From contig CAVZZO010000003.1 in NCBI GenBank assembly GCA_963779755.1, positions 768,001 to 832,000 on the forward strand: DNA of 64,000 bases, written 5' to 3'. This document shows positions 1-64,000 of the stretch, piece by piece. A model generated the notes under the pieces. That model was not told the origin of the DNA. It searched no databases and saw only the letters and a list, made by a program, of their open reading frames with translations. Both the position numbers and the translations under genes were made by a program. The DNA is from an uncultured Gemmatimonadales bacterium. GTDB taxonomy: Bacteria; Gemmatimonadota; Gemmatimonadetes; Gemmatimonadales; GWC2-71-9. Positions within the stretch are counted from its first letter, which is position 1; every line of letters starts with the position of its first letter.

Positions 1-1
1 G

Positions 2-454
2 GACGATGACATCACCCACCCCATCCCCGATCTGACCGGCTACATCACCGAAGGGCAGATCGTGCTGAGCCGGGACCTGCACCGGCGCGGGATCTACCCG
101 CCTATCGATGTCATGCCCTCACTCTCCCGCCTGATGAACGCCGGGACCGGCGCGGGGCGCACGGTGGCGGAGCACCGGAAATGGGCCGACCAGCTCTATG
201 CCAGCTACGCCCAGGGGCGCGAAGCGCGCCTCATGTCGGCCATCGTGGGCGAGGCGGGGCTGGGGCCGGCCGACCGGCGCGCCCTGGCCTTCGCCGATCG
301 ATTCGAAGCCGAATTCGTGGGCCAGGGACCGAAGCGGCGCACCCTGGAGGAAACGCTGGCCATGGGATGGGCGCTGCTGGAAACCCTGCCCCGGGAGGAT
401 CTCAGCCGGATTCCGGACGACGTCTGGGCAGCCCGGCAGGCAGGGGCGCCATGA
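2..454 (+). CDS. ntpB: V/A-type ATP synthase subunit B, C-terminal part (5' truncated by window)
   Basis: Frame from position 2 reads [24 protein letters not shown]...[15 protein letters not shown], hallmark subunit B motifs. Confidence 0.95.
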
Positions 455-1215
455 GCAGCGCCCTGGGACCCTTGGCGCCTACCCGGCAGAACCTGCTGCG
501 GGGCGAACGGTGGCGCGCCCGCCTGTCCAAAGGGACGGACCTGCTGCGGCACAAGCGGGAGACCCTGGTAACGGAGCTGTTCCAGCTGGCCCGGCCGGCC
601 ACCGATGCGCGAGCCGGCATCGCCACTGTCGCGGCGGAGGCCTATCCGGCGCTGCTGGGCGCCATGAGCGCCGGGAGCCGCGCCGGACTTCGTGGCGTGA
701 GCTGGCCATTTCGAGACATCGAGGTGGACCTGCGGGTGGGACAGGTCTGGGGGGTGCCGGTGACGGACATCGTCCAACGCCCCCGCATGCGGCGTACGCC
801 GGCCGCCCGGGATGCGGCGCCCGGCCTGGTCGGCCCCGCTGCAGCGGTGGCGGCGAGCGCCTTCGAGAGGCTGGCTGACCTGCTGCTGGAGGCAGCCCCG
901 CGGGAGATGCTGCTCCAGCGGCTGGGGCAGGCGCTGGCAGCCACGTCCCGCCAGGTGAACTCGCTGGAGTATCGCATTACGCCTGCGCTGGTGGCCCGTC
1001 TCGGCAAGATGCGGCGGATGCTGGATGAGCGGGAACGGGAGGAGAAGGTGCGGCTGGCGCGGCTGCTCCATCAGCGTGCTCGGCGGGCGAAAGCATGTGA
1101 CGAATCTCACAAGCAATCGGCTGGGGCCTCCCAAGGGACTGTCGGCAAAGCCGTTACCGGGCAGCAAGTTATAAAATCACCGCAAGAAAAGATGAAGAAA
1201 AAGCAAAGAACGTAA
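451..1215 (+). CDS. ntpD: V/A-type ATP synthase subunit D
   Basis: ATGA overlap with subunit B; PTRQNLL...[12 protein letters not shown]...[10 protein letters not shown]...LDEREREE; about 45 aa low-complexity tail runs into the next promoter region. Confidence 0.9.
1096..1111. promoter_or_regulatory. CRP/FNR-family (or Rex-like) binding site
   Basis: Perfect TGTGA-cgaatc-TCACA palindrome in an AT-richer stretch about 230 bp upstream of the cytochrome operon. Confidence 0.6.
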
Positions 1216-1244
1216 CAATCGCTGCGTATAAACCCGGATGGACA

Positions 1245-1272
1245 TTGCGCAGATGTGCGGATGGGCTAGAAT
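1245..1272 (+). promoter_or_regulatory. Possible sigma70 promoter of cytochrome operon
   Basis: TTGCGC-16 nt-TAGAAT upstream of ATGs at 1328/1346. Confidence 0.35.
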
Positions 1273-1345
1273 AGTCCTCGTATCTGAAGGCGTGGGTTGT
1301 TTGAACTCCAGACCAGGTAAAACCTCTATGCTGCCTCGAGCCACC

Positions 1346-2932
1346 ATGAATCGACTCCTCCTGGGTCTTGCCATAGTGGGGCTCTTCGTGCTCGCCGGCT
1401 GTACCAACGACAAGATCGTCTATCGTGACCGGCCGCCGTTCAATCCGCCGCCCGATGCGTCCAGCGGGTTCCTCGGCTACTTCACCGTGAGCTCCAAGCA
1501 GACCACCTGCGGCAACTGCCACGTGGGCGTCCAGGCCTCCTGGGAGAACACCAAGCACGCGGAAGCGTGGGCGGATCTCCAAGCCTCCGGCCATGCCCAG
1601 AGCTACTGCGAACCCTGCCATACTGTCAGCAGCTACGGCAATCTCGCCACGGGTCCCGCCGGCTATGAGCAGGTCGCCGACAGTGCCTATCACGATGTAC
1701 AGTGCGAGAGCTGCCACGGTCCCGGCTTCACCCACGTGCAGGCTCCCACGGCGGCCAACGAACCGCTGGCCTCCATCCAGGCCGATACCGGCCTGCTGGT
1801 CGGCTGTGGTGCCTGCCACACCGGCGTGCATGAGCCGTTCGTGGATCAGTGGGTGCAGTCGGCTCACGGCTCCGGCTCGGCGCTGAGCCATGCCGGCGGC
1901 AACGCCTCCTGCGCCCCCTGCCACGAAGGCAAGGCGGCCATGGAAGTGAAGTTTGGCGTGACCGGCAACTTCCTGGAGAAGGACAGCACGACGCTCTATC
2001 ACATCGTCTGCGTCGTCTGCCACGATCCGCACGGCAGCCCCAACACCGGGCAGCTGCGCGCTTCCATCTCGGAGCCGACCACCGACAATCTCTGCATTAC
2101 CTGCCACAGCCGCTCAGGCGTTCCGCCCTGGGGCACCGCGGCGGCGGGCGGGACCGCGCGAGGCGCGCACGGCGCCCAGGGACTCCTGGTGCTGGGCCAG
2201 AACGTGGGCTGGATTCCGCCCGGGTTCACCTACGATACCAACAGCATCGTGAGCAGCCACGGCACGGCGGCCAATCCGAAGCTCTGCGCGACCTGCCACG
2301 TCGCCCAGACGACGATTACCGACCCGGCGACCGGCGCCTTCGTTCTGCAGAGCGTCGGCCACCTGTTCGACGCGATTCCCTGCACCGATTCGACGGGCGT
2401 GCCGAACGCCGACCAGAGCTGCCTGCTGGCGGAGCGCGATTTCAGCGCCTGCGCCACCTCGGGCTGCCACCTGAACCAGCAGGCCGCCCGGTCCGCCTAC
2501 ATCGCGGTCGAGGGCCGGATGGACAACCTGCTCGACCAGATCTGGCTGGATAGCGACAGCAACGGCGTCATCGACGCGACCGACGGCGGCCTCATCCCGC
2601 AACTGCTGGCGCGGGGCACCGCGGCCGATTCGGCCGAGCTGGACTTCAGCAGCAACGTAACCACCGTGGCCAAGGGCACCCTGTTCAATGCCGCCCTGGC
2701 CGCCACCAACAGCCGCCCGCAGTTCCTGAGCGGCCAGGTGCTGGGCGTCACCTTCGCGACGCACATGGCCAGCGGCAACGGTGTGCACAATCCCTTCCTG
2801 CTGGAGGCGTTGCTGACGTCCTCCATCAGCGCGCTGCACTCGACCTACGGGTTGACGCCGCCCGCACCGCTGGACCTGCAGGTGAAGGCGATCCGGCCTC
2901 CCGGTGTCCGGGTCCGGGTTAGCGCGAGATAG
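1346..2932 (+). CDS. Multiheme c-type cytochrome lipoprotein (8 CxxCH + 1 CxxxxCH)
   Basis: Lipobox signal MNRLLLGLAIVGLFVLAG-C; CGNCH, CEPCH, CESCH, CGACH, CAPCH, CVVCH, CITCH, CATCH, CATSGCH; C-terminal SGNGVHNP; alternative start 1328. Confidence 0.92.
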   Translation: MNRLLLGLAIVGLFVLAGCTNDKIVYRDRPPFNPPPDASSGFLGYFTVSSKQTTCGNCHVGVQASWENTKHAEAWADLQASGHAQSYCEPCHTVSSYGNLATGPAGYEQVADSAYHDVQCESCHGPGFTHVQAPTAANEPLASIQADTGLLVGCGACHTGVHEPFVDQWVQSAHGSGSALSHAGGNASCAPCHEGKAAMEVKFGVTGNFLEKDSTTLYHIVCVVCHDPHGSPNTGQLRASISEPTTDNLCITCHSRSGVPPWGTAAAGGTARGAHGAQGLLVLGQNVGWIPPGFTYDTNSIVSSHGTAANPKLCATCHVAQTTITDPATGAFVLQSVGHLFDAIPCTDSTGVPNADQSCLLAERDFSACATSGCHLNQQAARSAYIAVEGRMDNLLDQIWLDSDSNGVIDATDGGLIPQLLARGTAADSAELDFSSNVTTVAKGTLFNAALAATNSRPQFLSGQVLGVTFATHMASGNGVHNPFLLEALLTSSISALHSTYGLTPPAPLDLQVKAIRPPGVRVRVSAR

Positions 2933-3064
2933 TCCGGTAGTACCCTCGGTCTGGGCGGGGCCGGTCCCGGTAGCTCGGGGCCGGTCCCGCAGGCCGAAAC
3001 ACCCCCAGTGACCCCGGCGCGGCTGCCGGCACCCACTCGCAACCCGCGGTCCCGGAGTGTGCGC

Positions 3065-3526
3065 ATGAACCCCTCGATGCCGGGTGCTGAGACTACCCGC
3101 TGGCAGCCCGGCTTCAACGAGTACATCATGGGCGGCATCGGGCTGCTCTTCTTTCTCGGCATCGTCATCGTCGGCATCGTCTATCTCTTTCCCCCGGCGC
3201 ACCTGCAGCTTTCGGAGCTGCAGCCCGCCTATCGGGTCACGGCCGAAAGCAACTTCCCCGTCAAGGCCAGCCGGGTGGTGAACTGGGGCGACGAGATCAT
3301 CCTGGTGGTGCGGACCGACGAGCAGGCCTTCGTCGCGCTGCAGGGGGTGGCCCCCAGCGACGGCTGTATCCTCCGCTGGGACCCGACCTCTCTGCGGGTG
3401 CTCTCCCCCTGCAGTTACCTGGTGTACGATCTGCACGGCAACGTGGTGCGGGGCCTGACGACCGTGCCCCTCCGGCGGTACGCCGTCTTCGTACGCGACG
3501 GCGTCGTCTACGTAGCGAGGTCCTAG
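3065..3526 (+). CDS. Membrane-anchored Rieske-fold protein lacking [2Fe-2S] ligands
   Basis: N-terminal TM helix; Rieske scaffold ALQGV-APSDGC-ILRW...VL-SPCSYL-VYDLHGNVVRG...PLRRY; immediately precedes cytochrome b. Confidence 0.8.
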   Translation: MNPSMPGAETTRWQPGFNEYIMGGIGLLFFLGIVIVGIVYLFPPAHLQLSELQPAYRVTAESNFPVKASRVVNWGDEIILVVRTDEQAFVALQGVAPSDGCILRWDPTSLRVLSPCSYLVYDLHGNVVRGLTTVPLRRYAVFVRDGVVYVARS

Positions 3527-4816
3527 ATGACGGCAGAGGACAAGGGCGGATTCCGCGGCTGGTGGGCCCGGTTCCGGGACGACCTCAAGGCCAGCACCGA
3601 CGCCAGCCTGCTGGGACTGCTGCGGTTCCTGGGCATCCTCTACGGGCCCATCGACACCCGGCTCCCCATCGACCAGGCCTTCAGGAAGGCGCTGCGCAAC
3701 CGCATATCCCGCTATGCCGGCTGGCGCCAGGCCTTCGGCGGGATCACCTATCTGCTGTTCATCATTCTGGTGGTCACGGGCGTCCTGCTGTCCTTCTACT
3801 ACCGGCCCTCGGCCGAAGAAGCCTATCCCAGCATGCAGCACATCGTCTCCGGTGTGCACTTCGGCTGGCTCATGCGGGACCTGCACGTCTGGGGCGCCAA
3901 CCTGGTGGTCCTCGGGGCCCTGGTTCACATGGGCCGGGTCTTCTTCAGCGCGGCCTACAAGCCGCCGCGGGAAACCAACTGGCTGATCGGCGTCCTGCTG
4001 CTCTTCCTCATCTTCGCCTTCGGCGCGACCGGTTACCTGCTGCCCTGGGACCAGGGCGCATACTGGACGGTGACCGAAGGCCTCGGCGTGGTGAGCCGGA
4101 TTCCGCTGCTGGGCGGCAGCGTGACGGAAATCCTGCGGGGTGATCCCATCGTCTCGGGCGCCACCCTGAGCCGGTTCTTCGCGCTGCATGTCATTGTGCT
4201 GCCCTGGATCGCTCTGGCCCTCCTGGTGCTGCATTTCACGCTGGCCCGCAAGCACGGTGTCGCCCCGCCACCCGATGTCGTCGGCGAGTCGACCCCCGTG
4301 CGCGACGGCCCGCCCTTCTGGCCGCACTACGCCATCCGCTCGCTCATTGTCGCCGTGCTGGTGGTGGCTCTGGTCACCACGGTGGCGATCCTGCTGCCGC
4401 GGCCTACCGGCGCGGCCGCTGATCCGGGACAGCCGCCCAATTACCTCCTGTCGACCTGGATCGTGGCCGACGTCTCCCGGGCGCTGATCTACTATCTCGG
4501 TTCCTGGGGCATGGGCCTGTTCGTCCTGCTCGGGCTGGCGCTGGTCCTGCTGCCGCTGTTCGACCGGACGCCGGAGCGTCGCCTGCGCCGCCGCCCCGCC
4601 GTCGCGGCGCTGGGGATCGTGTTCTTCCTGTCCTTCGCCCTGGCCTGGGCCGCCGGGTGGCGGCTGCGCACCGTCCCGGTGGCCACGTCGGGTGAGCTGA
4701 CGCCCTTCACCACTCCGGTGGATACCGTGCCCGGCAAGCCGCTGCCCACCTTGAACCCCGAAGCCCCGCCCATGCCCGCCACCGATTCGCTGAACCGGGG
4801 AGGGCAGCAGCCATGA
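3527..4816 (+). CDS. Cytochrome b of bc/b6f type (b6 + subunit IV-like fused)
   Basis: Four heme b His (RDLHVW...LVHMGR; FFALHV...VLHF), YKPPRETNW, TGYLLPWDQGAYW; PEWY motif replaced by LSTW. Confidence 0.93.
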   Translation: MTAEDKGGFRGWWARFRDDLKASTDASLLGLLRFLGILYGPIDTRLPIDQAFRKALRNRISRYAGWRQAFGGITYLLFIILVVTGVLLSFYYRPSAEEAYPSMQHIVSGVHFGWLMRDLHVWGANLVVLGALVHMGRVFFSAAYKPPRETNWLIGVLLLFLIFAFGATGYLLPWDQGAYWTVTEGLGVVSRIPLLGGSVTEILRGDPIVSGATLSRFFALHVIVLPWIALALLVLHFTLARKHGVAPPPDVVGESTPVRDGPPFWPHYAIRSLIVAVLVVALVTTVAILLPRPTGAAADPGQPPNYLLSTWIVADVSRALIYYLGSWGMGLFVLLGLALVLLPLFDRTPERRLRRRPAVAALGIVFFLSFALAWAAGWRLRTVPVATSGELTPFTTPVDTVPGKPLPTLNPEAPPMPATDSLNRGGQQP

Positions 4817-6066
4817 CCGGCATGACACGACTCGCCCTGGTTTTCGGCGTCCTCCTGGCCCTCGCGCCGGCCGCGGCCGCGCAGTCGCCGCTGCGCGGCG
4901 GGATGCCGCCGGCCGACACGGTGAATAACTGCCTGCTCTGCCACGCGGAGCAGCGGCAGGCGGCCGAGGAAGGGGTCCATTCGGAGCACGGCATCCGGTG
5001 CATCACCTGTCATGGGGGCGACGCCACGGCCCGGGTGCTGCCCGCCGCCCACCAGGGTCGCTTCCGGGGCAAACTGGACAAGGTCCAGACCGCGCAGTTG
5101 TGCGGCTCCTGCCATTCGGATCCGGACAAGATGCGGGAATTCGCGCTGCCCACCGGGCAGCTGGCGGAGTTCCGGACCAGCAAACACGGGCAGCTGCTCT
5201 TCGGCGCCCATGACGGCAACGCCCCGACCTGCACCGATTGCCACGGCACCCACATCATCTACCCGCCGGATGATGCCCGGAGCCACGTCTACCCGACCAA
5301 CATCCCCGGCACCTGCGCGCACTGCCATTCGGACGACAAGCTGATGGCGAAGTACAAGCTGAAGACGGGGCAGTTCGAAGCGTTCCGGAGCAGCGCGCAC
5401 GGCAAGGCCCTCTACCAGCAGCAGAACTTCGCCTCGCCGACCTGCGTCGGTTGCCACGGGGCGCACTCGGCTCTGCCGCCGACGGTGACCGAGATCGCCA
5501 ACGTCTGCGCCCGCTGCCACGCCCTGGTGGGGCAGGCCTTTGCCTCGGGTCCGCACGGCGCCGCGGCGCGGGCCGGCCGGATCGACGGATGTCTGGCCTG
5601 CCACAGCAATCACGGTACCGAGGGCGTGCCGGTGGATTCGATCAGCGCCACCTGCGACAAGTGCCATGCGTCCGACACTCGCCTGCACCAGATGGGGGTG
5701 GACCTGCAGCGACGGCTGACCCAGGTCTCGGCGGACATGGAGTCCGCCAGGCGGGCCATCGCCGAGCTGCAGGTGGCGGGGGAGCGGGTGGGTGACTACC
5801 GCTTCCGCTACCAGAGCGCGCTCACCTCCTACCTGGAAGTGGGCCAGGTCCAGCACAGCCTGGACTTCACCCGGCTGGACGATCTGGAACGGAAGGTCCG
5901 GTCCATCTCGGTGGATCTCGGAGCCGCCGCGGAGGTCAACAGCGAGCAGCACTGGGAGCGGAAGCTGCTGCTGCTGCCGGTCTGGTTCCTGGCGCTGTCG
6001 GCCGCGCTGCTCGGCTGGCTGGCGTTGCGGGCGCTCAAACGGGCGGGCGGGGATCGGGAGGTCTGA
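4813..6066 (+). CDS. Periplasmic 9-heme cytochrome c with C-terminal membrane anchor
   Basis: Signal peptide, 9 CxxCH, helical region, C-terminal TM helix. Confidence 0.92.
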   Translation: MTGMTRLALVFGVLLALAPAAAAQSPLRGGMPPADTVNNCLLCHAEQRQAAEEGVHSEHGIRCITCHGGDATARVLPAAHQGRFRGKLDKVQTAQLCGSCHSDPDKMREFALPTGQLAEFRTSKHGQLLFGAHDGNAPTCTDCHGTHIIYPPDDARSHVYPTNIPGTCAHCHSDDKLMAKYKLKTGQFEAFRSSAHGKALYQQQNFASPTCVGCHGAHSALPPTVTEIANVCARCHALVGQAFASGPHGAAARAGRIDGCLACHSNHGTEGVPVDSISATCDKCHASDTRLHQMGVDLQRRLTQVSADMESARRAIAELQVAGERVGDYRFRYQSALTSYLEVGQVQHSLDFTRLDDLERKVRSISVDLGAAAEVNSEQHWERKLLLLPVWFLALSAALLGWLALRALKRAGGDREV

Positions 6067-6069
6067 CCC

Positions 6070-8082
6070 ATGGCATCCCGGCCCGACCGGCGCTGGTCGC
6101 GGTTTCTCCGCATCCTGATCCCCGTCGTGATTCTCGCGATCACGCTCGGGGCCGTCGGCACTGTCGGCTTTGTGCAGCTCTCAAGCCAGCCCGGCTTCTG
6201 CAAGAGTTGCCACATCATGAAGCCGTACTACCAGTCCTGGACCACCTCCACCCACCGCGACGTGCCCTGCATCGAGTGCCATATCGCGCCGGGCATCAAG
6301 GCCGAGGCGATGACCAAGGTCCAAGCGGCGAACATGGTGGTGAAATACTTCACCGGCGCGTACGGCACCCGCCCCTGGGCGGAGATCGACGATGCGGCCT
6401 GCCTGCGCTCCGGCTGCCATTCGGAGCGGCTGATCGAGGGCGAGGTGGACTTCAAGGGCGTCCGCTTCGACCACACCAAGCATCTGGGCGAGCTGCGGCG
6501 CGGCATCCAGCTGCGCTGCACCAGCTGCCACTCGCAGATCGTCCAGGGGACCCACATCGCGGTTACCGAGGGCACCTGCTTCCTCTGCCACTTCAAGGAC
6601 CGGCCCCAGGGCAGCCCGGTGGCCGGCTGTCTCGGCTGCCATCCGTCGCCGCCCCGGGTCACCTCGAAGGAAGGCTACGTCATCGACCACTCCCAGTACG
6701 TCAAGGACCGGGTCGACTGCCTCTCCTGCCACAACCAGGTCACGCACGGCACCGGGGACGCCGACCAGGCGCGCTGCGTCAGCTGCCACAACGAGCCCGC
6801 GCGTCTGGCCGAATTCAAGAACCCGACCCTGCTGCACCAGGTGCACGTCGCCGACCACCACGTGGCCTGCATCCAGTGCCACACCCCGGTGGAGCACCGG
6901 GTCGTCTCGCTGACCACCGACATTCAGCTGGACTGCGCCAGTTGCCACAAGGAAGTCCACCGCGACCAGCAGCGCCTGCTGGCGGGGGTGGGCGGCCACG
7001 GCACGCCGGTTACTCCCAGCTCGATGTACCTGGCCCGGGTTTCCTGCGTGGCCTGCCACGACGAAGCGAAGAAGCTCCCGGCACACGACACGGTCAAGGT
7101 GGCCGGCGAGGCCTCCTGCCTCTCCTGCCACGGCATCCGCTTCGCCAACGTGCTGCCCCGCTGGGAGCAGGAGATGCAGCGCAAGGTCCGGCTGGTGGAG
7201 CCGGTGGTGAACGCCGCGCGGCAGGCGGCCACCGCCATGCCCATGCGGCGGCGCGCCGAGGCCGACAGCCTGGTGGGCCTGGCGCAGGAGAACCTGGAAT
7301 TCGTGCGGGAGGGCAAGGGTGCCCACAATATCGTCTACGCCGACCGGCTGCTGCGGGCCGCGCTCGATCTCATCCGGCAGGCCTCCCGAGCCGGGCTGCC
7401 CTACCGCGCGCCCGCGGTCAACCTGGGGCCGCCGGTGAGCGAGAACCAGTGCCTCCAGTGCCATCTCGGCATCGAGCAGCAGGCGGGGACCTTCCAGGGC
7501 GTGGCTTTCAATCATACGGCGCACGTGCTGGGCGGCGGGCTGGAATGCACCACCTGCCACACCTCGTTCGCCAACCACGGCGGGACGACCCTCCAGTCGC
7601 CGACCGCGTGCAACAGCTGCCATCACCCGCTGATCGCACAGCGCAACTGCGCCACGTGTCACGCCGGGCAAGGCGGCGCCCCGGCGCGCACCTTTGCGCT
7701 GCCGGCGGGCAACTTCTCGCACCCCGAGCATGTGGCGGCCAACCTGGCGTGCTCCGCCTGCCACACCGCGCCGGTCATGAATGCGCGGGACCTGCAGTGC
7801 GACAACTGCCACGAGAACCACCACCAGCCCACGATGGACTGCCTCAGCTGCCACCGGGGCGGAGCGCTGGCCAAGCACAAACGGGACAACCACGTCGCCT
7901 GCGTGCAGTGCCACACGAGCGTACCCGATATCGACCGCTGGACGCGGCCGGTGTGCACCTCGTGTCACGCGGAGCAGGTGAATCACTACCCCGGGCGGGC
8001 CTGCGAGGTCTGTCACAAGGTCCCGCCCATGGGTCACGCGCGCCAGGCGGCACCTCCGAAGCCGCCGGCGGCCGGTTCCTAG
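6070..8082 (+). CDS. NapC/NirT-like membrane-anchored large multiheme cytochrome (21 CxxCH + 1 CxxxxCH)
   Basis: N-terminal TM then PGFCKSCHIMKPYYQSW..STH..VPCIECH (NapC/NirT-type start); 21 CxxCH plus CLRSGCH. Confidence 0.92.
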   Translation: MASRPDRRWSRFLRILIPVVILAITLGAVGTVGFVQLSSQPGFCKSCHIMKPYYQSWTTSTHRDVPCIECHIAPGIKAEAMTKVQAANMVVKYFTGAYGTRPWAEIDDAACLRSGCHSERLIEGEVDFKGVRFDHTKHLGELRRGIQLRCTSCHSQIVQGTHIAVTEGTCFLCHFKDRPQGSPVAGCLGCHPSPPRVTSKEGYVIDHSQYVKDRVDCLSCHNQVTHGTGDADQARCVSCHNEPARLAEFKNPTLLHQVHVADHHVACIQCHTPVEHRVVSLTTDIQLDCASCHKEVHRDQQRLLAGVGGHGTPVTPSSMYLARVSCVACHDEAKKLPAHDTVKVAGEASCLSCHGIRFANVLPRWEQEMQRKVRLVEPVVNAARQAATAMPMRRRAEADSLVGLAQENLEFVREGKGAHNIVYADRLLRAALDLIRQASRAGLPYRAPAVNLGPPVSENQCLQCHLGIEQQAGTFQGVAFNHTAHVLGGGLECTTCHTSFANHGGTTLQSPTACNSCHHPLIAQRNCATCHAGQGGAPARTFALPAGNFSHPEHVAANLACSACHTAPVMNARDLQCDNCHENHHQPTMDCLSCHRGGALAKHKRDNHVACVQCHTSVPDIDRWTRPVCTSCHAEQVNHYPGRACEVCHKVPPMGHARQAAPPKPPAAGS

Positions 8083-8095
8083 CAGGAGGAGCGTC

Positions 8096-9370
8096 ATGCG
8101 CACGATGATCCGCGTCGCCTGGATCCTGGGTGCGCTCGCCGCCGGCGCGGCGGGCGCCCGGCCGGTGTCGGCCCAGGAAGCCCAGCTCGTGGAATGCGCA
8201 AAGTGCCACACCAACCGTGACTTCCTCGCCAGCAACGCGACGAAGCCGGGCCAGGATACCCTGCTCTACGTGTCGCCCCACGCCCTGGACAGCACGGTGC
8301 ACCGGAGCCTGCGCTGTGTGGATTGCCACCGGGGCTACGGTGAGGGCTATCCCCACCGCGCCGACATGGTCGCGGTGCCCTGCCAGACCTGTCATGAGCC
8401 GCAGGGGCACGACTGGGACGCGTCGATCCATGCCACCAACGCCGAGACCCGCGGCGACGCACCCACCTGCGTGGGCTGCCACGGGTCGCACAAGATCTAC
8501 AGCGCGAGGGACCCGCGCTCGCCCACCTACAAGCTGAACGTCGCGGGCCTCTGCGGCCGCTGCCACAGCGACGCCAAGCTGATCGGTCGTTACTTCTCCG
8601 GCCCGGGCAAGGAAGCGGCCCGCGTCGCCGCGGTCGATTTCCCCAATAGCGTCCACGGCATCGCGCTCACCCGCGACGGGCTGGTGGTCTCGGCGACCTG
8701 CACCGACTGCCACACGGCCCACCGGGTGCTCCCCGCCGATTCGGCCAGCTCGACCGTCAGCCGGAAGAACATTCCAGCCACCTGCGGCAAGTGCCACGCC
8801 GGCGTGGTCGCGGTCTACGATTCCTCCGCCCATGGCCCGCTCTATCCCGAGCAGGCCGGCGTGGGGGGAGGGCACCCGCGCCCGGTGTGCATCGACTGCC
8901 ACTCGGCGCACGAGATCGTCCGGGCGGACCAGCCCGAATGGAAGTTCAGCACGGTGGCAAAGTGCGGGAACTGCCACGAAGAGCTGTACGAGACCTACTT
9001 CGAGACCTATCACGGCAAGGTCAGCCGGCTGGGCTCGGCGCTGGCCGCCAAGTGCAGCGACTGTCACACGCCCCACAACATGCGGCCGGCCAACGACCCG
9101 CAGTCGTCGGTGTTCGCCGGGAACCTGGTGGCGACCTGCGGCAAATGCCATGAGGGCTCCAGCGCCAACTTCGCGAAGTACTATGCCCATGGCGACCCCA
9201 CCAACCGGACGAAGTACCCGCTGCTCTACTGGCCCTACCTCCTGATGACGGGCCTGCTGGTGAGCGTGATGACCTTCTTCGGGATTCACAGCCTGCTGTG
9301 GCTGCTGCGCACGCTGATCGACCACCGCCGGAGAGCCGGCGCGGCGCCCGCCGGAGGGAGCGCCTCATGA
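8096..9370 (+). CDS. 11-heme cytochrome c with C-terminal TM (CbcL-like periplasmic half)
   Basis: Signal peptide; 11 CxxCH; TYHGK...AAKCSDCH; C-terminal TM ending FFGIHSLLW. Confidence 0.92.
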   Translation: MRTMIRVAWILGALAAGAAGARPVSAQEAQLVECAKCHTNRDFLASNATKPGQDTLLYVSPHALDSTVHRSLRCVDCHRGYGEGYPHRADMVAVPCQTCHEPQGHDWDASIHATNAETRGDAPTCVGCHGSHKIYSARDPRSPTYKLNVAGLCGRCHSDAKLIGRYFSGPGKEAARVAAVDFPNSVHGIALTRDGLVVSATCTDCHTAHRVLPADSASSTVSRKNIPATCGKCHAGVVAVYDSSAHGPLYPEQAGVGGGHPRPVCIDCHSAHEIVRADQPEWKFSTVAKCGNCHEELYETYFETYHGKVSRLGSALAAKCSDCHTPHNMRPANDPQSSVFAGNLVATCGKCHEGSSANFAKYYAHGDPTNRTKYPLLYWPYLLMTGLLVSVMTFFGIHSLLWLLRTLIDHRRRAGAAPAGGSAS

Positions 9371-10218
9371 CCCCACGCGCAATGAACGCCGCCGATCGCG
9401 GCGCCGGCCCCTACGTCTGGCGCTTCTCGGGATTCAACCGGGTGCTGCACGTCCTGGTGATCATCTCGTTTCTCGGCCTGGTGGCCACCGGTCTGCCGCT
9501 CCGGTTCTCCTATGCGGGATGGGCCCGCCCGTTGATGGCCGTCTTCGGCGGCCCGGTGGCCGCCGGCCTGATCCACCGCTTCTGCGCCATCATCACCTTC
9601 GGCTATTTCTTCGCCCATATCGGCAATCTGGCCTGGCGTTTTATCAAGGGACCCCACCGGATGCGGTTGCTCTGGGGCCCCGACTCCATGGTGCCCCAGG
9701 CCAAGGACGTCCGCGACGTGGTGCAGATGTTCAAGTGGTTCATCGGGCGCGGGTCCCGGCCGGACTTCGAGCGTTACAGCTACATGGAGAAGTTCGATTA
9801 CTGGGCGGTGTTCTGGGGCGTGGCCATCATCGGGACCTCGGGGCTCTTTCTCTGGTTCCCGACCTTCTTTGCGCATTTTCTGCCCGGCTGGGCCTTCAAC
9901 ATCGCCACCATCATCCATGGCGACGAGGCGCTGCTGGCCGCGAGCTTCATCTTCACCATCCACTTCTTCAACGTCCATTTCCGGCCGGAGAAGTTCCCTA
10001 TCGATACCGTGATCTTCACCGGCCGGGCCACGGCCGACTATATGAAGGAAGAGCACGGCCTCGAGTACGAGCGGGTGTCGGAAGCGGGCGCCCTGGAATC
10101 CCGGGTGGCGCCGCCCGCCTCGCGCGCAGCCTATCTCTGGTCGGTGGTCATGGGCTTCGCCGCCCTGGCGGTCGGCGTCTTCCTGATCGTCCTCGTGCTC
10201 TACGCCTTGCTCCGATGA
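9367..10218 (+). CDS. FdnI/HydC-type membrane cytochrome b (CbcL-like membrane half)
   Basis: RFSGFNRVLH...IHR...YFFAH...YSYMEKFDYWAVFWG...IIHGDEALLA...IHFFNVH; ATGA overlap with upstream gene. Confidence 0.9.
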   Translation: MTPRAMNAADRGAGPYVWRFSGFNRVLHVLVIISFLGLVATGLPLRFSYAGWARPLMAVFGGPVAAGLIHRFCAIITFGYFFAHIGNLAWRFIKGPHRMRLLWGPDSMVPQAKDVRDVVQMFKWFIGRGSRPDFERYSYMEKFDYWAVFWGVAIIGTSGLFLWFPTFFAHFLPGWAFNIATIIHGDEALLAASFIFTIHFFNVHFRPEKFPIDTVIFTGRATADYMKEEHGLEYERVSEAGALESRVAPPASRAAYLWSVVMGFAALAVGVFLIVLVLYALLR

Positions 10219-11747
10219 CCGCCATACATCGTCCGTCGACCGGCGCGGTACGGCTGGGCCGCCTGGCCGCCGCCCTGCTGCTGCTGGCGGCCGTCGCTCC
10301 CGCCGCCCGGGCCCAGGGATACCGGCTGCGGCTCGATTCCCGGCTTCAGGCGGTGTCCTTCCGGGGCATCACGATGGACAGTATCCCCGTCACCGACACC
10401 GTCACCGGCCCCACCGGCGGTCCGGTGTCGCCCGACGGCATCGAAGCCCACTGCTTTCAAGGCGTGGCTTATTGCACGGTGTTCCGGCCGGGCCCCGTCC
10501 GGCATACCGGCCCCTTCGTGACCAGCGCCGACCTCACGATGTGGGGCTTTGGCGTCCACGGCCTGAGTCTCCGGGTGAATACCCGCGTGGGCACCGACCT
10601 GGGCTCGGGCTCCTACTGGCCGGGCAACGATCCGGCGGTGCAGCTGGTGGAGGGCTATCTCGAGTACGCTGCCCCCCGCTATACCATCCGCGCCGGGCGT
10701 CAGATCCAGGCCGGACGGCTGGGCCTGACGGAATTCGACGGAGGCCGGGCCATCGTCCGCGATGCCAGCCATGGGCTGGAGGCCAGCGGTTATATCGGCC
10801 TGGGTCTGGGCCTGGGGTCGGTGCTGCCGGTGACGAGTCCGGCCCTCAATCCCCTGGACGAGTACCGGCCCAACCGCCGCCAACTGGTAGCCGGCGCCAC
10901 CCTGGGCTGGCACGGCGCCTGGGCCGATGTCGGGGCGGAATACCAGCGCGAGGTGGACCGGCGCTCCAAGTATTTCTGGTCCGAACGCGTGGCGCTCAAC
11001 GCCGACGTGCACCCGCTCCCCCGATGGTCGCTGGTGGGCGGCGCCGAATACAACATGGCCGAGGGCTGGCTGGGCAGCGCCGACGCCAGCCTGCGCTACA
11101 CCACTCGCGCGGTCACCGCGCTGGCGGGCTACCGGCGCTATCGCCCCTTCTTCGAACTGTGGACCATCTGGGGCGCGTTCAGTCCCGTGCCCTACAACGC
11201 CGTCGAAGGCGGCGTGTGGGTGACGCCGCTGCCCCAGCTCCGGCTGCGAGGCCACGCCGAGCAGTATTGGTTCGAGCAGAGCGACGCCTCGACCCCCCTC
11301 GTGACGGTCGAGGACAACGGCTGGCGCGTCTCTCTGGGCGGCACCTACACCTTCTCGCCCCAATGGAGCGTCGACGCCGGTTATCATGCGGAGTTCGGGC
11401 CCGGGGCCGCGTCCCGCGGCTACGACGCCGCCGTCACCTGGAACCCGACCGCGCTGCTCTCCCTCTCGGCCCATGGCGCCACCCTGGACCGCCCGCTGGA
11501 ATTCCGCTATGACGATGCGCGGGTGCGCTGGTACGGCGTGGAAGCCGAGGTGCGCCCCCAGGACCGCATCCGGCTCTCCGCCTCGGCCGACCGCTATGAG
11601 GAAAACCGGCGACGCCCCGATGCGGGCGGCATCGACTGGAACCAGTGGCGGCTGAGCGCCCGGATCTCGCTGTACTTCACCTCCAACGCCGACCAGCTGC
11701 CGCTGCCGCCCGCCGTGGGCCGCCGCCACAGGAGCCCGGGCCGATGA
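10215..11747 (+). CDS. Outer-membrane beta-barrel (porin of a porin-cytochrome pair)
   Basis: Signal peptide (A-R-A cleavage), alternating amphipathic strands rich in Y/W/G, ARISLYF near C-terminus; translationally coupled to a multiheme gene. Confidence 0.8.
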   Translation: MTAIHRPSTGAVRLGRLAAALLLLAAVAPAARAQGYRLRLDSRLQAVSFRGITMDSIPVTDTVTGPTGGPVSPDGIEAHCFQGVAYCTVFRPGPVRHTGPFVTSADLTMWGFGVHGLSLRVNTRVGTDLGSGSYWPGNDPAVQLVEGYLEYAAPRYTIRAGRQIQAGRLGLTEFDGGRAIVRDASHGLEASGYIGLGLGLGSVLPVTSPALNPLDEYRPNRRQLVAGATLGWHGAWADVGAEYQREVDRRSKYFWSERVALNADVHPLPRWSLVGGAEYNMAEGWLGSADASLRYTTRAVTALAGYRRYRPFFELWTIWGAFSPVPYNAVEGGVWVTPLPQLRLRGHAEQYWFEQSDASTPLVTVEDNGWRVSLGGTYTFSPQWSVDAGYHAEFGPGAASRGYDAAVTWNPTALLSLSAHGATLDRPLEFRYDDARVRWYGVEAEVRPQDRIRLSASADRYEENRRRPDAGGIDWNQWRLSARISLYFTSNADQLPLPPAVGRRHRSPGR

Positions 11748-13201
11748 GACTGCAACGTTCGGGATGGCTGCTGGCGGTGGTGCTGGGCTTCCTGCCTCTG
11801 GTGGCCACGCGGCCCGCTCCGCGCAGCCCGGATCACTTCGATCATGGCCGGCACGCACGACTGTTCCTCCAGTGCACCAGTTGCCACGCCGGCGCCGCCG
11901 ACAGCACGGCGTCGTTCTATCCCGCGCCCGAAAGCTGCGCCACCTGCCACGACGGAACGGTGCAGCGCACGGTAGACTGGCAGCCGCCGGCCGAGGCGCC
12001 GCGGCCCACCAATCTGCGCTTCACCCACGCGAGCCATGGCCGCCGGGCGGCACAGCACTACGGCCAGGATTCCTCCCTGGCCTGCATGACGTGCCATGCG
12101 CCGCAGGGCGCGGGCTGGATGCAGCAGGTTGAGCTGGCCGCCCTGCCCCGCTGCTTCGACTGCCACGGCGTGCAGGCGACCGCCCACCTGGCCGCGCCCG
12201 ACACGGCCTGCGCCACCTGTCACCTGCCGTTGCCGCAGGCGCAGGCCTTGACCCGGCAGGACGTGGCGAACTTCCCCAAGCCTCCCAGTCATGAACAGGA
12301 GGGCTTCGCGCTGGGCGGCCACGGCAAGCTGGCGGGACCCGTTTCGGGGCCGCGAGGCCAGTTCGAGGTTTCGCCGAGCTGCGCCACCTGCCATGCCCGC
12401 GACTTCTGCATTCGCTGCCATGTGAACGCGCCCGAGGTAAAGCAGATTCAGGCGCTCGCGCCCGATCCGCGGTCCCTGGCCCTCGAAGGGCAGTTGCAGG
12501 CGCCCCCCAGCCATCGGGCCGAGGGATTCGCGACCAGCCATGGCGGCCTGGCCCGCAAGAACATTCAGGCCTGCGCCACCTGCCACACCCGGGAGAGCTG
12601 CCTGGCCTGTCACCGGGGCCAGCTGCCGGTCTCCCAAGCCCTCTTCGAGGCGGGGCCGGGCCGGGGGCCGGGCGCGCAGGTCACCCGTCATCAGCCGCCG
12701 TCGCACGGCGCCGATTTCGCCGATACCCACGGACCGGTCGCGGCCGCCCAGCCGATGGTCTGCGCGACCTGCCATACCCGCGCGGAGTGCCTGGAATGTC
12801 ACCGGCCCACGTCGGCGACCAATCCCAACGAATACCATCCGCCCGCGTTTCTGACCCGGCACCCGGCGGCCGCCTACGCCCGGGAAACGGACTGCAACAC
12901 CTGCCACAATCAGCAGGCGTTCTGCACCGCCTGCCACGTGCGGGCCGGGCTCTACGCCAAGTCGCCGCTGCGGCAGGGCTTCCACGATGCCCAACCCGGT
13001 TTCCTGTTCGGACATGGACAGGCGGCACGGCAGAATCTGGAGAGCTGCACATCCTGCCATGTCGAGCGCGATTGTCTCACCTGCCACTCGGCACAGGGCG
13101 GCCGGCGGTTCAATCCGCATGGCGCCGATTTCGACGCCAAACGGCTCAAGCGGAAGAACCCGGAGATGTGCACAGTGTGCCACGGGCAGAACATTCCCTG
13201 A
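11744..13201 (+). CDS. Periplasmic 16-heme cytochrome c (c3/MtrA-like partner of the porin)
   Basis: Signal peptide; FDH..H and FTH..H motifs; 16 CxxCH. Confidence 0.92.
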   Translation: MRLQRSGWLLAVVLGFLPLVATRPAPRSPDHFDHGRHARLFLQCTSCHAGAADSTASFYPAPESCATCHDGTVQRTVDWQPPAEAPRPTNLRFTHASHGRRAAQHYGQDSSLACMTCHAPQGAGWMQQVELAALPRCFDCHGVQATAHLAAPDTACATCHLPLPQAQALTRQDVANFPKPPSHEQEGFALGGHGKLAGPVSGPRGQFEVSPSCATCHARDFCIRCHVNAPEVKQIQALAPDPRSLALEGQLQAPPSHRAEGFATSHGGLARKNIQACATCHTRESCLACHRGQLPVSQALFEAGPGRGPGAQVTRHQPPSHGADFADTHGPVAAAQPMVCATCHTRAECLECHRPTSATNPNEYHPPAFLTRHPAAAYARETDCNTCHNQQAFCTACHVRAGLYAKSPLRQGFHDAQPGFLFGHGQAARQNLESCTSCHVERDCLTCHSAQGGRRFNPHGADFDAKRLKRKNPEMCTVCHGQNIP

Positions 13202-13203
13202 GG

Positions 13204-13308
13204 GGAATCAGGAATCAGGAATCAGGAATCGGGAATCAGGAATCAGGAATCGGGAATCGGGAATCGGGAATCGGGAATCAGGATTCAGGATCCGGGGATC
13301 GGGGGTCG
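13204..13308 (+). repeat. Heptamer tandem repeat GGAATC(A/G)
   Basis: About 11 perfect and 4 degenerate units right after the operon stop codon. Confidence 0.95.
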
Positions 13309-13431
13309 CGATTGCGGCCCCTTCGTCGTTCCCGGCAATCCCGAGAGGCGGCGCGTTGAGCACACGATGCGGTTTCGGGATGCCGGAGGCCGGAGTAGGT
13401 TTCAGCCGGTTCTCACCTCCTTCAGGCGCAC

Positions 13432-14847
13432 ATGCCACAACTGGGCACAGCCGAATCTCCCTTGCGGGTCGCTATCGTCGGCGCCGGGCCGTCCGGTTTC
13501 TTTCTGGCCGAGAAGCTGCTCGGGCGCGACGATGCCGTGGTCCATGTCGACCTGTTCGAGCGCCTGCCGGCGCCCTACGGCCTGGTGCGCTTCGGCGTGG
13601 CGCCGGATCACGAGAAAATCCGCAACGTGACGCGGTCGTTCGACAAGGTGGCGGCCCGCCCGGGGTTCCGCTTCTTCGGCAATGTGGAAATCGGCTGCCA
13701 TCTCTCGCTGGACGATCTGCGCGGCTACTACCACCAGGTATGCTTCACCACCGGCGCCCAGACCGATCGGCAGATGGGCATTCCGGGAGAAGACCTGCCC
13801 GGGAGCCATGCCGCCACCGAGTTCGTCGCCTGGTACAACGGCCATCCCGACTACCGCGACCGGACGTTCGATCTCTCCGCCGAGCGTGTGGCGGTGGTGG
13901 GCGTCGGCAATGTGGCGGTGGATGTCGCCCGGATGCTCTGCCGGACGCCCGAAGAGCTGGCGGGCACCGATATCGCCGACTACGCGCTGGATGCTCTGGC
14001 AGAAAGCCGGGTGCGGGAGGTGTATCTCCTGGGCCGCCGCGGGCCGGCGCAGGCCGCGTTCACCAATGCCGAAGCGAAGGAGCTGGGCGAGTTGGCGGGG
14101 GCCGACATTCACGTCCTGCCGGAGGAGGCGGAGCTCGATCCCCTGAGCCACGCGGAGGTCGAGCGGGAGAATGATCGGCTCACCCGCAAGAAGGTGGAGA
14201 TCATCCAGGAGTTCGCCCATCGCCCCGAGGAGGGCAAGCTCCGGCGGCTCACCATCCGCTTTCTGGTCTCGCCGGTCGAGGTACTGGCGGGCGAGGCCGG
14301 ACGCGTGGCGGGCCTGCGGCTGGCCCGCAACCGGCTGGAACCCGGTGGAGGGGGCAGGCTGAAGCCGGTCCCCACCGGCGAGTACGAAGACTTGCCGGTG
14401 CAGCTGGTCTTTCGCTCGGTGGGCTATCGCGGCGTGAGGCTGGAGGGGCTGCCCTTCGACGAGCGCCGTGGCATTGTGCCCAATGAGCGGGGCCGGGTGA
14501 TCGACCCCGACGGAGGCGAACCCTTTCCGGGCGTGTATGTCAGCGGCTGGATCAAGCGGGGCCCGTCAGGCGTCATCGGCACCAACAAGCCCGATGCCGC
14601 GGAAACCGCCGAGGCGATGCTCCAGGATGCCGCGCGGGGGGCCGTCTGGCAGCCCGAAAGGCCGGAGCCCGATGCCGCGCTGGCCCATGTGCTGGGCTGC
14701 CAGCCGCACTGTGTGCGCTACGAGGACTGGCTCACGCTGAGCCGGCTGGAAGCGGAGCGGGGCAAGGCGCAGGGCCGGCCGCGGGTGAAGCTGACCAGCG
14801 TCGAGGAGGTGCTGGCTGAGCTGAAGAGGGGGCAGGAGGGGGCGTAA
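13432..14847 (+). CDS. fprA: Ferredoxin-NADP+ reductase, adrenodoxin-reductase/FprA family
   Basis: IVGAGPSG, PYGLVRFGVAPDH, FVAWYNGHPD, GVGNVAVDVAR, GWIKRGPSGVIGTN. Confidence 0.93.
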   Translation: MPQLGTAESPLRVAIVGAGPSGFFLAEKLLGRDDAVVHVDLFERLPAPYGLVRFGVAPDHEKIRNVTRSFDKVAARPGFRFFGNVEIGCHLSLDDLRGYYHQVCFTTGAQTDRQMGIPGEDLPGSHAATEFVAWYNGHPDYRDRTFDLSAERVAVVGVGNVAVDVARMLCRTPEELAGTDIADYALDALAESRVREVYLLGRRGPAQAAFTNAEAKELGELAGADIHVLPEEAELDPLSHAEVERENDRLTRKKVEIIQEFAHRPEEGKLRRLTIRFLVSPVEVLAGEAGRVAGLRLARNRLEPGGGGRLKPVPTGEYEDLPVQLVFRSVGYRGVRLEGLPFDERRGIVPNERGRVIDPDGGEPFPGVYVSGWIKRGPSGVIGTNKPDAAETAEAMLQDAARGAVWQPERPEPDAALAHVLGCQPHCVRYEDWLTLSRLEAERGKAQGRPRVKLTSVEEVLAELKRGQEGA

Positions 14848-14854
14848 GGGATGG
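14715..14854 (+). repeat. Left copy of direct repeat (fprA 3' end) shared with 30301-30435
   Basis: 14715-14813 matches 30301-30399 with 2 mismatches; weaker similarity continues past the stop codon. Confidence 0.9.
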
Positions 14855-15140
14855 GGCCCTGGTCCGCCGCATGTGGAATCTTGGCAGCGGTAGCCGCACT
14901 CGAATGCCCGTCCACCGGAATTGCGACAGCAGCTCCGGACCGCGCCTGGGCCCGGGGGATGACGGCTTGCTCCCCTGATCACGGCGCCCCTTGCGGATGG
15001 CTCGTCCGGACTGCATGCTCAGGGTGATCCTCGTCAGAACGCCTCCTCCCTCATGTCCCGATCCCTGAAATTGTCACAGGGGGCGTGGATGTTGGGGGAT
15101 GCGGACCACACGGACATTCACCCGGTGCAGGGGGACCAGC

Positions 15141-15971
15141 ATGAGCCACACCTTCGCCGTCAGGCCAACCGGCGAGCGGGAAGGCGCCCCGCGAGCGCGG
15201 ATGCTCCCAGGCACGGTGTTCGTGGGGCACCACGGCCCACCACTTGTCTTTCGCCTGCTTCGGGCGGGACGACCTCCGCTCCGCCTGGAGGATGCCGGCC
15301 AGGTGCTCGCGATCTGGCGCCGGGCGTTGCAGGCGCGGTCGGTGCAGCCGGTCCCGGAGATCATCTCGGGGCATCCGCCCGGGAGCACGCGGGCGGCGCC
15401 GCGGCCCAGCGCGCGGGCGCACCTCGCATTGCTGCCCTGGCCGCAAGCGGATGGCACCGGCCGCCTGATGCTGGGCGGCGTTGCCGCTTCTCTTCCCCGC
15501 AGCACCTCGGCCGAGGATCGCCGGCTGGCCAACCACGCACTGGCCGTCGTTCGCCGGCTCACGTTGGGCAGCCTCGGCGTCTGGGACCTGGAGCCCGTCG
15601 CGAGGGAAGATGGTGCCCAGTCAGGCAAAGGGCCTTCGCGCATCTGGACTACGCTGACGCCGTTCGTCTTTGGCCGCTATCCGCGGGACCCGTGGGGCGC
15701 GAAGGCCCAGACGATGGTAACTGAGGCATGCGGGATCGCCGGCCTGCCCGAGCCGGTGCGGGTGGAGACCGGCCGGCAAGCCTGGCTCCCCGGCGTGCCG
15801 CCGGCCTCCGGCTTTCCGCCGCTCTGGCACCGGCCGGGTCGGCCGCGGTCGTTTCATGTACACGTGCGGCTGGAGTTCGCTGAGCCGGTGGAGGGACCGG
15901 TGCTGGTGGGGGCGGGGCGGCATGGGGGGTATGGGGTGTTCGCCGACTACGATCGAAGGGTGATTCCATGA
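15141..15971 (+). CDS. csb2: Stand-alone C-terminal (Cas6-like) half of type I-G Csb2
   Basis: PEIISGH...HLALLP...SRIWTTLTPFVF...HVRLEFAEPVEGPVLVGAGRHGGYGVF (Gly-rich RAMP loop); no Cas5-like N-terminal half. Confidence 0.75.
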   Translation: MSHTFAVRPTGEREGAPRARMLPGTVFVGHHGPPLVFRLLRAGRPPLRLEDAGQVLAIWRRALQARSVQPVPEIISGHPPGSTRAAPRPSARAHLALLPWPQADGTGRLMLGGVAASLPRSTSAEDRRLANHALAVVRRLTLGSLGVWDLEPVAREDGAQSGKGPSRIWTTLTPFVFGRYPRDPWGAKAQTMVTEACGIAGLPEPVRVETGRQAWLPGVPPASGFPPLWHRPGRPRSFHVHVRLEFAEPVEGPVLVGAGRHGGYGVFADYDRRVIP

Positions 15972-16134
15972 AGGTGCCCGATCAGCTACTGGTGGCCGGG
16001 CAAGAGTCCGCTCGAGCGCGTGAGCACCTCCTCGAAACCGCGGCGAGGCTCGAGGTTGTCGCGCCGATTCAACGGATGTGGTTCGTCCCCAGGAGCGGTC
16101 CATGGTTGAGCTGGCTCCAGGTTGGGGCTGACGC

Positions 16135-18840
16135 ATGAATCAGTTAGGCTTTGATGAGCGCTTCGCCGAGCTGACCGGCCATCAGCCGCTCAGCTGGCAA
16201 CGGCGCCTGTACGAGGAATGGGCGACCAGCAATCACATTCGCGAAGCCATTGCACTGCCCACTGGCATGGGCAAGACGATGGTGATGGCGATCTGGCTGA
16301 TCGGCCGGGAAAATCACCCCGACAAGTTCCCCACGCGGCTCATCTATGTTGTCGATCGCCGCACCGTCGTGGATCAGGCGACCGATCTTGCGTGCAAGCT
16401 TCGATACAATTTCGGCGAGGACAAACTGGCCATCTCCACTCTCCGCGGCCAGCTGGCCGACAACCGCGAATGGTCTGCGGACCCCTCGCGCCCGGCGATC
16501 ATTATCGGCACCGTGGATCTCATCGGTTCGGCGCTGCTCTTCTCGGGCTACCGCTCCAGCTACAAACGCCGCCCGCTCGAAGCCGGTCTGCTCGGGCAGG
16601 ACTCGCTGCTGGTGCTGGATGAGGCACATCTGTCCAGACCGTTCGAGAAGCTCATCATCTCCATCTCCACTTTTCAGAAATCCAACCACAAGGCGATGCG
16701 TGCTATTCGCATGTCGGCGACGAATGGCGAACCTTCCGGCGGAGGGACGTTCAGGCTCGAAGACTCGGATCTGAAGGACGAGACCGTCAGCGAACGGTTT
16801 AACGCGAAGAAGCGATTGAAGCTCGTTGAGCCGGTGAACACAAAGGATGTCAAGAGTGCGCTCTTCAAAGAAGCCGTCGCGCTTGCCGGTGACACGGAGC
16901 GGCGGGGCAAACGCATCGTCGTCTTCGTTCGGAGACCCGACGACGCGCGTTGGATTGCCGCCGCGATTCGCAGACATGGGGCAAGAGTGAGCTCCCTTGC
17001 CCCATATGCGAACGCCGTCGAAGTTCTCACGGGTACGATACGCGGCTTCGAGCGCGACGGCCTTGTCGCGAAGCCTGTCTTCAAGGATCGCTGGCTCAAT
17101 GGCAATCTGGAGCCGGATGCTCCTGCCAACCAGAAACCCGTCTTCCTTATCTCCACCAGCGCTGGCGAAGTCGGGTTCGATCTCAACGCCGACCACTTGA
17201 TTGGCGACGCGGCACCGCTCGACTCATGGATTCAGCGGCTGGGGCGAGTCAATCGACGTGGCAAGGGTGACGCCACAGTCATTCTCGTCAAAGAAGAAGC
17301 ACCCGCCGACAAGACCGACTTCGACAAGGCCTGCATCGCCACATCCAACTTGCTCGCCGACGGAATGGATGTCAGCCCCAAGGCCCTGGCGGCATTCAAC
17401 CATGGTCTCACGCCCGAGCAGATCGACCAGGCATCGTCTCCCAAGCCAACGACGGTCGATCTCACCGACATCCTACTAGATGCCTGGAGCATGACCAGCA
17501 TCATCGAGCCGATCCCCGGCCGGCCGGTAGTTGGCCCGTGGCTGCGTGGCATCGACAGGGAGCAGGCACAGACGACGGTCGCATGGCGGACGGAGCTTGA
17601 ATCGTTTGGGGACGACTCGACGCCGGAAACGGCGCTACAAGCCATTTTCACCAAGCACGCCATTCGTCCCCACGAGGTATTGACGGTCAACACCGGATAT
17701 CTGCTCGAGTTCATCAAGCGGATTCCGAAGCTCAAGGACCGCCCTCACGATGTGATGTCAACGCGAGTCGCCATCCGGTTCCCACGCGGGCAGGTCGTGT
17801 GTCGCACGCTTCAGCAACTCAGTGACGACCCAGGCATCCTGTATGCGGACTCAACGCTCATCCTGCCCGCGCAGTTCGGGGGCCTCGACCATTCTGGGAT
17901 GCTCGATGCCGAAGCCATCCCGAAAACGCGAAAGGATGACGATCCCGAGCCACGCTCCTACGATGTCGCGGATCATAGCGGTTACGAGCACACCGATCAG
18001 GCTCGTGCCCGCCTGCGCATCTTCATTGGTCGATCCGACGATGGATCGTGGACGCCCAAGCCTCTTCCGGGCCTGACCCTTCCCGAAGACCTCACGCTCG
18101 AACCGAGCTATGCCACATCGACCGCGCTCTTCAATGATCTGAAAGACGTCAGCTTTCGCGTGCGCCTCGTGCGGCCTGTCACACTAGACGACGAAGGCGA
18201 TGCGCTTCAATCGCTAGTCGTGCTTGCTCCCGCACCGAGAAAGAAGGGCAAGGAAGACCAACTTCTGACCGATCACGTCGGCGCCGTGGAGTCAGAGGCA
18301 CTGAGAATCGCTGACGCGCTGCATTTGGCGAAGGACGAACCCAGTCGCATTGCGTCGCTGTTCGCCGCTAAGTGGCACGATGAAGGGAAGAAGGCCCGCA
18401 TCTGGCAGGTCTTCGCCAATAATCCCGATCCCGGCCGGCCGCCGCTGGGAAAGATGGCCCAATCCCGCGACCCGAAGTCGCTGCGCGGCTACCGTCACGA
18501 GTTCGGCTCGCTCCTGCGAATCCAGCATCCCGAACGCTGCGGGACGCCTGGCTGCGACCTATCCCTCGACTCCGACGCGCGCGAACTGGCCTTCCACCTG
18601 ATCGCCACACACCACGGTGCCGGGCGGCCTCACTTCGCGCCGGCTATCTACGATCCCTTCACTGACGCCGAGCGTGACTCCATCCACGGGGAATGCATCC
18701 GCCGGTTCGCGCGTCTCCAGCGCAAGTACGGCTGGTGGCACCTCGCCTGGCTGGAAAACCTCCTGCGCTGCGCCGACCAACTCGCCAGTGCGGATGAGGA
18801 AGTGACCGAGATCGACGAATCGGAAGCGGGCGAGCAATGA
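16135..18840 (+). CDS. cas3: Type I-G Cas3 helicase with C-terminal HD nuclease
   Basis: LPTGMGKT, RLIYVVDRRTVVDQ, LDEAH, MSAT, STSAGEVG, QRLGRVNRRG; C-terminal HDEGK, YRHEFGS, HLIATHHG, LRCAD. Confidence 0.95.
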   Translation: MNQLGFDERFAELTGHQPLSWQRRLYEEWATSNHIREAIALPTGMGKTMVMAIWLIGRENHPDKFPTRLIYVVDRRTVVDQATDLACKLRYNFGEDKLAISTLRGQLADNREWSADPSRPAIIIGTVDLIGSALLFSGYRSSYKRRPLEAGLLGQDSLLVLDEAHLSRPFEKLIISISTFQKSNHKAMRAIRMSATNGEPSGGGTFRLEDSDLKDETVSERFNAKKRLKLVEPVNTKDVKSALFKEAVALAGDTERRGKRIVVFVRRPDDARWIAAAIRRHGARVSSLAPYANAVEVLTGTIRGFERDGLVAKPVFKDRWLNGNLEPDAPANQKPVFLISTSAGEVGFDLNADHLIGDAAPLDSWIQRLGRVNRRGKGDATVILVKEEAPADKTDFDKACIATSNLLADGMDVSPKALAAFNHGLTPEQIDQASSPKPTTVDLTDILLDAWSMTSIIEPIPGRPVVGPWLRGIDREQAQTTVAWRTELESFGDDSTPETALQAIFTKHAIRPHEVLTVNTGYLLEFIKRIPKLKDRPHDVMSTRVAIRFPRGQVVCRTLQQLSDDPGILYADSTLILPAQFGGLDHSGMLDAEAIPKTRKDDDPEPRSYDVADHSGYEHTDQARARLRIFIGRSDDGSWTPKPLPGLTLPEDLTLEPSYATSTALFNDLKDVSFRVRLVRPVTLDDEGDALQSLVVLAPAPRKKGKEDQLLTDHVGAVESEALRIADALHLAKDEPSRIASLFAAKWHDEGKKARIWQVFANNPDPGRPPLGKMAQSRDPKSLRGYRHEFGSLLRIQHPERCGTPGCDLSLDSDARELAFHLIATHHGAGRPHFAPAIYDPFTDAERDSIHGECIRRFARLQRKYGWWHLAWLENLLRCADQLASADEEVTEIDESEAGEQ

Positions 18841-19695
18841 GTGATGCTAACATCACGATCCCCGTTGATCTGACCAATCCCGGCGAGTTCTTTGCCTGTT
18901 GCGGGGTGCTGGAACTGGCCGCTCGCCTCTGGCCGGGCGCGGAGGGATGGTTTGAGGGAAACGCTTTCTTCACGGCGACGCTTGGCGGACGGCTCGAGGC
19001 CATCACCGCGGCGCTGCAAGCCTGCGCCATCGTCAACACGATGACGCCCGCACAATCGGCCCGGCTCGAAGCGTTGTCCGCGATCTCGAAAAGGGACCGA
19101 GCAGCAGAGCCGGGGCTCGAAGACGAGAGAAGGGCTCTCCAATCGCTTCGGCGTGAACTTCCGATCGTAATCAAGGGCCCCCTTTCCTTTCTGGTCGACT
19201 GGTTCACGGACGATCTCGCCGGTGGGTCGCGTTTCAAGACTTGGGCGGGTCAACAGTCGGTGCTCGACATCGCAACGGCCATGCACGGCGGTATGAGTGA
19301 TGCCGAAGGGCTCTGGGATAGCGTTCGTCGTATCGGTCTGCCGTTCAATCTCGACTCCGACCTTGGCGGGCAGGGCTCGGCCCTCGACATCGGCTTCAGT
19401 TTTGATCCGCTGGCCGGCAGCGAAGCCACGCGAATCGAAGGCACCTGCAGGCCCGCGCTCGAACTGCTCGCGTTCATCGGGCTGCAGCGCTTCGTCTGCG
19501 CGAAGTGCCGCGTCAGAACCGATTCGTCTTCACCGCGTGGCACACGCCGCTCTCGCCTTCGGCGGCATCAGCCGTCGCGTGTGGCGCCGTGACCCTACCG
19601 AGCGATGCGCAGTACGAGTTCAAGCTCCTCTACCGAACCAAGTACCTCAAGAGTTTTCTGCCGCCATTCCCTATCATGGAGACGATGATGAGTGA
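18837..19695 (+). pseudogene. cas8g: Type I-G large subunit Cas8g (Cas8u/Csb3-type), frameshifted near 3' end
   Basis: VDLTNPGEFFACCGVLELA, FKTWAGQQ, ALDIGFSFD, LELLAFIGLQRF; continues in another frame (YEFKLLYRTKYLKSF). Confidence 0.8.
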
Positions 19696-20722
19696 TCTAA
19701 ATAGGTACGACGACTGGCTGACGAGCGACACCGCTGCCGCAATCGTCATTCGCGAACCGCTATGCCGATTAGGGCTGAACGGCGCGTTCTCCTGCGACGT
19801 TCGCTGCGGCTGAAGACAGAATGTCTTCCTGGGGATACAACTTGACCGCTGACGAGTGAAAAGAACGTCTGCTCGTCGACAGCGTGGGCTCGCAGCGAAT
19901 CAATCGACTGATCTTCGCTGCCTGAATACGCTGGCTCGTCCGCGGTGGTCATCCTGCTGGCGAGGGATCGGTGAACCTGCTCGAAGCTGATCACTGCGCT
20001 GGCGATGCGATCGTCGATGCCGGCGTTGCAAAGAGATTTCAGATGCTTCAAATCTGTGCTAAGGGGAACGCCTGGCGATGGCAAGATCGCGCTGACATCG
20101 CTCGTCTTCGGCGTCTGGGACTCCGCGACCGCGGCAACTCCCCGGCTGGTCGCTCACGATCCGCGCTTCGACGTGCAGAACTTGACTCGATCGGCGCGTT
20201 TAATCGTCGCGGATTACATCGGCTCGGGTTGCTTGAAGACCGACTGACAGAAGCTAAGAGATGCTTACGCAACGCGATTTATCCGTCCAGCCTCGGCTAC
20301 CGGTGGCGCGGTCGCTAAGGGCGGCTCCGTCGCGACGTCCCTTCAACTTGCTGCTCTCCGCCTACTGGCTGCTGGCGATGACACAACGCTCGCGCTGCGC
20401 TGCTACGTGCTGGGCTCTCGCTCGTCGCTTTGACTGCGCCCCCCACCCCTGACAAGGCTGCACCTCGTGCCGGATGTCGAGAACCCCCGCCGACACGCTC
20501 GTAAATGCCGACGGCCGCGTGCGGAATTCGCGCTCTCGCCGAGCGGCCATCGCGTTTGCCACGCTCGCCGCCAACGATTCGGCATCGGCGAATCGGATCT
20601 GTCAAGTTCGACCCGAGCTGGCAAAGAAGGACATCGCCGGCGAAGGCAATGTCACCTCGACAAAGAAGGGACTGGCGCGGGCAAAGGGCAAGGCAGCCTC
20701 TTCCGAGACCAAGTCGGAGTAG
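19685..20722 (+). pseudogene. csb1: Type I-G Cas7 (Csb1), multiply frameshifted
   Basis: Fragments in shifting frames: AAIVIREPL, VDSVGSQ, VNLLEA, SLVFGVWDS; ends AASSETKSE-stop. Confidence 0.75.
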
Positions 20723-20725
20723 CTC

Positions 20726-22266
20726 ATGAATCATCGCTCTGCATCAGCTTTCGATTCATACAGCCTTATCCGCTTTTCCACGGCCGCGGTGATGGTAACG
20801 AGCTGGAATGGCCGCCCTCGCCTCTGCGCGCGTTCCAGGCGCTTATCAACGCGGCCTGTCTTCGCACGCGTGGATGTCTCTTCTCCGGGAAGTGCGCTCG
20901 CACTTAAGGCAATCGAGCACGTGCATCCAATGGTCGTCGCACCGCAAGCCGCACTAAGCGCCTCCGGATATCGCGCTTATGTGCCACACAATCAAGGCGA
21001 TCTCGTCGCTGCCGCATGGTGCCGGGGGAACTTCGACGCCAGCATAGCCCTGCACCGGGTCGAAAAGGATCATCGCCCTCATCGTATCAAGGTGGTCGAT
21101 GAAGACCTACTGCCATTCATCACGGTACCGCTCGACGCCACTCGGTCGATCCGGGCGAACTGCTTCGGGCGATCCGGCCGCCGACCGTTCGATTTACTGT
21201 CTCGGCTGGAGCATCGATCAGGTCATCGCCGATGCCACGCTCGTCGAACAACTTCCCAGCAACTCCCGGTCGAACGCTGGACGCCGACTCGACGGGGCGG
21301 CAGACGGCTGCGCGTACATCGCATCGGCTCGCTTGACGCGCTCACGCGCGCCACCGAAGGTTCCTCTCTCACCTGGTGAGCGGCGACTGGACGACCGTTC
21401 CCCCGTTAGCTGCGATGGATCAGATCCGCACCGGCGCGTGTTGATCTCATCTCCCGCCCTCATGCCGTTTTCAAGCTGATTGACGAAAGCGATGACACCG
21501 TCACCTATCCGCGATCCAAGCTCGTCCACATCGCAGGCATGGTGAAGCACCTGGCCATCGAGACGATGAAGACGAACTCGCTGCGCGACTGCGCGGGCGG
21601 ACGCCCGATGAATGGGTCGATCCATACGTCGCCGGACACCGATCGAAAGAGAGCAAGGCCTGCGGCACCCGCACACACAGTTCTCTGACATCCCGCTGCA
21701 TCGATCGGCAATCCGAATACCGATCCAGCGTTCGGCGCGTGATGATCGTCGCGCCGGTCGGCGACGATGCCTGGCTGGAACACCTCGCAGCTCGGCTCGA
21801 CGGCGCTCTTCTCGAGCCGCTGCCTGGCACGAAGCTCCCAGCCGGCACGCGCCTGGAACGCATCGACGGCCATCGCAGGGACGGCGTGCCCGATGCGCAT
21901 CTCCGTGTGTCCGCTAGGTAGGCCACCGTCACACCGGTCATTTTTCAAGGTCACGATGATCGGAAGCTGGAGAAGACACGATCGTTGCCCTCAAAGCCAT
22001 GCAGCATTCCGGCATCGAACAACTTTGCACGTTTGAGTGGTGCGCTTTCAGCTGTTTCCGCAAAATGCTCCCCGCCCATAGATATCGAAAGGATCCGAAT
22101 GATAACGATGAAGACGCTCATTAACTACGTCCGCTCCGATCACTTGCTCGACGAGACCGTCGTCCACGTGATAGTGACTTTCGCGAACGGCCTCGAAAGC
22201 CCCGGTCCCGTCACCCTCGGCGCCGCCCGGCATTGCGGCTTCGGCCTGATGGCGGCGATTATCTAG
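20726..22266 (+). pseudogene. csb2: Type I-G Csb2 (Cas5/Cas6 fusion), multiply frameshifted
   Basis: LCISFRF...FHGR...EWPPSPLRAFQAL, YVPHN, and C-terminal HVIVTF...GPVTLGAARHCGFGLM. Confidence 0.8.
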
Positions 22267-22764
22267 TGCGAACGCTGATGACCAGCTTCCCCCTCGGTGT
22301 CGCTGCGTCTTCGGACAGACCTCCGCGGTGAAGACGCGCGGGGCGGTGATCGAGAGCTGTCGTGTGAAGTCGGATGTTCAGCGGGTGAAGCTGCGCATAA
22401 GGGCCGGCCTGTACACCCGCCCGTCCGGTCTAACCGCCCCGCGCAGGCTGCCGCCCGCGGGCGAGGCGTCGCCGACTTCCCCCCCTGCCCTCCCGCCGGG
22501 AACGCACTGTTGCCACGGCATCCGTCTGATCGGCACGGTCGCCGGGCTCGTCTCCGGTGCCGCTGCCATGCGGCTCTACCCGCCGCGCTGAGAGGACACC
22601 TGCTCTTCGCCGCCGAGTTCACGCTCCGCCGCCGGGCTCTGCACAAACCGCTCGCTCAGGGGCTCGTTCCTGAGCCAGGCGCTCGCCCGACAGCATCGGG
22701 ATCTGCCCGCCATCACCCCGGAACAGGACGCTACCGTTACGGCTGACCGCTTCCACGCCGCCGA

Positions 22765-23540
22765 GTGGCGGATGCCGCCCTTGACGACCACTGGATCGGC
22801 GAACTGCTCTGGCGCTATCCAGGCGGGCGGCGGCCTCGCGTCCAGATCCATCGCCGCGCTCGCCCGCGCGGAGCAGCTGCACCAGAACCTGCTGGACGAG
22901 ATGATCGGCCTGCGGCCCGCCACGGCAGTGCGCGGAGCCACGGGCCGCCGGTCTGGAACGGCGCATCGCCGCGCTGGAAAGGCTGATCCGCGACGCTGTC
23001 GGCTTTCGCCAGAGCGAAGGGGAAGGGGCCGAAGGGGCGAGGCCAGAATCCGGGGAGATAGAGGAAGCGGTGCGTGAGAGCGAGGCCGGGGCGAGCCTCG
23101 CCGCGGTGGTGCGGCGGGCGGCGGTTGCCGACGATGACGCCCTGCTGATTCTGGACGATGCCCTCACCGCTGCCGAGGAGAGCCCGTACGAGGATGCGGA
23201 GCGGTGGCTGCCGTCCTGGATGCGATGGCCCTGGTGGCCCGCCGTCGCCAGGCCGGCAGCCTGGGAACCTCGCTACGGGAAGCGTTTCGCGAGCTGGGGC
23301 TGGAATACCAGGGCGGCATCTCGGCCAACACACCGGCGCGGTTGCGGAGCAGTACGTCATTCGCCTCGGAGGCGAGGTACTGGAGGCCACGGAACATGTC
23401 GTCCTGGGCACCAGCTACGACCCGCACCATTGCCTGCGGATCTATTTCACATCCCGCGCACCGGCGGAGCCTGGTTCGTGATCTCCTATGTGGGGCGGCA
23501 TCGGGAGGTCATGACGACGAGCCGAGATCTGCAGTCCCGG
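22765..23540 (+). pseudogene. Frameshifted hypothetical protein with RelE/ParE-like C-terminal segment
   Basis: Joined frames give ...ALTAAEESPYED...AFRELGLEYQGGIS...EHVVLGTSYDPHHCLRIYF...FVISYVGRH; boundaries approximate. Confidence 0.45.
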
Positions 23541-23863
23541 AGATGGCCCGGCTGCGATTCGGGTACGAGCGGCCGGCACCAGCCGGTCAACCCGCTCCTG
23601 GACCCTGCTATCCACAGTGACGACGACTTTCGCCTCAGGCATATCTACCTTCGGGTAGGATAATACATCCTGCCTCGATTGACCCGCAGGATCAGATCGG
23701 AAGTGCGCCCAGGTTGGCGCAGCCAGGGAGACCCTGGTCCAGGGCCGCGTCTACATCCGCGCGGAATCGTGCCGCACCAATCCCTGGAGCGGTGCGGGCC
23801 GTCTCCGCGATAATCGCCCGAGGCACGAAGCGCAGTCATGTTGCGTCGGAGCCCTGGTGGCAA

Positions 23864-24271
23864 CTACAGCCCTGCCGCCCCCCTCATCCGCTGGTCCGCC
23901 GTCAGCAGCTCCACATCACCGAGCCGCCGCCGAGCGGTGAGCCAGGTGGCGAGATGCAGCGCGTCGAGTGTGCGCAGGGACTTGTCGGGCGCCAGCGTGG
24001 CGGCCAGGTCGCACACCGCCGCTGTCAGCTCCCACACCTCGCATCGGGCGAAGAGAGCATCCAGATCCCGGCCGGCCTCCGCCAGGGCAGCTTCCGGCGC
24101 CGTACCCTCGCGCCGCAACCGCAGGAGCGCGCGCGCCGCTTCCACCAGGACCAGACGCGAGACGATCAGGGCATCGGCAGCCCTGACCCTGTCGGTAAAA
24201 TCGGACCGTGCCCCCTGTTCCAGTACGGCCTGGAGGATGGCCGAGGTGTCGAGGTAGAGCGGTGGCGCCAC
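23864..24271 (-). CDS. vapC: PIN-domain (VapC) toxin
   Basis: LYLDTSA...E...LRTLDALHLAT...LTADQRM; GTG start just after the antitoxin stop. Confidence 0.9.
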   Translation of the reverse strand: MAPPLYLDTSAILQAVLEQGARSDFTDRVRAADALIVSRLVLVEAARALLRLRREGTAPEAALAEAGRDLDALFARCEVWELTAAVCDLAATLAPDKSLRTLDALHLATWLTARRRLGDVELLTADQRMRGAAGL

Positions 24272-24275
24272 GAAG

Positions 24276-24587
24276 TTACCGCCCGCCGCCACGGTCCGAG
24301 CGCAGATCATCCAGCAATGCGCCCGCAGTGCCCGGAGGAAGCCGAAGCCCACGCGGGTGCCAGGACCAGCCGGCCTTGCCCAGCCGCGCCCGGGTCACCT
24401 CCCCTGCAGCAGCCAGGTTGTCGAGCGCCTGGTCGGGCCCCTCACGCGGCGCGGGACGCGGCACCGGAGGCCGCAGCTCGGCCACCACCTGGTCCCGGTC
24501 GGTCACCAGGAAGGTTGCTCCCTGTCGCACGGCGCGCAGGTATTCGGACAACCGCGACTTCAGTTGGCGCACTCCGACGACTCGCAT
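24276..24587 (-). CDS. Phd/YefM-family antitoxin
   Basis: MRVVGVRQLKSRLSEYLRAVRQGATFLVTDRDQVVAEL. Confidence 0.9.
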   Translation of the reverse strand: MRVVGVRQLKSRLSEYLRAVRQGATFLVTDRDQVVAELRPPVPRPAPREGPDQALDNLAAAGEVTRARLGKAGWSWHPRGLRLPPGTAGALLDDLRSDRGGGR

Positions 24588-24594
24588 GCGATGA

Positions 24595-24612
24595 ATGTAG
24601 TCACATGTAGTC
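24595..24612 (-). promoter_or_regulatory. Probable antitoxin autoregulatory operator
   Basis: Direct repeat ATGTAGTC-ac-ATGTAGTC directly upstream of the antitoxin start. Confidence 0.45.
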
Positions 24613-24711
24613 CTGAATGCAACCGCCCCGGGATGCCACGCGGTCCTGGGGGAACGGCCCGGGCGGCCCGATTCCTGCATTTCCTGACCATCCCGTCACC
24701 CGGGAACTCCT

Positions 24712-26391
24712 ATGACTGCCCCGACCGATTCGGCCCTCCCGGACCTCATCCCGGCCAGGATGGTCAACGAATTCGTGTATTGCCCCCGACTGGCCTACCT
24801 CGAGTGGGTGCAGGGCGAATGGGACGATAATGCCGACACGGTCCACGGGAAGTTCGTGCACCGGCGGGTGGACCAGGAACCGGCCAGCGATGTGCCAGCT
24901 CCCGAGCAGGCGGAGGCCGCGGAGATCATCACCCGCTCCGTCATGCTCTCTTCCGAAGAGCTGGGCGCCATTGCGCGGGTCGATTTGCTGGAACTGGAGG
25001 GGAAGCAGGCGGTTCCGGTGGACTACAAGCGGGGGCCGCTGCCGCCGAACGGGCGCCCGCCCTACGATCCCGAGCGGGTCCAGCTCTGCCTCCAGGGTCT
25101 TCTGCTGCGGGGCGCAGGCTATGAATGCCCCTTCGGCATCCTCTATTTCAGCGCCTCGAAGACCCGGGTGGAAGTGCCCTTTGACGACGAACTGGTAGCC
25201 TTGACGCTGGAGTCATTGGCGGGAATCCGGGGCATGGCACAATCTTCCCGCCTCCCTCCGCCCCTGGTAGACAGCCCCAAGTGCGTGCGCTGCTCGCTCG
25301 CGGGTATCTGTCTGCCGGATGAAATCAACCGGCTCACCCATCCGGACATTCCCACCCCGCCGCGGCAGCTAATGCCGGCGCTGGAAGAGCGGCAGGCGCT
25401 GTATGTGCAGGAACAGGGATCCCGGGTAGGCAAGGACGGCGAGCGGCTGGTGATACGCTCCCGGGAAGGACCCGAACAGAAGGTCCGCCTGCCGAATCTT
25501 TCTCAGGTGGTCCTGCTGGGGAATGTGCAGGTCAGCACCCAGGTGGTCCAGACGCTGTGTGAACGGGAGATTCCGCTCATCTATGCCAGCCGGAACGGCT
25601 GGTTCTACGGCATGGCACGCGGGTTCGACCACAAGCATATCGAGCTGCGCATCCGGCAGCACCGTCTTATCGAAGCCGGCGCCGCGCTCCCCATCGCGCG
25701 GGCTATCGTGAGCGGCAAGATCCAGAATCAGCGCACCCTGCTCCGCCGCAACCTGGAGGAACGGGATTCCAGGCTGCTGGGAAGATTGGCACTCTACGCC
25801 CGCCAGGCCCGGCATACGGAGGCGGCCGAGTCGCTGCTGGGCGTCGAAGGCATCGCGGGGCAGCTCTACTTCGGGGCCTTTCCCCGCCTCTTCCGCGGCG
25901 CCGGCGCCTGGGCGGGGGAGGTCTTCGCCGCCGAGGGTCGCAACCGCCGTCCGCCCCGGGATGAAGTCAATGCGGTGCTGTCGTTTCTCTATTCCATGCT
26001 GACGAAGGAATGTCATCTCGCCGCCCATGCGGTCGGCTTCGAGCCCTACCGCGGGTTTTATCACAGCCCCAAGTACGGACGGCCGGCCCTGGCACTCGAT
26101 CTGTGCGAGGAATTCCGCCCGCTCATCGCCGACTCGGTCTGTCTCACCCTGTTCAACCAGGGGGAGTTGGGGCGGAGCGATTTTGTCCGGCGCGCGCGGG
26201 GGGTGGCGCTCACCGCGCCGGGGAGGCGCACCGTGCTGGCGGGGTTCGAGCGCCGGATGAACCAGACGGTGAGCCACCCCGTCTTCGGGTACAGCCTCAG
26301 CTATCGCCGGACGATCGAACTGCAGGCTCGGCTGCTGCGGGCTGTGGTGCAGGAGGAAGTGCCCCGCTACCGGCCGTTCACCACCCGATGA
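24712..26391 (+). CDS. cas4/cas1: Cas4-Cas1 fusion (type I-G)
   Basis: N-terminal Cas4 (YCPR, VD...VDYKRG, PKCVRCSLAGICLP) fused to Cas1 (LLGVEG, NAVLSFLY, GFYH, ALDLCEEFRP). Confidence 0.96.
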   Translation: MTAPTDSALPDLIPARMVNEFVYCPRLAYLEWVQGEWDDNADTVHGKFVHRRVDQEPASDVPAPEQAEAAEIITRSVMLSSEELGAIARVDLLELEGKQAVPVDYKRGPLPPNGRPPYDPERVQLCLQGLLLRGAGYECPFGILYFSASKTRVEVPFDDELVALTLESLAGIRGMAQSSRLPPPLVDSPKCVRCSLAGICLPDEINRLTHPDIPTPPRQLMPALEERQALYVQEQGSRVGKDGERLVIRSREGPEQKVRLPNLSQVVLLGNVQVSTQVVQTLCEREIPLIYASRNGWFYGMARGFDHKHIELRIRQHRLIEAGAALPIARAIVSGKIQNQRTLLRRNLEERDSRLLGRLALYARQARHTEAAESLLGVEGIAGQLYFGAFPRLFRGAGAWAGEVFAAEGRNRRPPRDEVNAVLSFLYSMLTKECHLAAHAVGFEPYRGFYHSPKYGRPALALDLCEEFRPLIADSVCLTLFNQGELGRSDFVRRARGVALTAPGRRTVLAGFERRMNQTVSHPVFGYSLSYRRTIELQARLLRAVVQEEVPRYRPFTTR

Positions 26392-26696
26392 AGAGCACCC
26401 GGCGCCGGCGCTACCTGGTGGCCTATGACGTGAGCCATCCCAAACGGCTGCGGCTGGTGTACCGCAAGATGCTGGGGTATGGGCATCCGCTGCAGTATTC
26501 GGTCTTTCAGTGCGACCTGTCGGCGGTGGAGAAGCTCAAACTGATCGCGGAGACCGGGAGCATTATCAATCACGTGGAGGACCGAATCCTGATCGTGGAC
26601 GTGGGGCCGGTACGGGGCCGCGGCGGAGTCGCGTTCGAGTATATTGGGAGGCAGGATGCGGCGGCAGATGACGATGGGGACGCGGTTATCGTCTGA
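26388..26696 (+). CDS. cas2: Cas2
   Basis: RYLVAYDV...YGHPLQYSVFQC; ATGA overlap with cas1. Confidence 0.95.
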   Translation: MKSTRRRRYLVAYDVSHPKRLRLVYRKMLGYGHPLQYSVFQCDLSAVEKLKLIAETGSIINHVEDRILIVDVGPVRGRGGVAFEYIGRQDAAADDDGDAVIV

Positions 26697-26883
26697 GCAG
26701 GTCCGGCGAGCAGCTGGGTGGTGCGGGCGCCCGGGTGGCCGCTCGACCTGGCCTAATGCGATGAGAACGGTCATCTTAGCGAAGGAGTCAGCCGTGGGTC
26801 GCGACGGTTGGAGGGCCGCCGAAGCAGGGTGTTCGCAATCTGGCTTGCAAGTAGCTGGTATCCGGAGGGTTAGACCACGCGGC
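26697..26883 (+). promoter_or_regulatory. CRISPR leader
   Basis: Non-coding region between cas2 and the first repeat. Confidence 0.7.
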
Positions 26884-29800
26884 ATTTCCGCGGCTCATTC
26901 GCCGCGGCCCCATTGAAGCGATCGTCGCTGGCCCAGTGCGGCTATCCGCAGTTGACGCCGATAGCATGCCAGTCCGATTTCCGCGGCTCATTCGCCGCGG
27001 CCCCATTGAAGCCGGCCGGGATCTGCGGCGGCTCGCCATCGTGTCGGTATTTCCGCGGCTCATTCGCCGCGGCCCCATTGAAGCAGGGTGCGACGTGCCT
27101 CGGATTTCCGCGGCTCATTCGCCGCGGCCCGATGAAGCAGTATGAGTCCACTGCCAGCATTTCCGCGGCTCATTCGCCGCGGCCCCATTGAAGCGCAGCT
27201 TTCGCCGAGGTATTTCCGCGGCTCATTCGCCGCGGCCCCATTGAAGCGTATCCGGCAAGCCAGTACATTTCCGCGGCTCATTCGCCGCGGCCCCATTGAA
27301 GCCGCGCAACGTACGCCTGCTCGCCTCGAATCTTCTCCGCGTCATTTCCGCGGCTCATTCGCCGCGGCCCCATTGAAGCATGCGGCCGCCGCTTCTGCGA
27401 GCATGTAGCCGAGAGGCCTCCATTTCCGCGGCTCATTCGCCGCGGCCCCATTGAAGCGTGGGCGACCGCAGCGTGGGCAAGGATGGGAAGCGTCCGGATT
27501 TCCGCGGCTCATTCGCCGCGGCCCCATTGAAGCAACCACGGCTGGGATCACGCCCTGAATATCGGCGGCGACATTTCCGCGGCTCATTCGCCGCGGCCCC
27601 ATTGAAGCGTCGTTGAGATGACACCAGATGAGCGCCGGCTCCGGCATTTCCGCGGCTCATTCGCCGCGGCCCCATTGAAGCTCGGTCATGCGGAACACCA
27701 ACCGACGCGCCGGCATATCATTTCCGCGGCTCATTCGCCGCGGCCCCATTGAAGCGTCCAGACGCCATCCTCACTCCCGACAACTACGCTTGATTTCCGC
27801 GGCTCATTCGCCGCGGCCCCATTGAAGCCGATGGTTTCATCGGAGGGATCCGTCCGCTCCTTGAATTTCCGCGGCTCATTCGCCGCGGCCCCATTGAAGC
27901 GCGTCCGCGTTCATTTGGGTGAATTCCACGAACATGATTTCCGCGGCTCATTCGCCGCGGCCCCATTGAAGCGGCCCGAACGCGCACCTGCCGCCGGCCG
28001 AGCGCCCGTTATTTCCGCGGCTCATTCGCCGCGGCCCCATTGAAGCGGCCTTTTCGGTCGCCGCGTGAGTCCGGGTCGTCTCATTTCCGCGGCTCATTCG
28101 CCGCGGCCCCATTGAAGCGTTCTCGGACCCGGCTTCTCGCTGCGCGTCTGGCACATTTCCGCGGCTCATTCGCCGCGGCCCCATTGAAGCGCCGGGTAGA
28201 TGCGCAGGTAAATGGTGTTCCCGACGATCCCATTTCCGCGGCTCATTCGCCGCGGCCCCATTGAAGCATCCCCGGCAACGGGCCGAAACAGCGGCCGCGG
28301 GTGCATTTCCGCGGCTCATTCGCCGCGGCCCCATTGAAGCGGCCGACTGGATGTCGTTGAGCGGATCGACCCAGGGCCATTTCCGCGGCTCATTCGCCGC
28401 GGCCCCATTGAAGCTTCAGGCTGACGTAGGAGAACTGGCCCGCTACAGCTATTTCCGCGGCTCATTCGCCGCGGCCCCATTGAAGCTCGGTGGCCGCCGG
28501 CCAGCGGATCGTGCGGGTGCGCATTTCCGCGGCTCATTCGCCGCGGCCCCATTGAAGCTGCCCGAAACTTCGCCCCGAAACGCGGCATAACTCGGTTATT
28601 TCCGCGGCTCATTCGCCGCGGCCCCATTGAAGCCTACATGGCGGGCGGTGGCCTGTTCTCCAGCATCGGATTTCCGCGGCTCATTCGCCGCGGCCCCATT
28701 GAAGCCCGTGGGATTCTGCCAGTACGACGCGGCTGGCGTCAATTTCCGCGGCTCATTCGCCGCGGCCCCATTGAAGCGCGCTGGACGGCCTACTCAGTGC
28801 GACTCAATTACGAAATTTCCGCGGCTCATTCGCCGCGGCCCCATTGAAGCGCGGCCGCCGGGCCAATAGGCATCGACCTCAGCCGGGATTTCCGCGGCTC
28901 ATTCGCCGCGGCCCCATTGAAGCTCAGTTGACTGCAGAGCATCCATGTCCATCGACGTCGATTTCCGCGGCTCATTCGCCGCGGCCCCATTGAAGCAATC
29001 TAGTACAGATCAGACCACGCCATATACGCTGAATTTCCGCGGCTCATTCGCCGCGGCCCCATTGAAGCCGCCTTTCGGCGGTGATTCGTCTTGCGGACCC
29101 CACGCTTATCGCGCCGATTTCCGCGGCTCATTCGCCGCGGCCCCATTGAAGCGAGGGCCGGCGACGTCGACCACCGCAAAGGCGCGCTATTTCCGCGGCT
29201 CATTCGCCGCGGCCCCATTGAAGCCGATTTTTCACCCTCGCACACGTGAGGCATGCCCGACATTTCCGCGGCTCATTCGCCGCGGCCCCATTGAAGCAGG
29301 CCGAGCCCGGACTCGCCGTCCCCGACCTCGCCATTTCCGCGGCTCATTCGCCGCGGCCCCATTGAAGCGGCCTCGGCTGTGCGATACTTCTCGCCGAGCG
29401 GCGCATTTCCGCGGCTCATTCGCCGCGGCCCCATTGAAGCTTGACGCCGGGGTCGGCGTGCGCGTCCGTGCAGGCCATTTCCGCGGCTCATTCGCCGCGG
29501 CCCCATTGAAGCCAGATGCCAGCGGGCGACACCGGCCGCCATGATCGCGTCATTTCCGCGGCTCATTCGCCGCGGCCCCATTGAAGCAACACCCGACTGG
29601 CGGAAGCGCGCGCTGAGACTCATTTCCGCGGCTCATTCGCCGCGGCCCCATTGAAGCGCGTAGATTGTCACGGTGTGATACGTGTTGCCGTATTTCCGCG
29701 GCTCATTCGCCGCGGCCCCATTGAAGCATGGTCTGAATCCTCTCCCGTAATCTACCGCCCCGTCATTTCCGCGGCTCATTCGCCGCGGCCCCATTGAAGC

Positions 29801-30147
29801 AAGGGGACCGGCGGCAGCCCGGGCGGGCCACACAACATTTCCGCGGCTCATTCGCCGCGGCCCCATTGAAGCGCTGCGGAGAGAGGCCATGTCCACGATG
29901 CCGTCTGGATTTCCGCGGCTCATTCGCCGCGGCCCCATTGAAGCAGGGGTAACTCGCAGACGAAGGCCCGCGGGCCAAGTAATTTCCGCGGCTCATTCGC
30001 CGCGGCCCCATTGAAGCACCCGATACGATGTCCAGGGAGATTACAACCTGTACATTTCCGCGGCTCATTCGCCGCGGCCCCATTGAAGCGTGGGCTTGTG
30101 GTTTACAGCATTATAGTTTGGGTAATTTCCGCGGCTCATTCGCCGCG
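26884..30147 (+). CRISPR. CRISPR array, 36-nt repeat ATTTCCGCGGCTCATTCGCCGCGGCCCCATTGAAGC, 46 repeats / 45 spacers
   Basis: Manual count; repeat contains a CCGCGGC..GCCGCGG stem and ends ATTGAAGC; most spacers 34-42 nt, exceptions 57, 19, 20, 17, 19 and 48 nt; repeat 4 is a variant; last repeat truncated to 23 nt. Confidence 0.98.
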
Positions 30148-30274
30148 AATGAGCCAAAGAGGATCATCCCGGAGTTTGACCAGGAGCGAAACGGCCTTCG
30201 CATGCACCAGCGGCAGGCCGGCCTCCTCGAGCATCAAGGGCGCCAGCTCGCTGCGCGGTGAGCCAGGGCCTGGA

Positions 30275-30427
30275 TCTGGTCCGCCGGTCGAGGTGCTGGC
30301 GCGCTACGAGGACTGGCTCACCCTGAGCCGGCTGGAAGCGGAGCGGGGCAAGGCGCAGGGCCGGCCGCGGGTGAAGCTGACCAGCGTGGAGGAGGTGCTA
30401 AGGGCACTGAAGAGGGGGCCGGGGTAA
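30275..30427 (+). pseudogene. fprA: Internally deleted remnant of fprA 3' region
   Basis: 30275-30301 matches 14262-14289 (PVEVLA), then jumps to match 14715 onward (RYEDWLTLSRLEAERG...EEVL). Confidence 0.85.
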
Positions 30428-30435
30428 GGGGATGG

Positions 30436-32499
30436 TCACAGTTTCACCCGCTTGAGAAGTTGCGCGTTGACCGCCACGACGACGGTGCTCGCCGACATCA
30501 GGACCGCACCCACGGCCGGGGTAAGCAGCACACCCCATGCCGCGAGCACGCCGGCGGCGAGGGGAATCGCGACGATGTTGTAGCCCGCCGCCCACCAGAG
30601 ATTCTGCAGCATCTTCCGGTAGGTGGCGCGGGATAGCGCCACGATCCTGGGGATGTCGCGCGGGTCCGACCGCACCAGCACGATATCCCCCGCTTCCACC
30701 GCGACATCCGTACCCGCGCCGATCGCGATCCCGATGTCGGCGGTGGCCAGGGCGGGGGCATCGTTTACCCCATCGCCCACCATCGCCACCTTCTTTCCCT
30801 GCGCCTGCAGCTCCCGCACCTTCGACGCCTTGTCCCCCGGGAGAACCTGGGCGAACACGGTGTCGATGCCCAATTCCGCCGCGACCGCGTCGGCCACCGC
30901 CTGCGCGTCACCGGTGAGCATCGCGACTTCGATACCGCGCTCGTGGAGGGAGCGCACCGCCTCGCGGCTTTCTTCCCGGATGGCGTCGGCCACCGCGAAG
31001 ACCGCCACCGCCCTGCCATCCCGAAGCAGATACACGGCGGCCTGCCCCCGGGCGGCCGCCGCCTCGGCCGCCTCCCGAAGCGCGCCCGGTACCTGCGCCT
31101 CTTCTTCCTTCAGCAGCGCCGGGCCGCCGATGCGATACTCCGCCCCGCCGACCGAAGCGGCAACACCCCTTCCGGGGAGCGCACGGAACCGGTCCGCGGC
31201 AGGCACGTCGAGCTTCCGGCCCTCGGTCGTCTTCACGATTCCCCGCGCGATGGGATGCTCGGACTCCGACTCTACTCCTGCCGCGATGCGGAGCGCCTCC
31301 TCGCCGGACCAACCGTCCGCCACTGCCGTCGCTACCACGCGGAACTCCCCGAGCGTGAGAGTTCCCGTCTTGTCGAAGATCACGGTGTCCAGGTTCCGGG
31401 CTTCCTCCAGTCCACGCCGGTCTCGCACCAGCAGACCGTTCCTGGCGCCCAACGTCGTCGAGATGGCGACCACCAACGGCACCGCCAGCCCAAGTGCGTG
31501 CGGACAGGCGATGACCAGCACGGTCACGGCCCGAACGATGGAGAAATCGATGTTCGCACCCAGCAACTGCCAGACGATGAGGGTGAGAATACCCGCCAGA
31601 ATGGCCACTCCCGTCAGGATCTGCGCCGCGCGGTCAGCCAGCAGTTGCGCTCGCGACCTGGACTTCTGGGCGTCCGCCACGAGTCGCATGATGCCGGACA
31701 GCGCCGTCTTGTCCCCGGTGCCCGTGATCTCCACGCGGATCGAGCCCTCGCCGTTGATGGTCGCGGCGATGACCACGTCGCCCTCCTGCTTCTTCACCGG
31801 CCGCGACTCCCCCGTGAGCATCGACTCGTTCAGGGCGCTCTCCCCCTTGCGCACGACCCCATCCGCCGGGACGCGTTCGCCCGGTCGGACCAGGACGATG
31901 TCGCCCTCGTGCAGCTCGCCGACGCTGACGGTCTGCTCGGTATCCCCCGTGATGCGGGTCGCCGTGTCCGGCAGGAGCTTCGCCAGCTCCTGCAGCGCGC
32001 CCTGGGCCTGCTGGATCGAGCGCATCTCGATCCAGTGGCCGAGCAGCATGATCGTGACCAGGGTCGCCAGCTCCCACCACAGCGCGTTCGCCTCAATGAG
32101 CCCGAGCTGCACCACCCAGGAGAAGGCAAAGGCGACACAGATGGCCAGGGAGATCAGCGTCATCATCCCGGGCAGCCGCGCCCTCAGCTCCCGCCAGGCC
32201 CCCTGCAGGAAGACCAGGCCACCGTAGAGGAAGATGGCCGTCGCGAGCACCGGAGGGATCCACGACGAACCGGAGAACCCGGGTGCCCGGTAGCCCAGCA
32301 GATCCTCGATGTGGGCAGACCAGAATACCACCGGGAGAGTGAGGACGAGCGAGAGCCAGAACTTGTCCCGGAACATCCCGGGACTGTGGCCCGCGTGCCG
32401 GTCGTGGCCCTGGTGGGCCCCGGAACTCTTGCCGGCCCCCTGATGGCCGGGGGGCGGCTCGACTCCGTGGCCGTGATGGTGAGAGGCGGCCATATCCAT
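30436..32499 (-). CDS. copB: Copper-translocating P1B-type ATPase (CopB-like)
   Basis: His-rich N-terminus, TGES, ACPHALGL, DKTGT, SEHP, GDGVNDAP, YN and MSAST motifs. Confidence 0.93.
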   Translation of the reverse strand: MDMAASHHHGHGVEPPPGHQGAGKSSGAHQGHDRHAGHSPGMFRDKFWLSLVLTLPVVFWSAHIEDLLGYRAPGFSGSSWIPPVLATAIFLYGGLVFLQGAWRELRARLPGMMTLISLAICVAFAFSWVVQLGLIEANALWWELATLVTIMLLGHWIEMRSIQQAQGALQELAKLLPDTATRITGDTEQTVSVGELHEGDIVLVRPGERVPADGVVRKGESALNESMLTGESRPVKKQEGDVVIAATINGEGSIRVEITGTGDKTALSGIMRLVADAQKSRSRAQLLADRAAQILTGVAILAGILTLIVWQLLGANIDFSIVRAVTVLVIACPHALGLAVPLVVAISTTLGARNGLLVRDRRGLEEARNLDTVIFDKTGTLTLGEFRVVATAVADGWSGEEALRIAAGVESESEHPIARGIVKTTEGRKLDVPAADRFRALPGRGVAASVGGAEYRIGGPALLKEEEAQVPGALREAAEAAAARGQAAVYLLRDGRAVAVFAVADAIREESREAVRSLHERGIEVAMLTGDAQAVADAVAAELGIDTVFAQVLPGDKASKVRELQAQGKKVAMVGDGVNDAPALATADIGIAIGAGTDVAVEAGDIVLVRSDPRDIPRIVALSRATYRKMLQNLWWAAGYNIVAIPLAAGVLAAWGVLLTPAVGAVLMSASTVVVAVNAQLLKRVKL

Positions 32500-32510
32500 C
32501 GAGGCGCGCC

Positions 32511-33663
32511 TCAGTCCCGGCCGGCCTGGGAGCGCCCCCTCCGGCGCACCACCTGCGGAACCCCCGCCGCCCGGGCCAGCTCCCGGTGGATCTTCGCCAC
32601 CCGCTCCACCTGCCCCTTGGCGGGAAAGCGCTCATAGAAGCCCTCGGCCCGGAACGTTCTGGCCAGTTCGCTCCAGGGCGCCAGCCGCTCGGCCCAGCGG
32701 CGCACCCGGCCCTCCTCGGGATCGGCGTCCGACCGCGGCCAGATCGGCACAGACCCGGATCATCGCCTTCAGCGTGACCGAATTGGTGACGAAATAGTCC
32801 TGGTGGCCCCAGACACTGCCCCAGGCCTGCTGTGCCGCCTTCAGGAAGTCGCGGACCACCCCGTAGAACCGCTCGGCATGGCGCCGGTCGGTCCCCTGCC
32901 GCTCGATCGCCTTCCAGTCGGCGTGGATCCAGCGATGCAGCTCGTTGTACAACTCCGCCTGGAGAATCCATTTCACCTGCCTGCTGCGGCCGCCCAGCCG
33001 GTTGATCCGGTAGCGCAGCGGGCTGTCGCCCGGACCGCTGTAGAGATAGTCCACGATCCGCGCGGCGAATTTCTTGTCGGGCGAGGTCCAGGAGACCTTC
33101 TCGTAGAGGTCCACCAGGTGGCTCTTGTTGATGCGCGTCGGGGTGGAATTGATGATGACGAACATCTCGGTGGCGAAGTTTTCGCTCTTCCCGTCGAAGA
33201 TGATGCAAGGCACATGCATGCTGCGGACGGCATCGGGACGGTCGGCCTGGTAGAACTGCAGCGCCGCCAGCCGGTGCTGGCCGTCGATGATGATGAACTG
33301 GCCCCCGGGCTGGGTGAGCGAGCCGGTGGTGCCGTCGGCCGACATGGGCGTGAACCGCAGCGGTTCGCTGGTGAAGAGCAGGACCGTCCCCGGAATGGGC
33401 GGCTGGCTCTCGGCCGTCTCGTAGAAGTTCTTGATGGCCCGCACCTTGGCCTTGGAAAGCTGGCGCTGGAAGGCCTGGTCCGTCCGTTCGATGCGCGAGA
33501 TGAACGCCGCGATCTCATCGCCCTCGGGCACCGGCTCCGGCGCGATCTGTTCGCCCTCGCCGTAAAACCGGCTGATGAAACGGACCTTCTCCAGCAGATC
33601 GGCAGCGGGATAGGCCACAAAGTAGAAGACGCTGTCCTTCTGCCGGACCTGGGTGGCCATCAT
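32511..33663 (-). CDS. DGQHR-domain protein with a frameshift near 32740
   Basis: FQRQL...IIDGQHRLAAL...MFVIINS; C-terminus (DADPEEGRVRRW...FPAKGQVERV) lies in another frame ending at 32511. Confidence 0.8.
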
Positions 33664-33797
33664 GGGAACGACCTCCTCGGGATGGGGACCCCGCTAGTCT
33701 GGCGGCCTCCAGCGGGGATCGCAAGAGGAGCGGGCAGAGGCAGGCCAGACTGGCGCCGGCGACCGGGGCGGTTCAGTTTCCCCGGAGAAAGGACCGC

Positions 33798-34012
33798 ATG
33801 ACCGAGCCGCCAGTCTCCGGGTTTCTCCGCCGCACGCTCTCTTCCCTCCGGTCCCGCAACTTCCGGCTGTTCTTCCTCGGCCAGACCGTCTCCAACACCG
33901 GCAACTGGCTTACCATGGTGGCGCTGACGCTGCTGGTGCTGCACCGCACCGGGAGCGGCACCGCGATCGGCGTGCTGTCCGCGTGCCAGTTCGGCCCGAT
34001 CCTGCTGCTCTC
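33798..34012 (+). pseudogene. N-terminal fragment of an MFS transporter
   Basis: SLRSRNFRLFFLGQTVSNTGNWLTMVA...GSGTAIG...QFGPILLLS ends at an octamer repeat. Confidence 0.8.
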
Positions 34013-34061
34013 CCTGCCGTCCTGCCGCCTTGCCGCCTTGCCGTCCTGCCGCCTTGCCGCC
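34012..34061 (+). repeat. Octamer tandem repeat (CCTGCCGT / CCTTGCCG type)
   Basis: About 6 units; same family at about 40033-40070. Confidence 0.8.
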
Positions 34062-34093
34062 CACCTTCCGTGCACCAAAGGGAGGCGGACACC

Positions 34094-35497
34094 ATGGCGA
34101 TTGCGACCATCAACCCCGCGACCGGGGAAACGCTGAACACCTTCGATCCGCTGGATGACGCCGGCCTGGAGCGCAAAATCGCGCTCGCCGCGTCCGCCTT
34201 TGCCGACTACCGCCGTACCAGCTTCGCCCGGCGCGCCGGCTGGATGCGCCGGGCCGGCGATATCCTGGAGAACGAAAAGGACCGCTGGGCCCGGATCATG
34301 GTGACCGAGATGGGCAAGCCCATCAGGTCGGCCGTCGCCGAGGCGGAAAAGTGCGCCTGGGTCTGCCGGTACTATGCCGAGCATGCCGAACAGTTCCTGG
34401 CGCCGGAGCCGGTCGAGACCGATGCCGCCGCGAGCGGCATCCGCTACCTGCCTCTGGGGCCGGTCCTGGCGGTAATGCCGTGGAATTTTCCCTTCTGGCA
34501 GGTCTTCCGTTTCGCTGCCCCCGGCCTCATGGCGGGAAACGTGGGGCTGCTGAAGCACGCGTCCAACGTGCCGCAGTGCGCCCTGGGCATCGAAGAGATC
34601 TTCGAGCGCGCGGGATTCCCCGAGGGGGTCTTTCAGGCACTCCTGGTCGGATCGGACCGGGTCGCGGGGATCCTACAGGACCGGAGAATTCGCGCCGCCA
34701 CCCTGACCGGCAGCGTGCCGGCCGGCCGGAGCGTTGCGGGCGAGGCCGGGCGGCAGATCAAGAAGACCGTGCTGGAGCTGGGCGGAAGTGATCCGTTCAT
34801 CGTGATGCCCAGTGCCGACCTCGGCGCCGCCGTCGAGACGGCTGTCCGGGCCCGCATCATCAACAACGGCCAGAGCTGCATCGCCGCCAAGCGGTTCATC
34901 GTGCACGAGCGGGTGGCCGAGGAGTTTACCCGCCGCTTCGTGGCGGGCATGGAGGCCCTGCGGATCGGCGACCCCATGGACCCCGACACGCAGCTCGGCC
35001 CCATGGCCATGGAGCAGACCCGGGCGGACGTGGCCGATCAGGTGGAGCGCTCGGTGCAGGCGGGCGCCCGGCTCCGCTGCGGCGGGACGCCGCTGGACCG
35101 CAAGGGGTTCTTCTACGCCCCGACGGTGCTGTCGGATATCCCTCCGGATGCCCCGGCCGCCCGCGAAGAGATCTTCGGCCCGGTGGCGTCGCTCTTCCGG
35201 GTGAAGAATATCGATGAGGCCATCCGCCTCGCGAACGATTCCGACTTCGGGCTGGGCAGCAGCGCCTGGACCGGCGACCCGGTGGAACGGGACCGGTTCA
35301 TCCACGAGCTGGAGGCGGGGATGACCTTCATCAACAGCATGGTGGCGTCGGACCCGCGGCTCCCCTTCGGCGGGGTGAAGGACTCGGGCTACGGCCGCGA
35401 GCTGGGCGCGCTGGGGATCCGGGAGTTCGTGAATATCAAGAGCGTGTGGGTGGCGGGGGACGGGCAACCGGCGGGAGGGCGAGTCAGGACGGAGTAA
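34094..35497 (+). CDS. gabD: NAD(P)-dependent succinate-semialdehyde dehydrogenase
   Basis: MAIATINPATGE, MPWNFPFWQ, LELGGSD, NGQSCIA, EEIFGP, PFGGVKDSGYGRE. Confidence 0.9.
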   Translation: MAIATINPATGETLNTFDPLDDAGLERKIALAASAFADYRRTSFARRAGWMRRAGDILENEKDRWARIMVTEMGKPIRSAVAEAEKCAWVCRYYAEHAEQFLAPEPVETDAAASGIRYLPLGPVLAVMPWNFPFWQVFRFAAPGLMAGNVGLLKHASNVPQCALGIEEIFERAGFPEGVFQALLVGSDRVAGILQDRRIRAATLTGSVPAGRSVAGEAGRQIKKTVLELGGSDPFIVMPSADLGAAVETAVRARIINNGQSCIAAKRFIVHERVAEEFTRRFVAGMEALRIGDPMDPDTQLGPMAMEQTRADVADQVERSVQAGARLRCGGTPLDRKGFFYAPTVLSDIPPDAPAAREEIFGPVASLFRVKNIDEAIRLANDSDFGLGSSAWTGDPVERDRFIHELEAGMTFINSMVASDPRLPFGGVKDSGYGRELGALGIREFVNIKSVWVAGDGQPAGGRVRTE

Positions 35498-35668
35498 GCG
35501 GGTGCGGGACGCCCGCGCCGCCCGGCGGTCTTGTTGGCCGCAGGCGGGGCGGGCGGACAGGCATGCGAGACGCTGGAGCACGGCGCCGGAGGCGGTTTGT
35601 TCCCTGCGCGAGGGCCCGGGGCGTTGCTGCCCCCGAACGGTCGCGGGAGTGACTCAGGCGCCGGCCGT

Positions 35669-36106
35669 CTATTGCTCGTGGAAGGGGTTCCGGATTCGCA
35701 GGCCGGCAAAGCGGGCGAAATCCCGGTCGCCGGAGAGCAGCTCCGCCACCCCGTGCTCCAGGCAGAGCGCCGCGATATGGGCGTCGTGGATCAGGTTGCC
35801 GGTGACTCCCGACTGCTGCAGCACCGCATCCATGACCTCTGCATGCCGATCCGTTTCCGCCAGCAGCGTCAGCGAGGGGGAGCTCAGAATGTGCTGCAGA
35901 TCTTCCCGGGCGAGTTGAAGCGGGACCGGCGGATGGAACACCCGGGGATGGGTCACCACCCGAAGGAATTCATACACGCAGGGCCAGGGAATGGCCCAGG
36001 CCACCGCCCCCTGGGCCAGGGACCGCAGCAGGTCCCGCGCGCGGCCGTGGTGAGGGCTGGTGAGAATCTCGGCGTACACCAGGACGTTGGTGTCCACCGC
36101 TACCAT
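35669..36106 (-). CDS. vapC: PIN-domain (VapC) toxin
   Basis: VDTNVLVYA...YEFLRVVTHP...GNLIHDAHIAAL...SGDRDF. Confidence 0.92.
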   Translation of the reverse strand: MVAVDTNVLVYAEILTSPHHGRARDLLRSLAQGAVAWAIPWPCVYEFLRVVTHPRVFHPPVPLQLAREDLQHILSSPSLTLLAETDRHAEVMDAVLQQSGVTGNLIHDAHIAALCLEHGVAELLSGDRDFARFAGLRIRNPFHEQ

Positions 36107-36109
36107 GGC

Positions 36110-36343
36110 TCAGCGCCCATCCATCAGGTCGAAGAGCTTGTCCCGGTCGCAGAGGTCTACCCCGGGCTGCTCTTCAGCCGACCAACCCGACAGCGAAAGG
36201 GTGTAGGGGGGGGCCTCCCGCGCGCTCAGGCCCTGCCGGAGCAGCTCGTTGGCCACCGCCTGGATGGAGGTGCCCTCGCGCGCCGCGCGGAGCTTGAGGG
36301 CGCGGAGGACCGCCGGGTCGAGGCGCAGGGTGGTGCGTTTCAT
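36110..36343 (-). CDS. vapB: Ribbon-helix-helix (CopG/VapB-like) antitoxin
   Basis: MKRTTLRLD...LKLRAAREGTSIQAVANELLRQGL. Confidence 0.88.
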   Translation of the reverse strand: MKRTTLRLDPAVLRALKLRAAREGTSIQAVANELLRQGLSAREAPPYTLSLSGWSAEEQPGVDLCDRDKLFDLMDGR

Positions 36344-36405
36344 ACCTGAAAAACTGCCTGGTTGTCATCAAAATGTCAACTATACAGCATCAATATGCTA
36401 CGATC

Positions 36406-36431
36406 CTCAGTCGCCGCGGCTCCATTGAAGC
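36406..36431 (+). CRISPR. Orphan partial CRISPR repeat
   Basis: CTCAGTCGCCGCGGCTCCATTGAAGC matches array repeat positions 11-36 at 24/26 nt. Confidence 0.8.
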
Positions 36432-36463
36432 ATCATCGCCGGTAGGGCTTGCCGGGGGGCCGG

Positions 36464-38446
36464 CTATCGCGTACCGCCCCCCTTCGAGGGCACCACGGTC
36501 AGCGTCAGGGCCGACGGGTAGCGTCGCGAATGGTGCACCCGGTTGTGCGCCGCCAGCCCGCCGGCCTCGTCGTAGTTGTTCCCCCCGGTATTCAGATTGC
36601 GGTCGAACCGGGGGAAATTGCTGCCGGACACCTCGATCCGGATCCGGTGCCCCGGCCCGAAGTAGTTGCTGGTGTTCATCGGCTGGACCGCCACCCGGTA
36701 AGTCTTGCCGGGCTCCATCCAGGCGAGCGGCCGATCGTAGCCGTCGCGGTAGCGCAGCCGCTGGATGGTCTCATCCAGGTTGAAGGCGCGGCCGTCGGGG
36801 TAGACGTCGATCAGCTTGACGGTGATATCGGTGTCCTTGCGGTCGGAGGAGACGTACACGGTGAAGTCCACCGGCCCGCTCACCTCCACCCCCTCGGTGA
36901 GCGGCGGCGTGGTGTACACCAGGATGTCGGGGCGTTGTTCGACCGTGCGCTGGTCCATCGCCCCGCCGGCCAGCCCGGGCTGGCAGCACACGTTCCCGCC
37001 GTGCGAGGGCACCGGGTCCATGGGGTCATAGGTGAGACTGTCGGGGTGGTCGGCGGCAGGCGCCTTCAGGTCCAGCACGCCGTCGCCGTCCAGAGTATTC
37101 GCGTGCCCGCCGCTCGCCAGAAAGTAGGTCGTCCGCTTCGCGCCGGCGGGGGGCCAGGTGTCCGAGGATTGCCACCGGTCGAGCCCCATGGTGTAATAGC
37201 GCACCCTCGGCAGGGTATCGAGCAGGTGGTTGTCAACGCCCTTGAGGAAGTGGTCGAACCACGCATCGGTGAGCGCCTCGTAGTCGTACCGGGCATCGCC
37301 CACCGGGCGTTCTCCCACCACCGTGTTCTCCGTGGCGCGCGTGTAGGAGCAATGCAGGGTGGGGGCGATGATCACGTACTGCTGCGCGCCCATTGCGGGA
37401 TCGGCCGTCCGCCGGACCTGGTTGTATTCCGCGAGGTTCGGGCCGATGGACACGTCATACCACGACATGAAGTAGAGCGCGGGAATATTGATCTTCATGT
37501 CGTCATGCCACAGGCCGCCGCGATACCAGGCGGAATCATTGGGTGTCCGCCGGATCATGGCCCCACCGGTGGCGATGCCGGGCATGGAATCCGCGAAGAT
37601 GCCTCGTGGTCCTCCCACCGACGCGAGCAGGTCCATCTCGGGCAGGTGCCGGAACGCCTTCGCCCAGTCCACCGGCGGCATCTGCGGCGCGAGGTCGTAG
37701 AGCTTCGAGGCGTTGATCAGGTCTTCCTGGGAAGTCCCGGGCGGAAAGGCGGGGCGCACCTGATTCTGCTCCCCGTACAGCCAGTCGATGAAGAGCATCT
37801 GCACCGCGCCGCCGCGATACCAGTTGCCTTGCTCGTAATACGGCCCCACCCGGCCCACCCCGGCACCGAAACCCTGGGGAATCATGGTGGCGAGGCCGGG
37901 CGGGCTCAGGGCCGCAACCCCCGACTGCCATTCCGCGGTGGAGGAGCAGCCGATCAGGCCCACCTTGCCGTTGGACCATGGCCGGGAGGAGATCCAGGCG
38001 ATCTCGTCGTATCCGTCCGTGCGGGGCGGGCCCAGGATGTCGTAGTTGCCCTCGGAGAAGAAGTGCCCGCGCTCGTTCGCCAGGACCAGCGCGTACCCGC
38101 GCCGCACGGTTCTGATGGCACGCGTCATATCCGCGGGCGCCCCGACCCGGACGTCCCACCAGTTCATGTTGTAGGGCGTCCGGATGAAGATCGCAGGCAC
38201 CTTCGCCTCCCCCTTCGGCCGGTAGATGTCGAACTGCATCCGGGCGCCGTCCCGCATCGGGACCATGACCCGGCGGTCCACCACGGCGATCGAGTCCAGC
38301 ACCCGATACAGCGAGTCCCGATAGGTGCGGAGCGAATCGAGGTTCTGCGGCAGGCGCCGCTGGGCACGGGCGGTCGAGGGCGCGGCGGCCGCGAGCAGTC
38401 CCAGCGCCAGAAGCCCGGCCAGCACGGACATGATGCGACGGTGCAT
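36464..38446 (-). CDS. Secreted CocE/NonD family hydrolase
   Basis: GGAGG RBS, signal peptide, [33 protein letters not shown]. Confidence 0.9.
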
Positions 38447-38564
38447 GATGATTCGCCTCCGAAACCAGGACATGGACCGATCTTCCCGCCGGAGCATTCC
38501 GGCCCCCCTCGCTAGCATACCCGCCCGGCCCGAAAACGCCAGGCTGGACGTGTCCCGACCCTAG

Positions 38565-40028
38565 CTAGCGGATCGTCACCGCGATGTTCCGCCACTTCCC
38601 CTGCCGGAACCGGCCGATGCTCAGCACGCACCGGGTGAAGTGCCCCGCCAGAATGGCCAGCCAGATCCCCATCGGCTCCAGCCGCCCGGTTTCCCGCAGC
38701 ACGAAGCAGATGCCCAGCGGGATGATGATCTGCGAGACGATCGAGATATAGAGCGGGCTCTTGGTATCGCCGGTGCCCTGGAGGCCGCCGGTATAGGTCA
38801 GCGCCAGGGCGATGAACAGGCCGGAGAGGCTCAGCACGTGCAGCAGCTGCACCCCGAGCTGGATCACGTCCGGCTGGGTCATGCCGAAGATGCCCAGCAG
38901 CTGCCGGGGAATGAGCAGAAAGAGCGCGCCGATCACCAGGGCGGTCCCGAACCCGATCCGGGCGGCGACGTGAACCGCCGCCGCCGAGCGGTCGGGCCTC
39001 CCCGCCCCCAGGTTCTGCCCCGCCACCGCCGCCGCGGCGCCCATGAGGCCGACCGACGTCCAGGTGATGAGCGAGAACAGTTCGGTGTAGGAGATGGCAT
39101 ACGCCGCCTGGGCCGCAGCGCTCTGCGCCAGCGAGCCCACGAACGACAGCAGCAGCACGCCGCCGATGTTCATGGCGATGCCCTGGATGCCGGTGGGCAG
39201 CCCGAAGCGGAACAGGGCGCGGATGATGCCGCGATCCGGACCGCGCGGCCCTTGTCGCGGGAAGCTCACTACCCAGCCGCCGTGAATCAGCCGCCAGAGC
39301 GCGTAGAGGCCGACGCTGCCGGTGGCGATCACCGTCCCCATAGCCGCGCCCCTGGTGCCGAAGGCGGGGATGGGGCCCAGACCCCGGATCAGGATCACGT
39401 TGAGCACGATGTTGAGCCCGGTGACCAGCAGCCCCAGCCGCAGCGGTGTGCGCGCGTCGCCGGCCGAGCGCAGTGCGCCACCCAGCATGAAGAACATCAT
39501 CATGCCGCCGCTGAAGACGAACATGATCCGCAGGTACGGCAGCGCCTGCTGCTGCACCGCCGGGGCGGCGTTCACCAGGTTGAGCAGCGCCGGGGCAAAG
39601 AAGTAGCCTGCCGGGGCGAGAATCCCGAAGGAAAGAAACGCCGCCGTCAGAAAGGCCTGATAGATGGTCCGGTCCACCTTCTCGGCTTCGCCGGCGCCGG
39701 CGAAGCGCGCCACCAGCACACTCATCCCGGTGAAGAGCGAGGAGATGAAGACCACCACCACCAGGAAGATCTGCCAGCTCACCCCGATCGCGGCGTTGCC
39801 GGTGAAGCCCACATAGTGGCCCACCATCACGTGGTCCACCATTCCCTGGAGGCCGCCGATCATGTTCTGCAGCATGGTGGGCCAGGCCAGTTTCCAGACG
39901 GCGGGCAGCAGCGGCCCCTCGATGAGGGAGCGATCGTAGCGCCGTCTGGGCGCCGGCGGCGGCTCCAGCGGCTCCGCCCCCGCGGCCACCGGCGCGGCCG
40001 CACCACGCTGCTGGCCTGGTTCTCTCAC
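38565..40028 (-). CDS. MATE family efflux transporter
   Basis: LAWPTML...VDHVMVG, GDARTPL, GDTKSPL; multiple TM helices; start approximate. Confidence 0.9.
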
Positions 40029-41539
40029 GGTTCCTGCCGTCCTGCCGTCTTGCCCTCCTGCCGTCCTGCCCAGAACAGCGCCGTCTCCACCGCCCGGGCC
40101 CACTCCGCCCGGCGCCGCGCCCGCTCCTCCGGCGGCATGGCCGGCTCGAAGCGGTCGAATCGCCGCCCGGCCAGGACCGCTTCGATGCTGTCCCAGACAC
40201 CCAGCGCCAGTCCCGCCAGGGCAGCCGCCCCCAGCGCGGTCGTTTCCACCATGTCGGGCCGCTCTACCGGCAGTCCGGCGATATCGGACTGGAACTGCAG
40301 CAGCCAGCCGTTGGCCGCGGCGCCCCCGTCCACCCGCAGCACCGAGATGTCGGCGCCGGCCTCGTGCTCCATGGCCGCGATCAGGTCGGTGCTGCTGAAG
40401 GCCATGGCCTCGAGCGCGGCCCGCACCAGGTGGGCCCGGCCGGCGCCGCGGGTGATCCCGGTGATGGTCCCCCGTGCCTCCGGCTCCCAGTACGGGCTCC
40501 CCAGCCCGACGAACGCCGGCACGAAACTGACTCCCGCGCTATCGGGCACGCTGCGGGCCAGCGCCTCCGTCTCCTCCGCGCGGGCGATGAGGCCCAGCCC
40601 GTCGCGCAGCCATTGCACCGCCGCTCCCGCGATGAAGATGCTCCCTTCCAGCGCGTAAGCCGGCTCGCCCTGCGGGCCGCAGGCCATGGTGGTGATGAGT
40701 CCCCGTTCCGAGGGCGCCCGGCGGCCGCCGGTGTGGGCGAGCAGAAAGGCCCCGGTCCCGTAGGTATTCTTGGCCTGCCCCGGACGCACGCATCCCTGCC
40801 CGAAGAGCGCTGCCTGCTGGTCGCCCGCCAGCCCCGCGATGGGCAGCGGCCGCCCGAACCAGTGCGCCTCGGTTTCGCCCACCACGCCGCTCGAGGCGAC
40901 CACCTGAGGCAACACGCCCTCGGGAATGCCGAAGAGCCGCAGCAGGTCGTCGTCCCAGGCCTGCCGGTCAAGATTGTAGAGGAGTGTACGGGAGGCGTTG
41001 GTGTGGTCGGTGGCGTGCACCTTGCCGCCCGTGAGCCGCGCCACCAGCCAGCTCTCGACCGTGCCGAAGGCCAGCGCCCCCCGCTCCGCCCGGCGGCGGC
41101 GATCCGGATCCTGCAACAGCAGCTCGAGCTTGGTGGCGGAGAAATACGGGTCCAGCACCAGGCCGGTGCGCTCCCGGATGAGAGGCTCGATGCCCTCCTC
41201 CCGCAACTGCTGGCAGCGGCCGGCAGTGCGCCGGTCCTGCCACACGATGGCGGGGGCCACCGGCTCCAGCGTCTGCCGGTCCCACAGCACCACCGTCTCC
41301 CGCTGGTTGGTGATGCCGATGCCGGCCGGCGCCTCGGCCCGCGCCAGCGCCTCCCGCGCGGCCTCGACGGTGACCGCGACGATTTCCTGCGCGTCGTGCT
41401 CCACCCAGCCGGGCCGGGGAAAATGCTGGGTGAATTCCCGGTACCCCCGGGCCCGCACGGTTCCGTCGCGGCCGATCAGCAGCGCCGTACTGCCGGTGGT
41501 TCCCTGGTCGAGGGCGAGGATGGATGACATGGATGACAT
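40025..41539 (-). CDS. glpK: Glycerol kinase
   Basis: [46 protein letters not shown]. Confidence 0.96.
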
Positions 41540-41588
41540 GGAGGAAACAGGAATCAGGAATCGGGTATCAGGGCCGGAAAGGCCTCGC

Positions 41589-42482
41589 TCACGCCCCCTC
41601 GGGAGCGACCTCGTCCGCGTCGCCGCGGCGGCTCAGCAGCACGCCGGTGACGATCAGGCCCGCGCCGGCCAGCTGGGTCGCCACCGGATGCTCGCCCAGC
41701 AACATCCAGGCGGCCAGCACCGCGACCAGGGGTACGATACTATTGAAGATGGCCGTACGCCCGCTGCCCAGCATCTGCACGGCGCGGTTGAGCGCGATGT
41801 AGCTCACCACCAGCCCCAGCACCGTCGCATACGCCACGGCGGCCCAGGCCGTCGCCGACACTCCGCCCCAGTCGACCCGGTGGGCCTGAGGCAGCCCCAG
41901 GAGCAGCAGCCCCGGCGTCCCCGCCGCCATGGTATAGGCCGTGAGCCGGAGGGCCGAAACGGGCAGGGCGAACGCCCGCACCCCCACGGTGTAGGCCGCC
42001 CAGCAGCACGCCGCGCCCAGCACCGCCACATCGCCCATCAGCGCCCGGGCGTCGAAGCCCGGCCCCCGCACGGTGAGCACCAGCGTCACGCCCCCCACGG
42101 CAAGGAGCACTGCCACGATCATCCGCCCGGCCAGATGCTCGGTGCCGGTGACGGCACCCAGGATCAGCACCAGCACCGGCGTGCTGGAGATGATCAGCGC
42201 TCCGTTCACGGCGGTAGTGCGGCTCATGCCGGTCATGAACAGCGCCTGATAGGCGGTGTGGCCCAGCAGGCCGAGCAGCAGAATGCGCCACTCTTTCCCG
42301 GCGGGGCGGCGCAGCGGCCCCTCGCGCACGCGCAGGAGCAGCAGCAGCAGGGTGCTGGCGGTGGTGAACCGGAGGGCGGCATAGGCAAAGGGGGGTATCT
42401 CCCGCAGTGCCAGTTTGATGAAGCTGTAGTTGCCGCCCCAGATGAGCACCACGCCCAGCATGGCCAGCTCGGCGCGCAGCAC
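41589..42482 (-). CDS. DMT/EamA family transporter
   Basis: IWGGNY...PFAYAALRF; two EamA repeats. Confidence 0.88.
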
Positions 42483-42520
42483 CGCGCGCCGGGACGCGCT
42501 ACCCGGCGTCTCGCCCGGAC

Positions 42521-43567
42521 TCAGCGGGCGGCCACGCGCGTGGCAGCCAGCTGGGGGCCCAGGTCGCCCGCCCGCAACAGACCCGCGTCGGTGATATAGC
42601 CGTGGATCAGCCGGGCCGGCGTCACGTCAAAGGCCGGATTCCAGACCGCTACATCGTCCGGCGCCAGCTGGCGCCCGCCCAGCTCGGCGATTTCCTCGCG
42701 CGCCCGTTCCTCGATGGTGATCTCCGCTCCCGAAGGGGTTGCCCGGTCGTAGGTGGAGCGCGGCGCGGCCACGTAGAACGGAACGCCGTGGGCGGCCGCC
42801 AGCAGCGCCACGCCGTACGTCCCGATCTTGTTGGCCGTATCGCCGTTGGCGGCGATGCGGTCGGCCCCGGTGATCACCAGACTGACATCCCCCCGCGCCA
42901 GCCGCGAGGCCACCATCCCGTCGGTCAGCACCGTACAGCGGATGCCCGAGCGGCTCAGCTCCCAGGCGGTCAGCCGGCTGCCCTGCAGGAGCGGCCGGGT
43001 TTCGGGCGCCAGCACCTGCACCCGGCGCCCTGCCTGGTGGGCCCGATAGATGGGGGCCAGCGCGGTACCGATTCCGCCGGTGGCCAGAACCCCGGCATTG
43101 CAGATGGTCATCACCGTGGCCCCGTCGGCGATCAGTCCCTCGCCCGCCGCGCCGATGGCCGCGCACATGGCCCGGTCTTCGTCCCGGATGGCATTGGCTT
43201 CGTCGACCAGGGCGATCCGCAGGGTGGCGGCATTCACCGCGGTGGTGCTGCGGGCGCGGTGCCGCATCCGCCGCACCGCCCAGCTCAGATTCACCGCAGT
43301 CGGCCGGGCGGCGGCGAGCAGGGCACAGGCCCGTTCCACCGCGTGCATGAGGTCGATGGTCGTGTTGGCGTCGGGGGCGGCCAGCGTCACCCCCATGGCA
43401 GCGGCGATGCCGATGAGCGGCGCTCCCCGCACCCGCAACATGCGGATCGCCTCGGCCATCGCCTCCGGCGTCCGCAGCTCGAGGTAGACTTCCTCCGCCG
43501 GCAGCCGGGTCTGGTCGAGCAATCGCACGGCCCCGTCGGGAGCCCAGGAGATCGGGTCAGGGAGCAT
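42521..43567 (-). CDS. mtnA: S-methyl-5-thioribose-1-phosphate isomerase
   Basis: LLDQTRLP, VRGAPLIG, RPTAVNL, CNAG.LAT, ETRPLLQG.RLT, GADRIAANGDTANKIGT. Confidence 0.95.
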   Translation of the reverse strand: MLPDPISWAPDGAVRLLDQTRLPAEEVYLELRTPEAMAEAIRMLRVRGAPLIGIAAAMGVTLAAPDANTTIDLMHAVERACALLAAARPTAVNLSWAVRRMRHRARSTTAVNAATLRIALVDEANAIRDEDRAMCAAIGAAGEGLIADGATVMTICNAGVLATGGIGTALAPIYRAHQAGRRVQVLAPETRPLLQGSRLTAWELSRSGIRCTVLTDGMVASRLARGDVSLVITGADRIAANGDTANKIGTYGVALLAAAHGVPFYVAAPRSTYDRATPSGAEITIEERAREEIAELGGRQLAPDDVAVWNPAFDVTPARLIHGYITDAGLLRAGDLGPQLAATRVAAR

Positions 43568-43580
43568 GGGGAGTAAACTA

Positions 43581-43714
43581 GGCGGTACGGCGGTATGGCG
43601 ATACGGCGGTACGGCGGTACGGCGGTTACGGCGGTACGGCACGGCGGTACGGCGGTACGGCGGTACGGCGGTACGGCGGTACGGCGGTACGGCGGTACGG
43701 CGGTACGGCGGTAC
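43581..43714 (+). repeat. Octamer tandem repeat GGCGGTAC
   Basis: About 17 units between divergent mtnA and enoyl-CoA hydratase. Confidence 0.95.
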
Positions 43715-43749
43715 GGTATTCGGTTACCTTCCCTGCACAAGGAACCGAT

Positions 43750-43829
43750 CCCTGGTCCCTGTCCCTGGTCCCTGACTCCTGATTCCTGATTCCTGATTCC
43801 TGATTCCTGCTTCCTGCTTCCTGCTTCCT
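43750..43829 (+). repeat. Heptamer tandem repeat CCTG(A/C/G)TT type (reverse complement of the 13204 family)
   Basis: CCTGGTC/CCTGATT/CCTGCTT units up to the ATG at 43831. Confidence 0.9.
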
Positions 43830-43830
43830 C

Positions 43831-44613
43831 ATGCCCTACACTACTCTGCTCTTCGAGATCCAGGACGGCATCGCCACCGTCACTATCAACCGCCCGGACA
43901 AGCTCAACGCACTGAACGACCAGGTCATCGCCGAGCTGGGACGGGCGGCAGACCAGATCGCCGGCGATGCCGGGATAAAGGGTGCCATCCTCACCGGCGC
44001 CGGCGCCAAGGCGTTTGTGGCCGGCGCCGACATCGCCGAGCTGTCCCGGCAGGATGCCGAATCGGGCCGGCGGCGGGCGCTGGCCGGCCAGGCGGCCTTC
44101 CGGCGGCTGGAACGCTGCGGCAAGCCGGTCATCGCGGCGGTCAACGGCTTCGCGCTGGGCGGAGGCTGCGAGCTGGCCATGGCCTGCCACCTCCGCATCG
44201 CGTCCGAGAACGCCCGCTTCGGCCAGCCGGAAGTGAAGCTGGGCCTCTGCCCCGGTTACGGCGGGACGGTCCGCCTGCCCCGGCTGGTGGGCCGTGGCCG
44301 CGCCCTGGAACTGTTGCTGGGCGGCCAGATGATCGACGCGACGGAAGCCTGGCGCATCGGCCTGGTGAACCGGGTGGTCCCGGCCAGCCGGCTGCTGGAG
44401 GAATGCCGCACCCAGCTTCAGACCATGCTGGAGAATGCCCCGCTTGCCCTGCGGGCCTGCCTGGAATCGGTGGATTCCTCGCTGCAGGTGACGCTGGACG
44501 AGGGGCTCCAGATCGAGGCGGCGCATTTTGGCCTGCTCTCGGCGACGGGCGACATGCGCGAGGGCACCGCGGCCTTTCTGGAGAAGCGCAAACCTGCCTT
44601 CCGCGGCCACTAG
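43831..44613 (+). CDS. Enoyl-CoA hydratase/crotonase
   Basis: INRPDKLNALN, FVAGADI, GFALGGGCELA, FGQPEVKLG. Confidence 0.93.
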   Translation: MPYTTLLFEIQDGIATVTINRPDKLNALNDQVIAELGRAADQIAGDAGIKGAILTGAGAKAFVAGADIAELSRQDAESGRRRALAGQAAFRRLERCGKPVIAAVNGFALGGGCELAMACHLRIASENARFGQPEVKLGLCPGYGGTVRLPRLVGRGRALELLLGGQMIDATEAWRIGLVNRVVPASRLLEECRTQLQTMLENAPLALRACLESVDSSLQVTLDEGLQIEAAHFGLLSATGDMREGTAAFLEKRKPAFRGH

Positions 44614-44690
44614 CTATCTGGTTCAGCCATGGGGGCTTAGGTCGCCTCCGTTCCCCTGTGATTCCGGGGGCCGGGAGGCTAGATTAGAGG

Positions 44691-45125
44691 ATGGAATTTG
44701 AGCACTTCCGGCGGACGGTTCCAGCCTTGAAAACCACGCTCGCGCTCCCCTTGCTGGCGGCCCTGCTGGCCGGAGGCTGCGCCCAGCGCGACCGGCTCAC
44801 CTTTCCGGTCGCGCCCACCGGCCCGGGGCCGCAGGTGACGATCGAAGTCCCCACGGCCGACACCGTCGTGGCGCCGGGGCCCGCGCTGCTGGTAAGCGGC
44901 CACGCCACCGGAGCCAACCCGCTCGACACGGTGTATTTCGATGTGGTGGGCGGCGTCAGTTCCTTTTCGCCCTATATCGCCGATCCCGGGCAGGACACGG
45001 TCAGCTTCCAGCTTCCGATCACCACGCAGGGACTGTCGGGAGACACCATGTTCGTCCAGGTCCGGGCGGTCGATGTGCTGGGGCTGCGGGGCAGCTCGGT
45101 CCAGCGTCGGGTGGTCGTGCAATAG
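44691..45125 (+). CDS. Putative lipoprotein with Ig-like domain
   Basis: LLAGG-C lipobox, beta-rich mature region; overlaps recF start. Confidence 0.65.
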   Translation: MEFEHFRRTVPALKTTLALPLLAALLAGGCAQRDRLTFPVAPTGPGPQVTIEVPTADTVVAPGPALLVSGHATGANPLDTVYFDVVGGVSSFSPYIADPGQDTVSFQLPITTQGLSGDTMFVQVRAVDVLGLRGSSVQRRVVVQ

Positions 45126-46203
45126 TGCGCCTCGAGCGGCTGGCGGTCCGCGGCTTTCGCAACCTGGAGGATCTGGAGCTGGATATCCCCGCGGCCGGGC
45201 TGGCCCTGCTGGGCGAGAACGGGCAGGGCAAGACCAACCTGCTGGAAGCCATCTACTATCCGGTCCTGTTCCGCTCCTTCCACGGCGCGGCCGATCAGGA
45301 AGTGGTGCGCTTCGGCGGCATGGGGTTCCGGATCGAGACCGGCTTTCGCACCGGCGGCGCGCCGCAGCAGGTCGAGACCACCTATCTCGCCACCGGGCGC
45401 AGGAAGCGCGTCAGCTTCGGCGGAGAAGAATGCCCCCGCCTGGCCGACGGCGTGGGCCGCTGGCTCGCGGTGGCGTTTCTGCCGGAAGATCTCCGGCTGG
45501 CCTCCGGGCCCGCCTCCGAGCGGCGGCGTTACCTCGACCGCATGCTCTCGCTGGCCCATCGCGGCTACCTCACGGCTCTGGGGCGGTATCGCTCCGCGCT
45601 GGCCCAGCGCAACGCGGCCCTGCGGCAGGCGCGTCCCGACATCGTCCGGGCCTTCGACCGCCCGCTGGCGGCGGCGGGCGCCCAGGTGGTGAGCGCGCGC
45701 CTGCGGTGGGTGGAAGCCGGAGCGCCGGCCTTTGAACGGGAGATGCGCCAGTTGGGCAATGTGACGGCCGGCCTGCACTACGCCGGCAACCCCGCCCTGG
45801 CCGATGAACAGGCCTGGCCCGCCGCGCTGGCCCGCTCATCCGAGTCGGACCAGAGCCGGGGAGCCACCGGGGTCGGGCCGCACCGCGACGACCTCCGGCT
45901 CCAGCAGGACGGCCACGAGCTGCGCGCCTACGGCTCCACCGGCCAGCAGCGCACCGCGGCCATCGCGCTCAAGCTGCTGGAGCTGGAGACGCTGGAGCTG
46001 GCGCGCCGGGTTCCGCCCGCCCTGCTGCTCGACGATGTCTTCGCCGAGCTGGACCGGGGCCGCCAGGAACGGCTGGCCGACCGGCTCCGGCAGGCGGGAG
46101 ACCGGCAGGTCTTCCTGAGCTCGCCCCGGGCGGAGGAGCTGCCCGGCAACCTGGAGCTGCCGGTGCGGCACATCCGGAGCGGCGCGCTGGAACCGGCGGT
46201 CGT

Positions 46204-46207
<4 letters not shown>
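45125..46207 (+). CDS. recF: DNA replication/repair protein RecF
   Basis: GENGQGKTNLLEAI, GPHRDD, GSTGQQR, LLLDDVFAELD. Confidence 0.96.
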
Positions 46208-48481
<2,274 letters not shown>

Positions 48482-48483
48482 GG

Positions 48484-48561
48484 GGGGACAGGGGAGAAGG
48501 GACAGGGGACAGGGAGAACGAGACCCCCTGTCCCCTGTCCCTTGTTCCTTGTCCCTTCCCC
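48484..48561. terminator. Long hairpin of inverted GGGACAG/CTGTCCC heptamers between convergent genes
   Basis: GGGACAGGGGACAGGG ... CCCTGTCCCCTGTCCC. Confidence 0.6.
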
Positions 48562-49047
48562 TTAGTTCTTCATCAACCGTTTCAACAGCCCGATCTGTCC
48601 CGTGTGATACGCGTCGTGCGACGCCAGGCCGTGCAGCGAGGCGGCCACGGTCCAGCGGCGCCCCAGCGGGCGGTCGAGTGTGGTGTCGGAGAGCCCGGTG
48701 ACGACCTGGCAGAGCCGGTCGTGCTGCTCGTCCAGCAACGCGAGGTCTTCGCGCCACGCCTGCTGCGTGATCCGCTCCGGGAGCGGTGGCCAGTTGCTGC
48801 GCCCCCGCGCGAAGCCGCCCCGTTTCCCGCCCTCCAGCCGCCGCCGCATGGCGTACTTCCAGTAGGCGGCATGGAGTAGCAAAGCCCAGCAGCTGTTCCG
48901 CCCCGGTCCGGGGGTCCACGCCGCCTGACGGGCGGTGAGGCCCCGGAGCGAACCGCGCAGCGATGTCCCCTGCCAGGCGTTGCCCCGGTAGTTCCGCTCC
49001 AGGAGATCGAGCAGGAGTGCCACTCTGCCCCTTCCCGCGGCGCTCAC
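48562..49047 (-). CDS. DinB family protein
   Basis: AWQG.SL, LLLHAAYWK, HDAYHTGQI. Confidence 0.85.
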   Translation of the reverse strand: MSAAGRGRVALLLDLLERNYRGNAWQGTSLRGSLRGLTARQAAWTPGPGRNSCWALLLHAAYWKYAMRRRLEGGKRGGFARGRSNWPPLPERITQQAWREDLALLDEQHDRLCQVVTGLSDTTLDRPLGRRWTVAASLHGLASHDAYHTGQIGLLKRLMKN

Positions 49048-49412
49048 GCGGCCCTCCCGGCCGTCCCGCCCTCCGCCAAGGCCCGTTTCACCAGCCGGAG
49101 CAGGTCCTCCAGCGGCAGCTCCGGGTCGGATGCCACCGAGAGATGCCCGCCCGGCAGCGCCAGCACCAGATGACGGCAGCCGCGATACCCCACCACGACA
49201 TATTGCAGCTCCCCCGCCCCCAGCAGGGCTCGCTGGCCCAGCAGGGTCAGCAAGGTGGGATGCACGATCAGTTCTTCATAACTGTCCGACTCCTCCGAGG
49301 TCATCGCCCGGATCCCCGTGGCGCTGTGCATGTCCAGCCGGCCGTTCTGATAGAGCGCGGCGTAGCGGATCCGGGGTGAAAGAGCCAGCAACCTGCCGGG
49401 CAAATCGGCCAT
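49044..49412 (-). CDS. Hypothetical protein (roadblock/profilin-like small domain)
   Basis: Coupled to dinB by overlap; IRYAALY...YEELIVHP...YVVVGY. Confidence 0.55.
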   Translation of the reverse strand: MADLPGRLLALSPRIRYAALYQNGRLDMHSATGIRAMTSEESDSYEELIVHPTLLTLLGQRALLGAGELQYVVVGYRGCRHLVLALPGGHLSVASDPELPLEDLLRLVKRALAEGGTAGRAA

Positions 49413-49428
49413 GGTATCCTCCGGGGCC

Positions 49429-49926
49429 TCAGGCCATCCAGGCCCGATAATGGGTTACGGTCGGCTCGAGCTCGAGCAGGTAGTCGCGATCCTCCGGGTA
49501 GTAGCGCGCGCGGGTGATATCCCCGCCAGCAAACGCCGCGATGGCCTGCTCCGATTCCCACAAGGAGAGAAAATGGAAATGCGCCACGTCCCCCTCGACC
49601 CGGCGCAGGACCACCACGCCGCGGTTCCCCGGCGTGGACCGGGCCTCCGCCACTCCGGTCCGCTGCAGGTAGGCGAGGTAGTCCCCGGCACGCGCGGCCG
49701 GAACCATGCCGTGCCACAGCCGGCCAACCCGCGGTGGGTGGGGCTCCTCCGTGCCGACTCCAGAGCGGCGCAAAGGCGCATCCAGCCCTCCCGCCTGCTG
49801 TCGGGAATAGGCCACCCAGCCCCAGGCCCATGCCCGGAGCAGCCGGGAGGCAAGCCCCGGGATTCCTGCCAGCAACCCGGAGGGACGGAGCCCTTGCTGG
49901 GGCAAGGCGATACGGGGGGAAGTCAT
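49429..49926 (-). CDS. Antibiotic-biosynthesis-monooxygenase-like protein
   Basis: RLWHG......DYLAYL..TG......PGNRG...FLSLWES..AIAAFAG...ARYYPED; true start may be later. Confidence 0.75.
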   Translation of the reverse strand: MTSPRIALPQQGLRPSGLLAGIPGLASRLLRAWAWGWVAYSRQQAGGLDAPLRRSGVGTEEPHPPRVGRLWHGMVPAARAGDYLAYLQRTGVAEARSTPGNRGVVVLRRVEGDVAHFHFLSLWESEQAIAAFAGGDITRARYYPEDRDYLLELEPTVTHYRAWMA

Positions 49927-49947
49927 ATGCTCACCATGACGGTCAAG

Positions 49948-50022
49948 TAACCTGTATATCCGCCTAAGCTGGTTATAAGCTACGATTGCCTTGATAACCT
50001 GTCAAGGCTATTTTGAAGGTTA
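49948..50022. promoter_or_regulatory. Two TAACC-N18-GGTTA palindromic operators
   Basis: 49948-49975 and 49995-50022 in the divergent intergenic region; the second overlaps the CGNR gene ATG. Confidence 0.65.
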
Positions 50023-50660
50023 TGACGCTGCATGAGGATATCCGCTCCATCCCGATCGTGGGGGGGTGGCTCGCCCTGGATTTCGCCAACACCACCAGCG
50101 AGCGGCATGGCGGAGCGCCGCACGAGCGTCTGGTGGACTACCCGGCCCTGCTGGTTTGGGCCGGCCGGGTCAGTCTGCTGAGCGAGAAGGACATGGCGCG
50201 GTTGGGGAGGATGGCTGCAAGCCATCACGAAGCGGCCCAGCAGGCCCTGGCAGCGCTCCTGGCCTTCCGGGAGACCATCTATCGGGCCTTCTCCGCCCTC
50301 GCGGCGGGAAGCGCGCCTGCACCCGCGGATCTGGAACGGCTGACGCAGGCAAGGCGGGAGGCCGCCGTTCATCATCGTCTGGCGCCGGGGGGAGAAGGCT
50401 ACGCCTGGACCTGGGAAGGAAATGACGGCGACCTGGCCGGGCTGTTGCACCCGGTGGCGGAAAGCGCCGTCCAACTGCTGCTCTCCGGCGACCTGGAGCG
50501 GGTGAAGGAGTGCACCGGGGAGGACTGCAACTGGCTCTTCATAGACGCCAGCCGGAACCGGAGCCGGCGCTGGTGCGACATGCGCGACTGCGGCAACCGG
50601 GCCAAGGCGCGCCGGCACTACGCCAGGGTCCAGGGGAAAGGACGGAGGAATGAAGACTGA
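50022..50660 (+). CDS. ABATE/CGNR zinc-finger regulator
   Basis: LALDFANT...ECTGEDCNWLFIDASRNRSRRWCDMRDCGNRAK. Confidence 0.93.
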   Translation: MTLHEDIRSIPIVGGWLALDFANTTSERHGGAPHERLVDYPALLVWAGRVSLLSEKDMARLGRMAASHHEAAQQALAALLAFRETIYRAFSALAAGSAPAPADLERLTQARREAAVHHRLAPGGEGYAWTWEGNDGDLAGLLHPVAESAVQLLLSGDLERVKECTGEDCNWLFIDASRNRSRRWCDMRDCGNRAKARRHYARVQGKGRRNED

Positions 50661-50684
50661 GTGGTCCTCAGTCCTCCGTCCTTT

Positions 50685-51782
50685 TCATCTGATCGCGGTA
50701 TATCCTCCCGGCGCCAGGCTGGTGGCCAGCATGACGCTATTGATGTCCTCGTGCTCTCGCCACGATTCGGCGGCCTGATGCGCCGGATCGAGCCAGAAGG
50801 ACTCGATGCGCCGGGCCAGCTCCAGCCAGGGCCCCATCACGTCGAACCCCGCGGCGGCACGAAGCCCGATCGCCAGCCCCAGCTCGCGGAAAGCCAGCCG
50901 CGTGTCAGCCGGCCGGTCGAGCGGTCGTTGGGCGAGCCAGGCCTTCAACCCTGCCAGCGCCGCCTCCAGCAGCTCGCCCGCCAGGGCTTCGGCGTCCAAC
51001 CCGGGCGCATCCAGCCGGACCAGCTTCTGTGCGTCCTCCAGCAGCCCGCCCAGGCCCAGAGGATCGTCGGTCCACCACCGTGTCCCGCCGGAGATCTCCC
51101 GCAACTCGGCGATCTCGCGGCCGAGTGACGGCCCGGCCGGCTCGTTCCCGCGGTGGGCCTCGAGCTGCAGGCAGGTAATCCAGCCGTCGAGCGGATCGTG
51201 CTGCCCCATGCTGGCGACCAGGGGCCGGCTCAGATCAACACTCATCTTCCAGTACATGCGGCGCAAACCGCCGCCGGGCGGCTGATAGACAAACGCGCGG
51301 TGCGCCCTTGCTGCCAGTTCCCTGGCCCACCGGTTCGGCTCGGGATCTTCATGAACACGCGAGACCTGGTCCAGCGCGTGCATCCACCGGGTGAGATAGT
51401 GGTAATACTGGCCGTCGCGCTCCCATTCGAGATCGGGATCGAAGGGTTCGCCCGCGGGCCGCTCGGGGAGCGGCTTGCCGATGCGGAGCCCTCCGCCCGT
51501 GGGGTGGAGCCGGGCGGCCTGGTCATCCAGGCCGCTCAACCAGCCGGTGCGCGTATCGTCGGGGCGGTAACGACCCAGGGTGTGATGGACCTGCTCCACC
51601 AGCCGGAACGCCATGCCGGCGCTGGCGCGATCGCCGGCGGCCTCCAGCCCCAGGAAGTTGCAGACCGCGAACGCATCGGTCCACAGGTAGCGGCGGGGTG
51701 CGCGCCCGGCATCGCTCAGCCCGGTGCGCCGGGCAAACCAGGCCATGAGCTCCGAGGCAGCCCGTTGGCGATCGGCCGGCAC
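50685..51782 (-). CDS. Conserved hypothetical protein
   Basis: RYLWTDAFAVCNFL, DGQYYHYLTRWMHAL, MGQHDPLDG, LAFRELGLAIGL, HEDINSVMLATSL. Confidence 0.75.
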   Translation of the reverse strand: MPADRQRAASELMAWFARRTGLSDAGRAPRRYLWTDAFAVCNFLGLEAAGDRASAGMAFRLVEQVHHTLGRYRPDDTRTGWLSGLDDQAARLHPTGGGLRIGKPLPERPAGEPFDPDLEWERDGQYYHYLTRWMHALDQVSRVHEDPEPNRWARELAARAHRAFVYQPPGGGLRRMYWKMSVDLSRPLVASMGQHDPLDGWITCLQLEAHRGNEPAGPSLGREIAELREISGGTRWWTDDPLGLGGLLEDAQKLVRLDAPGLDAEALAGELLEAALAGLKAWLAQRPLDRPADTRLAFRELGLAIGLRAAAGFDVMGPWLELARRIESFWLDPAHQAAESWREHEDINSVMLATSLAPGGYTAIR

Positions 51783-51786
51783 GGCC

Positions 51787-52011
51787 CTATCCCTGCCGGG
51801 GCACGCCGGGCCCCCAGTCGGAGCCGGGATAGTCTTCGTCCGGATTCTGGTAGGTACCCAGCTCCTTCACCTCCTGCTCGGCGGCATCAGTCTCGCCGGG
51901 ATCGTCGTCCGGGTCCCAGGTGCGGGCCCTGGCCGGGGGCGGCCGCCGGCTCAGCAGGAGCCAAGCGAGCAGCACCAGCAGGGCGGCGACGAAGACGAAC
52001 GCGCCAATCAC
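51787..52011 (-). CDS. Small single-pass membrane protein
   Basis: GTG overlapping the pdp stop; TM helix then acidic tail ending DWGPG. Confidence 0.55.
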   Translation of the reverse strand: MIGAFVFVAALLVLLAWLLLSRRPPPARARTWDPDDDPGETDAAEQEVKELGTYQNPDEDYPGSDWGPGVPRQG

Positions 52012-53339
52012 CCGGCGAGCTCCTCTACCCCGGCCCCGGTGACCCGGTGAGAGACCAGCGGCAGGCAACTGGCCGGCCCCTCACCGATGACGATCGCCTG
52101 CTCCAGGGCGCGCCGGGCGATCTCCACTCCAGCGGCGTCCCGGGCGAAGAGGGACGCTACCGGCTCGCCCGCCTCGACCCGATCGCCCGGCTTGACCCGG
52201 ATGTCGAAGCCGACGGCGGGGTCGATCGCCTGATCGACCCGGGTGCGTCCCCCTCCCAGCTCGACGACCGCGCGGCCGATGGTCCGGGGTTCGACCCGTA
52301 GCACCGTGCCCCCCGCCGGTACCTGATAGAGCTCGACCATCTCCGCCCGGGGCAGAAGCCCGGCATCATCCAGCACCCGCGGATCGCCGCCCTGCGCCTC
52401 GATCAGGCGGCCGAAGCGCTCGCGCGCCGTACCGGCGCCGATGGTCTCCTCCAGCCGCCGCCGAGCGTCCACCCGATCGCGGGTGACGCCGCCCAGCAGC
52501 AGCATCTCGGCGCCCAGGGCGAGGGTGACCTCCATGAGATCCCGGGGGCCCTGCCCTTCCAGCGAGCGGATCACCTCCTCCACCTCCAGCGCGTTCCCCA
52601 CCGCGCGTCCCAGCGGCCGGTCCATGGCGGTGAGCAGGGCGACGGTGGGACAGCCCCGCGCCTCGCCCAGCCCGATCATGGTCTGCGCCAGCTCCAGGGC
52701 GCGGGGCAGCTCGGGAAGAAACGCGCCCGATCCGGTCTTCACGTCCAGCACCAGGCCGGTCAGCCCCTCGGCCAGCTTCTTGGACATGATGCTGGCGGAG
52801 ATGAGCGGAATGGATTCGACCGTGGCGGTGACATCGCGCAGGGCGTAGAGTTTCCCGTCGGCGGGCGCGATCTCGGGCGTCTGCCGCAGCATGACGCAGC
52901 CCAGCCGCCGCACCAGCGTCTCCGCTTCGCGCAGGGAAAGGGAAGTGTGAAATCCGGGAATGGATTCGAGCTTGTCCACGGTCCCGCCGGTGTGCCCCAG
53001 TCCCCGGCCGGACATCATGGGGACGGCCACGCCGCAGGCGGCGACCATGGGAACCAGCAGCAGCGAGACCTTGTCCCCTACCCCCCCGGTTGAATGCTTG
53101 TCCACCCGCGGCGTGTCCCATCCGGTGAAGTCCAGTCTGTCCCCTGAGCCGGACATGGCCTCGGTGAGCGCGTCCAGTTCGGCCGGCTCAAGGCCGCGCC
53201 AGTAGACGGCCATGAGGAGTGCCGCCATCTGGTAGTCCGGCACGTCCCCTGCTGTGTACCGCTCGATGAGTGCGGCCCATTCGGCGGGCGCCAGGGCGCC
53301 GCCGTCGCGCTTGCGTTCGATCAGGGCAGGAATCACCAT
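52008..53339 (-). CDS. pdp: Pyrimidine-nucleoside/thymidine phosphorylase
   Basis: IERKRDG, DKHSTGGVGDK, SGRGLGHTGGT, SIMSKK, LDVKTGSGAF. Confidence 0.95.
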   Translation of the reverse strand: MVIPALIERKRDGGALAPAEWAALIERYTAGDVPDYQMAALLMAVYWRGLEPAELDALTEAMSGSGDRLDFTGWDTPRVDKHSTGGVGDKVSLLLVPMVAACGVAVPMMSGRGLGHTGGTVDKLESIPGFHTSLSLREAETLVRRLGCVMLRQTPEIAPADGKLYALRDVTATVESIPLISASIMSKKLAEGLTGLVLDVKTGSGAFLPELPRALELAQTMIGLGEARGCPTVALLTAMDRPLGRAVGNALEVEEVIRSLEGQGPRDLMEVTLALGAEMLLLGGVTRDRVDARRRLEETIGAGTARERFGRLIEAQGGDPRVLDDAGLLPRAEMVELYQVPAGGTVLRVEPRTIGRAVVELGGGRTRVDQAIDPAVGFDIRVKPGDRVEAGEPVASLFARDAAGVEIARRALEQAIVIGEGPASCLPLVSHRVTGAGVEELAG

Positions 53340-53384
53340 TAGGGTACCTTCCAGGGACACCCGAAGACCTATCAAGGAGCTCGC

Positions 53385-54176
53385 ATGCGAAGCGCGAGTC
53401 TGCTGTTCACCGCGGTGCTGGCGCTCGGCGCCGCCCCGGTGGCGGCGCAGACGGTCGACCAGCATATCGCCGCCGGGCGGGAAGCCGCGGATAACCGCGA
53501 CCCCCGCGCGGCCCTGCAGCACTTCCAGGAGGCGCTGCAGCTCGACTCCACCAACTACCAGGCCAACTGGCTGGCCGCCAAGGCGCTGATCGACATCGGC
53601 AAGCAGACGCCCGATTCGGTCAAGAGCCCCGAGCGGGACTCACTCTACAACCTGGCCGAAACATACGCCCGCCGGGCGGTGACGGCAGACCCGGACAGCG
53701 CCGATGGCCACTACATCCTGGCGGCCGCGATCGGCCGCGCCTCGCTCACCAAGAGCAAGAAGGAGCGGGTGCGGCGGGCGGCGGAGATCCGCAGCGAAGC
53801 GCTCCGGGCGCTGGAGATCGACCGGGACCACGGCGGCGCCTACCACGTGCTGGGACGCTGGAACGCCGAGATCATGCGGCTGAGCGGCCTGACCCGCTTC
53901 TTCGCCAAGAACTTCCTGGGCGGAGCCATCTTCAGCCAGGCCTCGTGGGACAACGCCATTGAGAACATGAACTACGCCATCCAGGTGGATCCGACCAACA
54001 TCTATCATCGCCTGGACATGGCCGAGATACTGGTGGACGTGGGGCGCTACAGCGAAGCCCGGGAACAGCTGCAGAAGATCGCGGGGCTCCCGGTCAAGGA
54101 TGTGATGGACCCGCAGTACAAGAAGGACGCGGCGGCGCTGCTGCAGCGGATCGAGGGGAAGGAGGATAAGAAGTAG
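53385..54176 (+). CDS. Secreted TPR-repeat protein
   Basis: Signal peptide (AAQ) followed by TPR-like helices. Confidence 0.8.
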   Translation: MRSASLLFTAVLALGAAPVAAQTVDQHIAAGREAADNRDPRAALQHFQEALQLDSTNYQANWLAAKALIDIGKQTPDSVKSPERDSLYNLAETYARRAVTADPDSADGHYILAAAIGRASLTKSKKERVRRAAEIRSEALRALEIDRDHGGAYHVLGRWNAEIMRLSGLTRFFAKNFLGGAIFSQASWDNAIENMNYAIQVDPTNIYHRLDMAEILVDVGRYSEAREQLQKIAGLPVKDVMDPQYKKDAAALLQRIEGKEDKK

Positions 54177-54250
54177 GGAAGTCTTTCTCTCGCGTCCTGA
54201 CTTTCTACGACCCCCTCGATCGCTCTGAGTGGTCGAGGGGGTCGAGGGGG

Positions 54251-55064
54251 TCAAGACGGAGCTCGCGACGCGACTCGCGGCCCACGGCTCAGATCTGGGG
54301 CGTTGGCCGGCTCAAAAGGGCACAGGGGCCGGAGAGGACCGAGCGGACATTCGGGAAGGTCTCCAACCAAGCCGGTGCGGATCTCCCCTGATTCCCCACC
54401 CGACCGGTTGGCCCAGTCGGGACAGACGTATCCCCAGCGGCGGAGGGTAGCCTCCAGCATCCATTCCCAGCCGGGGATCTCAACCGTGTTTCGGAAGGAC
54501 TCCAGCCCACACAGGTCCACCCACCGGCGTACCGTCCTCGCATCGTGTCCGGAGCAACTGGCGAGAAAATCCACGGAAGCTCCCGGCATGAGCTCGGCTC
54601 GAAACTTCAGCCGGATCAGCGCGCCAACTCTGCTCCATTGCGTGCGTGTCAGGCAACCGAGCTCGCGTACTCGACGCACCCGGGTTCGGGAAGAAGACGA
54701 ATACCCACTCAGCTGTATCGGCTCCTCTGGCGCGAGGAAGCACTCCGCCGGGCAGCGCAATCGCGGTGAACGCCCCGGGAAGCGGAGCGATGGTCCGGAG
54801 GAAGAGATCGGTGGATTCGTCCGGCTTGCTCTTTACCACCAGACACACCGGACACCAGGGCGCGGAGAGGGCGGCGGGCAGTACCCCGGCGGCCGCGGCG
54901 AGAACGTCACCGCCCTCTACCAGAAGAATGCTGCCGTTTGGCGGGGCGGCGGTCCCGAGAGGGCCTGCCTCCCAGGACGGCGGCGTTATGCACGTCACCT
55001 GCAGGGACATGCCAGACTCGAGATCAAGATACGTGAGCATGCAGCCCGGCTCCTGCCCTGTCAA
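54251..55064 (-). pseudogene. Putative transcriptional regulator with C-terminal HTH, frameshifted near 54760
   Basis: N-part in ORF 54480-55064 (ILLVEG...APWCPVCLV), C-part in ORF 54251-54760 (SVDFLASCSGHDARTVRRWV...GWEWMLEATLR); divergent from the DsbA module. Confidence 0.5.
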
Positions 55065-55157
55065 GGCGTGCAGGAATCGGCCACGAATGGCCTGCGGTGG
55101 TATGGCAGCCGACTCTGAAGATCGCCAGCTTGAACCACCTCCACCAGGATCTCCTGC

Positions 55158-56014
55158 ATGGGTCGGTGTCTGCGAGGGACTGCACTGTTGCTTGCCCTGG
55201 CTCCACCGCCTGCGGGACCGCCGGGCAGCAAGCCCGGCTCGATCGCTTATCCCTCCGGGTGGACAGCCTGGCCCGCACGCTCACGGCCGTGGTCGCCGCG
55301 CAACGCGGCCAGGGGGCGGCCGTACCCGGCACGGCCGATGTCACCATCGGCGCCCTCCCGATTGCCGGCTCGCCGGCCGCGCCGATCACGATCGTGGAGT
55401 TCACCGACTACCAGTGTCCCTTTTGTGGTCGGCACGCGCGGGAGACACTGCCGGTCATCCGGCGGGACTACATCGCGCGCGGGCTGGTCCGGTATGTCGT
55501 ACGCGATCTGCCCCTTCCCATCCATGCGAATGCTCAGCCGGCAGCCAGGCTAATGCGATGCGTGGCCCGGCTTGATCCCAAGGCCTTCTGGCCCCTTCAT
55601 GATTCGCTGTTCCATCCCCGACATGAGCTTTCGGACTTGCTCCTGACCTCGTTTGGGAGGCAGACCCGTATCGCTCCGGGGCTGCTACACGAGTGTCTTG
55701 TGGATTCCACGGTGGAACAAGGCATCGCGCAGGATGTGAACGATGCGACGGTGGCCGGGCTCCGGGGTACGCCGTCCTTTGTGATCGGGTGGACCCGGGA
55801 AGACGGGCAAGTACGAGGGCGTACGATCTCGGGGGCGTATCCCATTGAGGTCTTCCGGCAGTTGCTGGATTCACTGGTCGCCGCCCAGCGGACGGGGGCC
55901 CAGACTGGCAGTCGTTCATCCACGCCCAACAACAGGGGCCTCTATGTATCGAGCAATCCGGAGTGCCGCAACGGTCTTTGCCCTGGGACTCCTCCCGATC
56001 CTGGCGGGTTGTGA
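55158..56014 (+). CDS. dsbA: DsbA-family thiol-disulfide oxidoreductase lipoprotein, copy 1 (1-nt deletion in signal peptide)
   Basis: EFTDYQCPFC, GTPSF; alignment to copy 3 shows the frameshift near 55203. Confidence 0.85.
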
Positions 56015-56109
56015 AGGCAGCGCCGGCGCGCCCACAGCGGAGTCCCCTCCCATTCCCACCCTTGACGGACCCGGCACCGGACGTCAGAGTCTGGTGATAG
56101 GTGGGCCGG

Positions 56110-57483
56110 GGTGCCGTCCCGATTCGTGTAGAAAATTGAAATGGCGTATGCTTCCGGGATGATCGAACCCCGATCCGCCGAAGTGCGGATCTAACCCGGA
56201 GGCATACGCCATGAGAGAAGTTACGGCCACGGAGCAGGGGTGGGAAGCACTGGTCGGGGCGGACCCGCTGACGGCGGCCCTGCGCCGCGAAGCGCGGCGC
56301 TGGATTGAGCGCATGTTGCACGAGGAATTGGCGGCCGTCTTGGGCAGCGGCCGGCATGAGCGGACCGCCGCCCGGCAGGGATATCGGCACGGCACCCGGC
56401 GGCGGCGGGTGACGACCAGCCTGGGCCCCGTGGATCTCGCCATCCCGCGAGGGCGGGTGCAGGCGGGCGCCGAGCTGCGGGAATGGCAGAGCGGGCTGCT
56501 GCCGCGGTACGCGCGCCGAGCCCGGGCGGTGGATGCGGCGCTGGTCGGCTTCTACTGCGGGGGCGGCAATCAGCGGCGGCTCGCCCGGGCGCTCCGCTCG
56601 CTGCTGGCCGACGGTCCCGCCTCGCGGAGCACGGTCTCGCGCGTCGTGCGGGGGCTGCGGCAGGGCTACGAGGCGTGGCGCGAGCGCCCCCTGGGGGAGT
56701 TGGGGGTGCAGTATCTCTATCTGGATGCGATCCACCTGCATGTGCGGGTGCTCAAGCGGGTCGAGCCGCTCCCGGTCCAGGTGGCGGTCGGGGTGCGGCC
56801 CGACGGGCAGAAGGTGCTGCTGGATCTCCGGCTCTACGTCGCGGAGAGCGCCGCGGCCTGGGGCGACTTCGTGCGCGGGCTGGTGGAGCGCGGCCTGGTC
56901 GCGCCGGCGCTGGTGATCACCGACGGCAGCAAGGGTCTGCGCCGGGCGCTGAGCGAGATCTGGCCGCAGGCTGCGGTGCAGCGCTGCACGGTGCATAAGC
57001 TGCGCAACCTGGCGGCCCACTGCCCGCAGCGGCTCTATCCGGCCGTCAAGCGCGACTACCACGCCATCGTGTATGCCGCCGATGCGGAGGCGGCGCGGCG
57101 GGCCTGGGGGCGGTTTACCCGCCGCTGGGGCCGGGAGCTGCCGGGGGTGGTGGCGAGCCTGGAGGAGGCGGGCGAGGAGCTGCTCACGTTCTATCGCCTG
57201 CCGAAGGCGCAGTGGAAGAGCCTCCGCACGACGAATATCGTCGAGCGCGTGCTGGAGGAGGTGCGACGGCGAGTCAAAACGCAGGGATCGTTGCCCAGCA
57301 CCGACGCCGTCCTGGTGCTCGGCTACGGTCTGATCGCGACGGGGCAACTGCCCTTGCGGCGGATTGCCGGCTGGCGAACCTTGCCCCGTGTCAGTAACCG
57401 TCAAGCGGCTGCATGAGCGCCTGACACGCTTGGAGGCCCGGAGACAGCGCCCATTGATTTTCTACACAACTCGGGACACGACC
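56110..57483 (+). mobile_element. IS256-family insertion sequence
   Basis: Imperfect 27-bp terminal IRs (GGTGCCGTCCCGATTCGTGTAGAAAAT / ATTTTCTACACAACTCGGGACACGACC); 8-bp TSD TGGGCCGG at 56102-56109 and 57484-57491. Confidence 0.95.
56211..57416 (+). CDS. tnp: IS256 (Mutator-like) transposase
   Basis: GYRHG..R...T.LG...L.IPR, YLYLDA, VITDG.KGL, QRCTVHK.RN, LRTTNIVER..EEVRRR. Confidence 0.95.
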   Translation: MREVTATEQGWEALVGADPLTAALRREARRWIERMLHEELAAVLGSGRHERTAARQGYRHGTRRRRVTTSLGPVDLAIPRGRVQAGAELREWQSGLLPRYARRARAVDAALVGFYCGGGNQRRLARALRSLLADGPASRSTVSRVVRGLRQGYEAWRERPLGELGVQYLYLDAIHLHVRVLKRVEPLPVQVAVGVRPDGQKVLLDLRLYVAESAAAWGDFVRGLVERGLVAPALVITDGSKGLRRALSEIWPQAAVQRCTVHKLRNLAAHCPQRLYPAVKRDYHAIVYAADAEAARRAWGRFTRRWGRELPGVVASLEEAGEELLTFYRLPKAQWKSLRTTNIVERVLEEVRRRVKTQGSLPSTDAVLVLGYGLIATGQLPLRRIAGWRTLPRVSNRQAAA

Positions 57484-57897
57484 TGGGCCGGATCTCCCGG
57501 CCCAGTGCGCCGAGTGGCACTGCGAGAGCGGCATCTGTGGGAACGATACGGCCATCTATGGTGCGTGCTGCACCCAGGCGGTGGACGAAGAACATCCCTA
57601 TCCGGAGCCTCGCCCCTCCTGCCAGAGCACGCAGTCGTACTGCTATCAGTATCCGCAACGGTGTGTGGAATCCCCGGAGTGCAATTCCATGCTTGCCCCT
57701 CAGTATTGTTATCATGCAAACGCCCCAGACGCCTGCATGGACGGAGCGTTCCCGGACAGCCTCCGTACAATGCCGTGCCGGTACTTCACCTGGTACGATA
57801 TCTCCCAATGCACGTGCGGCATTTACTAACAAGCAACAAGGGCGCTGAAAGACACTGCGACGGGCCTGAGGCCATTCTCTCGAAGTTCCGCACCAGA

Positions 57898-59979
57898 ATG
57901 GGTATCCTGACGCTGGCATTCTTGGCGGCTCCTGCGACCGGCCTGTGGTGCCAGACAGCCCCCACCCATTCAGGCGAAGCTCGGTGCGCCAGAGCGACAG
58001 GGATCCGGACGAATGCAGCGAAGGAAGCCGACTCCCTTCGAAGTGAGCTTGCCTGCTGGGAGCGCGTCGTCTTGGAGCGGAATCGGGACAGTGCCCAGGC
58101 TTGGCTCGGGATCGGTCTTGCACGGCTTGGCCTTGCTCGGCTGAAAGAGATCGCCAAGGAGGGGCCGCTCCAGCCGCTGGGGTCCAGCTACGCGCGGGGA
58201 GCCGCGGAGGCTTTCATGCGCACATTGGAACTGGATTCCACCCGGTCCGAGGCGGCCATCAACCTTCCCAAGGCTCTCGACCTGCTGCCGGCCTGGGTCC
58301 CCTACACGCAGGCTCGCGACGCCCTCCGGCGGACGACCGGGACAGAAGCAGGCCAGGTTCCTACGGTCCTGCTTGCGCGAGCTCAATACGAGCGCGAAAC
58401 CAGGGAACGCGATTCCACCCGGATACTTCTCAAGCGGTTTCTTGCCTCGGGCAGCGACTCGTCCATAGCCGAACTGGAGTTGGCGAGGGAATACTATGCT
58501 GTCGGAGATACCGCCGCTGGTGCGGGTGCCTATGCGCGCGGCGCAATCGCGGCCGGCCGCACGGCACCCGGTCACCAGGCTTACCGCGAACAGCTTGCAC
58601 TGGTGGCCTCCCCGGAAGAACTCGTTCAATTCGATTCAGTGCCGGCCGATTCCCTTGGCCCTTGGATAGCTCGGTTCTGGTCACGCAGGGATGACGAAGC
58701 GGGCCGGCCTGCAGGCGATCGCCTTGCCGAGCACTTCCGCCGGTACGAATACTCGATGAAGAATTTCCGGGCCATCGTGCGCCGCCCACCGGGGGCACCG
58801 CTGGTCAGCGTGATGACGGCAGACGTACAGACCGGGGCTATTGATACTCTGACAATGGATCAGGCACTGGACCAACTGTACGGCGATTCCGCGGGAGGAA
58901 GCACGCTTCTCCGACAGCACCAGCTTGCCGGAGCCGGAGAAATGGACCCGCGGGGGCCGGTATACATCAGGCTCGGGCCGCCAGACGATCGTGCTGGTTC
59001 ATTCTGGGCCTACTACCGGAGCACAGGCAACCTGTATCTGGCTGTGGACCCTCAGGGGCGCCCCGGGTCACTCTGTGATCTTGACGTATGGTTCTGCTTC
59101 CCCGGGACCGACCGGCTTCGCCAGTTGTGGCATAAGACATTGGCGCATATGGCAACGAAAGCAGCGCAGGTTGACGAGTACCTGCCGCGCTACCGGCACT
59201 CCATCCACCCGACGGTCCAGGTGTATGCGGTCCAGAGCCCGGCGGGAGACAGTGCAGGCTGCCTGCTCGCCGTCTTTGCGGTCCCGCAGGATGACCTCGT
59301 CAAACCGGATAGCAGTGACGGTTTTGCCTATCCCATTCACCTGTATCTGGTGGCGAGCGCCCCTGACGGCAGCCGGCGCGCCGACCTGGACACGCTGCGC
59401 ACATTCGTCACCCCAGAGCCCCTCCAGGGCGACGAGTACCTCACCGGCCTGCTGGAGCTGCCGGTGCCGCCCGGACTGGTCAATGTCCGGCTGACCATCA
59501 CCCAGCCCGATTCCGTTCACGCCCGGCCCGCGGATGCCCGGCCGGAAGTCACCGGCGACCGGGGCGCTGTGGTCGGGCTCGACAGCGTAAGAGTCCCTGA
59601 TGCGGAGCGTTTCTCCCTGAGCGACCCGATTCTGGGCCGGAGCGGCGCCGGCCTGGTCTGGCAGTCGCCCGAGGGGCCCGTCCCCCTCAACCCGCTCGGC
59701 GCCTTCCCTTCAGGCTCCCGGGCCAGCCTCTACTACCAGGCGGCGGGGCTGCACCCGGGAGCCACCTACCGGCAGCAGGTCGCCATCACACCGGCCAAGG
59801 GGAAGGGACCCGGCATGACGCTGAGCTTCTCCGAACCCGCCACGGGAAGCCGACAGGCGTTCCTCCGGGCGCTCATTCTGAAGGACCTGCGGCCAGGTAA
59901 GTACACGCTTGCAGTGACGCTGGAGGCGCCGGACGGGACGCGTGTCGAACGAACCACGCCGCTCAATGTGACGCGGTAG
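57898..59979 (+). CDS. Secreted GWxTD-like domain protein, copy 1
   Basis: TPR-like N-terminus; RFWSRRD...RLAEHFRRYEY...DPRGPVYIRLGPPD; C-terminal LSDPIL...PLNP beta domain; start uncertain (57808 or 57898). Confidence 0.75.
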   Translation: MGILTLAFLAAPATGLWCQTAPTHSGEARCARATGIRTNAAKEADSLRSELACWERVVLERNRDSAQAWLGIGLARLGLARLKEIAKEGPLQPLGSSYARGAAEAFMRTLELDSTRSEAAINLPKALDLLPAWVPYTQARDALRRTTGTEAGQVPTVLLARAQYERETRERDSTRILLKRFLASGSDSSIAELELAREYYAVGDTAAGAGAYARGAIAAGRTAPGHQAYREQLALVASPEELVQFDSVPADSLGPWIARFWSRRDDEAGRPAGDRLAEHFRRYEYSMKNFRAIVRRPPGAPLVSVMTADVQTGAIDTLTMDQALDQLYGDSAGGSTLLRQHQLAGAGEMDPRGPVYIRLGPPDDRAGSFWAYYRSTGNLYLAVDPQGRPGSLCDLDVWFCFPGTDRLRQLWHKTLAHMATKAAQVDEYLPRYRHSIHPTVQVYAVQSPAGDSAGCLLAVFAVPQDDLVKPDSSDGFAYPIHLYLVASAPDGSRRADLDTLRTFVTPEPLQGDEYLTGLLELPVPPGLVNVRLTITQPDSVHARPADARPEVTGDRGAVVGLDSVRVPDAERFSLSDPILGRSGAGLVWQSPEGPVPLNPLGAFPSGSRASLYYQAAGLHPGATYRQQVAITPAKGKGPGMTLSFSEPATGSRQAFLRALILKDLRPGKYTLAVTLEAPDGTRVERTTPLNVTR

Positions 59980-60018
59980 GGCGGGACTCGGGGCACATTC
60001 GCCCTTCCAGAAACAGCC

Positions 60019-60052
60019 GAAGCCCCGCTCGCTGGACTGTGAGCGGGGCTTC
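60019..60052. terminator. Hairpin after GWxTD-like gene (repeated at 62952-62984)
   Basis: GAAGCCCCGCTC-N10-GAGCGGGGCTTC perfect 12-bp stem. Confidence 0.6.
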
Positions 60053-60136
60053 AACATCAAGGCGCGCACGAACCGGCCAGGATTGGCTCCGAATGGCATG
60101 GCAGGGCTCTGTGAAGTTCCGGAGATTGTGCCGTCC

Positions 60137-60393
60137 GGCCTCCGGGACACCCCGGCCTTTGTGATCGGGCCCACTCGGGAGGACGGCCGGTACTGGGGCG
60201 TACGATCTCCGGCGCCTATCCCATGGAGGTCTTCCGCCAGTTGCTGGATTCACTGGTCGCCGCCCGGCGGACGGGGGACCAGGCTGGCAGCCGTTCATCC
60301 ACGCCCAACGACAGAGGCATCTATGCATCGAATAATCCGGAGTGCCGCGACAACGTTTGCCCTGGGGCTCATCCCCCTGCTGGCGGGTTGTGA
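60137..60393 (+). pseudogene. dsbA: 3' remnant of dsbA, copy 2
   Basis: Aligns to the last third of copies 1 and 3 (GLR.TPAFVIG...ISGAYPMEVFRQLLDSLVAA); CPFC region deleted. Confidence 0.8.
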
Positions 60394-60769
60394 GGGAGGC
60401 GGAGGCACGCCGACTGCGGAGTCGCCTCCCATTCCCACTCTTGACGGACGTGGCACCGGGCTTCAGAGTTTTGTGATAGGTGGGCCGGACCTGCCGGCCG
60501 ATTGTGCCGAGTGGCATTGCGAGAGCGGCATCTGTGGCAACGATACGGCGATCTATGGTGCGTGCTGCACCCAGGCGGTGGACGAAGAGCATCCCTATCC
60601 GGAGCCTCGCCCCTCCTGCCAGAGCACGCAGTCGTACTGTTACCAGTATCCCCAGCGCTGTGTGGAATCCCCGGAGTGCAACGCTATGCTGGCGCCTCCG
60701 CATTGTTATCACGCACAGCCCCCAGAGGGCTACACATGGTACGATTTTCCGGAGTGCCTGTGCGGATAG
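60323..60769 (+). CDS. Small Cys-rich lipoprotein, copy 2 (intact, 148 aa)
   Basis: LLAG-C lipobox, Pro/Gly linker, 12 further Cys, no CxxCH. Confidence 0.85.
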   Translation: MHRIIRSAATTFALGLIPLLAGCEGGGGTPTAESPPIPTLDGRGTGLQSFVIGGPDLPADCAEWHCESGICGNDTAIYGACCTQAVDEEHPYPEPRPSCQSTQSYCYQYPQRCVESPECNAMLAPPHCYHAQPPEGYTWYDFPECLCG

Positions 60770-60795
60770 GCGGCGAGAAGGGTAGCGCATAGAGC

Positions 60796-62913
60796 ATGTG
60801 GAATAGTCTGCCCTCCACGCGAGCACTGCTCTTGGCTAGCATTGGCGCTGCTGTCATTGCGACCTTTGCGGCAGCGCCAGCCCACAGTCAAGCTCGGCCT
60901 GTTCAGGCAGCATCTCCTGCGGAGGACGCTCTTGGATCCACAGACCGTCGCACAGCGGATTCGCTTCGAGCCATGCTTGACGGCTGGAGCAGAGTGGTCA
61001 GAGAGAAGAATCCTGAGAGCGCCGAGGCGTGGCTGGCGATCGGGCTCGCACGACTAGGCTTGGCAAGACTCGGCGCTTATGCCAAGGAAGGTCCCCTCCA
61101 GCCGATTGGCTCCACTTACGCCCTTGGGGCGGCGGAGGCGTTTATGCGGGTGTTAGCCCTGGACTCGACCGAGTCCAGGGCCGCCGTCAAACTGCCCGCC
61201 GCACTCAGTCTGGTCCGCTCCTGGGTTCCTTACACCCAGGCCCGTGATGCGCTCCGTCGGACGGCGGGAACGGAATCGGATCACATCCCTTCGGTGCTGC
61301 TTGCCCGGGCGGGATACGAGCGGGAGACTGGGGAGCGTGATTCGACCATCGCTCTCCTCCTGCGGTACCTGAAGAACGGCGGAGACTCGGCCGTGGGAGA
61401 GCTTGAGCTCGCCCGGGAGTACTACGCCAAGGGTGATACCGCCGATGGGGCCGTCGCCTATGCCGGTGGAGCCCGCGTCGCGGGGCGCACCCCGGAAGGC
61501 CGGGAAGCTTACCGGTCGCAGATGCGCCTGGTGGCCTCGCCAGGGGAACTGACTCGCTTTGACTCTCTGCCGGGCGACTCCCTGGGACCCTGGATCGAGC
61601 AGTTCTGGTCCCGCCGGGATGCCGAAACGGGACGAGCGGACGGCGAACGCCTGGCGGAACATTTCCGCCGGTACGAGTACGCGATGACCAACTTCCGGGC
61701 CATCGTGCGGCGGCCACCCGGTGCACCGCTAGTGGATGTCATGACTGCGGATGTGAACACCGGGGCGTTGGATTCCATCACGGAAGCGGATGCGCTCAGC
61801 TTGATGTTCGGGGATTCGGCCGGCGGGAACACGTTACTCCCTCAGCATCAGATTCGCGGGGCCGGCGAACTGGACCCACGAGGCTCCATCTACATTCGCC
61901 ATGGTCCGCCAGACGACCGCGCAGGAAGGTGGTGGGCCTATCACCGAGCCGGCGGCAACCTGTATCTCCTGGTAGTACCCCTGAATGCCATGCTGCCCGG
62001 CACCCCCTGCGACCTCGACATCTGGTTCTGCATCCCGCCAACACCTCGCCTGGTTCAGTTGCAGAAGCAAGCGCTGGATCGAATGGCCGAGACGGCCCTG
62101 CGAAGCGACGAATACTGGCCGTCCTACCGTCACACCATCCACCCGACGGTCCAGGTGTATGCGATGCAGGGGACCGGTAAAGACCGTGGGGGTCGCCTCC
62201 TCGTGGTCTTTGCCGTCCCCCAGGATGATCTGGCGAACCCGGATACCAGTAACGGGTTTGCCTATTCCATCCACCTGTATCTGGTCGCCAGCACTCCTGA
62301 CGGCAGCCGGCGCGCCGACCTGGACACGCTGCGGACCTTCGTCACCCCACGGCCCCTCCAGGGCGACGAATATCTCACCGGGCTGCTCGAACTACCGGTG
62401 CCCCCCGGTTTGATCAACGTCCGCCTGACGATCGCCCAGCCGGATTCCGTCCATGCGCGCCCCGCCGACGCCCGGCCCGAGGTGACTGGAGACCGCGGCG
62501 CCCTGGTCGGTCGGGACAGCGTACGGGTCCCGGCGCCGGAACAGTTCTCCCTGAGCGACCCGATTCTGGGTCGGAGCGGGTCCGGGCTGGTCTGGCATTC
62601 CCCCGAGGGGCCCGTCCCCCTCAACCCGCTCGGCGCCTTTCCCACCGGCGCCCGGGCCAGCCTCTACTACGAGGCGGCCGGGCTCCTTCCGGGAGCCACC
62701 TACCGGCAGCAGGTGGCCATTACCCCGGCACACGGCAAGGGACGCGGTATGACCCTGAGCTTCACCGAACCGGCCACCGCTCCGCGCCAGACGTTTCTCC
62801 GGGCGCTCATCCTCAAGGACCTGCGGCCGGGCAGGTACACGCTGACGGTGACGCTGGAAGCGCCGGACGGGGCCCGCATCGAACGGACAACGCCGCTCAA
62901 CGTGTCGCGATAG
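60796..62913 (+). CDS. Secreted GWxTD-like domain protein, copy 2
   Basis: Signal peptide (AHS-Q); QFWSRRD...LAEHFRRYEYA...DPRGSIYIRHGPPD; paralog of 57898-59979. Confidence 0.8.
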   Translation: MWNSLPSTRALLLASIGAAVIATFAAAPAHSQARPVQAASPAEDALGSTDRRTADSLRAMLDGWSRVVREKNPESAEAWLAIGLARLGLARLGAYAKEGPLQPIGSTYALGAAEAFMRVLALDSTESRAAVKLPAALSLVRSWVPYTQARDALRRTAGTESDHIPSVLLARAGYERETGERDSTIALLLRYLKNGGDSAVGELELAREYYAKGDTADGAVAYAGGARVAGRTPEGREAYRSQMRLVASPGELTRFDSLPGDSLGPWIEQFWSRRDAETGRADGERLAEHFRRYEYAMTNFRAIVRRPPGAPLVDVMTADVNTGALDSITEADALSLMFGDSAGGNTLLPQHQIRGAGELDPRGSIYIRHGPPDDRAGRWWAYHRAGGNLYLLVVPLNAMLPGTPCDLDIWFCIPPTPRLVQLQKQALDRMAETALRSDEYWPSYRHTIHPTVQVYAMQGTGKDRGGRLLVVFAVPQDDLANPDTSNGFAYSIHLYLVASTPDGSRRADLDTLRTFVTPRPLQGDEYLTGLLELPVPPGLINVRLTIAQPDSVHARPADARPEVTGDRGALVGRDSVRVPAPEQFSLSDPILGRSGSGLVWHSPEGPVPLNPLGAFPTGARASLYYEAAGLLPGATYRQQVAITPAHGKGRGMTLSFTEPATAPRQTFLRALILKDLRPGRYTLTVTLEAPDGARIERTTPLNVSR

Positions 62914-63084
62914 GGCGGGGCTCGGGCACATTCGCCCTTCCAGAAACAGCCGAAGCCCGCTCGCTGGACCGTGAGCGGGGCTTCACCATCAAGGCGCGCA
63001 CGAACCGGCCACGATTGGCTCCGAATGGCATGGCGGCCCTCTGTGAAGTTCCGCAGGTTGAGCTGTCACCCATCGGATGCGTGT

Positions 63085-63942
63085 ATGGCCCGTGGTCTCC
63101 AAAGCACCTCGCTGCTGCTGGCCCTGGCACTTGCCGCCTGCGGAACCGGGAGGCAGGAGGCCCGCCTCGATCGCCTGGCGCTCCGGGTGGACAGCCTGGC
63201 CCGCACCCTCACGGCCGTGGTCGCCGCGCAGCGCGGCCCCGGGCCTGCCGTACCGGAAACGGCCGACGTTACCATCGGCACCCTCCCGGTTGCCGGCTCG
63301 CCGGCCGCGCCGATCACGATCGTGGAGTTCACCGACTACCAGTGTCCCTTTTGTGGGCGGCACGCACGGGAGATACTGCCGGTGATCCGGCGGGACTATA
63401 TCGCGCGCGGGCTGGTCCGCTATGTGGTGCGCGATCTTCCGCTGCCCATCCATGCCAATGCCCGGCCGGCAGCGAGGCTGATGCGATGCGTGGGCCGCCT
63501 CGACTCCGCCTCCTTCTGGCCGCTCCATGACTCCCTATTCCATGCCCGACGTGAGCTTTCGGAATTGACCCTGACCTCATTGGGGAGGCAGACCCATGTC
63601 GCTCCGGTGCTGCTGCACGGGTGTCTGGCAGACCCAGCGACGGAACAGGGCATCGCGCAGGATGTGAAGGATGCGACCGCGGCGGGGCTCCGGGGCACGC
63701 CGGCGTTTGTGATCGGCCTGAGCCGGGACGACGGAATGGTGCGTGGCCGCACAATCGCAGGCGCATATCCAATGGAGGTCTTCCGGCAGGTGCTGGATTC
63801 ACTGGTAGCTGCAGAGGGTCAGCCGAACCGCAGTGGCAAGCGTTCATCAACGCTCAACGAGCGAGGCGAAAATGCATCGAATAATCTGGAATGCCGCAAC
63901 GGTCTTTGCCTTGGGCCTTCTTCCCCTGGTGGCGGGTTGTGA
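63085..63942 (+). CDS. dsbA: DsbA-family oxidoreductase lipoprotein, copy 3 (intact)
   Basis: LALAA-C lipobox, EFTDYQCPFC, GTPAF. Confidence 0.9.
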   Translation: MARGLQSTSLLLALALAACGTGRQEARLDRLALRVDSLARTLTAVVAAQRGPGPAVPETADVTIGTLPVAGSPAAPITIVEFTDYQCPFCGRHAREILPVIRRDYIARGLVRYVVRDLPLPIHANARPAARLMRCVGRLDSASFWPLHDSLFHARRELSELTLTSLGRQTHVAPVLLHGCLADPATEQGIAQDVKDATAAGLRGTPAFVIGLSRDDGMVRGRTIAGAYPMEVFRQVLDSLVAAEGQPNRSGKRSSTLNERGENASNNLECRNGLCLGPSSPGGGL

Positions 63943-64000
63943 GGGAGGTGCGGGCGCAATGGCGACGGAATCGGAGGAACCTGCAGTACCCCAGTTCGCG
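63872..64000 (+). CDS. Lipoprotein copy 3 of the module (3' truncated by window)
   Basis: MHRIIWNAATVFALGLLPLVAG-CEGG, same signal and same 71-nt overlap with dsbA as copies 1 and 2; linker diverges. Confidence 0.8.
   Translation, partial: MHRIIWNAATVFALGLLPLVAGCEGGAGAMATESEEPAVPQFA

Follow-up and report, generated by a model that had tools for sequence, protein, structure and literature searches.

Porin-cytochrome gene clusters that contain petB and petC group barrel, multihaem and bc-type genes, as does the locus described here (PMC13264449 and, for PCC3/PCC4, PMC5566968, in the text available for each). In those portions of text, petC is treated as an ordinary Fe-S subunit and ligand loss goes unmentioned (PMC13264449), and PCC3/PCC4 are defined by a five-helix inner-membrane protein with SGXXG and WX3HX13H (PMC5566968). 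For bc-type Rieske proteins, the accessible part of PMC13673990 describes the membrane anchor as an uncleaved twin-arginine (Tat) signal, and passages of PMC7908018 describe a flexible neck in the bc1 Rieske protein and, in Rhodobacter, a Leu of box I by which the Qo site is sensed. We found no description of a Rieske/cytochrome b pair lacking the cluster in open-access paper text. The string "Gemmatimon" is absent from the main text of the phylogenomic surveys as far as that text is accessible, and their per-sequence motif lists sit in supplements.

Such a pair is encoded in the genome of an uncultured Gemmatimonadales bacterium, within a stretch of 64,000 nucleotides that is hereafter called the window. 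The module is a single-origin derivative of the Rieske/cytochrome b complex, and by its defining features it falls outside the Q-cycle family.

A Rieske fold that lacks the cluster ligands

An open frame on the forward strand of the window (positions 3065 to 3526) encodes a protein of 153 aa with a single N-terminal membrane helix and no twin-arginine motif. The membrane anchor spans residues 21 to 39 by hydropathy (positions 3125 to 3181, forward strand) and residues 17 to 41 in the AlphaFold model. The product scores under the Pfam cut-off and was not picked up in a PF00355 search of the genome. Its AlphaFold model (pLDDT 91.4) has the Rieske beta-fold, and the top Foldseek matches are 8hn2 (E 1.9e-8, TM 0.81 by target) and 9rk4.

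A phmmer alignment with PDB 8hn2 (E 1.9e-8) places VAPSDGC over ICTHLGC and SPCSYL over CPCHGA, which puts A96, S98, S114 and S117 at the four ligand positions. Box I (APSDGC, positions 3350 to 3367, forward strand) has lost two ligands, carries a near-invariant Asp99 in place of Leu, and retains the disulfide Cys101; box II (SPCSYL, positions 3404 to 3421, forward strand) has lost two ligands and retains the disulfide Cys116. Neither the CxH of box I nor the CxxH of box II is present, and the putative disulfide pair C101/C116 is kept. The initial annotation, which had reported an intact frame without any of the four [2Fe-2S] ligands but with both disulfide Cys, was right in coordinates and motifs. 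Judged by alignment and predicted fold, the product is confirmed as a Rieske fold with none of the four cluster ligands.

A cytochrome b with its haem ligands and altered quinone sites

The Rieske-fold frame abuts a second frame (positions 3527 to 4816, forward strand), which encodes a long, seven-helix, petB-type cytochrome b of 429 aa with a conserved N-terminal extension. This product matches PF00033 (E 4.9e-48) and has the petB fold with four haem His (H120, H134, H221 and H236), all of which are kept in 120 of 120 homologues. Here and below, the cytochrome b homologues are the best 120 of 658. None of these 120 has a PEWY-type motif. In-register alignment with the PVWY of 8smr and the PEWY of an intact paralogue identifies the Qo motif as S309-T310-W311-I312 (positions 4451 to 4462, forward strand), which keeps only the Trp and fits none of the listed motifs (PEWY, PDWY, APWY, PDWF, PPWF, GPWF and PVWY). 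Thus, the previously noted loss of PEWY and retention of the four haem His both hold, but the replacement given, LSTW, is shifted by one residue and should read STWI. Likewise, QAFGG (positions 3728 to 3742, forward strand) indeed lacks the Cys of the CxGG haem-ci motif, but this absence extends to all 120 homologues and also to the intact paralogue (YYLGG/YYFGG), so it does not count as degeneration.

In the cd1 helix (T181-V-T-E184, positions 4067 to 4078, forward strand), Glu or Gln occupies the pocket-lining Val/Ile position and Thr occupies the Qo glycine/alanine position (112/120); residue 177 is Trp in 99/120. We take this Thr position to be equivalent to the Rhodobacter Qo glycine, G158. 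On the N side, R241, H243, R271 and H268 are near-invariant (120, 118, 119 and 110 of 120, respectively). The bc1-type Qi His/Asp pair is missing: the position of the Asp is Ser (S272) in 105/120, and that of the His is Arg (R241), as in b6. The protein of the source genome has Tyr/Gln at 63, 68 and 268, where most relatives carry His. The P-side and N-side sites are therefore both non-canonical, yet neither is random in its choice of residues.

Ligand loss is old and accompanies loss of PEWY

Among the best 120 of 335 matches to the Rieske-fold subunit, query included, the four ligand positions are free of Cys and His throughout, and both disulfide Cys are kept in 120/120. A wider alignment of 100 rows contains one row with a single His, in box II. 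When 1.84 billion representatives were searched with a profile, 12 matches fell below 1e-30, and every one with both boxes covered has zero ligands; intact Rieske domains predominate among the weaker matches, where partial losses are scattered. The named records among the cluster-less matches are Gemmatimonadota. Strong matches (E under 1e-36) occur in 41 of 401 Gemmatimonadota genomes, across six families, and a further 20 of the 401 have weak matches only, those retrieved being intact Rieske proteins. A divergent cluster-less subgroup of 39 proteins, of which the 33 parsed by pattern are all ligand-less, also precedes PEWY-less cytochrome b, and a query from it found no match in 13 genomes of another class. 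The cytochrome b of this subgroup (L112–L114; P0127, P0272–P0308) has QVLW around the conserved Trp. Partial loss of box I ligands is seen in Rieske-fold proteins of about 195 to 230 aa (P0142, P0144, P0150, P0151, P0154, P0155, P0239 and others), many with RR motifs, that lie outside the cluster-less clade.

The two losses go together. After removal of three duplicates, there remain 49 Rieske genes with at most one ligand, of which 47 precede a non-PEWY cytochrome b, none precedes a PEWY one, and two lie in sequence that ends before the cytochrome b motif. All 55 four-ligand Rieske genes that adjoin a cytochrome b have a PEWY or PEWF partner (three additional intact genes had no cytochrome b within view). 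The proposed co-occurrence is thus borne out at every scorable locus, 47/47 cluster-less ones being without PEWY and 55/55 intact ones having a PEWY-type motif. In a 96-row cytochrome b tree (quick search, midpoint root), 45 PEWY-less sequences make up one side of a branch with an SH-aLRT of 97. Because these sequences form one clade, the loci are kin and not independent events, and the pattern is that of one loss, kept since.

Trees of the closest intact groups did not resolve the sister of the cluster-less clade. Two loci of family f12 (L084:8975–14048 and L085) have an intact Rieske gene and the order Rieske, b, 9-haem, 20-haem, an arrangement that is possibly the ancestral state of the cluster-less operon. 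They were tried as the sister group, but the 9-haem tree lacks resolution there, and they form a long branch in the cytochrome b tree.

Purifying selection on the pair, raised as a possibility at the outset, is apparent from a median dN/dS of about 0.2. The NG86 medians are 0.17 for the Rieske head and 0.24 for cytochrome b among 100 closer pairs (45 loci, identity above 70%, dS under 1.5), with a span of 0.05 to 0.37, pairwise estimates of this kind being rough in GC-rich DNA.

The export signal is also gone. A strict RRx(F/L)-hydrophobic motif is found in 0/120 homologues and in 0/39 of the divergent subgroup, and a looser RR pattern is found in 51/55 intact versus 5/49 cluster-less genes (7 of the 49 are short at the N-terminus). 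The anchor helix is present and the strict RR motif is missing; hence the helix does not qualify as an uncleaved twin-arginine signal anchor. The source genome encodes TatC despite its Tat-less Rieske-fold subunit. Loss of the Tat signal is an independent argument against a pre-inserted cofactor. None of the aligned close homologues retains CxH/CxCH, the pattern that the initial annotation had linked to recent decay. The absence of ligands in 120/120, the absence of the Tat signal (0/120) and the median dN/dS near 0.2 together argue against such decay, and they support a ligand loss that is old, conserved and coupled to loss of PEWY.

The neck of the subunit (residues 42 to 54, positions 3188 to 3226, forward strand) follows the family pattern PPxHLQLxELQP and is conserved and Pro/Leu/Gln-rich, whereas that of the intact paralogue is Ala/Gly/Ser-rich. 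The box I Leu position is Asp (D99) in 98 of 100 cluster-less rows, and in the same 100-row alignment the docking tip has a conservation of 0.84 against 0.74 for the remaining head, a comparison made with no significance test. From the conserved neck, the box I Asp and the conserved docking tip, we infer that the Rieske head of the cluster-less family is probably fixed and has a binding role.

Multihaem partners and genome context

The gene core, on the forward strand in the window, runs from the cluster-less Rieske gene through cytochrome b and the 9-haem gene to the 21-haem gene; the last two are present in 42/46 loci, where a multihaem cytochrome c thus adjoins the pair. The 9-haem cytochrome c (positions 4813 to 6066) has a signal peptide and is anchored in the membrane at its C-terminus; its gene overlaps the stop codon of cytochrome b. 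The 21-haem cytochrome c (positions 6070 to 8082), the fourth gene of the core, begins with an N-terminal NapC/NrfH-like domain. In the four loci that miss the 9- and 21-haem genes, three stop at contig ends and one is apparently broken. In this last locus (L075:8059–10263) the 9-haem gene seems broken and the 21-haem gene is missing, and the cluster-less pair is intact.

Accessory genes on the forward strand of the window are an upstream 8-haem cytochrome c (positions 1328 to 2932; 34/46 loci), an 11-haem cytochrome c with a C-terminal helix (8096 to 9370; 28/46), an FdnI/HydC-type cytochrome b (9367 to 10218; PF01292, TIGR01583; 25/46), a probable outer-membrane beta-barrel (10215 to 11747; weak Pfam match under cut-off; 18/46) and, adjoining the barrel gene, a 16-haem cytochrome c (11744 to 13201; 18/46), these counts being taken from cuts of at most 20 kb, many at contig ends. 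The 11-haem protein belongs to a CbcL-like split pair by resemblance only.

In the 9-haem protein encoded with the cluster-less pair, nine free His are invariant. His80, which belongs to these nine, is present in 40/40 cluster-less partners and missing in 20/20 partners of intact Rieske proteins, a difference that would fit loss of a high-potential haem if the putative ligand assignment holds. A complex prediction with cytochrome b, the Rieske-fold subunit, two haems and the 9-haem protein scored 0.66, and a control with cytochrome b replaced scored 0.60. Apparent cytochrome b/9-haem fusions in L065 and L070 were discarded, since one crosses a run of N and the other still has the signal peptide after a lost helix. 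The NapC/NrfH-like domain of the 21-haem protein (positions 6070 to 6400) has CxxCHxM and a conserved Lys. The acidic quinol-site residue, which we presume should follow six or seven positions on, is absent.

A promoter and terminator scan gave no signal above shuffles. Short tandem GGGAATC-type repeats occupy the intergenic region 3′ of the 16-haem gene (positions 13208 to 13300). A ferredoxin-NADP reductase-like flavoprotein gene (positions 13432 to 14847) follows the cluster in 1/46 loci, and was rejected as a partner on that count. Farther on lies a type I-G CRISPR Csb2-like gene (positions 15099 to 15971; TIGR02165 above cut-off). Elsewhere in the source genome, a second cluster of 8-haem, 8-haem, barrel-like and 16-haem genes stands beside an operon with NrfD-type and molybdopterin genes (G000:C1:711571–725656), and frames with 23 and 19 CxxCH motifs overlap in different reading frames (G000:C1:250030–253532).

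At 97% completeness and in 4 contigs, the source genome yields a single PF00033 match and nothing of the PEWY type; the cytochrome b of the cluster-less module is the only bc-type one found. Alternative complex III (ACIII), futalosine-type menaquinone genes and five haem-copper family matches above cut-off are present. With the intact module absent and ACIII present, the cluster-less module stands alone in this genome, and aerobic quinol oxidation has another route.

Among the retrieved loci, 17 carry intact and cluster-less modules within 20 kb. The intact paralogous module comprises a 9-haem gene, a Rieske gene (CTHLxC/CxCHNG, RRxF) and a 365-aa PEWY cytochrome b, and is often within the same cluster (L060:12126–15006, L124, L125, L127, L133 and others). 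Across 136 pairs from the same 17 genomes, divergence is somewhat faster in the cluster-less module than in its intact counterpart, with median identities of 59% versus 71% for Rieske heads and 61% versus 72% for cytochrome b. A third type of locus (L115–L118, L120–L123) has an intact Rieske gene and a PEWY cytochrome b to which a monohaem c is fused (about 485 to 500 aa).

A tentative non-bifurcating oxidoreductase and its alternatives

With neither cluster nor Qo site there is, by established knowledge, no bifurcation and no Q cycle (Kao and Hunte, in the part available), and the sequence prerequisites for bifurcated quinol oxidation are absent from this module. Of the interpretation in the initial annotation, the old, conserved and coupled losses are supported, the passage of electrons between b haems and the 9-haem cytochrome is a proposal, and the haem-ci argument carries no weight. 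The reading that we favor, at a little under an even chance, is a non-bifurcating menaquinone:multihaem oxidoreductase with a structural, fixed Rieske head and b haems that serve as a transmembrane wire. Quinone would react at a cytoplasmic-side, Qi-derived site, and electrons would run between quinone, bH, bL, the 9-haem protein and the 21-haem chain towards porin-cytochrome conduits. The empty head may be an immobile support, closing off the former Qo crater and holding the c haems in position. Such a loop would move charge across the membrane, so that proton-motive force would be built by inward flow and consumed by outward flow, the latter giving access to acceptors of low potential. The retention of two b haems beside 30 c haems makes a redox loop the simplest use, as in the Geobacter oxidoreductases to the extent that the available text describes them. 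Our preference is for a role in extracellular electron transfer at low potential, as a branch that complements either the intact, high-potential paralogue or ACIII.

Several points weigh against the favored oxidoreductase. Judged by its residues, the N-side site is no canonical Qi site either, and the new conserved polar residues in the old Qo pocket fit a remodelled P-side site equally as well as a docking surface. A c haem would have to get close enough to bL for tunnelling, with the Rieske head in the way. The NapC/NrfH-like domain of the 21-haem neighbor poses a further problem: if haems connect two quinone sites that face opposite sides of the membrane, a short circuit would follow in the absence of gating. 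As to the conduit link, the barrel and 16-haem genes are in only 18 of 46 loci, in 20-kb cuts with many contig ends.

The most serious competitor, although unlikely, is a remodelled Qo site, where quinol would be oxidized on the periplasmic side via Glu/Gln184, Asp315, Arg292 and Rieske Asp99 and its electrons would leave to a c haem. Indeed, conserved residues line the old pocket (E/Q184 in 115/120, D315 in 114, R292 in 120, W311 in 119 and S317 in 112), a basic residue stands at 318 or 322 in 42/42 aligned genome copies, and D99 is in 98/100; moreover, the Qo motifs of natural cytochromes b are diverse (Kao and Hunte, in the part available). However, the Pro, Glu and Tyr of the motif were lost all together with the cluster, and the conserved Rieske tip would block access. 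Also against it are the Trp at 177 and the Thr at the presumed glycine position, a bulky change at which (G158W) kills Qo in Rhodobacter (PMC3276305, in the section available). In the strongest form of this proposal, the same residues would make a rebuilt quinol site, a haem of the 9-haem protein, held by the empty Rieske head, would replace the cluster as first acceptor, and bifurcation would occur between two haems; we regard this form as fairly remote.

A doubtful alternative dispenses with quinone, such that the b haems would connect a cytoplasmic partner, docked on the N-terminal extension of cytochrome b, to the periplasmic multihaem chain. The extension is missing from the intact paralogue, its D25, R33, Y39, G40 and D43 are near-invariant (118 to 120 of 120), and both canonical quinone signatures are changed. 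Yet no cytoplasmic partner gene is conserved, the reductase-like gene at 13432 being confined to one of 46 loci. It is improbable that cytochrome b and the empty Rieske protein merely organize the 30-haem wire, with quinone chemistry left to the NapC-like domain or the FdnI-type b. The CxxCHxM first haem and conserved Lys of the 21-haem protein and the occurrence of FdnI-type b in 25/46 loci are consistent with such a scaffold, but invariance of all four haem His would be costly for it, and the acidic quinol-site residue is missing from the NapC-like domain at the position where we presume it to lie.

More remote still is a heterodimer, in which the module would pair with an intact Rieske/PEWY monomer as a Qi half or branch, or would borrow an intact Rieske protein. 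The 17 loci with both modules within 20 kb agree with this proposal, but the source genome and a second genome (G268, 93% complete) have one PF00033 match each, the former lacks a PEWY-type cytochrome b, and its other Rieske proteins have no adjoining cytochrome b. A hidden metal site, for an Fe-S cluster or otherwise, with Ser, Asp99 and the two Cys as ligands is very improbable. Conservation of S114 (99/100) and D99 (98/100), Ala or Ser at position 96 and two invariant Cys could accommodate it, but both His-ligand positions vary freely (8 residue types each in the 100-row alignment), 116/120 homologues contain only two Cys, 12/120 contain no His whatsoever, and the Tat signal is lost. Recent decay or a pseudogene, which the faster drift and the broken L075 9-haem gene might suggest, has a negligible chance and is refuted by ligand absence in 120/120, the coupling with Tat and PEWY loss, and open frames with dN/dS of 0.05 to 0.37 in six families that form one clade.

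Relationship to known systems

The defining features of complex III are the Rieske cluster and the Qo site, both of which the cluster-less lineage has dropped, along with the export signal that goes with the cluster. Still keeping the fold under selection, this lineage amounts to a natural knock-out of bifurcation. Two questions become testable: which non-redox functions a Rieske protein has, and whether a plain redox loop that serves extracellular electron transfer can be made out of a bc-type cytochrome b. The module also cautions that petB/petC annotation in such clusters need not mean a Q cycle. In an abundant uncultured group, it suggests branching between intact and cluster-less modules according to potential.

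With complexes of the b6f/green type (8hn2, the Chlorobaculum Rieske protein; cytochrome b6 of 7r0w, 1q90 and 2zt9), the module shares the Rieske fold, anchor and disulfide pair, the four haem His of petB-type proteins, a b6-like LPWDQ..YW, the Arg at the Qi position and the Rieske-then-b gene order. Unlike those complexes, it lacks the cluster ligands, Tat motif, PEWY and haem-ci Cys, and has b and subunit IV fused and an extra conserved N-terminal extension. The intact Gemmatimonadota module (e.g. L060, L084 and L095) has homologous Rieske, cytochrome b and 9-haem genes, and keeps the CxH/CxxH ligands, RRxF signal, PEWY and flexible neck that the cluster-less one does not.

Geobacter ExtOPQ likewise has Rieske/cytochrome b genes among multihaem and porin genes, but ExtO is described as a Rieske Fe-S protein, unlike the cluster-less subunit (PMC5877670, in the text available). 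The ExtP and ExtQ NCBIfam models score under cut-off here (215 of 290 and 21 of 150 bits, respectively). We take Geobacter Ext to be a member of subfamily L. That subfamily has a Pro-less Qo motif, S[A/G]WF, as compared with STW[IV] here (Dibrova; PMC5600118, accessible part). Geobacter CbcL/CbcBA, as far as the available text of bioRxiv 2021.04.15.440034 describes them, combine a dihaem b with multihaem c, have no Rieske cluster and work with acceptors of low potential. Their b domains are related to HydC/FdnI, a type represented here by the adjacent 9367–10218 product, whereas the 3527–4816 product (PF01292 below cut-off) is petB-type (PF00033) and its module has kept the Rieske fold.
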